38,750 nucleotides of DNA, from positions 1 to 38,750 of the forward strand of contig MNZP01000007.1 in the NCBI GenBank assembly GCA_001873675.1, given 5' to 3'. Each line of letters opens with the position of its first letter. The first letter of the stretch is position 1. The position numbers and the translations under genes were made by a program. Under the pieces are notes generated by a model that worked only from the letters and a program-made list of their open reading frames with translations, did no database searches and was not told the origin of the DNA. Positions 1 to 38,750 of this stretch are shown here, piece after piece. The stretch is from Syntrophaceae bacterium CG2_30_49_12 (GTDB taxonomy: Bacteria > Desulfobacterota > Syntrophia > Syntrophales > CG2-30-49-12).

Positions 1-85
1 CGACGGCAATGAATTACCCCAGAGCATATGAAAAACGGGCAAAATTAAAATTCAACCAAAATTTACATAAGGAGGAAAATTTAAG

Positions 86-922
86 ATGGCTTACACGTGG
101 GAAAAGGTACCCGGCTTTAATTTTACAGATCTTCTCTATGAAAAGAGGCCGGGAGTGGCGAAGATAACAATAAACAGACCGGAGGCATTTAATGCCTTTA
201 CCTCTCATACCGGTAAGGAACTCGCAGAGGCGTTTGAAGATGCCGGGGGCGATGATCACGTCGGTGTTGTTGTTATTACCGGAGCAGGTAAGAAGGCATT
301 CTGTACGGGGGGAGATGCCAAGGAGGCGGAGGCTGGCTACAGTTCTGAGATGCTCAAGCATACTCCCAAAGTCCACGCCCTGATAAGGGAAATGCCTAAG
401 CCGGTAATCGCCGCGGTAAATGGTTTTGCCATTGGCGGGGGGCAAGTGCTCCAGCAGATTTGTGATCTCTCCATAGCTTCAGAAACCGCCCAACTCGGCC
501 AGGCCGGCCCCATGGTGGGGAGCTATGACGCCGCCTTTGGCGCCGCCTACCTGACCAGGGTGGTAGGAGAAAAGAAGGCGAGGGAAATCTGGTACCTCTG
601 CCGGCGATACACCGCCAGGGAAGCCTTAGAGATGGGGCTGGTGAATGCGGTAGTGCCTCCCGACAAGTTAGAGGAGGAGGTGGACAAGTGGTGTGACGAG
701 ATACTCGCGAAAAGTCCCGGCGCCATCAAAGGTCTTAAGGCGGCCTTCAACCTCATGAGCGCGGAGATACGGGGCTTGGAGATCCTGTCGTTTGATGGTC
801 TGTGGAGATACTATGCCACGGAGGAGGCTAAATACTACAAGCAATCCTTCTGGGAAAAGAAGAAAACCGATCCCTTGAAGTACCGGAAAAAGGAGATGTT
901 CCCGGGTATTTATGAAGAATAA
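86..922 (+). CDS. MenB/BadI-family crotonase (1,4-dihydroxy-2-naphthoyl-CoA synthase / 2-ketocyclohexanecarboxyl-CoA hydrolase-like)
   Basis: 278-aa ORF with AAGGAGG about 10 nt upstream of the ATG. It aligns by eye along its full length with E. coli MenB (ITINRP..NAF, ITGAG.KAFC.GGD, PKPV.A.V.G...GGG, GP.VGS.D...GA.Y..R.VG.KKAREIW.LCR.Y.A..AL.MGLVN.VVP). Confidence 0.85.
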   Translation: MAYTWEKVPGFNFTDLLYEKRPGVAKITINRPEAFNAFTSHTGKELAEAFEDAGGDDHVGVVVITGAGKKAFCTGGDAKEAEAGYSSEMLKHTPKVHALIREMPKPVIAAVNGFAIGGGQVLQQICDLSIASETAQLGQAGPMVGSYDAAFGAAYLTRVVGEKKAREIWYLCRRYTAREALEMGLVNAVVPPDKLEEEVDKWCDEILAKSPGAIKGLKAAFNLMSAEIRGLEILSFDGLWRYYATEEAKYYKQSFWEKKKTDPLKYRKKEMFPGIYEE

Positions 923-977
923 GAGACTTGATCAGAAAGCCGCAGAAAACAGAGCGGTAGCAGAAAGGAGGTAAAAA

Positions 978-2390
978 ATGTCCGCAATTATATCAACTGG
1001 CGCGTATATACCTTATTACAGGTTAAAACGTGAAGAAATAGTCAGAGCATGGGGTGGCGCTCAAAAAGGTGAAAAAGCGGTGGCCAACTTCGATGAAGAC
1101 GCTATAACCATGGCGGTGGAAGCAGGCAGGGACGCGCTACATGGCATAGATCGTCAGACCATTGACGGTCTCTACTTCGCTACGACCACGGCGCCTTACA
1201 AGGAGAAGCAGGGGGCGGCTGTTATCGCCTCGGCTTTGAATCTAAAGAAAGGTGCATTTACCGTAGATTTTACCGATAGTTTAAGGGCGGGGACAAATGC
1301 CTTACGTGCAGCTATGGATGCAGTAAAGGCCGGTTCCGCAACTAATGTTCTGGTTGCTGCCGCCGATTGCCGCCTGGGGGCGCCTGGCTCGGAATTTGAG
1401 CAGGTCTTTGGCGATGGAGCCGCCGCCCTGGTGATCGGCAAGGAGGGGAGTATTGATCTTATGTCCGGCTATACCCACACGAGTGAGATAATTGACCAGT
1501 GGCGCCTGGATAGCCAGAACTTTACAAAAAAGTGGGAGGATCGTTTTGTTGTCACCCAGGGCTACCTGGCCAATGTAAGTGAGGCCGTCGGCATTTTTCT
1601 GAAACAGCAAAACACAAGTCTCAAGGATTTTAATAAGGTAGCTCTTTATGCCCCTGATGCCCGCGGGCATCAGGAGGCCTGCCGGATGTTGAAATTAGAC
1701 AGCAAAACCCAGGTGCAGGCTCCCATGTTTGACACCATCGGCAACACCGGCGCTGCTTTTGCCCTGTTGATCCTGGTGGCGGCTGTGGAAGAGGCAAACA
1801 CGGATGATAAATTACTTTTAGTGAGTTACGGTGACGGCTGCGACATCTTTACCTTCCATGTAAAGGAAAAACCGGCAATGGATAAAGAACGCCGTGGTGT
1901 CCAGGGATATCTCAAGACGAAGAACTATCTCCCGAACTACGAGAAGTATATCCGTTTCCGTGAACTTATGAAGGTAGAAAGCGGCCGGCGCCGCCCCCCC
2001 TATGTCTCTTCGGCGGTGGTTATTCATAGAGACCGGAGAATGATCTATAGCTTAAATGGTTCTGAGTGCACTAATTGTGGCCGGCCCTTCTTTCCGCCGC
2101 AGAGGATCTGTCTCTACTGCCAGGCTAAGGATCAATTCAGGGAGATATCACTTACGGAGCGTAAGGGTAAGCTGTTTACCTTTTCTAAAGATGAACTGGC
2201 CCAATCCCTCGATCCACCGGTGATTGTAAGTATCGTTGATCTGGAAGGAAATTTAAGGTTCTACGGCCAGATGACTGATCGTGATCCCGACAAGATCGAA
2301 CTCGATATGCCTCTGGATTTAACCTTCAGGAAAATAGGCGAAGCTGAAGGATACTATAACTACTTCTGGAAATGTCGGCCAGTCAGATAG
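978..2390 (+). CDS. HMG-CoA synthase-like (thiolase-fold) domain fused to a DUF35 zinc-ribbon/OB-fold domain
   Basis: 470-aa ORF with GGAGG upstream. The N-terminus (GAYIPYYRLKREEI..W.., DEDAITMAVEA) resembles archaeal HMGCS. The C-terminal about 120 aa carry CTNCG..(x13)..CLYC plus an OB-like tail typical of DUF35. Confidence 0.75.
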   Translation: MSAIISTGAYIPYYRLKREEIVRAWGGAQKGEKAVANFDEDAITMAVEAGRDALHGIDRQTIDGLYFATTTAPYKEKQGAAVIASALNLKKGAFTVDFTDSLRAGTNALRAAMDAVKAGSATNVLVAAADCRLGAPGSEFEQVFGDGAAALVIGKEGSIDLMSGYTHTSEIIDQWRLDSQNFTKKWEDRFVVTQGYLANVSEAVGIFLKQQNTSLKDFNKVALYAPDARGHQEACRMLKLDSKTQVQAPMFDTIGNTGAAFALLILVAAVEEANTDDKLLLVSYGDGCDIFTFHVKEKPAMDKERRGVQGYLKTKNYLPNYEKYIRFRELMKVESGRRRPPYVSSAVVIHRDRRMIYSLNGSECTNCGRPFFPPQRICLYCQAKDQFREISLTERKGKLFTFSKDELAQSLDPPVIVSIVDLEGNLRFYGQMTDRDPDKIELDMPLDLTFRKIGEAEGYYNYFWKCRPVR

Positions 2391-2411
2391 ACTAAAGGAA
2401 GGAGGATAAAA

Positions 2412-3590
2412 ATGAGAGTAGATGCGATAAAAGACAAAGTGGCCATCATCGGCATGGGTTGCACAAAATTTGGTGAAAACTGGAATATGAGCGTGGAGGA
2501 TATGCTCATTGAAGCCGTTTATGAGGCTTATGCTGATGCGGGAGTGGAAACAAAGGATATTGAGGCGGCCTGGTTAGGCAGCGTAGGTTCCGCCTTTACA
2601 GGGGAGACATTGGGCAGACCGCTCAAGCTGAAATACAAGCCGATAACGAGGATAGAAAATGCCTGTGGCACCGGTATGGATGCCCTGAGAAACGCCTGTT
2701 TTGGCGTGGCCTGTGGTCTTTATGATATAGTCCTGGTAGCCGGTGTGGAAAAACTGAAAGACAGCGGTTACGGTGGCCTGCCGGAGTTTTTTTTCCACCC
2801 TGTCTATGGTCAGGGTTTTACTGCCCCGGGCAGGTGGGCGATGATTGCCATCAGGTACTTTCAAACTCATGGTATAAAGCCGGAAGAAGGCAAGAGGGCG
2901 CTGGCCAAGATAGCCGTAAAAAACCATCATAACGGGACCTTTTCGCCAAAGGCGCATTTCCAGAAAGAGATTACCCTGGAGCAGGCTATTAATGCGCCGA
3001 TTATTGCCTGGCCGCTGGGCCTCTTCGATTGCTGTCCGACAACCGATGGCGCAGCGGCAGCCATCGTCTGTTCGGCGGACATCGCCAAGTCCTTTAAGGA
3101 TGATTATGTCCTGGTGAAGGGTTTTGGTGTAGCTATGGGGCCCTGTCTGGGCAAGGAAGACATAGATTATAAATACGATCACCTGCCGGAGACGGAGGCC
3201 GCCGCCAGACAGGCTTATGAAGCAGTGGGGATAAAGAATCCCCGTAAAGAGATCAGCGTGGCCCAGGTTCATGATTGTTTTAGCATTGCCGAACTGACCG
3301 AATACGATGCGCTCGGTTTTTGCGAGCGGGGCAGAGCGGTGCAGGAAGTAGAGGCAGGCACGTTTACCTTAGAGGGAGAACTCCCTGTAAATACCGATGG
3401 CGGCCTGAAAGCCTTTGGCCACCCCCTGGGTGCGACCGGCCTCAGGATGTGTAATGAACTTTACCTACAGTTAAGAGGCAAGGCCGGCCCCCGGCAGGTG
3501 AAAAACCCCTCTCTGGGTTTGGCCATGGCACAGGGCGGACATCCCGGGATGCTTCTGCCGATTATAACTATCCTGGGTTGCCGGGACTAA
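2412..3590 (+). CDS. SCP-x/archaeal-type thiolase (acetyl-CoA C-acyltransferase-like)
   Basis: 392-aa ORF with GGAGG upstream. It has the motifs VAIIGMGCTKFG, a NACGTG nucleophile region, NTDGG and GHPLGATG. Confidence 0.85.
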   Translation: MRVDAIKDKVAIIGMGCTKFGENWNMSVEDMLIEAVYEAYADAGVETKDIEAAWLGSVGSAFTGETLGRPLKLKYKPITRIENACGTGMDALRNACFGVACGLYDIVLVAGVEKLKDSGYGGLPEFFFHPVYGQGFTAPGRWAMIAIRYFQTHGIKPEEGKRALAKIAVKNHHNGTFSPKAHFQKEITLEQAINAPIIAWPLGLFDCCPTTDGAAAAIVCSADIAKSFKDDYVLVKGFGVAMGPCLGKEDIDYKYDHLPETEAAARQAYEAVGIKNPRKEISVAQVHDCFSIAELTEYDALGFCERGRAVQEVEAGTFTLEGELPVNTDGGLKAFGHPLGATGLRMCNELYLQLRGKAGPRQVKNPSLGLAMAQGGHPGMLLPIITILGCRD

Positions 3591-3676
3591 CATGAAACAT
3601 ACGTCGTACGTCATAAGAGGAGGGCCACGCTCCGTCGTGGCCTAAGACATAAGACTTGAACAAAGGAGGTTGTAAA

Positions 3677-4618
3677 ATGGGTGAAAGACTAAAAGGTAGG
3701 GCAGCTGTGGTTACCGGCGCCGGTGGGGGAATCGGCCGGGAAATATCGCTGGCTTTGGCGGCAGAAGGCGCCGGCGTGGTGATTGTTGATCCGGGGGTAG
3801 CCAGAGACGGGAGTGGCACTGATCTTGCTCCTGCTGATCATGTGGTTTCCGAGATCAAGGCTAAGGGTGGCAAAGCCGTGGCGAATTACAGTTCTGTAAC
3901 CGATTTTAAGGTTGCCGAAGAGATAATCAAGAGTTGCGTAGAGAACTTTGGCCGGGTGGATATCGTCGTTAATTGCGCCGGTGTCTTGAGGGAACGGATG
4001 ATCTGGAACATGACCGAGGAAGACTGGGATCTGGTAATTGCCGTGCACTTGAAAGGCACCTTCAATCTCTGTCGTCACGCCTGTGTAAAAATGAGGGAAC
4101 AGGGCTTCGGCAGAATAGTAAACTTGACATCCGACGCCTGGCGGGGTACCGTAGGACAATGTAACTACGGGGCAGCTAAGGGCGGCATCGTCAGCCTGAC
4201 CAGGGCAATTGCCCGGGAGATGGGCCGCTATGGTGTTACTGCCAACTGTATCGCCCCTATCGCCGCCACGAGAATGACCATGACTGAGCAGGTAAAGGCC
4301 GGTATGACAAAGAGATTGGAAAGTGGCCTGATTACCAGGGCTTTTTATGATTCCTTCATGGCCATGCCGGGGCCGGAATATGTTCCCCCCATGGTGGTTT
4401 ACTTAGTCAGCGAAGCAGCGGCCAATATCAACGGGCGGGTGTTCCACGTGGAAAAAGGGAGAATTGCCATTTACTGTGAGCCGGTAGAAACGCTGGCCAT
4501 CTATAAGTCTGTCGAGAATGGCATGTTCAGGGTTGAAGAATTAGAGGAGTTTGTGCCCAAGACCCTCCTTACCGGTTATATCAACCCGGCGCCGGCTGAA
4601 CAGCCCAAGGCTAAATAG
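3677..4618 (+). CDS. Short-chain dehydrogenase/reductase resembling the MFE-2 (17beta-HSD4) (R)-3-hydroxyacyl-CoA dehydrogenase domain
   Basis: It has TGAGGGIG, NCAG and a Y-GAA-K catalytic motif, plus the MFE-2-like string GGKAVANYSSV...FGRVDIVVNCAGVLRER. I chose the start at 3677 because AGGAGG lies 8 nt upstream; the ORF also opens at 3656. Confidence 0.85.
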   Translation: MGERLKGRAAVVTGAGGGIGREISLALAAEGAGVVIVDPGVARDGSGTDLAPADHVVSEIKAKGGKAVANYSSVTDFKVAEEIIKSCVENFGRVDIVVNCAGVLRERMIWNMTEEDWDLVIAVHLKGTFNLCRHACVKMREQGFGRIVNLTSDAWRGTVGQCNYGAAKGGIVSLTRAIAREMGRYGVTANCIAPIAATRMTMTEQVKAGMTKRLESGLITRAFYDSFMAMPGPEYVPPMVVYLVSEAAANINGRVFHVEKGRIAIYCEPVETLAIYKSVENGMFRVEELEEFVPKTLLTGYINPAPAEQPKAK

Positions 4619-4641
4619 GGGTCAGGGGTCAGGGGTCAGGG
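4619..4641. repeat. Heptanucleotide tandem repeat (GGGTCAG)x3
   Basis: Three perfect copies start immediately after the TAG stop of the SDR gene. Confidence 0.9.
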
Positions 4642-4733
4642 AAACTTGCGGTGGAAAAGGAAAATTTATACTACAGGACTCCTTGTTCGAATCGTAGAGA
4701 ATTCGGACTTCAGAGCCAGAAGGAGGTAAGAAC

Positions 4734-5243
4734 TTGAGGAGATACGAAACCATATTTATTGTACCGGTTGATCTGGGGAACGATGAACTTATGGAGTTGA
4801 TTGAGCGGTACAAGACGATCATCACAGACATGAAAGGTACCGTGGTTAAAATCGAGAAGTGGGGGCAGAGAAAACTTGCCTATGAGATCAAAAAACAAAC
4901 AAAGGGGTTTTATATTTTAATTGATTTCACGGCTGTTAGCGCTGTCGTTACTGAGCTGGAAAGAAAGTTCAAGATTGATGACAGGATTTTGAAGTTTATC
5001 ACGGTGAAGAGGGCCGACAAGGTTGATCTTAAAGAGATTGAAAATGAGATAGCCGCTGCCGGCAGGGAGGTAAAGGGAGAAGAAACCTCTCTTCCCTCTG
5101 AGGTAAAGACCGCGGCAGGCGGAACTGATAAGATAGAGGATGTGGTTCTTGCGGTTACAGAACTTGAAGCGAACGTAAGAGGTGAAGAGTCCGCCCCATC
5201 AGGGGTTACAGAGAAAGAAGAAAATACAAGGGGGGGCGAATAA
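4734..5243 (+). CDS. rpsF: 30S ribosomal protein S6, with a long acidic C-terminal extension
   Basis: The protein begins MRRYETIFIV...KWGQRKLAYEI. It uses a TTG start 7 nt after AGGAGG and is followed by S18. Confidence 0.9.
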   Translation: MRRYETIFIVPVDLGNDELMELIERYKTIITDMKGTVVKIEKWGQRKLAYEIKKQTKGFYILIDFTAVSAVVTELERKFKIDDRILKFITVKRADKVDLKEIENEIAAAGREVKGEETSLPSEVKTAAGGTDKIEDVVLAVTELEANVRGEESAPSGVTEKEENTRGGE

Positions 5244-5246
5244 AAA

Positions 5247-5513
5247 ATGGCTTTACCATCAAAAGGTAGAAAAACTTCAAGGCCTCAGAAGAGGTTCTTT
5301 CAGAGAAGGAAGTACTGTAGATTTTGTACAGACTCAAACCTGAAAATAGATTACAAAAATCACACCATCTTGAAAGATTTTATCACCGAGAGAGGTAAGA
5401 TCATGCCGAGGAGAATTACCGGAACTTGCGCTAAACATCAAAGGGTTCTTACTATGGCCATAAAAAGGGCGAGGATGATAGCGCTGTTGCCTTTTGTTGT
5501 CTCTGAGGGTTGA
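5247..5513 (+). CDS. rpsR: 30S ribosomal protein S18
   Basis: The protein contains CRFC...IDYKN...[23 protein letters not shown]. Confidence 0.95.
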
Positions 5514-5545
5514 ACCTGAGAGTTAGAGGGGGGAGGGGGACTTGT

Positions 5546-6001
5546 ATGAGGGTTATTTTGAAGGAAGATGTAGAATCTCTTGGAAAAGTGGGAGCTACAT
5601 TGAATGTAGCTGATGGCTATGCAAGGAATTTCCTGATTCCGAGGGGGCTTGCCATAGAGGCGAGCAGTAAGAATCTTAGGGCCTTAGAACATGAGAAAAA
5701 AATTATCCTGCAAAGGGCCCAAACGAGAAAGAAGAAAGCCGAGGCGCTGACGGAAAAACTTTCGGGACTTAAGACCTGCACCATCTCGCGGCGCATTGGA
5801 GAACAGGGGAAGTTGTTTGGTTCAGTCACAACAAAAGATGTTGAGGAATTACTCCTTGAAGAGGGTATAGAGATTGACAGAAAAAACATCATTCTTACGG
5901 AACCGATCAGGTCTCTCGGCGAATTTCCTGTGAGGATTAGATTACATTCCGGTATTACAGCGGAAGTTAAGATCTTGGTTGTGGGTGAAACTGGGGGATA
6001 G
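5546..6001 (+). CDS. rplI: 50S ribosomal protein L9
   Basis: The protein begins [16 protein letters not shown]....[16 protein letters not shown] moved the start to the internal ATG at 5546, which follows a G-rich SD. Confidence 0.9.
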
Positions 6002-7357
6002 ATGAAAGATATTGACACCTCTTTACACCGGGTGCCCCCTCAGAATATCGAGGCGGAACAGTCCATTATCGGGGGAATACTCCTGGACAACCAGTATTTA
6101 AACGCTGTCCTGGAAGTGCTGGAAGGCGGTGATTTCTACAGTGAATCCCATCGCAGGATATTCGCCGCCATCCTTGAGCTTGACAATAAGGGTGAACCAA
6201 GTGATCTGATTACCCTCAGTAATGCTTTAAAGGAAAAGAACCAACTGGATCATGTAGGGGGGCTGGCCTATCTGACTTCCCTTGTTGACAATGTTCCTTC
6301 GGCAGCCAACATTGCCTATTATGCAAAAATAGTAAAGGAAAAGGCAATTCTGCGCCGGCTCATCGGGACGGCTACCGATATCCTGAAAAAGAGTTACGAT
6401 ACCGGGGCAGATATCAATAGTGTTCTGGATGAGTCAGAACATGCCATCTTCGAAATATCTGAGAAGAAGATCAGGCCTGCCTTCTTCTCCATCAAAGACC
6501 TTATCAAGGATAGCTTCAAAACTATTGAGAGCCTCTACGAGAGAAAAGAGTTTGTCACCGGTGTTCCTACCGGTTTTGAAAAGATAGACGATATGACCTC
6601 GGGGCTGCAGAATTCTGAGCTGATTATCATCGCCGGCCGGCCCAGTATGGGGAAAACCGCTCTTGCCCTTGATATTGCCAGACATGCGGCGCTGGAAGTC
6701 GGTATTCCCGTAGCCTTGTTTTCCCTCGAAATGGCAAAAGAACAGTTGGCCATCCGCCTGTTGTCTTCGGAGGCCAAGGTGGATTCTCAGCGGATCAGAA
6801 GAGGATTCCTCGGAGAGACAGATTGGCCCAAATTGACGACGGCAGCAGGGAGGCTCTCCGAAGCTCCCATATTTATTGATGATACACCGGCCATTATGGC
6901 GCTTGAAATGAAGGCAAAGGCAAGAAGGCTGATGGCCGAAGCCGGCCTTGGTTTGATTATCCTCGATTACCTCCAGTTGATGAGAAGTGGAGCGAATAAA
7001 GACTCGAGAGAACAGGAAATATCGGAGATCAGCCGTTCCCTGAAGTCCCTGGCGAAGGAATTGAGGGTCCCGGTGGTAGCCCTTTCGCAGCTTAACAGGA
7101 GAGTGGAGGATAGAACTAACAGACGACCGCAGATGGCCGACTTGAGGGAATCAGGGGCTATTGAACAGGATGCAGACCTGATTGCCTTCATTTACAGGGA
7201 TGAGGTCTACAATAGATCAGAGGATAATCCTGAAAAGGGTATCGCCGAGATTATCATCGGGAAACAGAGAAACGGTCCGACAGGTATCGTAAAACTGACC
7301 TTTCTCGAAAAATACACCCGTTTTGAAAATCTTGCCCATCTCGAGGAGACAATCTAA
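6002..7357 (+). CDS. dnaB: Replicative DNA helicase DnaB
   Basis: 451 aa with PPQNIEAEQSIIGGIL, Walker A GRPSMGKTA, LSLEM and ESGAIEQDAD. No intein is present. Confidence 0.95.
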   Translation: MKDIDTSLHRVPPQNIEAEQSIIGGILLDNQYLNAVLEVLEGGDFYSESHRRIFAAILELDNKGEPSDLITLSNALKEKNQLDHVGGLAYLTSLVDNVPSAANIAYYAKIVKEKAILRRLIGTATDILKKSYDTGADINSVLDESEHAIFEISEKKIRPAFFSIKDLIKDSFKTIESLYERKEFVTGVPTGFEKIDDMTSGLQNSELIIIAGRPSMGKTALALDIARHAALEVGIPVALFSLEMAKEQLAIRLLSSEAKVDSQRIRRGFLGETDWPKLTTAAGRLSEAPIFIDDTPAIMALEMKAKARRLMAEAGLGLIILDYLQLMRSGANKDSREQEISEISRSLKSLAKELRVPVVALSQLNRRVEDRTNRRPQMADLRESGAIEQDADLIAFIYRDEVYNRSEDNPEKGIAEIIIGKQRNGPTGIVKLTFLEKYTRFENLAHLEETI

Positions 7358-8217
7358 GCTTCCAGAAGTTCCGGTTCCCCTCCCAGATGGGGGAGGGCGA
7401 GACGTAATTTTTTAAGGGCCTGTTTTTCAAGCTGCCTTGCCCGTTCCCTCGTAATATTGTAATGATTACCGATTTCCTGGAGGGTCTCCGGGTTGTCCGC
7501 CATAACTCGATGCCTGATGATATAACTCTCTCTCTCATTGAGTTTCGCCAGTACTACGGCGATGTCTCTCTTGACCAGATCCCCCTGTTCCTTTTTGATC
7601 AGCATCATTTCCTGATCTTCACCTTGATATGGGAGATAACCAATCATCGTCCTTGAATCATCTTCACCGTCCAGGGACGCATCCAGGGAAAGATCGCGTT
7701 GAGAAAGGCGAAGGCCCATTTCCTCAACCTCGTCTTCTCTAACTCCCAGAGATTCCGCAATTTCCCTGAATTCAGGCAATTTCTGGGAAATAGTTTCGAG
7801 TCTCTTCCTCTCCTCATTCAGTTTGAAGAATAACTTCCTCTGAGTTTGCGTAGTGCCGATCTTAACGAGACTCCAGGACCTGATGATGAAATTCCGGATA
7901 TATGCCTTTATCCACCAAACCGCATAGGAAAGGAGTTTGTGTCCCTTATAGGGATCAAATTTCTTCACCGCGTGCAACAAACCAATATTTCCCTCCTGGA
8001 TCAGATCGGTGAGGGCGATTCCGTAGCTTCTATATTTATGGGCAATCTTGACCACAAATCTTAAGTTTGAGACAACCAGTTTTTCGGCGGCCTCCATATC
8101 ATTATGTTTCCTGAACCTGACAGCCAGTTGAAATTCCTCATCTTCTCTCAGGATGGGAAAGCGGTTGATCTCTGATATATATAATTCAAGGGAACTGACA
8201 ACTACAGGTAATTCCAT
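7354..8217 (-). CDS. rpoH: RNA polymerase sigma-32 (heat-shock sigma factor)
   Basis: A sigma-70 family protein with region 2 (QEGNIGLLHAVKKFDP) and an RpoH-box-like QTQRKLFFKL. Confidence 0.8.
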   Translation of the reverse strand: MELPVVVSSLELYISEINRFPILREDEEFQLAVRFRKHNDMEAAEKLVVSNLRFVVKIAHKYRSYGIALTDLIQEGNIGLLHAVKKFDPYKGHKLLSYAVWWIKAYIRNFIIRSWSLVKIGTTQTQRKLFFKLNEERKRLETISQKLPEFREIAESLGVREDEVEEMGLRLSQRDLSLDASLDGEDDSRTMIGYLPYQGEDQEMMLIKKEQGDLVKRDIAVVLAKLNERESYIIRHRVMADNPETLQEIGNHYNITRERARQLEKQALKKLRLALPHLGGEPELLEA

Positions 8218-8312
8218 CCCTGGTGTTTCTCCATTTTTCCAGTAATTTCAGTACTTTAAATTATAGATGACTTAATGCTATTAGTCAAGACCTTTCTGAA
8301 AGAAAGATTCCC

Positions 8313-9341
8313 CTAATACGCCTCCTCATACGCCAGATCCTCTCTGGTAATTTTTCCCTTAAACAATTTATAGGCCCAGAACTGGTACGCTAATACGATA
8401 GGTACGAAGATAAGGGCCAACACAAGCATGATGGTCAGGGTCAAGGAACTGGAAGAGGCATTGTAAGCCGTCAGGTTGTAATCAGGGTTCAGGCTCGAAG
8501 GGAACATCGTGGGGAACAGGCCGATAAACCCGTAAAACGTTGCTCCCACAATGGTAATCGCTGAAGAAAACCATGCCTTCCAGTAACTTCCCTTAACCAG
8601 AAAGACCTTGATACAAAAGAGAGCCAGGACAGTGATCAAGATGAAAACAAAGAGGAGGGGATGGGCTAAATAATTGTCATAAATCTGAGTGGAAAACCCA
8701 GAGGCAATCAGGAAAACAACCGCGACAGTCAATAGTGCCGGCCACAATTTTTGGGCCATCTCGCTTCCCCTTTCATGAAGAGCCCCCTCGCTTTTTACAG
8801 CGAGCCAAATTGAGCCATGCACGAGGAAGAGGAGGAGGAAGAGAACTCCCCCCAAGAGTCCATAGGGATTGAGCAAGGTAAAAAGTGTCCCGTGGTAGAC
8901 CCCCTTGGCGTCAATGGGGATACCCCGAAAGATATTGGCAAAGGCAACGCCAAAGAGTAGGGCGGGAACGAGGCTGCCCACAAACAGGCATGTATCCCAC
9001 AACTTCTGCCAGCGTGGATTCGCAACTTTATTGCGAAATTCTAATGAGACACCCCTGATGATCAGGGCAAAGAGGATAAGCATCAGGGCTGAATAAAGAG
9101 AACTGAACATTACTGCATAGACCAGCGGAAACGCCGCAAAGGTGACGCCACCGGCGGTAAGCAGCCAAACCTCGTTGCCATCCCAGAGGGGACCCATGGC
9201 ATTGTACATGATCCTTTTCTCTTCGTTATTTTTCCCTAAGATCAGAAGTAGGCTCCCAATGCCTAAATCAAATCCGTCGGTAACAAAATAGACGGCCCAC
9301 AACAGTACCCAAAGGAAAAACCATATTGCTTGTAAATCCAT
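8313..9341 (-). CDS. cydB: Cytochrome bd oxidase subunit II
   Basis: 342-aa polytopic membrane protein (DGFDLGIG, WDGNEVWLL) immediately downstream of cydA. Confidence 0.9.
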   Translation of the reverse strand: MDLQAIWFFLWVLLWAVYFVTDGFDLGIGSLLLILGKNNEEKRIMYNAMGPLWDGNEVWLLTAGGVTFAAFPLVYAVMFSSLYSALMLILFALIIRGVSLEFRNKVANPRWQKLWDTCLFVGSLVPALLFGVAFANIFRGIPIDAKGVYHGTLFTLLNPYGLLGGVLFLLLFLVHGSIWLAVKSEGALHERGSEMAQKLWPALLTVAVVFLIASGFSTQIYDNYLAHPLLFVFILITVLALFCIKVFLVKGSYWKAWFSSAITIVGATFYGFIGLFPTMFPSSLNPDYNLTAYNASSSSLTLTIMLVLALIFVPIVLAYQFWAYKLFKGKITREDLAYEEAY

Positions 9342-9415
9342 TTTTCACCTCCTGAAATGATTACGGATTGAACACTAAAAATTGACGATGGAAATCCCTT
9401 GCAAATTGTTAATCG

Positions 9416-10720
9416 TCAATCAGCAACGGGCCCCTTCTTAGCATTTTTGATAATGAGAAAGTACCCTACTGCACCCAAAAAGCCATATAGAAGTATGAAG
9501 GCTACAAGAGTAACTGTTACCTGAGAGGTGGCAAGGGGAGAAACTGCATCTCTTGTCTTCATGAGACCATAAACAATCCAGGGCTGGCGACCCATCTCGG
9601 CCAGGATCCACCCTAACTCAGCGGCGATGTACGGCAGAGGAAGGGAAAAGAGCATCAACTTCAAATACCGGGGGCTTTCCACCAAGCGATTTTTCTTGAA
9701 CCAGCCCCAAAGGGTAACTAAGGCAAAATAGAACCCCAGAACTACCATGAGCCGGAAAGCACCAAAACTGATGAGTACAGGAGGCCGTTCGTCGCGCGGA
9801 TAGTCCTTCAGCCCTTTTACCTCGGCATCGCTCCTGTGAAAGGCCAGCAAACTTAGCATTCCGGGAAGGGGGCCTATGGCAGTGCTGTTTTTCTCCTTAG
9901 CCTCATCGGGAAAGGCAAAAAAATAGATGGGAGCATTCCTGGATGTTTCCCAGTGAGATTCCATGGCCGCCAATTTGGTGGGTTGATTTTCCGCGAGGTC
10001 CCTCCCATGCAGATGACCCTCCCAGATCTCAAATAAGGAAAAGATGAGACCAAAGACCAGGGCGAGGCGAAAGGACTTTGTAAAAAACGCTACATGCTGT
10101 TTCTTCAACAGATGATAGGCACTGATCCCCATGACGAAAAATGCGCTCAAGATGTAGGCGGCACTGATTGTATGAAGGATCATCAGAATACCGGTCTTAT
10201 TAAGGGCCACGGCGGCAAAGCTTTCCAGCTCAGCCCGGCCATTTCTAATAACATAGCCCACAGGGTGTTGCATCCAGGCATTGGCAGTAAGAATCCATAC
10301 TGCGGAACCAGTTGAGGCAAAGGCAACAAGCCACATCACAATAGCATGCGCCCCTTTAGAGATCTTCCTCCAGCCGAAAAGCCAGACTCCGATTAAAGTG
10401 GACTCCAGGAAAAAGAATCCCAATGCCTCAATTGCGAGAAGGGAGCCAAAGATATCCCCCATGAAGGCTGAATAGCGGGACCAGTTAGTTCCGAACTGAA
10501 ACTCAAGGGTTATGCCGGTCACGATTCCAATGACAAAATTGATAAGGAAAAGCTTACCCCAGAACCTGGTCATTTTCAGGTATGTCTCATCCCCCGTCTT
10601 TACATACCTTGTTTCCATGATGGCCACCAAAACGGACAGGCCCAGTGTAAGCGGTACAAAAAGAAAATGAAAGAACGTGGCCACGGCAAACTGTAATCTT
10701 GAAAGTAACAAAACATCCAT
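9416..10720 (-). CDS. cydA: Cytochrome bd oxidase subunit I (short Q-loop type)
   Basis: 434 aa with LSRLQFA....H.LFVP.T.G and GWILAEMGRQPW motifs. Confidence 0.9.
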   Translation of the reverse strand: MDVLLLSRLQFAVATFFHFLFVPLTLGLSVLVAIMETRYVKTGDETYLKMTRFWGKLFLINFVIGIVTGITLEFQFGTNWSRYSAFMGDIFGSLLAIEALGFFFLESTLIGVWLFGWRKISKGAHAIVMWLVAFASTGSAVWILTANAWMQHPVGYVIRNGRAELESFAAVALNKTGILMILHTISAAYILSAFFVMGISAYHLLKKQHVAFFTKSFRLALVFGLIFSLFEIWEGHLHGRDLAENQPTKLAAMESHWETSRNAPIYFFAFPDEAKEKNSTAIGPLPGMLSLLAFHRSDAEVKGLKDYPRDERPPVLISFGAFRLMVVLGFYFALVTLWGWFKKNRLVESPRYLKLMLFSLPLPYIAAELGWILAEMGRQPWIVYGLMKTRDAVSPLATSQVTVTLVAFILLYGFLGAVGYFLIIKNAKKGPVAD

Positions 10721-10789
10721 AAACTATCCTCCTTTCCTGCCTCTAAGGCATGTTTTTGAGATTTAAACGGCGGCGTTTACTTAAAAAAC

Positions 10790-11236
10790 CTATCTTCCCT
10801 GTCTGGATGACCCTTCCAAAGGGCCAAAGCAAGATTCTCCCTCCATGAGCTTGGCGAAGTTGACCTCCCCGAGGGTATTTCTTAGCTGCGTCCTCGCCCT
10901 CTCCCAGAGGCAATGAACTGAGCAGGTTGCACTTCTGCGGCATGAAGCTGGCCTCATGATGCAATCATTCAAGAATATTTCGCCGCTGATGGCTTCGACT
11001 GCGTTTAAAAGAGAGATTTTCTCTGGTGAAACTAAAAGCCGGTACCCACCTTTTGCGCCCTGGACAATCTCGATAAGCCCTGCTTTCGCTAATTGTTGGG
11101 CTATCTTCCCCAAAAACTGCCCGGGAATCTCCATGTACTTCGCAATCTCTTTACGACCCACGACCTCTCCCTTTCCGTTGACGGCAAGAAAAAGGATACA
11201 GCGCACAGCATATTCAGTAGCCCTTGTTATTCGCAT
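10790..11236 (-). CDS. Rrf2-family transcriptional regulator with a Cys-rich putative Fe-S ligand region
   Basis: It has an MRITRATEYAVRCILFLA wHTH and a C-terminal C..x6..C..x5..C..x3..C cluster. It lies directly upstream of cydAB on the same strand. Confidence 0.85.
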   Translation of the reverse strand: MRITRATEYAVRCILFLAVNGKGEVVGRKEIAKYMEIPGQFLGKIAQQLAKAGLIEIVQGAKGGYRLLVSPEKISLLNAVEAISGEIFLNDCIMRPASCRRSATCSVHCLWERARTQLRNTLGEVNFAKLMEGESCFGPLEGSSRQGR

Positions 11237-11281
11237 GGTGACTCTTCTTAAGCCAAACAGGATAAATAAGATTTTTTTTAT

Positions 11282-11309
11282 CCTATATTGGTTTTTCCCA
11301 CCCTGTCAA
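11282..11309 (-). promoter_or_regulatory. Candidate sigma70-type promoter for the Rrf2-cydAB operon, overlapped by an 8-bp inverted repeat
   Basis: The minus strand reads TTGACA-16 nt-TATAGG. The inverted repeat AGGATAAA-N10-TTTATCCT (11259-11284) overlaps the -10 element. Confidence 0.4.
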
Positions 11310-11326
11310 GTATTTTTCGCATCTTC

Positions 11327-12526
11327 TTACATACCTTTTGGTGTTGGTTTTATAGTGATTATAAATACAATAAATAACATTGCCGAAAGGATGGCCGTTG
11401 TTGCTCCGAAATAGAAAGTTGCCGCGGGAGAGATGTTATCCCAGAGCCATCCTCCGAAAAGGCTGGCAGGAAACATTGCCAGTCCGATGGCGGTGTTATA
11501 GACCCCAAAGGCGGTTGCCTTAAAATCGGAGGGGATAATGGTGGCAAGAAACGCTTTCTGTATACCCTCTGTGAGCCCCATAAAGAGTCCGTAAAGGCCG
11601 AAGAGGAGCCATATAATCCTTTGATCTGATGTAACTCCAAAACCGTAGTAGAGAAGGGCAAACAACACAAAACCCCAGAAGATAACTCTCTTTTTCCCGA
11701 ATCGGTCCGCCATCATACCGGCCGGGATAGATGATATTGAGTAGATGAGATTAAACAGGAGATAGATCACGGGAATCATGGCAGTAGGAACCCCTGTCTG
11801 TTGGGCCCTCAATATCAGGAATACATCGCTTGAGTTGCCTATGGCGAAGATGCCGGCGATGATGACGAAAAACTTGAATCGCCAGTCGAAATGTTTCCAG
11901 GTAAGTTTTGGCTTTTCTGATGGATGATCGGTAGAAAATTTTTTCTTCTCCCTGATAAAAAAGATGATCAGAAGTACGGCAATTACCCCCGGTATCATGG
12001 AAAGCCAGAAAATGCTGCGATAGTTATTTGAAAGTATCACCAGCAGGAAAAAAGCAATCGCCGGCCCGATGACTGCGCCCATCGTGTCCATTGAGCGGTG
12101 AAAACCGAATGCCCTTCCGAGATGCGTGATATCTGCAGACTCAGCGATGATGGCATCGCGGGGTGCGGTGCGGATTCCCTTACCAAACCTGTCCATAAAA
12201 CGGAAAGCCATTACATGTTGCCACCCTGTGGCAAGGGCAACGATCGGTCTGCTCAAGGTAGATATGGAGTATCCGGCAGCCATGAACCATTTTCTGTTTC
12301 CCAGTCTATCAGAAAACCACCCTGAAAAAACCTTGAGCAGGCTGGCAGTTGATTCCGCGATACCTTCAATAAGGCCGATGGTCGTTTTATTTATTCCCAG
12401 CACATTGGCAAGAAAAAGCGGCACGAGGGGATATATCATTTCAGAGCTTATATCCATAAAAAAGCTCACCAGGCCGGCAATGAATATATTTTTACCGTCC
12501 TTCCCGAAGCCGAAAAATTTTCTCAC
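11327..12526 (-). CDS. MFS transporter
   Basis: 399-aa protein with about 12 hydrophobic segments and a D-R-x-G-R-K-like loop (SDRLGNRK / ADRFGKKR). Confidence 0.85.
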   Translation of the reverse strand: MRKFFGFGKDGKNIFIAGLVSFFMDISSEMIYPLVPLFLANVLGINKTTIGLIEGIAESTASLLKVFSGWFSDRLGNRKWFMAAGYSISTLSRPIVALATGWQHVMAFRFMDRFGKGIRTAPRDAIIAESADITHLGRAFGFHRSMDTMGAVIGPAIAFFLLVILSNNYRSIFWLSMIPGVIAVLLIIFFIREKKKFSTDHPSEKPKLTWKHFDWRFKFFVIIAGIFAIGNSSDVFLILRAQQTGVPTAMIPVIYLLFNLIYSISSIPAGMMADRFGKKRVIFWGFVLFALLYYGFGVTSDQRIIWLLFGLYGLFMGLTEGIQKAFLATIIPSDFKATAFGVYNTAIGLAMFPASLFGGWLWDNISPAATFYFGATTAILSAMLFIVFIITIKPTPKGM

Positions 12527-12567
12527 CTTTTTCTCTCGACCTTCATAATTGTTCCTTATCTGTCACA

Positions 12568-13038
12568 TTAAAATCTCAGCGTTGCTTTACATCTTTTGGG
12601 GTTAAGCAGAAGGTTGAGCCCATCGAGGGCGCTTCTCACATGAATATCTGATGCCGTCAGTGCATCCACCGCACAGCCTTCGCCCTCTGAAACAGCTATG
12701 CCAATCCTTGCCGCTTTCAGCATCCGCCTGTCATTTTTCCCGTTGCCAAAGGCAACAACATGTTCTGCACCAAGCCCCCTGATATATTCCTCTTTTTGAA
12801 TGTCATGGTCATCGCCGGAAAGAATCTGGATGATGCAATTTACATCTTTTAGCTCTGCGTAAGCCATACCAAATGTATCAGCAGTCAGTATGTGTACCTT
12901 TAGAAATTCTGCTATCCCGTTCAAGTGTTCCTTTACCGCCGGTAAAAGTCTCCCGCCAACAGACAGGGTGCCTGTAAAATCTGAAACCAGGTGCTCCAGG
13001 ACAACAGGACCAAAACCGGGAATATCAATCTCCAACAT
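12568..13038 (-). CDS. HAD-superfamily hydrolase (COG4087, soluble P-type ATPase-like)
   Basis: 156 aa with a DFTGT nucleophile motif and a GNGKND motif. Confidence 0.75.
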   Translation of the reverse strand: MLEIDIPGFGPVVLEHLVSDFTGTLSVGGRLLPAVKEHLNGIAEFLKVHILTADTFGMAYAELKDVNCIIQILSGDDHDIQKEEYIRGLGAEHVVAFGNGKNDRRMLKAARIGIAVSEGEGCAVDALTASDIHVRSALDGLNLLLNPKRCKATLRF

Positions 13039-13052
13039 GGCAACCTCCAGTT

Positions 13053-13091
13053 AAGTGCCTAAAGTGATCTAAAGTTTAAAGTGCCTAAAGT
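13053..13091. repeat. Direct repeat AAGTGCCTAAAGT x2 within a run of four (C)TAAAGT heptamers
   Basis: The 13-mer occurs at 13053-13065 and 13079-13091, about 15 nt upstream of the HAD gene start. Confidence 0.85.
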
Positions 13092-13162
13092 TATTTAAAA
13101 TGGAAATTCCTGTACTATTAAAATAATATGCAACGGGAGACATGTCCAGGACAATAATTATC

Positions 13163-13320
13163 GTAACTACTCAGGCATAAAGGCTGAAGGTGGATAGACT
13201 GAAGGGAAAAACATGTGCGACCACACAAAGCCAAAATCGTTTGGATACCTTGACAGGTTGTTGTGTCATGAATGATGATTATTGGCCTTCAGTCTTCAGT
13301 CTATACACCTGAGTAGTTAC
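13163..13320. mobile_element. MITE-like 158-bp element with 13-bp perfect terminal inverted repeats
   Basis: GTAACTACTCAGG (13163-13175) pairs with CCTGAGTAGTTAC (13308-13320). The subterminal arms carry repeated CTGAAGG/CCTTCAG units. It has no ORF and is intergenic. Confidence 0.5.
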
Positions 13321-13397
13321 AAAATGTGTTGACAAACGGAGAGAAAAAAATAGAAAAGGAGAGGAAGAATTTTGCTTATCGTATACAAGGAGGAGAT

Positions 13398-14072
13398 ATG
13401 GATATTATTGATGCCATAAGAACACGAAAGAGTATCAGGGGATTCAAGCCTGACCCTGTTCCAAAAGAGATTCTCAGGGAGATCCTAAAAATTGCGGGAT
13501 GTGCCCCTTCGGCGATGAATACCCAGCCCTGGGAGTTTACCGTGATTACCGGGAATGTTCTGGAAAATGTAAGGCGGGCCAATGTGGAGAAGCTCAATTC
13601 CGGGGAGAAGCCTCATCCGGATCATGTTGCGGCGAAATGGCCTGATGATAGCATCTATCGGAATCGCCAGGTGGAGCTTGCCAAGCGGATCTTCCAGCTC
13701 ATGGGGATACAGCGGGAGGATAAGGAGAAGAGGGCGCGATGGATGGAGCGGGGATTCCGTTACTTCGATGCACCGGCGGCGATCATTATTTCCGTGGATA
13801 AAGCGTTAAGCGAGGCAGGACCATTGCTCGATATTGGCGCGGTGATGCAGACCATCTGTATCGCTGCCCTGGACTACGGCCTTGGCACCTGTATCGAGGA
13901 TCAGGGGATCATGTATCCCGGCGTATTGAGAGAATTTGCCGGCATACCCGAGTCCAAGCGGATAATCATCGCCATCGCCGTCGGCTATCCCGACGGGGAT
14001 TTTCCGGTAAACAAACTGGAAAGCACCCGGGAACCCGTAGAAAACACCACGACATGGTGCGGCTTCGCATAG
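13398..14072 (+). CDS. Nitroreductase-family FMN oxidoreductase
   Basis: It has RKSIRGFK, PSAMNTQPW and a C-terminal GYP motif. The start is set at 13398, after AGGAGG. Confidence 0.85.
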   Translation: MDIIDAIRTRKSIRGFKPDPVPKEILREILKIAGCAPSAMNTQPWEFTVITGNVLENVRRANVEKLNSGEKPHPDHVAAKWPDDSIYRNRQVELAKRIFQLMGIQREDKEKRARWMERGFRYFDAPAAIIISVDKALSEAGPLLDIGAVMQTICIAALDYGLGTCIEDQGIMYPGVLREFAGIPESKRIIIAIAVGYPDGDFPVNKLESTREPVENTTTWCGFA

Positions 14073-14160
14073 CATATATAAGGATAGCGATATCCTTAAA
14101 TCATTTGATCGCAGCCGTAGTAGAGAGAGGCTGCGGTACTTCGCATTTTTTAAAGAGGAA

Positions 14161-15969
14161 TTGACGTTGCCAGGAAGAATTGTTGTTCTGCCTGAGGAAC
14201 TAACCAACAAGATAGCGGCGGGAGAGGTCGTCGAGAGGCCGGCATCCATTGTCAAGGAACTCCTCGAAAACGCCCTTGATGCCGGGGCGACAGATGTGAC
14301 TATTGAGCTTGAGAAGGGCGGGTGTGGCTCCATAAGGATTACCGATAACGGCGAGGGTATAGAGGATGAGGATGTGCCGCTGGCCTTTTCACGGTATGCC
14401 ACCAGCAAGATATACCAGTTTGACGATATCTACAGGGTAAAATCCTTTGGTTTCCGGGGAGAGGCCCTCCCCAGCATTGCCTCTATCTCAAGGGTCGAGA
14501 TGGTTACCAGGAAGAGGGAATCTGTATCAGGTACGAGGGTGATCGTTGAGGCCGGGCAGGTCAAGGAAATTGCCGCTGCGGGCTGTCCTGTCGGTACATC
14601 CGTTCTTGTCAACCGCATTTTTGATCCTGTTCCCGTCCGCAAGAAGTTTCTCAAGGCAGAGGTGACGGAACAGGGACACTGCCTTGATGTGATCACAAGG
14701 GCGGCCCTGTCCCATCCTGAAGTGAGGATGAAGGTTGTAGCCAGGGGGAAGGAAATTTTGAACATTCCTGCCACCCAGGATGTCTCGCTGCGGGTCTCCC
14801 TCGTTATCGGCGCCGATTTCATGGATCATATCCTGCCGGTAAGGGGAGTCAGGAGCGATATAAGCGTTAGTGGATTTGTCTGCAGGCCTGAGTTTACAAG
14901 GTCCAGCGCCAGGCACATCTATTGCTATGTGAATAAGAGGTTCGTCAGGGATTATCTTTTGAACCATGCCGTGATGACGGCTTACAGGCGTTTGCTCGAT
15001 GTCAGAAGGTATCCCGCCGTTGTTCTCTTTGTTGATCTTCCCCCCGGCGAGGTAGATGTCAATGTCCATCCCGCTAAGATGGAAGTCCGCTTCAGAACCC
15101 CCCGCGATGTCTATGAAGTTGTCCTGGGAGTTCTGGCGGGGGCCCTGGCCGGTATCTCTCCTGCAACAGAAACATTGGCTGGACCCGTTTTATCAGGGGG
15201 GAGGGCAAGTCCTGAGGGGTATCGGAGCGGGCTTGAAGAGGGGCTGAGGCGGTACACGGTTTCTTCGGGAAGGGGAAAACTCTTCTTTGAGAGAGCCTTT
15301 GCCGACAAAAAGGAAGAACAGGCAGGAGCGGCCGTACCGGAGGAGACCGCCGAGGAGGATTTTGCTTTCCTCACGGGAATATCATTTGCCGAGCTGGAAT
15401 ATGTGGGGCAGGTTGCCGGCACGTACCTCGTTTTTTCCTCTACCGAGGGGTTGATCCTCGTAGATCAGCATGCGGCACATGAGCGGATCCTCTTTGAGAA
15501 ATTCAGGGAGAAGGCACCTGCAGCAGGTGAAAGGGCGGTCGGCCAGCGGTTGCTGATCCCGGAGGTTATCAGCCTCCCCCTGAAGGATTTTTCCTTTCTC
15601 ATGGAAGCCAGGCAAATCCTCGACGAGGCGGGGATAGAGGTGGAGCCGTTCGGCAAGGATACGGTTGTCGTAAAGACCGTTCCTGCCATGCTGCCCGATG
15701 TCGAGCCGAAGGCGGTGATCATGGATCTCCTTGAGGAATTTTCAGAGACCGGACACCCGCTGAGTATGCAAGATAAGAAGGATAAAGTCTTTGCCTTTCT
15801 GGCCTGCAGGGGGGCCGTAAAGGCAAACCAGAGGCTTTCGGCGCCGGAAGTAGCTAAGCTATGTAGAGATCTGGATGCCACACCGTTTTCCTCCACCTGT
15901 CCCCACGGAAGGCCTGTTTATATCTCCTTCAGTTTTAAAGAGATGGAAAGGATGTTCAAACGAAGGTGA
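14161..15969 (+). CDS. mutL: DNA mismatch repair protein MutL
   Basis: It has a GHKL ATPase N-terminus (IAAGEVVERPASIVKELLENALDAG, DNG.GI), QHAAHERI and C-terminal CPHGRP. The start is TTG at 14161 or 14167. Confidence 0.93.
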   Translation: MTLPGRIVVLPEELTNKIAAGEVVERPASIVKELLENALDAGATDVTIELEKGGCGSIRITDNGEGIEDEDVPLAFSRYATSKIYQFDDIYRVKSFGFRGEALPSIASISRVEMVTRKRESVSGTRVIVEAGQVKEIAAAGCPVGTSVLVNRIFDPVPVRKKFLKAEVTEQGHCLDVITRAALSHPEVRMKVVARGKEILNIPATQDVSLRVSLVIGADFMDHILPVRGVRSDISVSGFVCRPEFTRSSARHIYCYVNKRFVRDYLLNHAVMTAYRRLLDVRRYPAVVLFVDLPPGEVDVNVHPAKMEVRFRTPRDVYEVVLGVLAGALAGISPATETLAGPVLSGGRASPEGYRSGLEEGLRRYTVSSGRGKLFFERAFADKKEEQAGAAVPEETAEEDFAFLTGISFAELEYVGQVAGTYLVFSSTEGLILVDQHAAHERILFEKFREKAPAAGERAVGQRLLIPEVISLPLKDFSFLMEARQILDEAGIEVEPFGKDTVVVKTVPAMLPDVEPKAVIMDLLEEFSETGHPLSMQDKKDKVFAFLACRGAVKANQRLSAPEVAKLCRDLDATPFSSTCPHGRPVYISFSFKEMERMFKRR

Positions 15970-15979
15970 GGGAGGCGAT

Positions 15980-16921
15980 ATGGATATGAGCCGGGAAGAA
16001 CCTAAACCCCGTTTGATCATCATCGTTGGCCCCACAGGTATCGGGAAGACAGATGCGGCTATCAGGCTGGCAGACGAGCTGGGGGGCGAGATCATCAGCA
16101 CCGATTCGATGCAGGTTTACCGGTATATGGATATCGGCACAGCAAAACCTACATTGGCAGAGCGGACACGGGTGAGACATCATCTGATTGACGTGGTTAA
16201 TCCGAACGAAGAGTTTAATGCCGCCATGTTTGTAAAGGAGGCGGGGGCGATCATCGGGAAGTTAAATTGCCTGCAAAAGCCCGTCTTTGTGGTTGGCGGT
16301 ACGGGTCTCTATATCAGGGCGCTGCTGGGCGGGCTTTTTGAAGGTCCCGGCGCCGATCCCGACCTGCGGGAGTTTTACCGTCAGGAAGCGGCCCGCCACG
16401 GTAAAAGATACCTCTATGAGAAGCTGAGGGTCAAGGATGAAAAGGCTGCCGCCCTGATTGACGGCAACGATATCAGCAGGATTATAAGAGCCCTCGAGGT
16501 CCTGGAGCTGACCGGCAAGTCCATTGTGGAACAGCAAAAGGCACACCATTTCAGGGATAATCTCTATGAATGCCTCAAGATCGGTCTGATGACGGAGAGA
16601 GAACAGTTATATGCCAGGATCGAGCAGAGAACAGAGAAGATGATAGAGGACGGCTTTACCGATGAAGTCCGTAATCTATTAGCCATGGGTTATGATGAAA
16701 CCATCAAGCCGATGCAGTCTCTCGGTTATAAACATATCGTGGGTTATCTGCGGGGGGAATACTCTCTTGGGGAGGCGGTCAGGACGATAAAGCGCGACAC
16801 GAGGCGCTACGCCAAACGCCAGTTGACCTGGTTTAAAGCGGATAAGGATGTCGAGTGGTTCTCTCCGCGCGAGACCGATGCCATCCGGAAAAGGGTAAGG
16901 AAAGCCTTGCCTTGCTTATGA
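15980..16921 (+). CDS. miaA: tRNA dimethylallyltransferase
   Basis: It has the P-loop GPTGIGKT, SADS-like STDSMQVYRYMDIGTAKP and YAKRQLTWF. The start is 5 nt after GGGAGG, just after the mutL stop. Confidence 0.93.
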   Translation: MDMSREEPKPRLIIIVGPTGIGKTDAAIRLADELGGEIISTDSMQVYRYMDIGTAKPTLAERTRVRHHLIDVVNPNEEFNAAMFVKEAGAIIGKLNCLQKPVFVVGGTGLYIRALLGGLFEGPGADPDLREFYRQEAARHGKRYLYEKLRVKDEKAAALIDGNDISRIIRALEVLELTGKSIVEQQKAHHFRDNLYECLKIGLMTEREQLYARIEQRTEKMIEDGFTDEVRNLLAMGYDETIKPMQSLGYKHIVGYLRGEYSLGEAVRTIKRDTRRYAKRQLTWFKADKDVEWFSPRETDAIRKRVRKALPCL

Positions 16922-17574
16922 TGAAAGAGCGGTATTTTTCCCAAGCATCTATCCACCAGAAGGCAAGAACCATGCTTCAGAGCATAAAAAGGCGTGATCT
17001 TGTCTTCGTACCGGAGTGTTCGGCGCTACTGATCCTGGATATGCAGAAATACTTTTTGAGCGCTTCTTCCCATGCCTTTATTCCCAGCGCCCAGGCGATA
17101 ATTCCTCTCATTGCGAAACTGAAAGAGGCTTATGTAGCAAAAGGTCTGCCCCTAATCTTTACACGGCATCTCAATTCTCCCCAAAACGCAGGAATGATGG
17201 CAAAATGGTGGCAAGACCTGATCGGGGAAGAAAACCCACTAAGTGAGATCATTGATGAATTAGATATTTCAAGCGGTATGGTTCTTAAAAAGAGCCAGTA
17301 TGACGCCTTTTTTGAAACCCCCCTGACAGATATTCTGAGGGGAAAAGGGGTAACCCAGGTAGTGATATGCGGAGTAATGACGCATCTCTGTTGTGAAACC
17401 ACCGCACGTTCCGCTTTTGTCAGGGGATTTGAGGTTTTTTTCACCGTTGACGGCACCGCTTCCTATAATGAAAGGTTTCATCTGGCGACGCTTTTGAATC
17501 TCTCCCACGGATTTGCCGTACCGGCGCTCGTGGAAGAATTACTTACCGCCTGCCGGGGGAGAGATGCAAACTGA
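16918..17574 (+). CDS. Isochorismatase-family hydrolase (EntB/PhzD-like)
   Basis: It has ALLILDMQKYF and VVICGVMTHLCCETTARSAF. Its start codon overlaps the miaA stop (ATGA). Confidence 0.8.
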   Translation: MMKERYFSQASIHQKARTMLQSIKRRDLVFVPECSALLILDMQKYFLSASSHAFIPSAQAIIPLIAKLKEAYVAKGLPLIFTRHLNSPQNAGMMAKWWQDLIGEENPLSEIIDELDISSGMVLKKSQYDAFFETPLTDILRGKGVTQVVICGVMTHLCCETTARSAFVRGFEVFFTVDGTASYNERFHLATLLNLSHGFAVPALVEELLTACRGRDAN

Positions 17575-18451
17575 GAATGTCATTATCATTGGAGCAGGCC
17601 CTGCGGGAGTTGCAACAGCGATACAACTGAAACGCTACGGCATCGTTCCCCTCCTCCTGGAAAAAAATGAAACGGGTGGTCTCTTAAGAAACGCTAACCT
17701 GGTGGAGAACTACCCCGGTTTCCCCGGCGGCATATCAGGTACGGCTCTCGTGAATCTCTTTGAAAAACAGTTAGCAGAGAACTCGATTAATGTTCGTTTC
17801 GCAGAAACGACAGGGCTCGACCTCAAAGACAACCTGTTCAGAGTGGCAACCTCTCGTGGAGTCCATTATTCACTGGTTATAGTCGTTGCCTCAGGAACAA
17901 AACCAAAGAAACCCGATGTTCCTGAAACAGTCGAAGAGGTAAAAGACAGGATTTTTTACGAGGTTTACCCTCTTCTTAAGGTGAGGAGAAAAAAAATTGT
18001 CATTGTGGGGGCGGGTGATGCCGCCTTCGATTATGCCCTGAATCTCGCCAAAAAAAACGAAGTCGTCATCCTCAACCGGTCAAGGACGACAAAATGTCTT
18101 CCCCTCTTGAGGGAAAGGGTAGAGTCAGCGCCTTCGGTCTCTTACTGTGAAGATACTAAAATTCTCAGGATTACAAGTATCTGTCCCTCCAACATGCTCC
18201 TTGAATGTTCCCGCCCCGGAGGAATCTCAAAATTAGATGCCCATTACCTGATATTTGCCGTCGGCAGGGAACCACAATTGGATTTCCTCTCGGAAGGGTT
18301 AAAGGTTAATGCCCGAAAAATGGAAGACAGGGGAGGCCTCTACTTTGTCGGAGATGTGAAAAACGGCGCCTTCAGACAGACAGCAATTGCCGTAGGGGAC
18401 GGGATCATGGCGGCAATGAAAATCCGTGAGAGGCTGAAGGCTGAAGGCTGA
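17564..18451 (+). CDS. FAD/NAD(P)-dependent oxidoreductase (thioredoxin-reductase-like fold, no CxxC seen)
   Basis: It has GAGPAG and a second GAGDAA dinucleotide motif, plus C-terminal GD...A.G.G. It overlaps the upstream gene by 11 nt. Confidence 0.75.
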   Translation: MQTENVIIIGAGPAGVATAIQLKRYGIVPLLLEKNETGGLLRNANLVENYPGFPGGISGTALVNLFEKQLAENSINVRFAETTGLDLKDNLFRVATSRGVHYSLVIVVASGTKPKKPDVPETVEEVKDRIFYEVYPLLKVRRKKIVIVGAGDAAFDYALNLAKKNEVVILNRSRTTKCLPLLRERVESAPSVSYCEDTKILRITSICPSNMLLECSRPGGISKLDAHYLIFAVGREPQLDFLSEGLKVNARKMEDRGGLYFVGDVKNGAFRQTAIAVGDGIMAAMKIRERLKAEG

Positions 18452-18455
18452 AGGG
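18433..18455. repeat. Heptanucleotide tandem repeat (GCTGAAG)x3
   Basis: Three perfect copies span the last codons and the TGA stop of the oxidoreductase gene. Confidence 0.9.
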
Positions 18456-18479
18456 GACCCTTGCATGAGGAAGCGAAAA

Positions 18480-20165
18480 ATGGGGGAAGTAAAAACAGTC
18501 CACGCCAACATTGTTGACGTCTTAAATTCTGAAATATATCCGGGAAAACTGGAGATTGCCGACGGTAAAATAGCGGATATCCGGAGGGAAAGCAGAAAGC
18601 AGGAAACATACATTATCCCCGGTTTTGTTGACTCCCATGTACATATCGAGAGTTCGATGCTGCCTCCCTCAGAATTCGCCAGGGTGGCGGCTGTCCATGG
18701 AACGGTGGCCGTCGTCTCCGATCCCCATGAGATAGCCAATGTCCTGGGCATGGAGGGTATCCGTTACATGATAGAAAACGCGAAAACAGTACCAGTGAAG
18801 TTTTTCTTCGGGGCCCCTTCCTGTGTGCCGGCATCTCCTTTCGAGACGAGCGGGGCATCCATAGGTCCCGAACAGGTGGAAGAACTTCTGAAAATGGACG
18901 AGATAAAATACCTGGCCGAGGTCATGAACTTCCCGGCAGTGATCAACGGCGACCCTGATATCCATAGAAAGATCGGCACGGCTAAAAAATACGGGAAACC
19001 GATAGATGGTCATGCACCAGGGCTTATGGGGGAAAACCTCGAAAAATATGCAAGCGCAGGTATCTCCACGGACCACGAGTGTTTTACCATAGAAGAGGCG
19101 CGGGAAAAGATCAGGCTGGGGATGAAAGTTATGATCAGGGAGGGTTCGGCAGCGAGAAACTTCGATGAACTAATGCCTCTCCTGAAAGATCATGATGAAA
19201 ATCCCCCCTCACCCCCCTTTGGAAAAGGGGGGCTGGGGGGATTTTCAGGTGGGAGCTGCATGTTCTGTAGTGATGATATCCATCCCCATGAACTGATAAA
19301 AGGCCATATCAACGATCTTGTGAAGAGGTCATTAGAGCAGGGTCTTGATCTGATGAAGGTTCTCAAGGTTGCCTGCCTCAATCCTGTTTTGCACTACGGA
19401 TTAGATGTCGGGCTGCTGCGCCGGGGAGATGATGCCGATTTTCTCGTGGTAGATAGTCTCGATAACTTGCAGGTATTAAAAACATATATCGGCGGGGAGA
19501 TTGTCGCCGCCGAGGGCAGATCACTCCTCACGAAAAAACCGGCAAAAATAGTGAATAATTTTAATGTGGGGAAAAGCAAGGTCAAAGACTTCACCCTTCC
19601 CGGCAAGAAAGGCAAGATAAACGTGATTGAGGCCATCGCCGGTCAGTTGATGACAAACAAACTGGTTATCCCTCCGAAAATAGTAGAGGGGAATGTGGTA
19701 TCTGATCTGGAGAGAGACATTTTGAAGATTGTCGTCGTCAACCGCTACCGGGAAGCGCAGGCAGCGACCGGTTTTGTCAAAAATTTCGGGCTGAAAAAGG
19801 GCGCCATGGCCGCGAGCGTCGCTCACGATTCGCATAACATCATCGCCACGGGGGTTACTGACGAAGATATCTGCCGGGCTGTCAACCTGATCATTGAGAA
19901 TAAAGGCGGCCTCAGTGCGGTGGCGAAAGATACAGAAATGTTCCTGCCCCTTCCCATCGCCGGGCTCATGAGCAACGAGGATTATTCCGCGGTGGCAGAA
20001 AAATACACCCTCATGGACAGTACAGTCCGGGCCTTCGGTTCAACATTGCATGCCCCCTTCATGACCCTGTCATTCATGGCGCTGCCAGTTATTCCCCGGA
20101 TAAAGCTAACAGACAGGGGATTATTCGATGGGGAAAAATTTGGATTTATGGATATTTTCACGTAG
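18480..20165 (+). CDS. ade: Adenine deaminase (amidohydrolase superfamily)
   Basis: It has IPGFVDSHVHIESS, DGHAPG, MIREGSAARN, CSDD.HP and VAHDSHN. The start is at 18480 after GAGGAA; the ORF opens at 18465. Confidence 0.88.
   Translation: MGEVKTVHANIVDVLNSEIYPGKLEIADGKIADIRRESRKQETYIIPGFVDSHVHIESSMLPPSEFARVAAVHGTVAVVSDPHEIANVLGMEGIRYMIENAKTVPVKFFFGAPSCVPASPFETSGASIGPEQVEELLKMDEIKYLAEVMNFPAVINGDPDIHRKIGTAKKYGKPIDGHAPGLMGENLEKYASAGISTDHECFTIEEAREKIRLGMKVMIREGSAARNFDELMPLLKDHDENPPSPPFGKGGLGGFSGGSCMFCSDDIHPHELIKGHINDLVKRSLEQGLDLMKVLKVACLNPVLHYGLDVGLLRRGDDADFLVVDSLDNLQVLKTYIGGEIVAAEGRSLLTKKPAKIVNNFNVGKSKVKDFTLPGKKGKINVIEAIAGQLMTNKLVIPPKIVEGNVVSDLERDILKIVVVNRYREAQAATGFVKNFGLKKGAMAASVAHDSHNIIATGVTDEDICRAVNLIIENKGGLSAVAKDTEMFLPLPIAGLMSNEDYSAVAEKYTLMDSTVRAFGSTLHAPFMTLSFMALPVIPRIKLTDRGLFDGEKFGFMDIFT
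19207..19254. repeat. 48-bp GC-rich palindromic element inserted in frame in ade
   Basis: The sequence is AAAATCCCCCCTCACCCCCC-TTTGGAAAA-GGGGGGCTGGGGGGATTTT. It encodes ENPPSPPFGKGGLGGF at a position where E. coli Ade has only a short linker. Confidence 0.8.
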
Positions 20166-20232
20166 TGGGGATCATGTTATCGGTAAGGACAACTTGATAG
20201 TGACGTAAAACCTCTCGTTATTCTGAATTTCT

Positions 20233-20261
20233 TTGACATATAAGGCAGGTACTTCTATACT
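20233..20261 (+). promoter_or_regulatory. Near-consensus sigma70 promoter upstream of the MNT/HEPN pair
   Basis: TTGACA (20233-20238), a 17-nt spacer, then TATACT (20256-20261), about 37 nt upstream of the MNT start. Confidence 0.55.
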
Positions 20262-20297
20262 ACGCTACGGAAAAATTAAAAGACAATTCTTATCAAA

Positions 20298-20588
20298 TTG
20301 GGAAAGCAAGAAATTTTCGACATCATCAGAAGCAGCAAACCGGAACTGGAATCCCGTTACGGAGTACGGCGGGTCGGACTGTTCGGCTCCTGCGTCAAAG
20401 ATCAACAGCGAAAAAAGAGCGATATTGATATCCTCGTAACCTTCAGCCGTGACATCGATCTTTTCGACTTTGTTGACCTGCGGGAATTCTTGGAAAAAAG
20501 ACTACATACCAAGGTTGATCTGGTCATGGAATCAGCTCTCAAACCAACCATTGGCAAGCGTATCCTGGCCGAGGTCGAATATGTCTAA
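20298..20588 (+). CDS. mntA: Nucleotidyltransferase-domain antitoxin (MNT)
   Basis: It has the GS-x(n)-DxD motif (LFGSCVKD...SDIDILV). It uses a TTG start and is paired with the downstream HEPN gene. Confidence 0.8.
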   Translation: MGKQEIFDIIRSSKPELESRYGVRRVGLFGSCVKDQQRKKSDIDILVTFSRDIDLFDFVDLREFLEKRLHTKVDLVMESALKPTIGKRILAEVEYV

Positions 20589-20931
20589 AAGGCGGGAGAT
20601 AGCCGATTACCTCGATGACATCTTGACCGCCGTATCCGAAGTAGAGGAATTCACCCGTGACATGACCTACGAGACATTTGCGGCAGACAAAAAGACCGTC
20701 AATGCCGTGATCAGGAGCCTTGAAGTTCTTGGCGAAGCCGCCAAGCACATCCCCGCATCTTTTCGCAAAAGGTATCCCGACATCCCCTGGAACAAAATGG
20801 CCGGCATGCGGGACGTGCTTATCCACGATTATATGGGCGTTGATTTGAAGACCGTCTGGAAAGTCGCTCATGAACGGTTGCCGGAGTTAAAGCCCTTGTT
20901 CAAAGGGCTAAGCCTTAAAAAAAGAGATTGA
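20581..20931 (+). CDS. hepT: HEPN-domain (DUF86) toxin
   Basis: It has an R-x4-H motif (RDVLIH) and the DUF86-like string YLDDIL....I..F. Its start overlaps the MNT stop by 8 nt. Confidence 0.85.
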   Translation: MSKRREIADYLDDILTAVSEVEEFTRDMTYETFAADKKTVNAVIRSLEVLGEAAKHIPASFRKRYPDIPWNKMAGMRDVLIHDYMGVDLKTVWKVAHERLPELKPLFKGLSLKKRD

Positions 20932-21031
20932 AATCAAATCGCAATTACCCCTCATGAATTTCCCAATTCCGCCGATTCTGCCAAGGACAAACATAGCGCA
21001 GCGGAATGCAATATCAGCGATTTTCAAGAAG

Positions 21032-21328
21032 CTAAAAGTCAGCAAATGATTTGCCTTCCAGGTAGTCAGGGAAGGCATAGATTCCAGTAACCTGCATCCA
21101 GCAACCCTGCTTCCTCGACCACTCTGGTAATCGGACAGCAGTAACACATGCCTGTGACAACGTACCTATTGATCTTGTATTGGCTCCTGGCTCTACCCAG
21201 CGATGCTCCTGGAGGAGGCCATCGTAGATATCATCAACTGTGCTGAATGAGCTGGCTTGCAGCACTTTTCCCCACTCAGCATCAGTGCATGAACCCTCAT
21301 AGACGACCGACTTTGGATCAAAACCCAA
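21032..21328 (-). CDS. Hypothetical protein (98 aa, TTG start)
   Basis: This is an ORF only, with no recognisable motif. It is the only sizeable ORF in this stretch. Confidence 0.3.
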   Translation of the reverse strand: MGFDPKSVVYEGSCTDAEWGKVLQASSFSTVDDIYDGLLQEHRWVEPGANTRSIGTLSQACVTAVRLPEWSRKQGCWMQVTGIYAFPDYLEGKSFADF

Positions 21329-21492
21329 GTCTTCTATATGTGGCGGTAGCAGTGATCTGGTTTAACTTCGCTGCAAAGGAGAACAAACCCATCTTTAAAT
21401 AAGGTGTCTTGCTCCGCTGCCTCGTAAAGCCTCAAAGAATTCTCTGGCCGTTTTCTTAGTAAAACCAATGGTGTATATGGTCACTGGGAGCC

Positions 21493-22009
21493 TCACAGTG
21501 GGAGTGAAAGTTGATTGATTCCCACCCCTGCTCTCTCCTTCCAAAGCTCTTCATAAGTTTGAATTTGACCACTGCCACGAATATGCAAGATTTGAACACC
21601 TTCTCGCCGCAAACTCTCGCCAACCAACAAGTTGCGGTGGCAAGAGGAAGGATCCTCTTCAGCACACATCACACAGATACGATACTTCTTCAAACCTTCC
21701 AAAAGCCGACTGATTCCATGTTGAAACGACTCTTTACTTTGCATTGACTGATAGTCCGGTTTACCTGTTTGCGGATTGTAGCAATCTGGGTCACCAGGAC
21801 GACCTCCCAACACATCGCCTAGATAGAGATATTGAATTCCTACTACTTTCAGAATCTGCTCCAAATCATGCGGATTTGTATAAGGCCCAGGGACTACCAG
21901 GATTACTTCGTACATCCACGAGAACCTTAATTTCGGTCTGAGTCAGCAACCGTACAAATGTGTCAGGTGAGTGATTGCTGTGGCCTATCGTGTAGATATT
22001 ACTATCCAT
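21493..22009 (-). pseudogene. DUF488-family gene split by a frameshift
   Basis: The minus-strand ATG at 22009 opens MDSNIYTIGHSNHSPDTFVRLLTQTEIKVLVDVRSNPGS..., which stops at 21866. The rest of the family signature (GIQYLYLGDVLGG...CVMCAEEDPSSCHRNLL) continues in another frame (ORF 21493-21915). Confidence 0.7.
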
Positions 22010-22013
22010 CTCG

Positions 22014-22223
22014 CTAAGCTACCTTTCCCCCAACCAATAAAATAGCATAAGTACCGCTCTTAAGCGACCTACCAAGCAGGATTCGAATTGGTTTTGAATT
22101 GAGTGAAGTAGGAACAGTAGAAGATTGCAATTTCAAAATCAATGGTTCCCCCATAACATATTCGAACCAGTTCGCACATTCTGCCGTTTTGAGGTACATC
22201 TGAACTATTTCAGAAGTATCCAC
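22014..22223 (-). CDS. Hypothetical small protein (69 aa, GTG start), 5 nt upstream of the DUF488 start
   Basis: This is an ORF only, with no SD. Its placement immediately after the attC-like site and before DUF488 is suggestive. Confidence 0.25.
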   Translation of the reverse strand: MDTSEIVQMYLKTAECANWFEYVMGEPLILKLQSSTVPTSLNSKPIRILLGRSLKSGTYAILLVGGKVA

Positions 22224-22239
22224 ACTTCTATAGAAGAAA

Positions 22240-22314
22240 GCCCAACGCTCAGCTTAACCGGCTGGCAATGGAGCGCAGCGGAACTGCCAGTCTGAGTTGA
22301 TGCGGTGGTTAGGG
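22240..22314 (-). mobile_element. attC-like recombination site (75 nt)
   Basis: The minus strand reads CCCTAAC-CACCGCATCAACTCAGACTGGCA-GTTCCGCTGCGCTCCAT-TGCCAGCCGGTTAAGCTGAGC-GTTGGGC. That gives an R'' box, an imperfect stem, a loop, and an R' box matching GTTRRRY exactly. The 3' half resembles the GGCTTAACTCAAGCGTTAGAT of the aadA7 attC as I recall it. Confidence 0.6.
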
Positions 22315-22353
22315 GCCATTTTACGAACCAGATGTATCATGAGTACAAATGCT

Positions 22354-22378
22354 ACTCATAGTCTGTAGACTTTTAGAC
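22354..22378 (+). promoter_or_regulatory. C-box operator for the controller protein
   Basis: ACTCATAGTC-TGTA-GACTTTTAGAC matches the known C-box pattern (GACT-N3-AGTC, TGTA, GACT-N3-AGTC) of C.PvuII/C.AhdI-type systems. It lies 23 nt upstream of the C gene ATG. Confidence 0.8.
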
Positions 22379-22400
22379 ATCTTTTGTCGATATTCTTGCC

Positions 22401-22619
22401 ATGAATAGAGATCCCAAAACAACCCTTGGTGAGAACATCTGGCGTCTCCGAAAAAATGCCGGCTGGTCACAAGAAGAACTTGCTGAAGCTTGCGGTCTTC
22501 ACCGAACCTATATCGGTGCAATTGAACGTGGTGAGCGAAATGTGAGCCTTCAGAATATTGTGGAGATCGCTCGTGCGTTAGGGGTGACTGCTTCCGATCT
22601 TGTGGAGGGAATTTCGTGA
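22401..22619 (+). CDS. Restriction-modification controller (C) protein, XRE-family HTH
   Basis: 72 aa with W.QEELAE..GLHRTYIG.IERGERN.SL.NI..IA.AL. Its stop overlaps the start of the downstream endonuclease gene. Confidence 0.85.
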   Translation: MNRDPKTTLGENIWRLRKNAGWSQEELAEACGLHRTYIGAIERGERNVSLQNIVEIARALGVTASDLVEGIS

Positions 22620-23215
22620 TGCCGTCACCATATAGAGGGCTGAAACCCAATCGATGGCTCGAAATAACAAAAAAGTTATTGGACAACCACCCTCTCGCCC
22701 AAGATGAAATAGTTGATGTAGTTCTCTCGGTGTGGAAATCGATATTTGACTCCAAAATGGGTACAAAGGGATTCCGTATTGGCAAAGACATATTTCCGAA
22801 GCCACAAATAATGGGTTTCTTTTTGCATGAGCTCATTCCCCTCGAACTAGCAGCGCGATATCCTAATAAATGGCGAGGAGAAAAAAATACATCTGACAAG
22901 GACATTGTTTATATACCTGACGATAGATACTCCATTGAAGTCAAGACATCTTCGGACCCAAACCATATTTACGGTAATCGAAGTTACGCCCAGGCAACTC
23001 CATCGAAAGGAAAGAAAGCAAAATCTGGATATTATTTGGCGGTAAATTTTGAGAAATTTTCAAAGACAATTAAATACCCCCACATTAGGCTCATACGTTT
23101 CGGGTGGCTCGATTCCGAAGATTGGATGGGGCAAAAAGCTCCTACAGGCCAACAATCTCGATTACCAACCGAAGTAGAGAACAATAAGCTTCTGGAACTC
23201 TATCGGAAACCTTAA
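22619..23215 (+). CDS. Type II restriction endonuclease candidate (PD-(D/E)xK)
   Basis: About 198 aa with D-x(n)-E-V-K (DKDIVYIPDDRYSIEVK). It is translationally coupled to the C gene (GTGATG) and converges on the methyltransferase. A GTG start at 22616 is the alternative. Confidence 0.65.
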   Translation: MPSPYRGLKPNRWLEITKKLLDNHPLAQDEIVDVVLSVWKSIFDSKMGTKGFRIGKDIFPKPQIMGFFLHELIPLELAARYPNKWRGEKNTSDKDIVYIPDDRYSIEVKTSSDPNHIYGNRSYAQATPSKGKKAKSGYYLAVNFEKFSKTIKYPHIRLIRFGWLDSEDWMGQKAPTGQQSRLPTEVENNKLLELYRKP

Positions 23216-24234
23216 AAAAGCTTCATTTGACTCTGTGCGATTCGTCTCTTCTTTTTAAACGATTCAAATCTATCAACTGCTAGTTGGCAATATTCTGTTT
23301 TTAATTCAATTCCAATAAAGAGCCGCCCCAACCCATACGCAGCTATCCCTGCAGAAACTGAACCAGCAAAAGGATCAATTATCATATCCGCTTGCATAGA
23401 AGATGTTTTAATTATTCTTTCTACTACCCCAAGTGGGAATTGGGCTGGGTGCCCTGTGCGTTCCTTCGAACTGCGTTTGATTCCAGTAGTGACTTTTGGA
23501 AACTCCCATACGTCTGATGGATTCTTCCCAAGCGGATTACATCTATATTTACCGTCCTTTTTTTGATTAGGGTATTTTACGTTCGGATCACGGATTTCAT
23601 CGAGGTTGAACGTGTAGTTTTTTGGATTTTTAACATAAAACAGCCACTTCTCATTACGAGGGCTTAAGTGTCGTTTTGTGGAGACTCCAGCTCCATAATG
23701 CCAGACAACTTCCTGCAAAAGATAGAATTTTGATTTATTCCACAATAAGTAAGGAATAGGCACGCACAAACCCTTTTGAGGCACCTCCAAATAGCCGACA
23801 TTTAGCCAAAATGACCCGTATTCTTTGGTTATTTCATAAATCTTGTCCATCCATTTCTCGCACCATTTTATGTAATCCTCGACATCCAATGGGCTTTCGT
23901 ACTCCTTTCCAATATTGTAAGGAGGAGAGGTTAAAGTTAAATCTACCTGAATTTCATTATCAGCCATTTTTTCAAGGAATTCTGTTGAATCCCCTTGATA
24001 TAAAATAAAACCATTATCTGAATAAAATGGCTTACCAATTGCGCGGTGAAGTGATTTTTCAACTACCAAATGTTTTTCATCGAGCTTTTGTTTTAAATCG
24101 ATTGGAAATGGACACAGAAGAGAAGATGGTGCTATAGCCGTGGGTTTGTGTTTATCGATCCCATTCGCCACATATGTGTTATACTCTTTGGTAGCGATTT
24201 TACGGGATCTATCCTCTGGTATTCCAATTTGCAT
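23212..24234 (-). CDS. Beta-class amino DNA methyltransferase, probably N4-cytosine
   Basis: Motif IV TSPPY (LTLTSPPYN) precedes motif I DPFAGSVS, which is the beta-class order. SPPY rather than DPPY favours N4mC. Confidence 0.85.
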   Translation of the reverse strand: MQIGIPEDRSRKIATKEYNTYVANGIDKHKPTAIAPSSLLCPFPIDLKQKLDEKHLVVEKSLHRAIGKPFYSDNGFILYQGDSTEFLEKMADNEIQVDLTLTSPPYNIGKEYESPLDVEDYIKWCEKWMDKIYEITKEYGSFWLNVGYLEVPQKGLCVPIPYLLWNKSKFYLLQEVVWHYGAGVSTKRHLSPRNEKWLFYVKNPKNYTFNLDEIRDPNVKYPNQKKDGKYRCNPLGKNPSDVWEFPKVTTGIKRSSKERTGHPAQFPLGVVERIIKTSSMQADMIIDPFAGSVSAGIAAYGLGRLFIGIELKTEYCQLAVDRFESFKKKRRIAQSQMKLF

Positions 24235-24303
24235 ATCTTATCCCTTGGTTTGTACGTAGAAAATTTTAAAAATGCTTATCCTAAGAATACCATCTGGGAA
24301 AAC

Positions 24304-24355
24304 TCCTAACCGTTGCTTATCAGGCCGATATGCCTTGATAAACCGCTTATTAGAT
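24304..24355 (-). mobile_element. Short attC-like site / cassette 5' boundary
   Basis: The minus strand reads ATCTAAT-AAGCGG-TTTATCAAGGC-ATATCG-GCCTGATAA-GCAACG-GTTAGGA. The inner stem is 9 bp with one bulged A, and the R'-like core is GTTAGGA. Confidence 0.4.
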
Positions 24356-24729
24356 TGAATGAATTTTCTGGCAAATTTGCCCCATGCCTGTTATCAATAA
24401 AGCGCAGTTATTTTAACAGGGAATAGGAACAGATGTCAACATCAGAAAAACGTAAATTGCTGGATGAAACAAGTGAAATTATGCGTTATGCCACTACTCA
24501 ATCCACATGGAACGGGCATACTGCGACCGGGTTAAATTTTCTCCGTCCCGTTTTTCCCTTGTTCGGAGAAAAGCAGAAAAATGAATTCGTCCCAATTAAC
24601 GCCCAATTAACACGTATTAAATCATAAAATGGAGTGATTATCATGGGCGATCTCCCCATGATACGGTAAATCATAAACGACATTCCCTTGAGCAGGAATG
24701 AAAATCACGTTACTTCGAGGAGTCAGAAA

Positions 24730-25581
24730 ATGCACACAGAATATTCACAGTTATGCTTTACCGGCGCATCAAAATATGTGCTGGATGAAGAACTTGCAAA
24801 AATTGTAAACATCTCCATGGCTCTTGAAATGCCTCTTCTTCTGAAGGGTGAGCCGGGAACAGGAAAAACCATGTTGGCCCATGCAATTGCTGAGGCGCTG
24901 AAAATGAGGCTCATTGCGCTGAATGTGAAATCAAGCATGAAACTTATCGAAGCCCTCTATCAGTATGACACATTAACCAGACTGAACGACAGCCGGTTCG
25001 GGGACTCAAAGCGGGATGTAAGCGACATTGAAGAGTACATCAAAATGGGGAAAATAGGGCAATCCTTTGTTTCAGAAGAAAGGGTGGTGCTGCTGATTGA
25101 TGAGATAGACAAGGCCGACACTGATTTCCAGGACGATATGCTGGATGTGCTTGATCAGATGGAGTTTGACATCATTGAAATTGACAAAACCATAAGAGCG
25201 AAAAACAGACCTGTGATCATCATCACCTCAAATGCCAAAAAAGACCTCTCGGACCCCTTCCTTGGCCGATGCAATTTCCACCACATCGCCTTCCCCGATC
25301 AAGAAATGATGAGAAAAATCGTGACCGTTCATTTCCCTGATATCAGCAAGAGTTTGCTTGATAGCGCCGTAAATGCCTTCTATCGTGTGAGGGATATCCG
25401 GGGGGTGGAAAAGAAGCCTGCTACCCGCGAGCTTATCAATTGGATAAGGGCTCTCCGATCTGACCCTGATTTCAATATCAAAGACCTTGTAAGAGGCGAT
25501 GTCCCTTTTCCGGGAGTCCTTTTTAAGAAAAGTCAGGATTATGCAGTGGCCCAGAACGCTGTGGCTCTGTTTAAAATATAG
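24730..25581 (+). CDS. MoxR-like AAA+ ATPase
   Basis: It has Walker A GEPGTGKT and Walker B LLIDEIDK. The start is at 24730 after GAGGAG; the ORF opens at 24688. Confidence 0.85.
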   Translation: MHTEYSQLCFTGASKYVLDEELAKIVNISMALEMPLLLKGEPGTGKTMLAHAIAEALKMRLIALNVKSSMKLIEALYQYDTLTRLNDSRFGDSKRDVSDIEEYIKMGKIGQSFVSEERVVLLIDEIDKADTDFQDDMLDVLDQMEFDIIEIDKTIRAKNRPVIIITSNAKKDLSDPFLGRCNFHHIAFPDQEMMRKIVTVHFPDISKSLLDSAVNAFYRVRDIRGVEKKPATRELINWIRALRSDPDFNIKDLVRGDVPFPGVLFKKSQDYAVAQNAVALFKI

Positions 25582-25584
25582 ACT

Positions 25585-26778
25585 ATGTTTACAGAGTTCT
25601 TCTATACCTTAAGGGAAGCAGGAATCCCGGTATCTCCCACATCCTTTCTGAGGCTTCAGAAAGCCCTGAGTATGGGGATTATCGTCTCCATTGATGATTT
25701 TTACAGCGCTGCCCGCTCAATACTGGTTAAGAGCGAAAGATACTTTGATCTCTATGATCAGGTTTTCGCCCATCAATTTGAGGGCGAGGAGCTGAAAGAC
25801 CCAACCGAATTTGAGCTTTCTGAAATTGCCAGGGCAATGCTCGATCAATGGCTCAAGAATCCTCTTGAGCTTGCCGAAGCTCTCGGGGTTGATGAAAAAG
25901 AGCTGTCCAGGATGACTCCGGAGGAATTGATCAAGTACTTCCTCGATCGCTTGAAGGAGCAGACCGAGGCCCATCATGGCGGCAGCAGGTGGATAGGCAC
26001 AGGAGGCACTTCGCCTGTCGGGCATTCCGGATACCACCCCGGAGGGATGAGGGTTGGAGGAGTCTCGCACAATAAATCCGCCGTTAAGGTGGCAATGGAT
26101 CGAAGATACCGTGACTATTCCCAGGACGGCCCCCTTACACAGTCGCAGATGGGCGAAGCATTAAAAAGGCTCAGGAACATGGTTCCGGTTGGCCCCAAAG
26201 ACCGGGTTAATGTTGACAAAACCATCTATCAGACGATGAAAAACGCCGGAGAAATCGAAGTCGTTTTTGATCGGCGTCTTAAAGACCGCCTGAAGGTGAT
26301 TCTGGCAATTGATAACGGCGGATGGTCCATGGAACCTTATATCGAGATAGTTCAGACGCTCTTTAACTATGCCAGGGCCCAGTTCAAAGACCTTAAAATT
26401 TTTTTCTTTCATAACACTATCTACGACAAACTCTGGGAAGATCCGCCAAGATGCAGCAAGCCCTTTCCCGTTGATGAACTTGCGCGACTTGACCCTGATG
26501 CAAGGCTTGTTGTAGTAGGGGATGCGAGCATGGCCCCCTATGAGCTTACGAAAACCGGCGGTTCCATTCATTTTGAAGAGATATCAAGAAGGCCAAGCAT
26601 CGAGAGACTCCGCTTTATCAGCAAGACTTTTCGCCATTCCGTCTGGCTTAACCCAAAGCTCGAAATAGAATGGCCCTATACCGGCACCATTCCCATCATT
26701 CGTGAAATATTTCCCATGTTTGAGCTGACTCTGGATGGGCTTGAGAAAGCGGTGAAACGGATGATGAGCAAGAACTGA
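25585..26778 (+). CDS. VWA-domain protein, CoxE-like partner of MoxR
   Basis: 397 aa beginning 4 nt after the MoxR stop. The CoxE-like N-terminus is FF..LR..G.PVS, and there is a C-terminal VWA-like segment (ILAIDNGGSM-like). Confidence 0.7.
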   Translation: MFTEFFYTLREAGIPVSPTSFLRLQKALSMGIIVSIDDFYSAARSILVKSERYFDLYDQVFAHQFEGEELKDPTEFELSEIARAMLDQWLKNPLELAEALGVDEKELSRMTPEELIKYFLDRLKEQTEAHHGGSRWIGTGGTSPVGHSGYHPGGMRVGGVSHNKSAVKVAMDRRYRDYSQDGPLTQSQMGEALKRLRNMVPVGPKDRVNVDKTIYQTMKNAGEIEVVFDRRLKDRLKVILAIDNGGWSMEPYIEIVQTLFNYARAQFKDLKIFFFHNTIYDKLWEDPPRCSKPFPVDELARLDPDARLVVVGDASMAPYELTKTGGSIHFEEISRRPSIERLRFISKTFRHSVWLNPKLEIEWPYTGTIPIIREIFPMFELTLDGLEKAVKRMMSKN

Positions 26779-26806
26779 TACTTAATTCTGAGGATTTGGG
26801 TTCATC

Positions 26807-28609
26807 ATGAGAAATATCCTCGAAAGCAAAATCAGGAATATCCCCCGGGCGCCAGGTGTCTATATCATGAGGGACAAAGAGGGGGAAGTTATCTATGTCG
26901 GTAAAGCAAGGGATTTGAAAAGCCGTGTACATGCATACTTTGGGGGAACAGATTCGAGATTCATGATACCTTTTCTTGTCTCCAGGATTCATGATGTGGA
27001 GTTTATCACTACGGAGACGGAAAAGGAGGCCCTGATCCTCGAGAACAATCTCATCAAAGAACACCGGCCCAGATACAATATCAATTTTAGAGATGATAAG
27101 GCTTATTTCAATATCAGGATCAATCTGAATGATCCCTTCCCCCGTTTTCAACTTGTCAGGCGGCCACAAAAAGACGGGGCCAGATATTTCGGCCCCTATC
27201 CTTCCAGCGCCTCGGCAAAAGAAACGCTCCATTTTCTCCAGCAGATATTTCCCATCCGTACCTGCCGGGACCGGGAATTGAAGAGTCGAAAGAGAGCCTG
27301 CCTGGAGTATCAGATGAAAAGGTGTCTTGCCCCCTGCCTCGGTCTCGCCGGCATTATGAGCGAGGCGTACCGGCAACTGGCAAAAGATGGAGCGGCCTTT
27401 CTTGAAGGTCGGGAAAATAAATTGATCGCCGACCTCCATTTTAGGATGAATGCCGCTGCGGAGCGCTTAAACTTTGAGGAAGCCGCCATCCTGAGAGACA
27501 GGATAGCGGCCATCAAGAGGACCCTTGAAAAGCAGCGGATTGTCTCCATGTCATTTAAAGATCAGGATGTCTTCGGTCTCTACCGGGAAGGGAACCTGAC
27601 CCAGATATGCGTCCTTTACATCCGAAAGGGTAAGCTTATCGGGAAAAAGGCATTCCCCCTTTTTAAGATAAGGGCCGGCATTGAGACCTCAGAGATACTC
27701 TCATCGCTTCTAAAACAGTACTATGATGGAGAGGCTTTTATCCCCGGGGAGATTATTGTTCCTGATGATATGGAAGACAGGGCAGTTATAGAGGAATGGC
27801 TTGCGGAAAAAAGGGGGAAAACAGCATCAGTTGTAACGCCTAAAAGAGGGCAGGGGATGGACATTCTCCGTATCGCCCGGCGCAATGCCGAAAATATATT
27901 CAAGACGGAATACTTGTCCACCGATAAATCGGAGGAGACAATCAGGACACTTGCCGAAATTCTTCATCTGAGGAAACCGCCGGAGCGGATAGAATGCTTT
28001 GATATCTCTGATATTGGCGGTCAGTATGCCGTTGGTTCCATGGTGACCTTTGCAGCGGGTAGTCCCTGGAAGGGGGGATACAAACGCTTCAAGATCAAAA
28101 CAGTTACCGGCGCCGATGATTACGGCATGATGTATGAAGTCTTGAGACGGCGGTACAGGAACAGAGAAAATCTTCCTGATCTGATAATGGTTGATGGGGG
28201 GAAAGGTCATCTCGGGGTAGCGGTTTCTGTGTTGCGGGATTTGGGTATAGAGGGGATTGATATAATCAGCCTGGCCAAGGGGGAAAAGGGAGACAGAGTT
28301 TATCTCCCCGGCAGAAAAGACCCCCTTTACCTTTCAAGGTGGCCTGCCTGCCTCTTTTTACTCCAGAGGGTAAGGGATGAGGCCCATCGCTTTGCTATCT
28401 CCTACCACCGTAATTTGAAAGAAAAAGGTGATTTTCAATCTGTCCTTGATGAGATTCCCGGTATCGGCGGGGATAGAAAAAAGGTGTTACTCACCTTTTT
28501 TGGTGACATAAAAAAGATCAAAGAGGCCTCGGTAGAGGCGCTGCAACAGGTTGACGGAATCGGTAAGCACACAGCGGAAAAGATACATACCTTTCTACGG
28601 GGTTATTGA
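26807..28609 (+). CDS. uvrC: Excinuclease ABC subunit C
   Basis: It has an N-terminal GIY-YIG domain (PGVYIMRD..GEVIYVGKA..LK.RV), a UVR domain (FEEAA.LRD) and a C-terminal HhH. Confidence 0.95.
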   Translation: MRNILESKIRNIPRAPGVYIMRDKEGEVIYVGKARDLKSRVHAYFGGTDSRFMIPFLVSRIHDVEFITTETEKEALILENNLIKEHRPRYNINFRDDKAYFNIRINLNDPFPRFQLVRRPQKDGARYFGPYPSSASAKETLHFLQQIFPIRTCRDRELKSRKRACLEYQMKRCLAPCLGLAGIMSEAYRQLAKDGAAFLEGRENKLIADLHFRMNAAAERLNFEEAAILRDRIAAIKRTLEKQRIVSMSFKDQDVFGLYREGNLTQICVLYIRKGKLIGKKAFPLFKIRAGIETSEILSSLLKQYYDGEAFIPGEIIVPDDMEDRAVIEEWLAEKRGKTASVVTPKRGQGMDILRIARRNAENIFKTEYLSTDKSEETIRTLAEILHLRKPPERIECFDISDIGGQYAVGSMVTFAAGSPWKGGYKRFKIKTVTGADDYGMMYEVLRRRYRNRENLPDLIMVDGGKGHLGVAVSVLRDLGIEGIDIISLAKGEKGDRVYLPGRKDPLYLSRWPACLFLLQRVRDEAHRFAISYHRNLKEKGDFQSVLDEIPGIGGDRKKVLLTFFGDIKKIKEASVEALQQVDGIGKHTAEKIHTFLRGY

Positions 28610-28631
28610 GAGCGGATGAAAAGGAGTCTCT

Positions 28632-29573
28632 ATGAAAAACAGGGTTACTGAGATATTGGGCTCAAAATACCCGATTATCTTGGGGGCAATGCGGTTTATT
28701 ACACTTGGGAAAATGGCGGCTGCTGTTTCAAACAGTGGAGGCTTCGGCATAATAGCTGCCTCAGGAATGGAAGCAGAGCCTTTGAGAAAAGAGATCAGAA
28801 AAGCCCGTGAATTGACGGATAAAGCCATCGGTATAAACATCCCTGTCTACAGGCCCAATGCATTTGAGGCCCTGGAGATAGCGATTGAAGAAGGGATAAA
28901 GACGATCACCACCTCGGCTGGTGATGCCGGTAAACTCATAAAGAGGATTAAAGAGGCAGGGATTAAGGTGTTGCACCTGGCCCCTACAGTAGAGTTGGCA
29001 AAAAAGGCGGAGGATGCGGGGGTAGATGCTGTTATTGCCGTGGGAACAGAGGCGGGGGGACACGTGGGACGTGATGACGTGAGCACCTTGACGCTCATCC
29101 CCCAGGCAGTAGATGCGGTCAGGATACCGGTGGTTGCAGCAGGAGGCATAGGTGATGCGCGTGGTTGGATAGCGGTACATGCGCTTGGCGCCGAGGGCAT
29201 CCAGATGGGCACCCGTTTTCTTGCCACAGAAGAGTGTCCTGTTTCTAAAGTATATAAACAGGCGATTATAGATGCCAGAGACAACAGCACAATGATTGCG
29301 GCCAGAAAGGGGTTTCCTCTCAGGGCATTGAGAAATAATGCGGTTATGGCTATTCGTGAAATGGAGGAAACGGGGGCCGGTTTAAAGGAGATTAATGCCT
29401 TTGCGGATAGGTTGTTCCATACCGGCGGAGATGACCCCGACAACAAGATTATGGTAGCAGGACAGGTAGCGGGATTGATAAGGGAAGTTATCAGCATTGA
29501 AGAACTTACGCGAGAGATGGTCGAAGGGGCAAAAAGGCTGTCTTCTGAGCTGGCTGGAACATTTGAGTCATAA
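28632..29573 (+). CDS. NAD(P)H-dependent flavin oxidoreductase (nitronate monooxygenase / FabK-like)
   Basis: It has ILG.KYPII.G.M...T....AAAVSNSGG.GII, GTEAGGH and AAGGI.D. Confidence 0.8.
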   Translation: MKNRVTEILGSKYPIILGAMRFITLGKMAAAVSNSGGFGIIAASGMEAEPLRKEIRKARELTDKAIGINIPVYRPNAFEALEIAIEEGIKTITTSAGDAGKLIKRIKEAGIKVLHLAPTVELAKKAEDAGVDAVIAVGTEAGGHVGRDDVSTLTLIPQAVDAVRIPVVAAGGIGDARGWIAVHALGAEGIQMGTRFLATEECPVSKVYKQAIIDARDNSTMIAARKGFPLRALRNNAVMAIREMEETGAGLKEINAFADRLFHTGGDDPDNKIMVAGQVAGLIREVISIEELTREMVEGAKRLSSELAGTFES

Positions 29574-29606
29574 ACATCATGGAGAGCATAGCATAAGGAG
29601 GAAGAG

Positions 29607-30401
29607 ATGATGGAATGGGAATTCGTATTATTTGAAAAAGAGGATGGCATTGGCACGATCACGTTAAATCGCCCGGAAAAATACAACGCCTTAGGCGGCA
29701 ATATGCGGCAGGAGATATTGGCAGCCCTTGAACTTGCCTCCTCTGATGGCGATGTGCGTGTGATAGTGATTACAGGGGCGGGAAAGGCTTTCTGCGCTGG
29801 AGGAGATGTGGATGAATTTGTCTCCGGCAGTACAAAAGCCCTTTCAAATACCGCTACCAGCGAACGGCCTGTCATGAACAAGATCGTTCTTTTGATCAAC
29901 TCCGTCGAAAAACCGGTTATTGCCGCTGTAAATGGGGTGGCGGCGGGCGGTGGGTGCAACCTTGCGCTCTCCTGTGATATCCGGATCGCAAGTGACCGCG
30001 CTCGATTTTCCGAGGTCTTTGTCAAACGAGGGGTACATCCTGATTGGGGAGGCATATGGTTTTTGCCCAGGCTGGTTGGCTATGCCAAGGCAGCGGAACT
30101 GATTTTCACTGGAGACCTGATAGATGCTGAAGAAGCACTGCGGATTGGTATTGTCAATAAGGTGGTGCCCCACGATAATCTTAGAGAGGTCACAAAAGAA
30201 CTGGCCCGGAAAATGGCCAGGAACGCCCCGATACCGATAGCCCTGGCAAAGAGAGGGCTTCAGAATTTTTATAAGATGGACCTGGCTCAGGCAGTGGATT
30301 ACGAAGTGATGACCCTTGGTGTGTGCTGGAATAGTGAAGATAGGGTTGAGGGTATGAAGTCGTTTATTGAAAAAAGGGAACCGGCGTTTAAAGGAAGATA
30401 G
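29607..30401 (+). CDS. Enoyl-CoA hydratase/isomerase
   Basis: It has ITLNRPEKYNAL, ITGAGKAFCAGGD and AAVNGVAAGGG. AGGAGG lies upstream. Confidence 0.9.
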   Translation: MMEWEFVLFEKEDGIGTITLNRPEKYNALGGNMRQEILAALELASSDGDVRVIVITGAGKAFCAGGDVDEFVSGSTKALSNTATSERPVMNKIVLLINSVEKPVIAAVNGVAAGGGCNLALSCDIRIASDRARFSEVFVKRGVHPDWGGIWFLPRLVGYAKAAELIFTGDLIDAEEALRIGIVNKVVPHDNLREVTKELARKMARNAPIPIALAKRGLQNFYKMDLAQAVDYEVMTLGVCWNSEDRVEGMKSFIEKREPAFKGR

Positions 30402-30491
30402 CCTGCGACCCCCTCCCTTATCGCCTCGGCGTCCGGAAGATGTAGATGTGGTGGGGATAAGTTTTTCCGTGGGAGGTAATGGAGTAATAAG

Positions 30492-32072
30492 ATGACACAA
30501 CCCAAACTGGTCGAGACGATGAGTAAACCAGAGTTCTACCCCCACATGCCGGAGAGGGTTGAATTAATCCAGACCCATGCCTCATACATATTTATCGCGG
30601 GGGATTATGTATACAAGGTCAAAAAGGCCGTTGATTTTGGTTTTCTTGATTTTACCGATCTCGATAAGAGGGGGTATTTCTGTCATGAAGAACTGAGGCT
30701 CAACCAGAGGCTGGCCCCGGATACGTATCTTGAGGTTGTCGAAATAGGTGAGGATGCTGGTGGCAACATCGTTCTGGGGAAGGGGGAGCGTATTGTTGAA
30801 TATGCCGTCAAGATGAGAAAACTCCCGCAGGAGAGGATGTTGAAAAAACTACTTGCCGCGGGGGAGGTGGATGTTTCCATCATGGAGGCCATCGCCAGGA
30901 AACTGGCAGACTTCCACAGGAGGGCAGCGACGGGGGACAGGATCAATCTAACAGGAGGGCCAGAGACGATCCGCCGCAACCACGAGGAAAATTTTGCCCA
31001 GACAAAACCCTATCTCGAGATAACCATCCCTGAATATAAGTACAGGTTTATCGAATTCTACGTCTACGACTTTATGGGCAAGAAGGAGTCCCTTTTCAGA
31101 AAAAGGGTGGCAAACCATAGAATCAGGGATTGTCATGGAGACCTGCACATTGAACATATCTGCATCACCGACGGCATTATCATCTTTGACTGTATCGAGT
31201 TTAACGAACGGTTCAGATTTGAGGATGTAGCTGCCGAAGTGGCCTTTCTCGCGATGGATTTAGACTACAACGGCTATCCGGAGCACGCCGATGCCTTTGT
31301 GAGAACCTATGTCGGATATTCTGCTGACACAGATATCCTTACCCTTCTCAATTTTTACAAGTGCTACTACGCCTATGTGCGGGGTAAGGTTACGAGCTTC
31401 CTGATAGATGAAAAGAGCATACAAGAGGAAAAACGTCGGGAAGCGGTGGAGGCCGCCTCCCGCTATTTTGATCTGGCTTACGCATATTCCTCCCGCCTGG
31501 AAAAGCCGACCCTGATCCTGATGGCAGGACTGATGGGAACGGGAAAAAGCGTCCTGGCCAGGAATATCGCCCCCTACCTTGGCGCCGAGGTCATTCGCAC
31601 CGATGTTCTGCGTAAGGAAATTTTCCACCTCATGCCTACGGAACGCCACTACGAAGATTTCGGCAAGGGTATATATTCTGATGATATCTCCCGGAGAACT
31701 TATGAAGAGGCACTTGCCATGGCATGTGAAAAGCTTCAGGAGGGCAGATCAGTCATTATTGATGCTTCCTACAAAAGAAGGGAGGAACGAATGAAGGCAG
31801 TTAGAGCCGCACAGAGGGCACTGGCCGACTTCTTTGTCATTGAGTGTATCTGCCCGGAAGAGGTTATTGCCGAGCGTCTCCATTTGCGGACGTCTGATCC
31901 GGAGGAGGTGTCGGACGGCCGGTGGGAGCTTTTCCAGCTCCAAAAGGGTGATTTTGAGGAGATTACAGAGACTCCGGAAAGGAATCACCTCGTAATAGAT
32001 ACCTCTCTGAAACCGGAAGAATGCGCACAAAGGACTATCTGGCGGATAAAGAGGTACGGTGTAGGGGTTTAA
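30492..32072 (+). CDS. Two-domain protein: aminoglycoside-phosphotransferase-like kinase fold plus a P-loop AAA_33-type kinase
   Basis: The N-terminal APH-like part carries HGDLH..H and D. The C-terminal part carries the P-loop GLMGTGKS. Confidence 0.7.
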   Translation: MTQPKLVETMSKPEFYPHMPERVELIQTHASYIFIAGDYVYKVKKAVDFGFLDFTDLDKRGYFCHEELRLNQRLAPDTYLEVVEIGEDAGGNIVLGKGERIVEYAVKMRKLPQERMLKKLLAAGEVDVSIMEAIARKLADFHRRAATGDRINLTGGPETIRRNHEENFAQTKPYLEITIPEYKYRFIEFYVYDFMGKKESLFRKRVANHRIRDCHGDLHIEHICITDGIIIFDCIEFNERFRFEDVAAEVAFLAMDLDYNGYPEHADAFVRTYVGYSADTDILTLLNFYKCYYAYVRGKVTSFLIDEKSIQEEKRREAVEAASRYFDLAYAYSSRLEKPTLILMAGLMGTGKSVLARNIAPYLGAEVIRTDVLRKEIFHLMPTERHYEDFGKGIYSDDISRRTYEEALAMACEKLQEGRSVIIDASYKRREERMKAVRAAQRALADFFVIECICPEEVIAERLHLRTSDPEEVSDGRWELFQLQKGDFEEITETPERNHLVIDTSLKPEECAQRTIWRIKRYGVGV

Positions 32073-32126
32073 AAAGCGTTAATCTCAGACTTCATAGGAA
32101 GCCTCCCAATCAGACCGCCTGATTCC

Positions 32127-32990
32127 TCATGCATATCCTTCCATGATCTCTTTCAGCATCATCCGGTCCACATCCCGCCCCACCAGCGGACCCTGGTTCA
32201 AAACGGGGAAGTGTTCTTCAAACGGTGGCCTGTCATTCCGGTATATGACGCCGAGGGGGATTTGCTCCCCCCACTGATCGGCCGCCTTAATTGCTGCTCC
32301 CCAGTCTGCCGGGTTGTAATCCGAGGGTAACTGATAACACCGCTTCTTGTACCAGGCAAAGGTATTAACCTTATTGAAAGAAATACAGGGCTGTAGCACA
32401 TCAATAAGAGAAAAGCCGCGATGCGCTATCGCCTGCTGAATTAAATCCGAAAGGTGATCAGGCAGTCCGGTAAAAGCCCGTGCGACAAAGCCGGCGTGCA
32501 TAGCAACGGCTACAGCAACGGGGTTAAACGGGGTCGAGGCTACACCGCCAGGTTGAGCCTTGGTAACAAATCCTTCCTCCGAAGTGGGGCTGGACTGTCC
32601 CTTGGTCAGGCCATACACCTGGTTATTGTGAACCAGCAGCGTCAGGTCAATATTGCGACGTATGGCTGCCAGAAAATGGTTTCCCCCTTCTCCATAATTG
32701 CACCCATCTCCACTCTCAACGATGACAGTGAGTCGGGGGTTGGCGAGTTTAGCGCCCGTTGCCACAGGCAGAGATCGGCCATGCAGACCATTGAAGACAT
32801 TAGCATTCAGGTAGTGAGGCGCTTTGGCTGCCTGTCCGATACCGGAGACAAAGAGCGCCTGATGAGGCTCTAACTGGCTGGCTGTTAGGGCCTCTTTCAC
32901 TGCCTTCAAAATGGAGAAGTTTCCACAACCTGGACACCATGCTGTCTCATACGTTCCATAATCGGCGATTGTTACCATTGTTATCCTCAC
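32127..32990 (-). CDS. korB: 2-oxoacid:ferredoxin oxidoreductase beta (TPP-binding) subunit
   Basis: It has WCPGCG, GIGQA and GDG...GEGGNH motifs, and lies downstream of the alpha subunit gene. Confidence 0.85.
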   Translation of the reverse strand: MRITMVTIADYGTYETAWCPGCGNFSILKAVKEALTASQLEPHQALFVSGIGQAAKAPHYLNANVFNGLHGRSLPVATGAKLANPRLTVIVESGDGCNYGEGGNHFLAAIRRNIDLTLLVHNNQVYGLTKGQSSPTSEEGFVTKAQPGGVASTPFNPVAVAVAMHAGFVARAFTGLPDHLSDLIQQAIAHRGFSLIDVLQPCISFNKVNTFAWYKKRCYQLPSDYNPADWGAAIKAADQWGEQIPLGVIYRNDRPPFEEHFPVLNQGPLVGRDVDRMMLKEIMEGYA

Positions 32991-33002
32991 TATGGGTTAA
33001 AT

Positions 33003-34685
33003 CTATTTCGTAAGTTCCCGAAGGATGTATTCTGGCGTAATGGGTAGGCCATCGTACCTTAGAATTTGCTTCTCAATCAGAAAGCCACTCTCTCGTCTGA
33101 TCAATCCCGCCAGTTGCCCGGTAGCATTTCCTTCTAAAGAAACCACCTCCCGGGCACCCTGCAGATAATCCATAAACTGTTCAGACACCAGGGGCCAAAT
33201 CTGCGAAAAGTGGAGAGTAGACACATTTTTCCCAGTATGCCTCATCTGAGAGGCTGCTTTTAAAACTGCACCCTTCGTTGATCCCCATGATACCATAAGG
33301 AGGTCTGGTCTTTTATCCCCTTCCATCTGCGGGGGGATCGCCTCCGCCCTTATTCCTTTTCCCTTTTTGAGACGCTTTTCCACCATCCGTTGGCGCACCG
33401 TCAGGTCCTCGGTAAGATGGCCGTCCTCGGTATGCTCATCGCTATCGGCAACAACAAGCTGCATAGATATCCCCGGCAGCAACCGCGGAGATATGCCGTT
33501 ATCCGTCAGGGCATAGCGTTGATAGGGGGAAGATGACGAGGCCGGATCGGAACCGGGGCTTACAGGGGACAGGTTTTCAACGTCAAAGGGCGCCACGGCT
33601 CGATAGGAGTCGGCGAGAAACTGGTCGGTCAAGATAAAGATCGGTCCCTGGTATCGTTCCGCCAGCTCGAATGCCCTGTATGTCAGGTGGAAGCATTCTT
33701 CCACCGTGCCGGGGGCAAGAATGGCGCGAGGGAATTCTCCATGACCGGCGTAGAGAACAAAATTCAGGTCCGCCTGTTCGGTGCGTGTAGGAAGTCCGGT
33801 GGCCGGCGCCGGGCGTTGGGCTACCACGATAACAACAGGGGTTTCGGTCATCGCCGCCAGGCTCACCCCCTCGACCATTAAGGCGAAGCCGCCTCCGGAA
33901 GTGCTCACCATACTCGGCGCACCGGCAAAAGACGCCCCAAGGGCCATATTGATGGCGGCAATTTCATCCTCCGCCTGTTCCACGATCGAACCCATCCTTT
34001 CGGCCCAGCCTGCCAGGGCGATTCCTATAGAGGTTGACGGGGTCATCGGATAGAAAGAGTAAAATTTCAATCCGGCGGAAAGCGCCCCCAGGGCAATCGC
34101 CTCGTTTCCGTTCATGATCAGGCGTTTCGGGGGATCGGAGACAGGTGGGAGTTTCGAAAAGGATACGGACCGGCCCGTTGTCCAGCGAAAGGCGTTACTC
34201 AGCGCCAAGCGATTTTCCTCAGCGGTCTTCTGGTCCATCTTGCCGAAGAACTTATCCATTGTCCCGGCGATTGATTCTTCGGTAAGACCAATGATGGAAC
34301 CAACAACACCAAGGGCGGCGATATTCAAGAACCCCTGTTTGGCCAATTCCTTGAAAGGCACCCTGAGGGAGACGTCATCGGAGATGCCAAACGCCTCATC
34401 GGCAATAATAATCCCATCAGGGGAGATTTCATGGCGGTGCAACGTCATTGTCTCCTCATTGAGAGCCACAAGAATATCTATCGTTTCCAGTGGGGCAATT
34501 ACCCTATCGGCGCCTGCATGGATAGTGTATGTGTTGTGACCGCCGCGAATCCTGGAGTGGTAGCTCTGGGTCACGACAATTGAATAGCCGCTGCGCACCA
34601 GACTTTTGGCGAGTATCTGTCCTATTGTCACCAGACCCTGGCCTGCCTCTCCCCCGATGAGCAAGTTAACGCTGTTTCTGTTCAT
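33003..34685 (-). CDS. korA: 2-oxoacid:ferredoxin oxidoreductase alpha subunit with a fused N-terminal gamma domain
   Basis: 560 aa. The N-terminus (GGEAGQG..T.G.ILA) is the gamma domain, followed by an alpha domain (FYSFYPMTPST). Confidence 0.85.
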   Translation of the reverse strand: MNRNSVNLLIGGEAGQGLVTIGQILAKSLVRSGYSIVVTQSYHSRIRGGHNTYTIHAGADRVIAPLETIDILVALNEETMTLHRHEISPDGIIIADEAFGISDDVSLRVPFKELAKQGFLNIAALGVVGSIIGLTEESIAGTMDKFFGKMDQKTAEENRLALSNAFRWTTGRSVSFSKLPPVSDPPKRLIMNGNEAIALGALSAGLKFYSFYPMTPSTSIGIALAGWAERMGSIVEQAEDEIAAINMALGASFAGAPSMVSTSGGGFALMVEGVSLAAMTETPVVIVVAQRPAPATGLPTRTEQADLNFVLYAGHGEFPRAILAPGTVEECFHLTYRAFELAERYQGPIFILTDQFLADSYRAVAPFDVENLSPVSPGSDPASSSSPYQRYALTDNGISPRLLPGISMQLVVADSDEHTEDGHLTEDLTVRQRMVEKRLKKGKGIRAEAIPPQMEGDKRPDLLMVSWGSTKGAVLKAASQMRHTGKNVSTLHFSQIWPLVSEQFMDYLQGAREVVSLEGNATGQLAGLIRRESGFLIEKQILRYDGLPITPEYILRELTK

Positions 34686-35098
34686 GGTATTTCATCCCTC
34701 GCTGTTATAGCAAACGACAGAAATAAATTTAAAAGTTATTAAATACCATCAGGCTGACTCGCTCTTTCACAAAATGACATTTGAATATTAGTTACTAACC
34801 CCCATGCCCGGCGCGGGCACAACAAAGCATGAAAATTATCAAGTAGTTGGATTTATTTTCATATAAAGTCGTAAGGTTAGAGATTATTTTGGCAGAATAT
34901 TTTTTGCTGTCTCCGGGATCCCTTTACAGTAAATCGTTTGCGGAGATTTTTTTCAAATCTAACTTTAAGAAAATTCTCCAAAACTTATTTGGTTCCGGCT
35001 TCGCCGGGTTAGGAGTAAGCAAACAAATGCTGTCTTCACCTACAAAGCAACAAGCGTGGTGGATGAAAAATTTTGAGGATTTGCGTTTGAAATGATGG

Positions 35099-35161
35099 AT
35101 CTAACGTAAAGATCAGCCAGAACCGGGTTTCCAGGCGATTGGCTGCATCGACTTGTTGGCT
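35099..35161 (-). mobile_element. attC-like recombination site (63 nt), 6 nt after the HNH gene stop
   Basis: The minus strand reads AGCCAAC-AAGTCGATGCAGCCA-ATCGCCTGGAAACCCGGTTC-TGGCTGATCTTTAC-GTTAGAT. The R' box matches GTTRRRY exactly, and the L''/L' stem has one extrahelical G. Confidence 0.65.
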
Positions 35162-35167
35162 GATTCT

Positions 35168-35722
35168 TCAAGGTTTTGTCTCAAATTTACGCTTCAATAT
35201 TTCGTAGATTTCTCTTTGTTCAGATTTCGAGAGCTTTCTGATTTTCGCTACGATGTTTAGAGCGGTCTCACTGGGTGGCTGTAGGTTTGCTTTGCCTTGA
35301 TTGCAGGCAGAACAGGAGACCCGGAGATTGTCCTTATCATCGGTGCCACCTTGGCTTATGGGAATTATATGATCAATGTGTAGCCTTACCTTACGGTGCG
35401 GATTAAAGGGATCGGTGTCGCCCGGACCGGCGCCGCAAAGCTGGCAGGTGAACCCGTTACGTTCAAGTATCTCGTTTCGTAGTTGAGGGCTGATGGTTCG
35501 TGCAATGACCAGCATTTGGTCAAGGGCCTCTAATATGTATTCGCCGGGTTTCAAGTCTGCTCTGTCTATGTGAGTTTTGATCTGAAACCCTTCCTCATCG
35601 CGTAGCTCTCGTATTCGGCGACCGTACTCGCTGACACCGGCAACCTTGCGGAGTTGCTGGGTCGTCAAAACCTTTCCGACATTGGATAGAAAGTGCTCTC
35701 TCAGCTTGTCTCGTGCACCCAC
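35168..35722 (-). CDS. HNH endonuclease with an N-terminal winged-helix domain (putative restriction enzyme)
   Basis: It has CQLCG...(x)..HIDHIIP...GG.D..DNL...C..CN. The GTG start follows an AAGGAG inside the vsr 3' end. It is the last gene of the dcm-vsr operon. Confidence 0.75.
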   Translation of the reverse strand: MGARDKLREHFLSNVGKVLTTQQLRKVAGVSEYGRRIRELRDEEGFQIKTHIDRADLKPGEYILEALDQMLVIARTISPQLRNEILERNGFTCQLCGAGPGDTDPFNPHRKVRLHIDHIIPISQGGTDDKDNLRVSCSACNQGKANLQPPSETALNIVAKIRKLSKSEQREIYEILKRKFETKP

Positions 35723-35724
35723 AG

Positions 35725-36135
35725 CTACTCCTTTTCAGCAAACCGCTGAAGGCGTCTCATAAGAGCGGTTTCATCTTTTGTTTGACATTGCCAAATAACG
35801 AGCACAGACCAACCTTCTTTCTTCAATTCGCGGAGGTTCCGGCGGTCTCTTGCCATATTCCCATCGATCTTTTTATCCCAGAAAACCCTGTTAGTTTCCG
35901 GCCTTGCCGCTCTCGGACAACCTTTGTGCCCATGCCAAAAGCAACCGTGGACAAAGACCGCTTTCTTTTGGCCTCGAATCACCATGTCAGGTGTGCCTGA
36001 TAATCTCCTTACGTTTCCCCGAAATCGTATTCCGAGATTTCTAAGACAGCGTCGTACCAACTTCTCGGGTAGAGTGTGACACCCTTTGATACTCGCCATA
36101 ATCTGTTTCCGTTTTTGCTCCGTAAACCTGTCCAT
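35725..36135 (-). CDS. vsr: Very-short-patch repair endonuclease
   Basis: It has TLPEK.VR..L...G.RFR....L.G.PD.V......AVFVHGCFWHGH.C and WSVLVIWQC. I chose the MDRFTEQ start at 36135 by alignment to E. coli Vsr. Confidence 0.88.
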   Translation of the reverse strand: MDRFTEQKRKQIMASIKGCHTLPEKLVRRCLRNLGIRFRGNVRRLSGTPDMVIRGQKKAVFVHGCFWHGHKGCPRAARPETNRVFWDKKIDGNMARDRRNLRELKKEGWSVLVIWQCQTKDETALMRRLQRFAEKE

Positions 36136-37348
36136 CAGCTGTCGCTTTCCTGCTCGTAAACAGGGAAAGGACGCAGTCCGCAACTCTGGCGGCGAGCATC
36201 GGCGGGACGGCGTTGCCTATCTGTTTTGCGATTTCAATTTTGGTGCCTACAAACCTGAACGAGTCGGGGAATGATTGGAGTCGCGCTGCCTCGCGGTGAG
36301 TAATAGGGCGGTGTTGACTTGGATGCAAATAGCGCCCTTTTTCCGGCTTAAAGAACTCGGTACGTATGGTGAAGGCAGGTCTGTCCCACCAGAGCCTGCC
36401 GAAAAGGTCGGTACCGCCTTGTGTTTTGCGAATCCAGCAGGGGGGCGTGATTTCGGGTGCACGTCTTTGAAGATCAAAACGATTCATTCCTTCTTTGGGA
36501 ATCGTCTTGTATCTCTCCAAACTCAAGGATGTCGGCGTTCTTCCGAAGTGCAAATCCAAAGGCGGCTGTACCTGCCGGATTTCCGTGCCGACCGGTTCGG
36601 GAAGATCGCCGATCGCGGTCCGAACCGTTCGCCAAGGCTGTACCTGAGAAATATGCTTATTAAATTCGTCGGTAAAAAGAAGGCCCGTTTCCAGCCCTTC
36701 AGGCCTTCGATGTGTTTTCTTGGGCGGGAAAAACTTTGATGGGTCGGTAAACTTGCAACCGACAATAAATGCCCGCCAGCGGGTTTGAGGAACTCCGTAA
36801 TCGGCAGCACAAAGTTTCGCCCAGGACAACTTGAAACCGAGAGATCGGGCAGCAACAACTATCTCGTCATGTTCCTCAGACCCGAGCAATTGAGGAACAT
36901 TTTCCATTACAAAAACCTGTGCGCCGGTATGTTCCACAATTTGGAGATAAGGACGCCAAAGCTGTTTTCTATAGTCGTCCTTCCGTTGTTTATTTAGAAG
37001 GCTGAAACCTTGGCAGGGCGGTCCTCCAATAACCACATCGGCTTTCGGTATCTCACTAATGCGGTTCTCAACTATTTCCAATATGTCGTCGGTTGTGCAG
37101 TGACATCCGAAATTGGCCGCATACGTTTTTGCGGCATAAGCGTTAAAGTCGTTTGCCCAGACAGGTACAAATACCTGTCCGAAGAACTGTGAAAAACCAA
37201 GTGTAAGACCGCCTGCGCCGCAGAACAGGTCTACCAGTCTATAACTGGGGCCGGCATCGCGTAGTAACCCTGCCTGCCTTAGAGAATATACCGATTCATC
37301 GTCAGATAGCGGGTAGAGTCGAGCAGATGTTTTAGTTTTTTTGGTCAT
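36041..37348 (-). CDS. dcm: DNA (cytosine-5)-methyltransferase
   Basis: It has motif I DLFCGAGG, motif IV GGPPCQGFS, motif VI ENV and motif X GNAVPP. Confidence 0.93.
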   Translation of the reverse strand: MTKKTKTSARLYPLSDDESVYSLRQAGLLRDAGPSYRLVDLFCGAGGLTLGFSQFFGQVFVPVWANDFNAYAAKTYAANFGCHCTTDDILEIVENRISEIPKADVVIGGPPCQGFSLLNKQRKDDYRKQLWRPYLQIVEHTGAQVFVMENVPQLLGSEEHDEIVVAARSLGFKLSWAKLCAADYGVPQTRWRAFIVGCKFTDPSKFFPPKKTHRRPEGLETGLLFTDEFNKHISQVQPWRTVRTAIGDLPEPVGTEIRQVQPPLDLHFGRTPTSLSLERYKTIPKEGMNRFDLQRRAPEITPPCWIRKTQGGTDLFGRLWWDRPAFTIRTEFFKPEKGRYLHPSQHRPITHREAARLQSFPDSFRFVGTKIEIAKQIGNAVPPMLAARVADCVLSLFTSRKATADGQVYGAKTETDYGEYQRVSHSTREVGTTLS

Positions 37349-37588
37349 GTTTATATTATGCCTGTTTCTGAGCCTGTAAGCAATAAATTAATGATTTATA
37401 TGTCATCATTTCGCCAGCCAACAAGTTATTCTATAGTTTCCGAATAACTCCACAACTCAAGAAGTTCTTTTTGGGCTATAGACAACGATCATTTATTAGT
37501 TATCTTTGTACCCGCAGTCTACCCCACTCATATCCCATTGATACTATTTAAGAAGGATACTTAACATTACAACGCCGGTAATTATTGT

Positions 37589-38531
37589 TCATGAAGGGTG
37601 ATCCTTCAGCCATTTTTTCTTATGAGAGTTTCTGGATTTTTCTTTGTTACGCTGCTGCTTCATAAACCAGGCGATCACGTCTTGAGGGTTCCAGGTGATT
37701 CTCGGGAGAACTACCTCCAGGAGCCTTCGGATCTCAGGAACTGTAGCCGACACACATTTTTTCCCCCCATTGCCGCTGTACGGCTTTCAGGAATGCAAGG
37801 GCAAGCATGGAGAGGGTGATATGGTGATACCAGCCCCGATATTTCGTCAGTTCATAATGGTCGAGCCCGACTTCACCCTTGGCCAGCTTGAAGTCCACCT
37901 CGATGCTCCAGCGCTGACATCCTGCCCAAGCCATTTCGGAGATGGAGACGGTCTCCGGGGCGTTGGACAGGTAAAACTTGATCTCCCTATCTCCTGTTTG
38001 CAGAGATCTCCGGATCATCAGCCAGGAAGCCGGTCCCGGTTCCCCGTTCCGTTTCTCAAAGACCCGCAGGCGAGCGAATTCAAACTCCCTCGGTCCCTTG
38101 TCCCCTTCACGCAGACAGATGCGCTGCCATTGATGGTCAGGAATAGAAGAGACGAGAGACGATGCAGTCACGGCAGGCGGAGATCCCTCCGTCGGTTTCG
38201 GATGCTTCGGTTTTCTTCCCCGTCTGTTCTCCATAACCGGTGGTACTTTCCAGGCAGGGTCGTCCGTCCAGACATGGGTGTCGTAATAGACTTCGAAACA
38301 ATACCATTTGCCCAGTTCCGCAACGTGTTTCCGAAACTCATGCGCATCCCCGTAAGCGCAGTCCCCGCTGACCCACTGAAAAAGCATAAGGCCTCTTTCA
38401 TGGGCCCTGTCCAGCATCTCCATGGCCAGCTCAATCTTCGTCTTGAATCGAACATCTTGAGGAATGCCCGCTCTTTTCCTTCTACCGGCGGCGGTCTCCT
38501 CAAACCACTGAGACAAAATATACGGCTCCTC
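37589..38531 (-). pseudogene. IS701-like (IS4-superfamily DDE) transposase remnant, 5'-truncated and frameshifted
   Basis: The ORF 37734-38516 starts in the middle of the family (..GIP..V.FKTK.ELA..ML; WVSGDCAYG; W.IE..FK..K...GLD.YE...Y.GW.HH). The N-terminal about 150 aa, including the first catalytic D, are absent, and the frame closes at a TAG near 38531. The C-terminal 48 aa (TVPEIRRLLEVVLP...) continue in another frame after a G6A6 run at 37755-37768. Confidence 0.7.
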
Positions 38532-38750
38532 GCTATTTCGTGTGGGTTACTGATATTAATAAAATCAGATAGTAATGAAAATTATGCATAGCATTTGGAG
38601 CCATTTATGCCTGTTAATTTACGGCCCATAATGGGCCTACAATAACTGATAGCTCCATAATTACAGGATGTTATATCAAATTACGCACAAAAGATTGGTA
38701 ACGTTCAAAAGTTGAGGCAAACCTTTTTTTATAAACTTTTTTATCGCATC

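What the first reader, a model, noticed from the sequence alone, without database searches (positions are those of the whole stretch)
22240..24355. The C-protein/REase/N4-methyltransferase system is bracketed by two attC-like sites in the same orientation as islet 2
The minus strand at 22314 to 22240 is a 75-nt attC-like site with R'' CCCTAAC and R' GTTGGGC. A shorter one at 24355 to 24304 ends in GTTAGGA. The block between the two G|TT junctions (22246-24309, about 2.06 kb) contains exactly the three RM genes. The hexamer starting the block (TTAGGA) complements the R'' of the downstream site (CCTAA) better than that site's own following R' does (TTGGGC). This is the same cross-complementarity seen for the dcm cassette. 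The RM genes look visibly more AT-rich than the flanking core genes. Both attC-like sites, and the one at 35.1 kb, lie on the minus strand.
Basis: partly seen in the sequence, partly recalled or inferred. Interest (0 to 1): 0.72.

Follow-up and report, generated by a model that had tools for sequence, protein, structure and literature searches.

The report
Restriction-modification integron cassette with one attC
The three restriction-modification genes are a real integron gene cassette sitting alone in a core chromosome region of a groundwater Syntrophaceae bacterium, but only its downstream recombination site is genuine, which makes it an ordinary example of a known way defence genes spread.

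Summary
Half of the finding holds. The site at 22240-22314 (minus) is a genuine attC. Its loop carries the same 12-mer as the blaVIM-2 attC.

The "shorter attC" at 24304-24355 is not supported. It scores 6.3 bits, E 0.33, even when only 197 nt are searched.

Homologous C/R/M modules in other contigs carry the same attC (R'' CCCTAAC) after the C gene. They begin at the same G|TTAGG about 75-86 nt before the methylase start. In one contig (L144) the cassette lies inside a true attC array.

The block is AT-rich (41.2% against 48.6% GC; GC3 0.35-0.40 against 0.52-0.61). No integrase is in the window. The only other attC, at 35.1 kb, closes a Dcm-Vsr-HNH cassette on the same strand, 12.8 kb away.

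Best reading: two solitary cassettes (single attC, no integrase nearby; SALINs) inserted at non-attC G|TT sites, whose attC sites have since eroded. This is a new member of a known kind and of modest interest.

The parts
22240..22314 (-). attC site of the RM cassette. Parse: R'' CCCTAAC | CACCG | L'' CAT[C]AAC ... loop TTCCGCTGCGCTCC ... L' GTTAAG | CTGAGC | R' GTTGGGC. The crossover lies between G22246 and T22245.
   Evidence: R1 scores it 46.8 bits, E 2.6e-12. R2 scores it 37.4 bits, E 7.1e-8. The loop 12-mer CCGCTGCGCTCC occurs only three times in 1.49 Mb of loci: in the blaVIM-2 attC, in a Geoalkalibacter plasmid attC, and here. Homologous attC sites follow the C gene in L144, L135, L132 and L140.
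22246..24309 (-). The gene cassette (2064 bp). It runs from TTAGGA at its 5' end to the G of the attC R' box.
   Evidence: Homology to other copies of the module spans 22347-24258. The GTTAGG start is shared with L132, and with L144 where it abuts a real attC. GC is 41.2%.
24304..24310 (-). Left junction GTTAGGA. The G comes from the target and TTAGGA is the original end of the cassette's R' box.
   Evidence: It lies 76 nt before the M start codon. L132 has GTTAGGG 85 nt before its M start codon, and L144 has G|TTATGGGG. Similarity between the window and L132 starts here and is absent upstream.
24304..24355 (-). 'Site B': a short hairpin (TTATCAAGGC/GCCTGATAA) upstream of the junction. It is not a supported attC. 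It is possibly target (attG-like) sequence or a badly decayed attC.
   Evidence: R2 gives 6.3 bits, E 0.33, in 197 nt. The hairpin folds at z -2.8. R'' reads ATCTAAT, so it lacks the conserved AAC.
23212..24234 (-). M: a beta-class amino DNA methyltransferase with motif TSPPYN. It runs in the attC orientation.
   Evidence: PF01555, E 7.5e-54. The SPPY motif is visible in the translation. The nearest solved structures are M.RsrI and M.MboIIA.
22619..23215 (+). R: a ScaI-family restriction endonuclease.
   Evidence: PF09569, E 4.8e-73, full-length match.
22401..22619 (+). C: a controller protein (Cro/C1-type HTH).
   Evidence: PF01381, E 8.6e-19.
22351..22371 (+). Conserved C-box-like operator upstream of C (GCTACTCATAGTCTGTAGACT).
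   Evidence: It is conserved in every homologous module. Used as a search pattern, it retrieved more copies.
35099..35161 (-). attC of the second cassette (Dcm-Vsr-HNH). Parse: AGCCAAC | AAGTC | GAT[G]CAGCCA ... TGGCTGATC | TTTAC | GTTAGAT.
   Evidence: R1 scores it 23.8 bits, E 1e-4. R2 scores it 27.7 bits, E 4e-5. It starts 6 nt after the HNH stop codon.
35105..37421 (-). Second cassette: Dcm 36041-37348, Vsr 35725-36183, HNH 35168-35722. Its 5' junction is GTTGGCT at 37422-37416.
   Evidence: Pfam matches. GTTGGCT is the exact complement of R'' AGCCAAC and lies 74 nt before the dcm start codon. Only two exact copies occur on that strand in the window.

Best explanation
The C-R-M block is a mobile integron gene cassette. 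It is a ScaI-family type II restriction-modification system that carries its own attC recombination site at 22240-22314.

It sits alone in a core chromosomal region of a Syntrophaceae MAG, between a DUF488 gene and a MoxR-VWA pair, with no integrase nearby. That makes it a 'single attC lacking integron-integrase' (SALIN).

Inferred mechanism:
1. A circular cassette was delivered from elsewhere.
2. An integron integrase acting in trans recombined the folded bottom strand of its attC, at G|TT, with a non-attC chromosomal site that has a GTT core (a secondary or attG site).
3. This left TTAGGA, the old R' remainder, at the upstream junction. The chromosome supplied TTGGGC to complete the resident R' box.
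4. The attC stem has since eroded, so the cassette is probably fixed in place.

The Dcm-Vsr-HNH cassette at 35.1-37.4 kb has the same history and orientation.

Shown: attC identity, cassette boundaries, the same cassette inside an array elsewhere, foreign composition, and no integrase in the window.

Inferred: the integrase-mediated attC x attG event, and present immobility.
For: - attC identity. Covariance models built only from real attC sites hit site A full-length at 46.8 and 37.4 bits, and the 35.1 kb site at 23.8 and 27.7 bits. Nothing else in the window scores below E 0.8.
- Model specificity. The same models recover non-seed class 1 attC sites (aac(6')-29a, arr-3) and whole arrays at 21-43 bits.
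- Loop homology. Site A shares the loop 12-mer with the blaVIM-2 attC.
- The same cassette elsewhere. The same M/R/C order and orientation, the same R'' CCCTAAC and the same start recur in unrelated contexts. L144 is flanked by real attC sites (71.9 and 30.7 bits). L135 has a pseudo-attC, L132 a truncated one, and L140 a gene remnant plus attC.
- Left boundary. Similarity between the window and L132 begins at GTTAGG and is absent upstream of it.
- Covariation. In the L stem, 10 of 15 pairs show changes on both sides and 92.8% of cells are paired.
- Composition. GC is 41.2% against 48.6%, and GC3 0.35-0.40 against 0.52-0.61.
- No integrase. No ORF in the window that could encode a protein of integrase size matched an integrase family, and the surrounding genes are core genes.
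- Second cassette. The dcm cassette starts with the perfect complement of its own R''.
- Published mechanism. SALINs and integrase-mediated insertion at 5'-GWT-3' genome sites are described in bioRxiv 10.1101/2022.09.11.507474.
Against: - No empty site was found. All of the roughly 22 population contigs carry the block, and the predicted empty junction gave 0 hits in JGI metagenomes.
- No syntenic relative was available to show presence or absence.
- No integrase is known for this genome, because only this contig was visible.
- Site B has the attC spacing (7+5+3+bulge) and a real hairpin (z -2.8). A decayed second attC therefore cannot be excluded. One apparently real mini-cassette attC in L144 scored only 13.6 bits.
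- Low GC continues about 420 nt past the left junction.
- My models come from 12 and 33 sites of a few families and are not the IntegronFinder model.
Confidence: 0.7

Rival explanations
1. One reading: a two-site cluster (mini-CALIN). Site B would be a real but degenerate attC from an upstream cassette or from an old array. The RM cassette would have entered or been retained by attC x attC recombination.
For:
- It has R''+5+3+bulge spacing and a hairpin that beats 197 of 200 shuffles.
- In L144 the same cassette does follow a real attC.
- An apparently real mini-cassette attC in L144 scored only 13.6 bits, so the models miss some sites.
Against: - It scores 6.3 bits, E 0.33, in only 394 nt of search space. 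At that rate a hit this good is expected about once per kb, and the GTTAGGA half is supplied by the cassette itself.
- R'' is ATCTAAT, without the AAC triplet.
- No cassette-like unit or further attC lies upstream.
- There is no similarity to the sequence upstream of the same junction in L132.
- The dcm cassette likewise has no attC at its left end.
Confidence: 0.2
2. The RM module arrived by a route unrelated to integrons, such as homologous recombination of a larger island or RM-driven rearrangement. The attC would be a dead passenger relic from an earlier life in an array, and the G|TT ends would be coincidental.
For: - Homologous modules in L136 and L138 have no attC at all, so the module also exists outside cassettes.
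- Site A folds no better than shuffled sequence.
- Low GC extends beyond the left junction.
- GTTAGGG-like heptamers are common, about one per 2.4 kb per strand.
Against: - Homology to independent copies starts at the GTTAGG and ends with the attC, which is what a cassette-sized mobile unit predicts.
- A second cassette in the same window shows a perfect 7 of 7 match between its first heptamer and its own R''.
- No transposase, integrase or repeat flanks the block.
Confidence: 0.08
3. Site A is an ordinary terminator or repetitive palindrome between DUF488 and the C gene, not a recombination site.
For: - It is intergenic and GC-rich (61%).
- Rfam has no hit.
- It did not appear among the 25 longest inverted repeats of the region.
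Against: - It gives full-length covariance-model hits at E 1e-8 to 1e-12.
- It shares a loop with a clinically mobile attC.
- It travels with the RM genes into unrelated genomes.
- It has no T-run and was not called by the terminator scan.
- Rfam produced no match of any kind in this window, so its silence says nothing about site A.
Confidence: 0.02

Closest known systems
[quoted passage not shown] Loot et al., bioRxiv 10.1101/2022.09.11.507474; earlier secondary-site work by Recchia, Stokes and Hall is cited from my own knowledge.
   Same: - One covariance-model-supported attC directly closing a gene block.
- No integrase and no second attC within 4 kb.
- The upstream junction is a bare G|TT, which fits the 5'-GWT-3' consensus.
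- The resident R' box is a hybrid of cassette and target sequence.
   Different: - The cassette is large (2.06 kb, three genes, two of them antisense to the attC).
- The host is an uncultured Syntrophaceae.
- Two such cassettes, both RM-type, lie 12.8 kb apart on the same strand.
- The integrase and the insertion event are inferred, not observed.
Classical attC sites of mobile integrons, for example the blaVIM-2 cassette attC
   Same: - R''/R' boxes, 5-nt spacer, 3 bp plus an extrahelical base, and a variable loop.
- An identical loop 12-mer, CCGCTGCGCTCC.
   Different: - The window copy has an eroded stem (one L-box mismatch and a 5x3 internal loop).
- Its single-strand folding is not better than shuffles (z -0.15, against -2.1 for VIM-2 and -3.9 for the L144 copy).
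Phage-defence cassettes of integrons (BRiCs) and their pseudo-attC homologues outside integrons (bioRxiv 10.1101/2024.07.02.601719)
   Same: A defence system carried as a cassette. Homologues are found in arrays, outside integrons with a pseudo-attC, and without any attC.
   Different: Here the cargo is a classical C-regulated type II RM system rather than a small single-gene defence. No phage-protection phenotype has been tested.
[quoted passage not shown]
   Same: attC sites on one strand with no integrase in the window.
   Different: Only one supported attC lies within the usual 4 kb clustering distance. The next is 12.8 kb away, across core genes (UvrC, POR).

Membership tests
attC site (integron cassette recombination site) | Inverted core boxes R'' RYYYAAC and R' GTTRRRY | tested here: met
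   Site A reads CCCTAAC ... GTTGGGC; only the first base departs from R. The 35.1 kb site reads AGCCAAC ... GTTAGAT. Site B reads ATCTAAT ... GTTAGGA and lacks the AAC.
attC site (integron cassette recombination site) | L''/L' boxes 5-6 nt inside the R boxes, with an extrahelical base after 3 bp on the '' arm | tested here: met
   Site A: CAT[C]AAC against GTTAAG. The 35.1 kb site: GAT[G]CAGCCA against TGGCTGATC. The spacing is the same as in the aadA2, aadB and VIM-2 attC sites taken from plasmids.
attC site (integron cassette recombination site) | Score against a covariance model of real attC sites within the range of true sites | tested here: met
   Site A scores 46.8 and 37.4 bits. The 35.1 kb site scores 23.8 and 27.7 bits. 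Non-seed true sites score 21-43 bits. Site B scores 6.3 bits and does NOT meet this. The models are my own, not IntegronFinder's.
attC site (integron cassette recombination site) | Stable folding of the bottom strand into the R/L hairpin | tested here: inconclusive
   Site A: -12.4 kcal/mol, z -0.15, and the minimum-energy fold is shifted from the canonical pairing. The 35.1 kb site: -7.2 kcal/mol, z -0.28. Reference attC sites: z -2.1 (VIM-2) and -3.9 (L144).
attC site (integron cassette recombination site) | Recombined by an integron integrase | not testable with these tools
   This needs a recombination assay.
Integron gene cassette | The same gene(s) plus attC unit found in different contexts, including cassette arrays, with ends at G|TT | tested here: met
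   In L144 the cassette lies between real attC sites. It also occurs in L132, L135 and L140 in unrelated contexts. The shared 5' end is GTTAGG and the shared R'' is CCCTAAC.
CALIN | At least 2 attC sites within about 4 kb, with no integrase | tested here: not met
   Only site A is supported near the RM genes. The next attC is 12.8 kb away.
SALIN | A single attC with an adjacent CDS, and no other att site or intI nearby | tested here: met
   ORFs of at least 250 aa were assigned to non-integrase families, apart from one 298-aa ORF with no Pfam match and a few antisense ORFs inside known genes that were not scanned. The rest of the genome was not visible.
C-protein-controlled type II RM system (ScaI family) | REase, cognate amino-methyltransferase, HTH controller and a conserved operator | tested here: met
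   PF09569 E 4.8e-73, PF01555 E 7.5e-54, PF01381 E 8.6e-19. A 21-nt element upstream of C is conserved across homologues. N4-cytosine specificity is inferred only from the SPPY motif and the ScaI analogy; it was not tested.

The most novel reading that the evidence does not exclude
Both solitary cassettes, and the L132 copy, join the chromosome at sites where an AAC/AAT box lies 1-5 nt upstream of the crossover GTT: GCAAC-G-GTT, GAATAAC-TT-GTT and ATATAAT-CAATC-GTT. When the pre-insertion targets of the two window cassettes are rebuilt, they are loop-less inverted pairs of R-box-like heptamers. If this is general, natural attG sites would have a recognisable double-stranded core made of two inverted integrase-binding boxes. 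That core would explain where cassettes land in genomes. It would also let RM and defence cassettes scattered through core genomes of integron-poor lineages be traced to integrase activity in trans.
Probability: 0.15. Interest if true: 0.55.

Novelty: new member of a known kind. Interest (0 to 1): 0.35.

Why it matters
This is a clean natural example of a complete, self-regulated restriction-modification system travelling as an integron cassette. The same cassette family is caught at every stage of its life: inside an attC array, as a solitary chromosomal insertion, with a decaying pseudo-attC, and with no attC at all. That supports the recently proposed route by which integron cassettes, including defence genes, spread into ordinary chromosomal sites outside integrons. 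It extends that route to an uncultured anaerobic groundwater lineage (Syntrophaceae). It does not reveal a new mechanism.

Tried and rejected
- Rfam at gathering thresholds: 0 hits in the window. This is uninformative for site A.
- Single-strand DNA folding of the two sites as a test. It does not discriminate: site A is no better than shuffles although it is clearly an attC homologue.
- Inverted-repeat scan. Neither site appears among the 25 longest pairs shown.
- Terminator scan. Neither site was called.
- Exact-protein look-ups of M and MoxR to find population variants without the block. Every contig carries it.
- Genome-contig scan with MoxR. The 80 relatives, at 79-88% identity, conserve only the MoxR-VWA pair, so no presence/absence comparison was possible.
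- Predicted empty-site junction in JGI metagenomes: 0 hits.
- First look-ups with the long TTG/GTG ORF starts failed. I repeated the MoxR look-up with the ATG start and used M in place of R.
- blastn of site A against plasmids: one meaningful hit, a Geoalkalibacter pGSUB1 attC after a methyltransferase gene. That methyltransferase is only distantly related to M.
- Four-way MAFFT alignment of the 5' leaders. It aligned poorly, so I relied on pairwise comparison.
- Looking for a site-B-like attC upstream of the L132 copy and of the dcm cassette. Only loop-less R-box pairs at 4.5-8.2 bits were found.
Full report
**What is at the coordinates**

The window is the 38,750-nt contig of the MAG "Syntrophaceae bacterium CG2_30_49_12". 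Near-identical contigs occur in many groundwater metagenomes.

The gene order around the finding is as follows:

| Feature | Coordinates | Strand |
|---|---|---|
| DUF488 | 21493-21915 | - |
| site A | 22240-22314 | - |
| C (HTH_3) | 22401-22619 | + |
| R (RE_ScaI, E 4.8e-73) | 22619-23215 | + |
| M (N6_N4_Mtase) | 23212-24234 | - |
| site B | 24304-24355 | - |
| 64-aa ORF | 24433-24627 | + |
| MoxR-type AAA | 24730-25581 | + |
| VWA | 25585-26778 | + |
| UvrC | 26807-28609 | + |

The rest of the window is core chromosome. It encodes ribosomal proteins S6 and L9, DnaB, a sigma factor, cytochrome bd, MutL, MiaA and pyruvate:ferredoxin oxidoreductase. No integrase was found.

**Testing the two sites**

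Rfam gave no match in the window, so I built an attC model from real sites.

I took class 1 integron arrays from plasmids by searching with IntI1. From them I read off the attC sites of blaVIM-2, aac(6')-Ib, aadB, aadA2, arr-3 and aac(6')-29.

Site A shares the loop 12-mer CCGCTGCGCTCC with the VIM-2 attC. In 1.49 Mb of loci held at that point, the 12-mer occurred only three times: in VIM-2, in site A, and in a textbook attC after a methyltransferase gene on Geoalkalibacter plasmid pGSUB1. A pattern scan of IMG/VR contigs gave more members of this loop family.

- Model R1 was built from 12 seeds, none from the window. It recovered non-seed class 1 attC sites and whole cassette arrays at 21-43 bits.
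- Model R2 was built from 33 such sites.

I scanned the window with filters off:

| Site | R1 | R2 |
|---|---|---|
| Site A, 22240-22314 (-) | 46.8 bits, E 2.6e-12 | 37.4 bits, E 7.1e-8 |
| 35.1 kb site, 35099-35161 (-) | 23.8 bits, E 1e-4 | 27.7 bits, E 4e-5 |

Nothing else scored below E 0.8.

Site B scores 6.3 bits, E 0.33, when only its 197-nt spacer is searched.

**Is the block a cassette, and where does it end?**

The M protein has thousands of homologues. I looked at the contigs of four close ones.

The same M-forward, R-reverse, C-reverse module occurs in unrelated gene contexts. Nucleotide homology to the window runs from 22347/22350 to 24258.

Beyond the C-box, three genomes continue with AAAATG(G/C)CCCCTAAC plus an attC left arm:
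- The window has a complete attC.
- L135 has a pseudo-attC lacking R' (23.7 bits).
- L132 has only the left arm.

A metagenome pattern scan (C-box, then a 20-50 nt gap, then CCYTAAC) added two more cases:
- L144: the cassette has a pristine attC (71.9 bits). It is preceded by a 169-aa ORF with its own attC (30.7 bits) and by an ORF-less mini-cassette whose R' ends G|TTATGGGGC. This is a true array.
- L140, L142 and L143: only M fragments, the C-box and an attC (20.2 bits) remain.

At the 5' end:
- The window reads G|TTAGGAG, 76 nt before the M start codon.
- L132 reads G|TTAGGGG, 85 nt before its M start codon. This is the perfect complement of R'' CCCTAAC.
- L144 reads G|TTATGGGG, directly after a real attC.

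Upstream of that GTT, the window and L132 share nothing. The local alignment score was below the shuffle mean.

They rest on comparative evidence and not on the one-base cross-complementarity argument. That argument is weak alone, because GTTAGGG-like heptamers occur about once per 2.4 kb per strand.

Across six attC hits, the L stem is 92.8% paired, and 10 of 15 pairs show changes on both sides. That alignment was fitted to the model, so these counts lean towards the model's structure.

**Composition**

The cassette is 41.2% GC against 48.6% for the window. This falls in the lowest 3% of 2064-nt windows.

GC3 is 0.35-0.40 for C, R and M, against 0.52-0.61 for AdeDeam, MoxR, VWA, UvrC and MutL.

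Low GC continues for about 420 nt past the left junction. That stretch looks like a long spacer before MoxR, and its 64-aa ORF was not found next to MoxR in the relatives examined.

**The second cassette**

Dcm (36041-37348), Vsr (35725-36183) and an HNH nuclease (35168-35722) all lie on the minus strand. The 35.1 kb attC starts 6 nt after the HNH stop codon.

Seventy-four nt before the dcm start codon lies GTTGGCT (37422-37416). This is the exact complement of that attC's R'' AGCCAAC. Only two exact copies occur on that strand in the window.

No attC lies at its left end either. Its GC is ordinary, at 49.9%.

**Mechanism**

The pattern at both cassettes is:
- one real attC at the 3' end;
- the original R' remainder at the 5' end;
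- a bare G|TT joined to non-attC sequence;
- no integrase nearby.

This is what integrase-mediated recombination of a cassette attC with a non-attC genomic site produces. Such isolated cassettes have been named SALINs. Their target sites have been named attG, with a 5'-GWT-3' consensus, and they recombine as double-stranded DNA (bioRxiv 10.1101/2022.09.11.507474).

That an integrase did this here is inference. I found no empty site and no syntenic relative.

The window's attC sites are eroded. The bottom strand of site A folds at -12.4 kcal/mol, z -0.15. The L144 copy folds at -19.7 kcal/mol, z -3.9, and the VIM-2 attC at -14.0 kcal/mol, z -2.1. This suggests the cassettes are now fixed in place.

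Site B remains a possible decayed attC. It has the right spacing and a hairpin at z -2.8, and one apparently real mini-cassette attC scored only 13.6 bits. I put that reading at about 0.2.

**Comparison with what is known**

All of the following are already described:
- attC sites;
- cassettes at secondary or attG sites;
- SALIN and CALIN elements;
- defence genes in integron cassettes, with pseudo-attC or attC-less homologues outside integrons (bioRxiv 10.1101/2024.07.02.601719).

This locus is a new member of that kind. Its particular points are:
- It is a full C-regulated ScaI-family RM system carried as a 2.06-kb cassette.
- The same family is seen in an array, solitary, decaying and attC-less.
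- Two RM-type solitary cassettes lie in one 38-kb core region of a Syntrophaceae genome.

N4-cytosine specificity of M is suggested only by its SPPY motif and by the ScaI analogy. The nearest solved structures are adenine methyltransferases.

**Verdict**

- It is a new member of a known kind.
- Interest: 0.35.

Noticed in passing
window 35099-37422 (minus strand): A second solitary cassette: Dcm C5-methyltransferase, Vsr and an HNH nuclease, followed 6 nt later by a covariance-model-supported attC. Its first heptamer, GTTGGCT, is the exact complement of its own R'' AGCCAAC. Unlike the RM cassette, its GC (49.9%) matches the host.
   Followed up: partly
window 24310-24318 and 37422-37431; L132 741-759: All three non-attC left junctions have an AAC/AAT box 1-5 nt upstream of the crossover GTT: GCAAC-G-GTT, GAATAAC-TT-GTT and ATATAAT-CAATC-GTT. 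The rebuilt pre-insertion targets of the two window cassettes look like loop-less inverted R-box pairs. With three cases this may be chance.
   Followed up: partly
window about 22584 and 22887 (seen in L005/L097 and L141): Some population contigs carry a 1-nt insertion near the end of the C gene, giving a 271-aa C-R fusion ORF. One carries a 1-nt deletion inside R, giving a frameshift. These are either subpopulations with an inactivated restriction enzyme or assembly errors. M is intact in all of them.
   Followed up: partly
window 30492-32072 (compare L004 and L096): In one population variant, most of the 526-aa APH/AAA_33 (zeta-toxin-like) gene is replaced by a 155-aa ORF followed by CheR, GGDEF and CheB genes. 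This is either a second variable spot or a rearrangement breakpoint.
   Followed up: no
window 21493-22223: The DUF488 ORF matches the Pfam profile only from position 31. Some gene callers place a 47-aa overlapping ORF across its start (window about 21866-22009). The gene next to the cassette may be frameshifted or truncated at its N-terminus. The 69-aa ORF at 22014-22223 has no family.
   Followed up: no
window 20298-20931: A MNT (nucleotidyltransferase) / HepT toxin-antitoxin pair lies between adenine deaminase and the DUF488 gene, together with an unassigned 98-aa ORF. These are accessory-looking genes, but no attC was detected near them.
   Followed up: partly
L140 1246-1937 (the same in L142 and L143): A decayed copy of the same cassette. 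Only two M fragments, the C-box and a 20.2-bit attC remain, and the R and C genes are gone.
   Followed up: partly
L104 10965-12048 (Geoalkalibacter subterraneus plasmid pGSUB1): A textbook attC (82.9 bits; it was a seed) lies 2 nt after the stop codon of a different, distantly related DNA methyltransferase. It sits in a region with other RM-like genes, so this may be another methyltransferase cassette of the same attC loop family.
   Followed up: no

Follow-up and report, generated by a model that had tools for sequence, protein, structure and literature searches.

The restriction-modification operon

The sequence analysed here (the window) comprises 38,750 nucleotides of Syntrophaceae bacterium CG2_30_49_12, positions 1 to 38,750 of contig MNZP01000007.1. 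Towards its right-hand end lie three genes and a candidate promoter:

36041-37348, minus strand: dcm, C5-cytosine DNA methyltransferase, 435 aa (Pfam PF00145, E = 2.8e-59; PADLOC MTase_II)
35725-36138, minus strand: vsr, very-short-patch T:G mismatch endonuclease, 137 aa (Pfam PF03852, E = 1.7e-25; PADLOC Vsr)
35168-35722, minus strand: HNH restriction endonuclease, 184 aa (Pfam PF01844, E = 4.6e-13; PADLOC REase_II, E = 2e-10)
37355-37383, minus strand: putative cassette-internal promoter (TTGCTT 37383-37378, 17 nt, CATAAT 37360-37355)

An earlier note on this DNA had described the three genes as tightly coupled, and this is evident from the 98-nt overlap of the dcm 3' end with vsr and the 2 nt between the vsr stop and the HNH start. 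The N-terminus of the HNH endonuclease is a winged-helix region with a weak Pfam match to HTH_39. In the Escherichia coli dcm-vsr pair, the C5 methyltransferase gene overlaps the downstream vsr, coupling methylation with repair of deamination damage. The window operon shares this overlap with E. coli and with Dcm/Vsr-containing type II restriction-modification (RM) systems, but differs from E. coli dcm-vsr in its cognate HNH endonuclease, which would make it a complete RM system. By Pfam and PADLOC, a methyltransferase and an HNH nuclease are encoded together, as is characteristic of type II RM; thus the operon is best read as a complete type II RM module, with RM activity predicted from its gene content. 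Vsr would serve in the module to repair T:G mismatches arising by 5-methylcytosine deamination.

The trio is kept in dozens of loci, and 1,456 of the 1,500 scored candidates are HNH homologues at E ≤ 1e-10. The Dcm protein is 92% identical in amino acids to the copy at loci L101/L143. The candidate promoter hexamers and their 17-nt spacing are conserved in L101, L105, L111 and L113, with differing spacer sequence. The candidate is under the threshold of a consensus scan, so we treat it as putative; only 6 nt separate its end from the dcm start codon, which implies an mRNA with little or no leader. The module thus appears to carry its own promoter, with activity predicted from the conserved hexamers. 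A second RM module, ScaI-like, is present in the window at 22402-24234.

An intact attC site behind the HNH gene

The earlier note had proposed that the 63 nt beginning 6 nt after the HNH stop have the architecture of an attC, the recombination site of integron gene cassettes. The site reads as follows:

35099-35161, minus strand: attC site, matched by covariance models R1 and R2, canonical geometry, 6 nt past the HNH stop
35161-35155, minus strand: R'' AGCCAAC, then spacer AAGTC 35154-35150
35149-35147, minus strand: L'' GAT, then bulged G 35146 and stem CAGCCA 35145-35140
35139 and 35138-35120, minus strand: unpaired A and variable terminal structure, 20 nt together
35119-35114, minus strand: stem TGGCTG, then L' ATC 35113-35111 and spacer TTTAC 35110-35106
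35105-35099, minus strand: R' GTTAGAT

Every proposed element is there. The R' box matches GTTRRRY at seven of seven positions, and R'' matches RYYYAAC at six of seven (G at position 2). Published attC sites measure 57-141 bp, with some 5-6 nt of unpaired central spacer in each arm and a terminal structure that varies; here both spacers (AAGTC and TTTAC) are 5 nt, the terminal structure is 20 nt and the total 63 nt. [quoted passage not shown] Correspondingly, GAT-G-CAGCCA-A pairs with TGGCTG-ATC, leaving a bulged G, a 6-bp stem and an unpaired A (T in the bottom strand).

Two covariance models were applied. For R2 the sole training sequences were eight attCs of class 1 integrons taken from plasmids, those of aadA1, aadB, catB3, aac(6')-IIa, aac(6')-Ib, aac(6')-IIc, dfrB1 and blaVIM-2. 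Its sole significant match in the window was full length, at 35099-35160 on the minus strand, with 25.2 bits and E = 3.4e-4 (a rough value from a shortened calibration); the next-best match had E = 7. R1, built from 11 attCs of an unrelated metagenomic array, L143, with the attC of the RM cassette excluded, scored the site at 64.2 bits with E = 1.5e-15 (equally rough, for the same reason) and the opposite strand at 14 bits. The earlier note had staked its claim on a covariance-model match at 35099-35161, and both models return one, full length and on the minus strand only. A comparison with Rfam matched no attC here, and the single match it returned was due to chance. Beside the ScaI-like RM module, a weak attC match at 22240-22314 (minus strand; E 6-7 with both models) was rejected, having non-canonical geometry and a fold z of about 0.

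A scan of the window for the architecture, allowing one mismatch, found 2 matches against 2.4 in shuffled sequences, and the significance of the site therefore comes from the covariance models and the comparison with related loci rather than from the window alone. The earlier note had also suggested folding the bottom strand as a check. An 81-nt stretch does not stand out by its minimum free energy (z about −1.1). When 71-81 nt are folded as a single sequence, an alternative register is chosen because CAGCCA is present twice, and the canonical fold is obtained only from the 63-nt site itself or from the circular-form site. With the 5' end of the cassette supplying R', the bottom strand has the complete attC hairpin as its minimum-free-energy fold (−12.9 kcal/mol).

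RNAalifold returned no structure from a MAFFT alignment of 11 sites, since 3' spacers of 8 and 9 nt shift the alignment columns, and was replaced by a length-homogeneous alignment with a hand-specified structure. Among orthologous attCs located by position alone, the stem shows compensatory changes (CAGCCA/TGGCTG, CAGCGA/TCGCTG, CAGCGG/CCGCTG and GACGTT/AACGTC), and covariation is present within A2 as well.

The closest known counterparts are attCs of class 1 integrons, above all those of blaIMP-1 and blaVIM-2. These and the aadA1 site have the same geometry: R'' NNNNAAC is followed by 8 nt, a base bulged out of the AAC arm, a stem of 6 bp, an unpaired A and the variable terminal structure, and then by the other strand of the stem, 8-9 nt and R' GTTRRRY. 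The blaIMP-1 site reads TTCTAAC AAGTCGTT G CAGC..., and the window site AGCCAAC AAGTCGAT G CAGCCA. The top-strand G bulge is shared with the blaIMP-1, blaVIM-1 and blaVIM-2 attCs, so that the first extrahelical base of the bottom strand would be C, as in the VIM/IMP sites, rather than the usual G. Unlike the class 1 sites, the window attC has a 3' spacer of 8 rather than 9 nt, and it lies in the chromosome of an uncultured groundwater deltaproteobacterium, Desulfobacterales-like going by its nearest korA relatives, rather than in a mobile integron. The 63-nt element is an intact attC of the same sequence type as those of the L143 array.

Cassette boundaries, related loci and flanks

The boundaries of the cassette and the features around it are:

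35105-37421, minus strand: integron gene cassette of 2,317 bp, bounded by the TT that follows the left crossover (G 37422/T 37421) and by the R' G at 35105
37422-37560, minus strand: left flank, 140 bp, not attC, ending in AACTTG, of which G 37422 is the left crossover half
34686-35104, minus strand: right flank from the crossover to the korA start, beginning TTAGAT, AT-rich
37561-38526, minus strand: truncated DDE_5 (IS701-like) insertion sequence (IS; PF13546), with right inverted repeat 37561-37578 and transposase remnant 37734-38516
38527-38750: end of a second repeat element, with terminal repeat TCGCTATTTCGTGTGGGT, which truncates the IS and at which most assemblies break

The left boundary, 73 nt upstream of the dcm start codon, is the junction AACTTG/TTGGCTG at 37427-37415. 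The first six bases of the cassette, TTGGCT (37421-37416), are complementary to AGCCAA in its own R'', and an exact 12-mer is repeated in inverted orientation at 35151-35162 and 37415-37426. A 12-nt inverted repeat within 2.5 kb has a chance expectation of about 0.2 by our own estimate, and this one runs 4 nt past what the cassette model predicts (ACTT versus AAGT), an extension that may be chance (about 1/256). Junction, hexamer and repeat all lie where the earlier note had placed them.

Comparison with other loci fixes the boundaries independently. By blastn, window positions 37426 to 35102 align with L143 at 86.9% identity, with zero homology beyond. The limits, G/TTGGCT (37422/37421) and GTTA (35105-35102), are the predicted crossover points. 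Locus L142, a contig that holds only the last 27 HNH residues (96% identical), departs from the window after GTTAG, the alignment ending at 35101. The homology of the RM block with both loci thus stops at the G/TT crossovers, in agreement with the cassette of about 2.3 kb that the earlier note had implied. The 63-nt sequence is likewise not a vertically inherited intergenic region, the refutation which that note had considered, as it travels with the RM block into the unrelated contexts of L143 and L142. More distant copies (L115, L125, L126 and L132) combine R'' AGCGAAC with a start at G/TTCGCT (G/TTCGCTG in L125 and L132). Thus the 5' end changes in concert with the R'' of the same cassette, 2.3 kb away, TTGGCT with AGCCAA and TTCGCT with AGCGAA, as expected if a cassette carries its own partner for R''.

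L143, from another metagenome, is a true array, large and of the sedentary type, with at least 15 attCs on one strand; at 12 of its junctions R' is exactly complementary to the R'' that follows. The dcm-vsr-HNH block, at about 87% DNA identity to the window, is one of its cassettes, so the search for the same 2.3-kb block within an array had a positive outcome; its neighbours there include toxin-antitoxin pairs and a ThsB-TIR gene. The RM cassette also has attCs ahead of it in L126 (5 attCs) and L115, and in L125 it is again solitary, with radical-SAM genes on one side and ferredoxin/AOR genes on the other. Many RM homologues are without the 63-nt element, for example L103, L105, L108 and L113. 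No integrase was found in the loci retrieved, 20 kb of L143 included, and none was seen in L143, L126 or the scaffold L003 described below; the label 'integron' therefore rests on the attC arrays and not on intI. Exact-protein look-ups of korA and HNH found contigs of the same population only, and the RM cassette is in every one of those listed. In this population the cassette is fixed.

Within the window the cassette stands alone among core metabolic genes, korAB adjoining. The window ORFs include no tyrosine recombinase or Phage_integrase-type protein and do not amount to a complete integron (intI, attI, Pc); R1 and R2 each find only the one attC there. The 140 bp of the left flank gave no attC with R1, R2 or the architecture scanner, and neither an attI nor homology to another locus; this flank contains an 8-bp hairpin, AGTTATTC/GAATAACT, at 37424-37449 (z = −2.9). 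The earlier note's view of this flank as less than a complete attC, with the cassette at a site other than an attC, is therefore supported. The right flank (about 414 bp) has no second attC and no ATCTAAC partner for R'. A second GTTAGAT at 34958-34964 was considered as an attC and rejected, having no matching structure.

The IS remnant that the earlier note had mentioned is the truncated DDE_5 element 140 bp from the cassette. An intact copy of 1,484 bp with inverted repeats CTTAACAYTACAACGCCG is found in L001 (5341-6824), and the window copy is cut at 38526. The element lacks a visible target-site duplication, pointing to rearrangement.

A SALIN is a single attC lacking an integron-integrase, and insertion of cassettes by attC × attG recombination at a GWT consensus has been described (Loot et al., bioRxiv 10.1101/2022.09.11.507474). 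In the window, coding sequence is accompanied by one attC, and neither an integrase nor a further att site lies close by; with a left junction that is not an attC, the locus is a SALIN. An empty site was not found among GTDB genomes, where the nearest relatives of korA reach no more than 75% protein identity and keep no synteny past korAB.

Origin of the solitary cassette

We consider it probable that the RM operon, an integron cassette with an intact attC, became solitary through integrase-mediated insertion at a genomic GTT, recombination of attC with a genomic site being the most likely route. An integron integrase would have released the cassette in circular form through attC × attC recombination. 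The folded bottom strand of its attC would then have recombined at A/AC (G/TT of the top strand) with a double-stranded, non-attC chromosomal GTT upstream of korAB, ...GAATAACTTG|TTAGATCC..., replication resolving the intermediate. This would leave the cassette's own TTGGCT at its 5' end and the target-derived TTAGAT after the attC. Having no attC on its left, the resulting SALIN would be poorly mobilisable, but it could be expressed from its own promoter.

The locus resembles described SALINs and attG insertions in being a lone, probably independently expressed cassette with an attC and no integrase or other att site nearby, and its crossover at a genomic G/TT is consistent with the GWT consensus. 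It differs in that the event is natural, in an uncultured anaerobe, and that the cargo is a three-gene RM operon of 2.3 kb. In addition, the IntI1 hot-spot motif CRGM at +6 to +9 is absent (TCCA here), and the same scaffold may hold a cassette array not far away.

That array bears on the first alternative. Scaffold L003 (GCA_002771815.1), from the same population at 99.9% identity, carries a true array about 3.5 kb upstream in the same orientation, its last attC about 3.6 kb from the RM attC, with attCs at 427, 1223, 2850, 4639 and about 4740-4890 and with matching R' to R'' pairs (GTTAGCC to GGCTAAC, GTTAGCT to AGCTAAC, GTTCGCG to CGCGAAC); it is also present on an independent, unscaffolded contig, L145. 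A search for the adjacency of array and RM cassette through the GGDEF-EAL cassette protein gave only one other contig, which stops at the end of that gene. The earlier note's statement that no integron surrounds the operon thus holds for the window, with its single attC and no integrase; beyond it, L003 places an array a few kb upstream across an IS-filled gap, and the RM cassette may not always have been isolated.

The cassette could accordingly be the distal member of a chromosomal array (a degraded integron or a CALIN, meaning a cluster of at least two attCs that lacks an integrase), separated from the rest by IS insertions and IS-mediated rearrangements, which the missing target-site duplication of the DDE_5 element would suit. 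We regard this as rather unlikely. The link from array to cassette crosses a 28-N scaffold gap inside multi-copy IS sequence, where L003 also has an inverted copy of the second repeat element, and a sister strain (L001/L002) has other genes past the IS. The DNA at the left crossover is not an attC, so the junction would be non-canonical even inside an array. Moreover, the RM attC is of another type, with a top-strand G bulge and 64 bits under R1, whereas the attCs of the L003 array have a C bulge and score 18-33 bits.

It is also conceivable, though improbable, that integrase-mediated deletion made the left junction, a formerly preceding attC having recombined with a secondary GTT upstream, with the DNA in between lost and AACTTG/TTGGCT left. 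Deletion would produce a junction indistinguishable from that of insertion, experiments have shown that integrases can excise imprecisely at genomic sites close by (bioRxiv 10.1101/2022.09.11.507474), and the possible neighbouring array would provide a setting for it. However, an extra earlier event would be needed to bring the cassette beside korA, and the right flank has neither further cassettes nor features of an array end.

A terminator or chance hairpin with a coincidental 12-mer repeat, in an operon moved by other means such as the adjacent IS, is extremely unlikely: the 81-nt fold, the chance frequency of the architecture pattern, the many homologues without the element and an IS only 140 bp away would permit it, but both covariance models match, orthologous attCs show compensatory changes, homology in independent contexts breaks exactly at the crossovers, leaving out the IS and the 140-bp flank, the R'/R'' rule is true in L143 and L126, and a single IS copy is present. 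Transfer by a composite transposon or borne by the IS was ruled out, as what the other copies share with the window includes neither the IS nor the flank.

Under insertion at a genomic GTT, the locus joins two phenomena already in the literature. Defence cassettes, RM systems among them, are known from sedentary chromosomal integrons (bioRxiv 10.1101/2024.07.02.601686), and mobile integrons encode phage defence systems (bioRxiv 10.1101/2024.07.02.601719). As in the sedentary-integron cassettes, a type II RM system is packed here as one cassette with compact, overlapping genes; the differences are that three genes and 2.3 kb are at the large end, that the Vsr repair nuclease is included, and that the cassette lies outside any array in the window. 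The earlier note had called a three-gene defence system travelling as a lone cassette unusual, which overstates its rarity, as multi-gene defence cassettes and lone cassettes have both been described. With RM cassettes and SALIN/attG insertions both published, the window locus adds an instance.

The Dcm-Vsr-HNH cassette occurs in at least three unrelated arrays (L143, L126 and L115) and is solitary in at least two unrelated genomes (the window and L125); in others it is present but lacks its attC. We suggest, tentatively, that it has repeatedly escaped from integrons. Rare insertions of attCs at genomic sites could become fixed more readily because the cassette brings a promoter and RM systems are addictive, and the ScaI-like module at 22402-24234 might be an older, decayed example. 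If recurrent escape is true, such loci offer natural junctions for testing the rules of attG sites beyond E. coli and IntI1.

The locus is a natural example, from an uncultured subsurface bacterium, of a complete RM system that moves as an integron cassette and settles outside an integron beside core metabolic genes, and a donor-type array (L143), both recombination junctions and several independent contexts of the cassette are available together. Environmental data thereby support the experimentally proposed route by which cassettes enter genomes through non-canonical sites. The Dcm-Vsr-HNH module is added to the list of defence cassettes, and current understanding is illustrated and extended rather than changed.

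The restriction-modification operon and its candidate attC

The dcm, vsr and HNH genes are all on the minus strand and closely spaced (Pfam). They lie between a truncated insertion sequence (IS) on the left, upstream of dcm, and korA, korB and then core genes on the right; the window region encodes S6, L9, DnaB, a sigma-70 factor, cytochrome bd, MutL, MiaA, UvrC and KorAB. The host is an uncultured groundwater deltaproteobacterium, Desulfobacterales-like as judged by its nearest korA relatives. Window-like contigs (99.1–99.9% identity) are present in numerous assemblies from a single site, including the MAGs GCA_002771815.1 and GCA_002788015.1.

Operon genes and left-hand neighbour
36041-37348, minus strand: dcm (Pfam); type II methyltransferase (PADLOC)
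35725-36138, minus strand: vsr (Pfam); Vsr (PADLOC); overlaps dcm by 98 nt
35168-35722, minus strand: HNH nuclease (Pfam); type II restriction enzyme (PADLOC)
37561-37578: right inverted repeat of the truncated DDE_5 (IS701-like) IS left of the cassette; full copy in a sister strain

An earlier note had read 35105-37421 as an integron gene cassette with an attC at 35099-35161, and a direct check of the sequence found all of its sequence features where it had placed them. On the window sequence alone, the attC features are statistically not compelling: an architecture scan tolerating one mismatch gave 2 matches in the window versus 2.4 in shuffles, an 81-nt fold around the site had z ∼ −1.1, and an Rfam search returned no attC match in this region. 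The sole other architecture match (9097-9180, minus strand) falls within the ORF for cytochrome bd subunit II, was missed by both covariance models described below and was judged to be chance. In the circular form, where the cassette's own 5′ end supplies R′, the minimum-free-energy fold is a complete attC hairpin. The inverted repeat 37415-37426/35151-35162 is exact, and 4 nt of it (ACTT/AAGT) run past the R box into target-derived DNA; this extension is not predicted by the cassette model and may be chance, at about 1/256.

The same cassette in other loci and arrays

Among 1500 candidates scored, 1456 HNH homologues were found at E≤1e-10, and ∼40 operon-carrying loci were compared. In eight contexts a site of the same architecture directly follows the HNH stop: [NNNNAAC], 8 nt, a single bulged base, a stem of 6 bp, an unpaired A, a variable structure, the second strand of the 6-bp stem, 8–9 nt and [GTTNNNN]. 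Orthologous sites were located through position only, and their stems carry compensatory changes (CAGCCA/TGGCTG, CAGCGA/TCGCTG, CAGCGG/CCGCTG and GACGTT/AACGTC).

In the clearest comparison locus, L143 (JGI Ga0374666_023), at least 15 sites of this kind lie on a single strand and separate small genes that share one orientation, among them HicAB, PemK, a Phd-type antitoxin and ThsB-TIR. One L143 cassette is the RM operon, whose proteins are 88–92% identical to those of the window. In 12 junctions R′ complements the next site's R″ exactly, the signature left when cassettes are cut and joined at G|TT. L126 has the same arrangement with five attCs, and in L115 an attC lies upstream of the RM cassette.

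Several side observations concern these loci. At L143 4400-8240 an IS66-family element, with a DruA-like (PF14236) ORF between tnpB and the transposase, sits inside an array cassette whose flanking attCs keep the R′/R″ rule (GTTCGGT ... ACCGAAC), and a block of four genes (79 aa, 73 aa, HicB, HicA) is present twice in the array. In L129 (4938-7090) and L132 (861-3389) a 258–261-aa HNH_2 (PF13391) ORF replaces the 3′ part of dcm and the entire vsr, with the cassette ends and attC kept. Upstream of the RM copy in L111, an attC-like sequence (3727-3840) has both core triplets altered (AAC to AAT, GTT to ATT).

When window 34600-37900 was compared with L143 by blastn, only 37426 to 35102 aligned (86.9% identity). 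At the left end the two share GTTGGCTG and then diverge upstream; at the right end ...GTTA(G) is common to the window, L143 and L142, whose sequences differ beyond it. The window and L143 copies start G|TTGGCTG and have R″ AGCCAAC, and the distant copies L115, L125, L126 and L132 (∼68% DNA identity) start G|TTCGCTG and have R″ AGCGAAC. Since the start differs together with R″, the cassette's opening bases covary with a box that lies 2.3 kb from them, something to be expected only when a circular intermediate joins the two ends.

Two attC covariance models were built, R1 from 11 L143 attCs with the RM attC left out and R2 from 8 class 1 attCs. Class 1 integrons were taken from plasmids via attI1, and the attCs of 13 resistance cassettes were read; these share their geometry with the window attC, and those of blaIMP-1 (TTCTAAC AAGTCGTT G CAGC), blaVIM-1 and blaVIM-2 have a top-strand G bulge, as it does. 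The attC proposed in the earlier note was matched full length, on the minus strand, by both models.

Covariance-model matches
35099-35161, minus strand: R1, full length, 64.2 bits, E 1.5e-15; next best on the opposite strand, 14 bits
35099-35160, minus strand: R2, full length, 25.2 bits, E 3.4e-4; next best E 7

R2 also picks up attCs in L143, L126, L125, L132, L142, L003 and L145. The window attC agrees with published traits (PMC5027507): extrahelical bases on the top-strand AAC arm with a 6-bp stem between them, a bottom-strand distal extrahelical T, a central spacer of 5–6 nt and a length of 57–141 bp.

The best sub-threshold match of both models (22240-22314, minus strand; E 6–7) adjoins the ScaI-like RM module of a second defence cluster (20449-24234), and GTTAGGA occurs near the other end of that module. 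As an attC this candidate was rejected, its geometry being non-canonical and its fold unremarkable.

Second defence cluster
20449-20931: HepT-like toxin
About 22402-23215, plus strand: HTH controller and RE_ScaI of the ScaI-like RM module
23212-24234, minus strand: N4/N6 methyltransferase of the same module

Solitary state and a possibly nearby array

No second attC was found in the window by R1, R2 or the architecture scanner, no tyrosine recombinase was present among its ORFs, and the 140-bp stretch to the left of the crossover is not an attC and matches nothing else. The RM cassette is therefore a SALIN (single attC lacking integron-integrase) as defined by Loot et al. (bioRxiv 10.1101/2022.09.11.507474), who counted 3400 SALINs in RefSeq and showed experimentally that integrases insert cassettes at genomic GWT sites, named attG. 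The target as reconstructed, AACTTG|TTAGAT, includes a GTT; under simple insertion at this genomic GTT, the uninterrupted target would have been GGAAACTATAGAATAACTTGTTAGATCCATCATTTCAAACG. In L125 another member of the cassette family also stands alone, independently of the window copy, with a radical-SAM/SPASM gene on one side and ferredoxin/AOR genes on the other.

The earlier note's statement that no integron surrounds the operon holds within the window, but L003, a scaffold of GCA_002771815.1 from the same population, continues into a cassette array, so the RM cassette may not be isolated. This array, which lies past the truncated IS and a second repeat element, is genuine, with matching R′/R″ pairs, and the unscaffolded contig L145 confirms it. 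Its link to the RM cassette is weakened by several points: the join between the two passes through 28 Ns within multi-copy IS sequence, a sister strain has other genes at the array position, the DDE_5 IS is without a target-site duplication, and the array attCs have a top-strand C bulge, a type unlike the RM attC. The left junction of the RM cassette is non-canonical whether or not the array lies next to it.

Besides BrnT-type and DUF4258 genes, the array (L003 1-4890; L145 1-5913) contains two unusually large, housekeeping-like cassettes, which encode a 481-aa phosphofructokinase and a 556-aa GGDEF-EAL protein. The nearest relatives of these two proteins belong to a cyanobacterium (71% identity) and a gammaproteobacterium (63%), respectively; an attC of ∼150 nt lies at L003 4740-4890. 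The second repeat element (window 38527-38750; L003 4906-5160) truncates the DDE_5 IS, with TCGCTATTTCGTGTGGGT as its terminal repeat and TAACGTTCAAAAGTTGAGGCAAA as a subterminal motif. Most assemblies break within it, at 38644-38664, where L003 has its N-gap. Inside it, 38609-38650 is an imperfect palindrome, GTTAATTTACGGCCCATAATGGGCCTACAATAAC, in which GTT precedes AAC, so that its polarity is opposite to that of an attC.

A putative promoter and the place of the finding

Published work already describes integron cassettes that carry type II and type IV RM systems or other defence systems, as well as SALINs and attC × attG insertion; the RM cassette is a real and neatly documented finding, but of kinds already known. 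Upstream of dcm, TTGCTT-17 nt-CATAAT ends 6 nt before the ATG and is kept in several divergent copies with varying spacer sequence, which suggests a putative cassette-borne promoter giving a leaderless transcript. Because the motif scores under the threshold of a generic promoter scan, the promoter is one that we infer. A promoter of its own would free the operon from the integron Pc and suits life outside an array.
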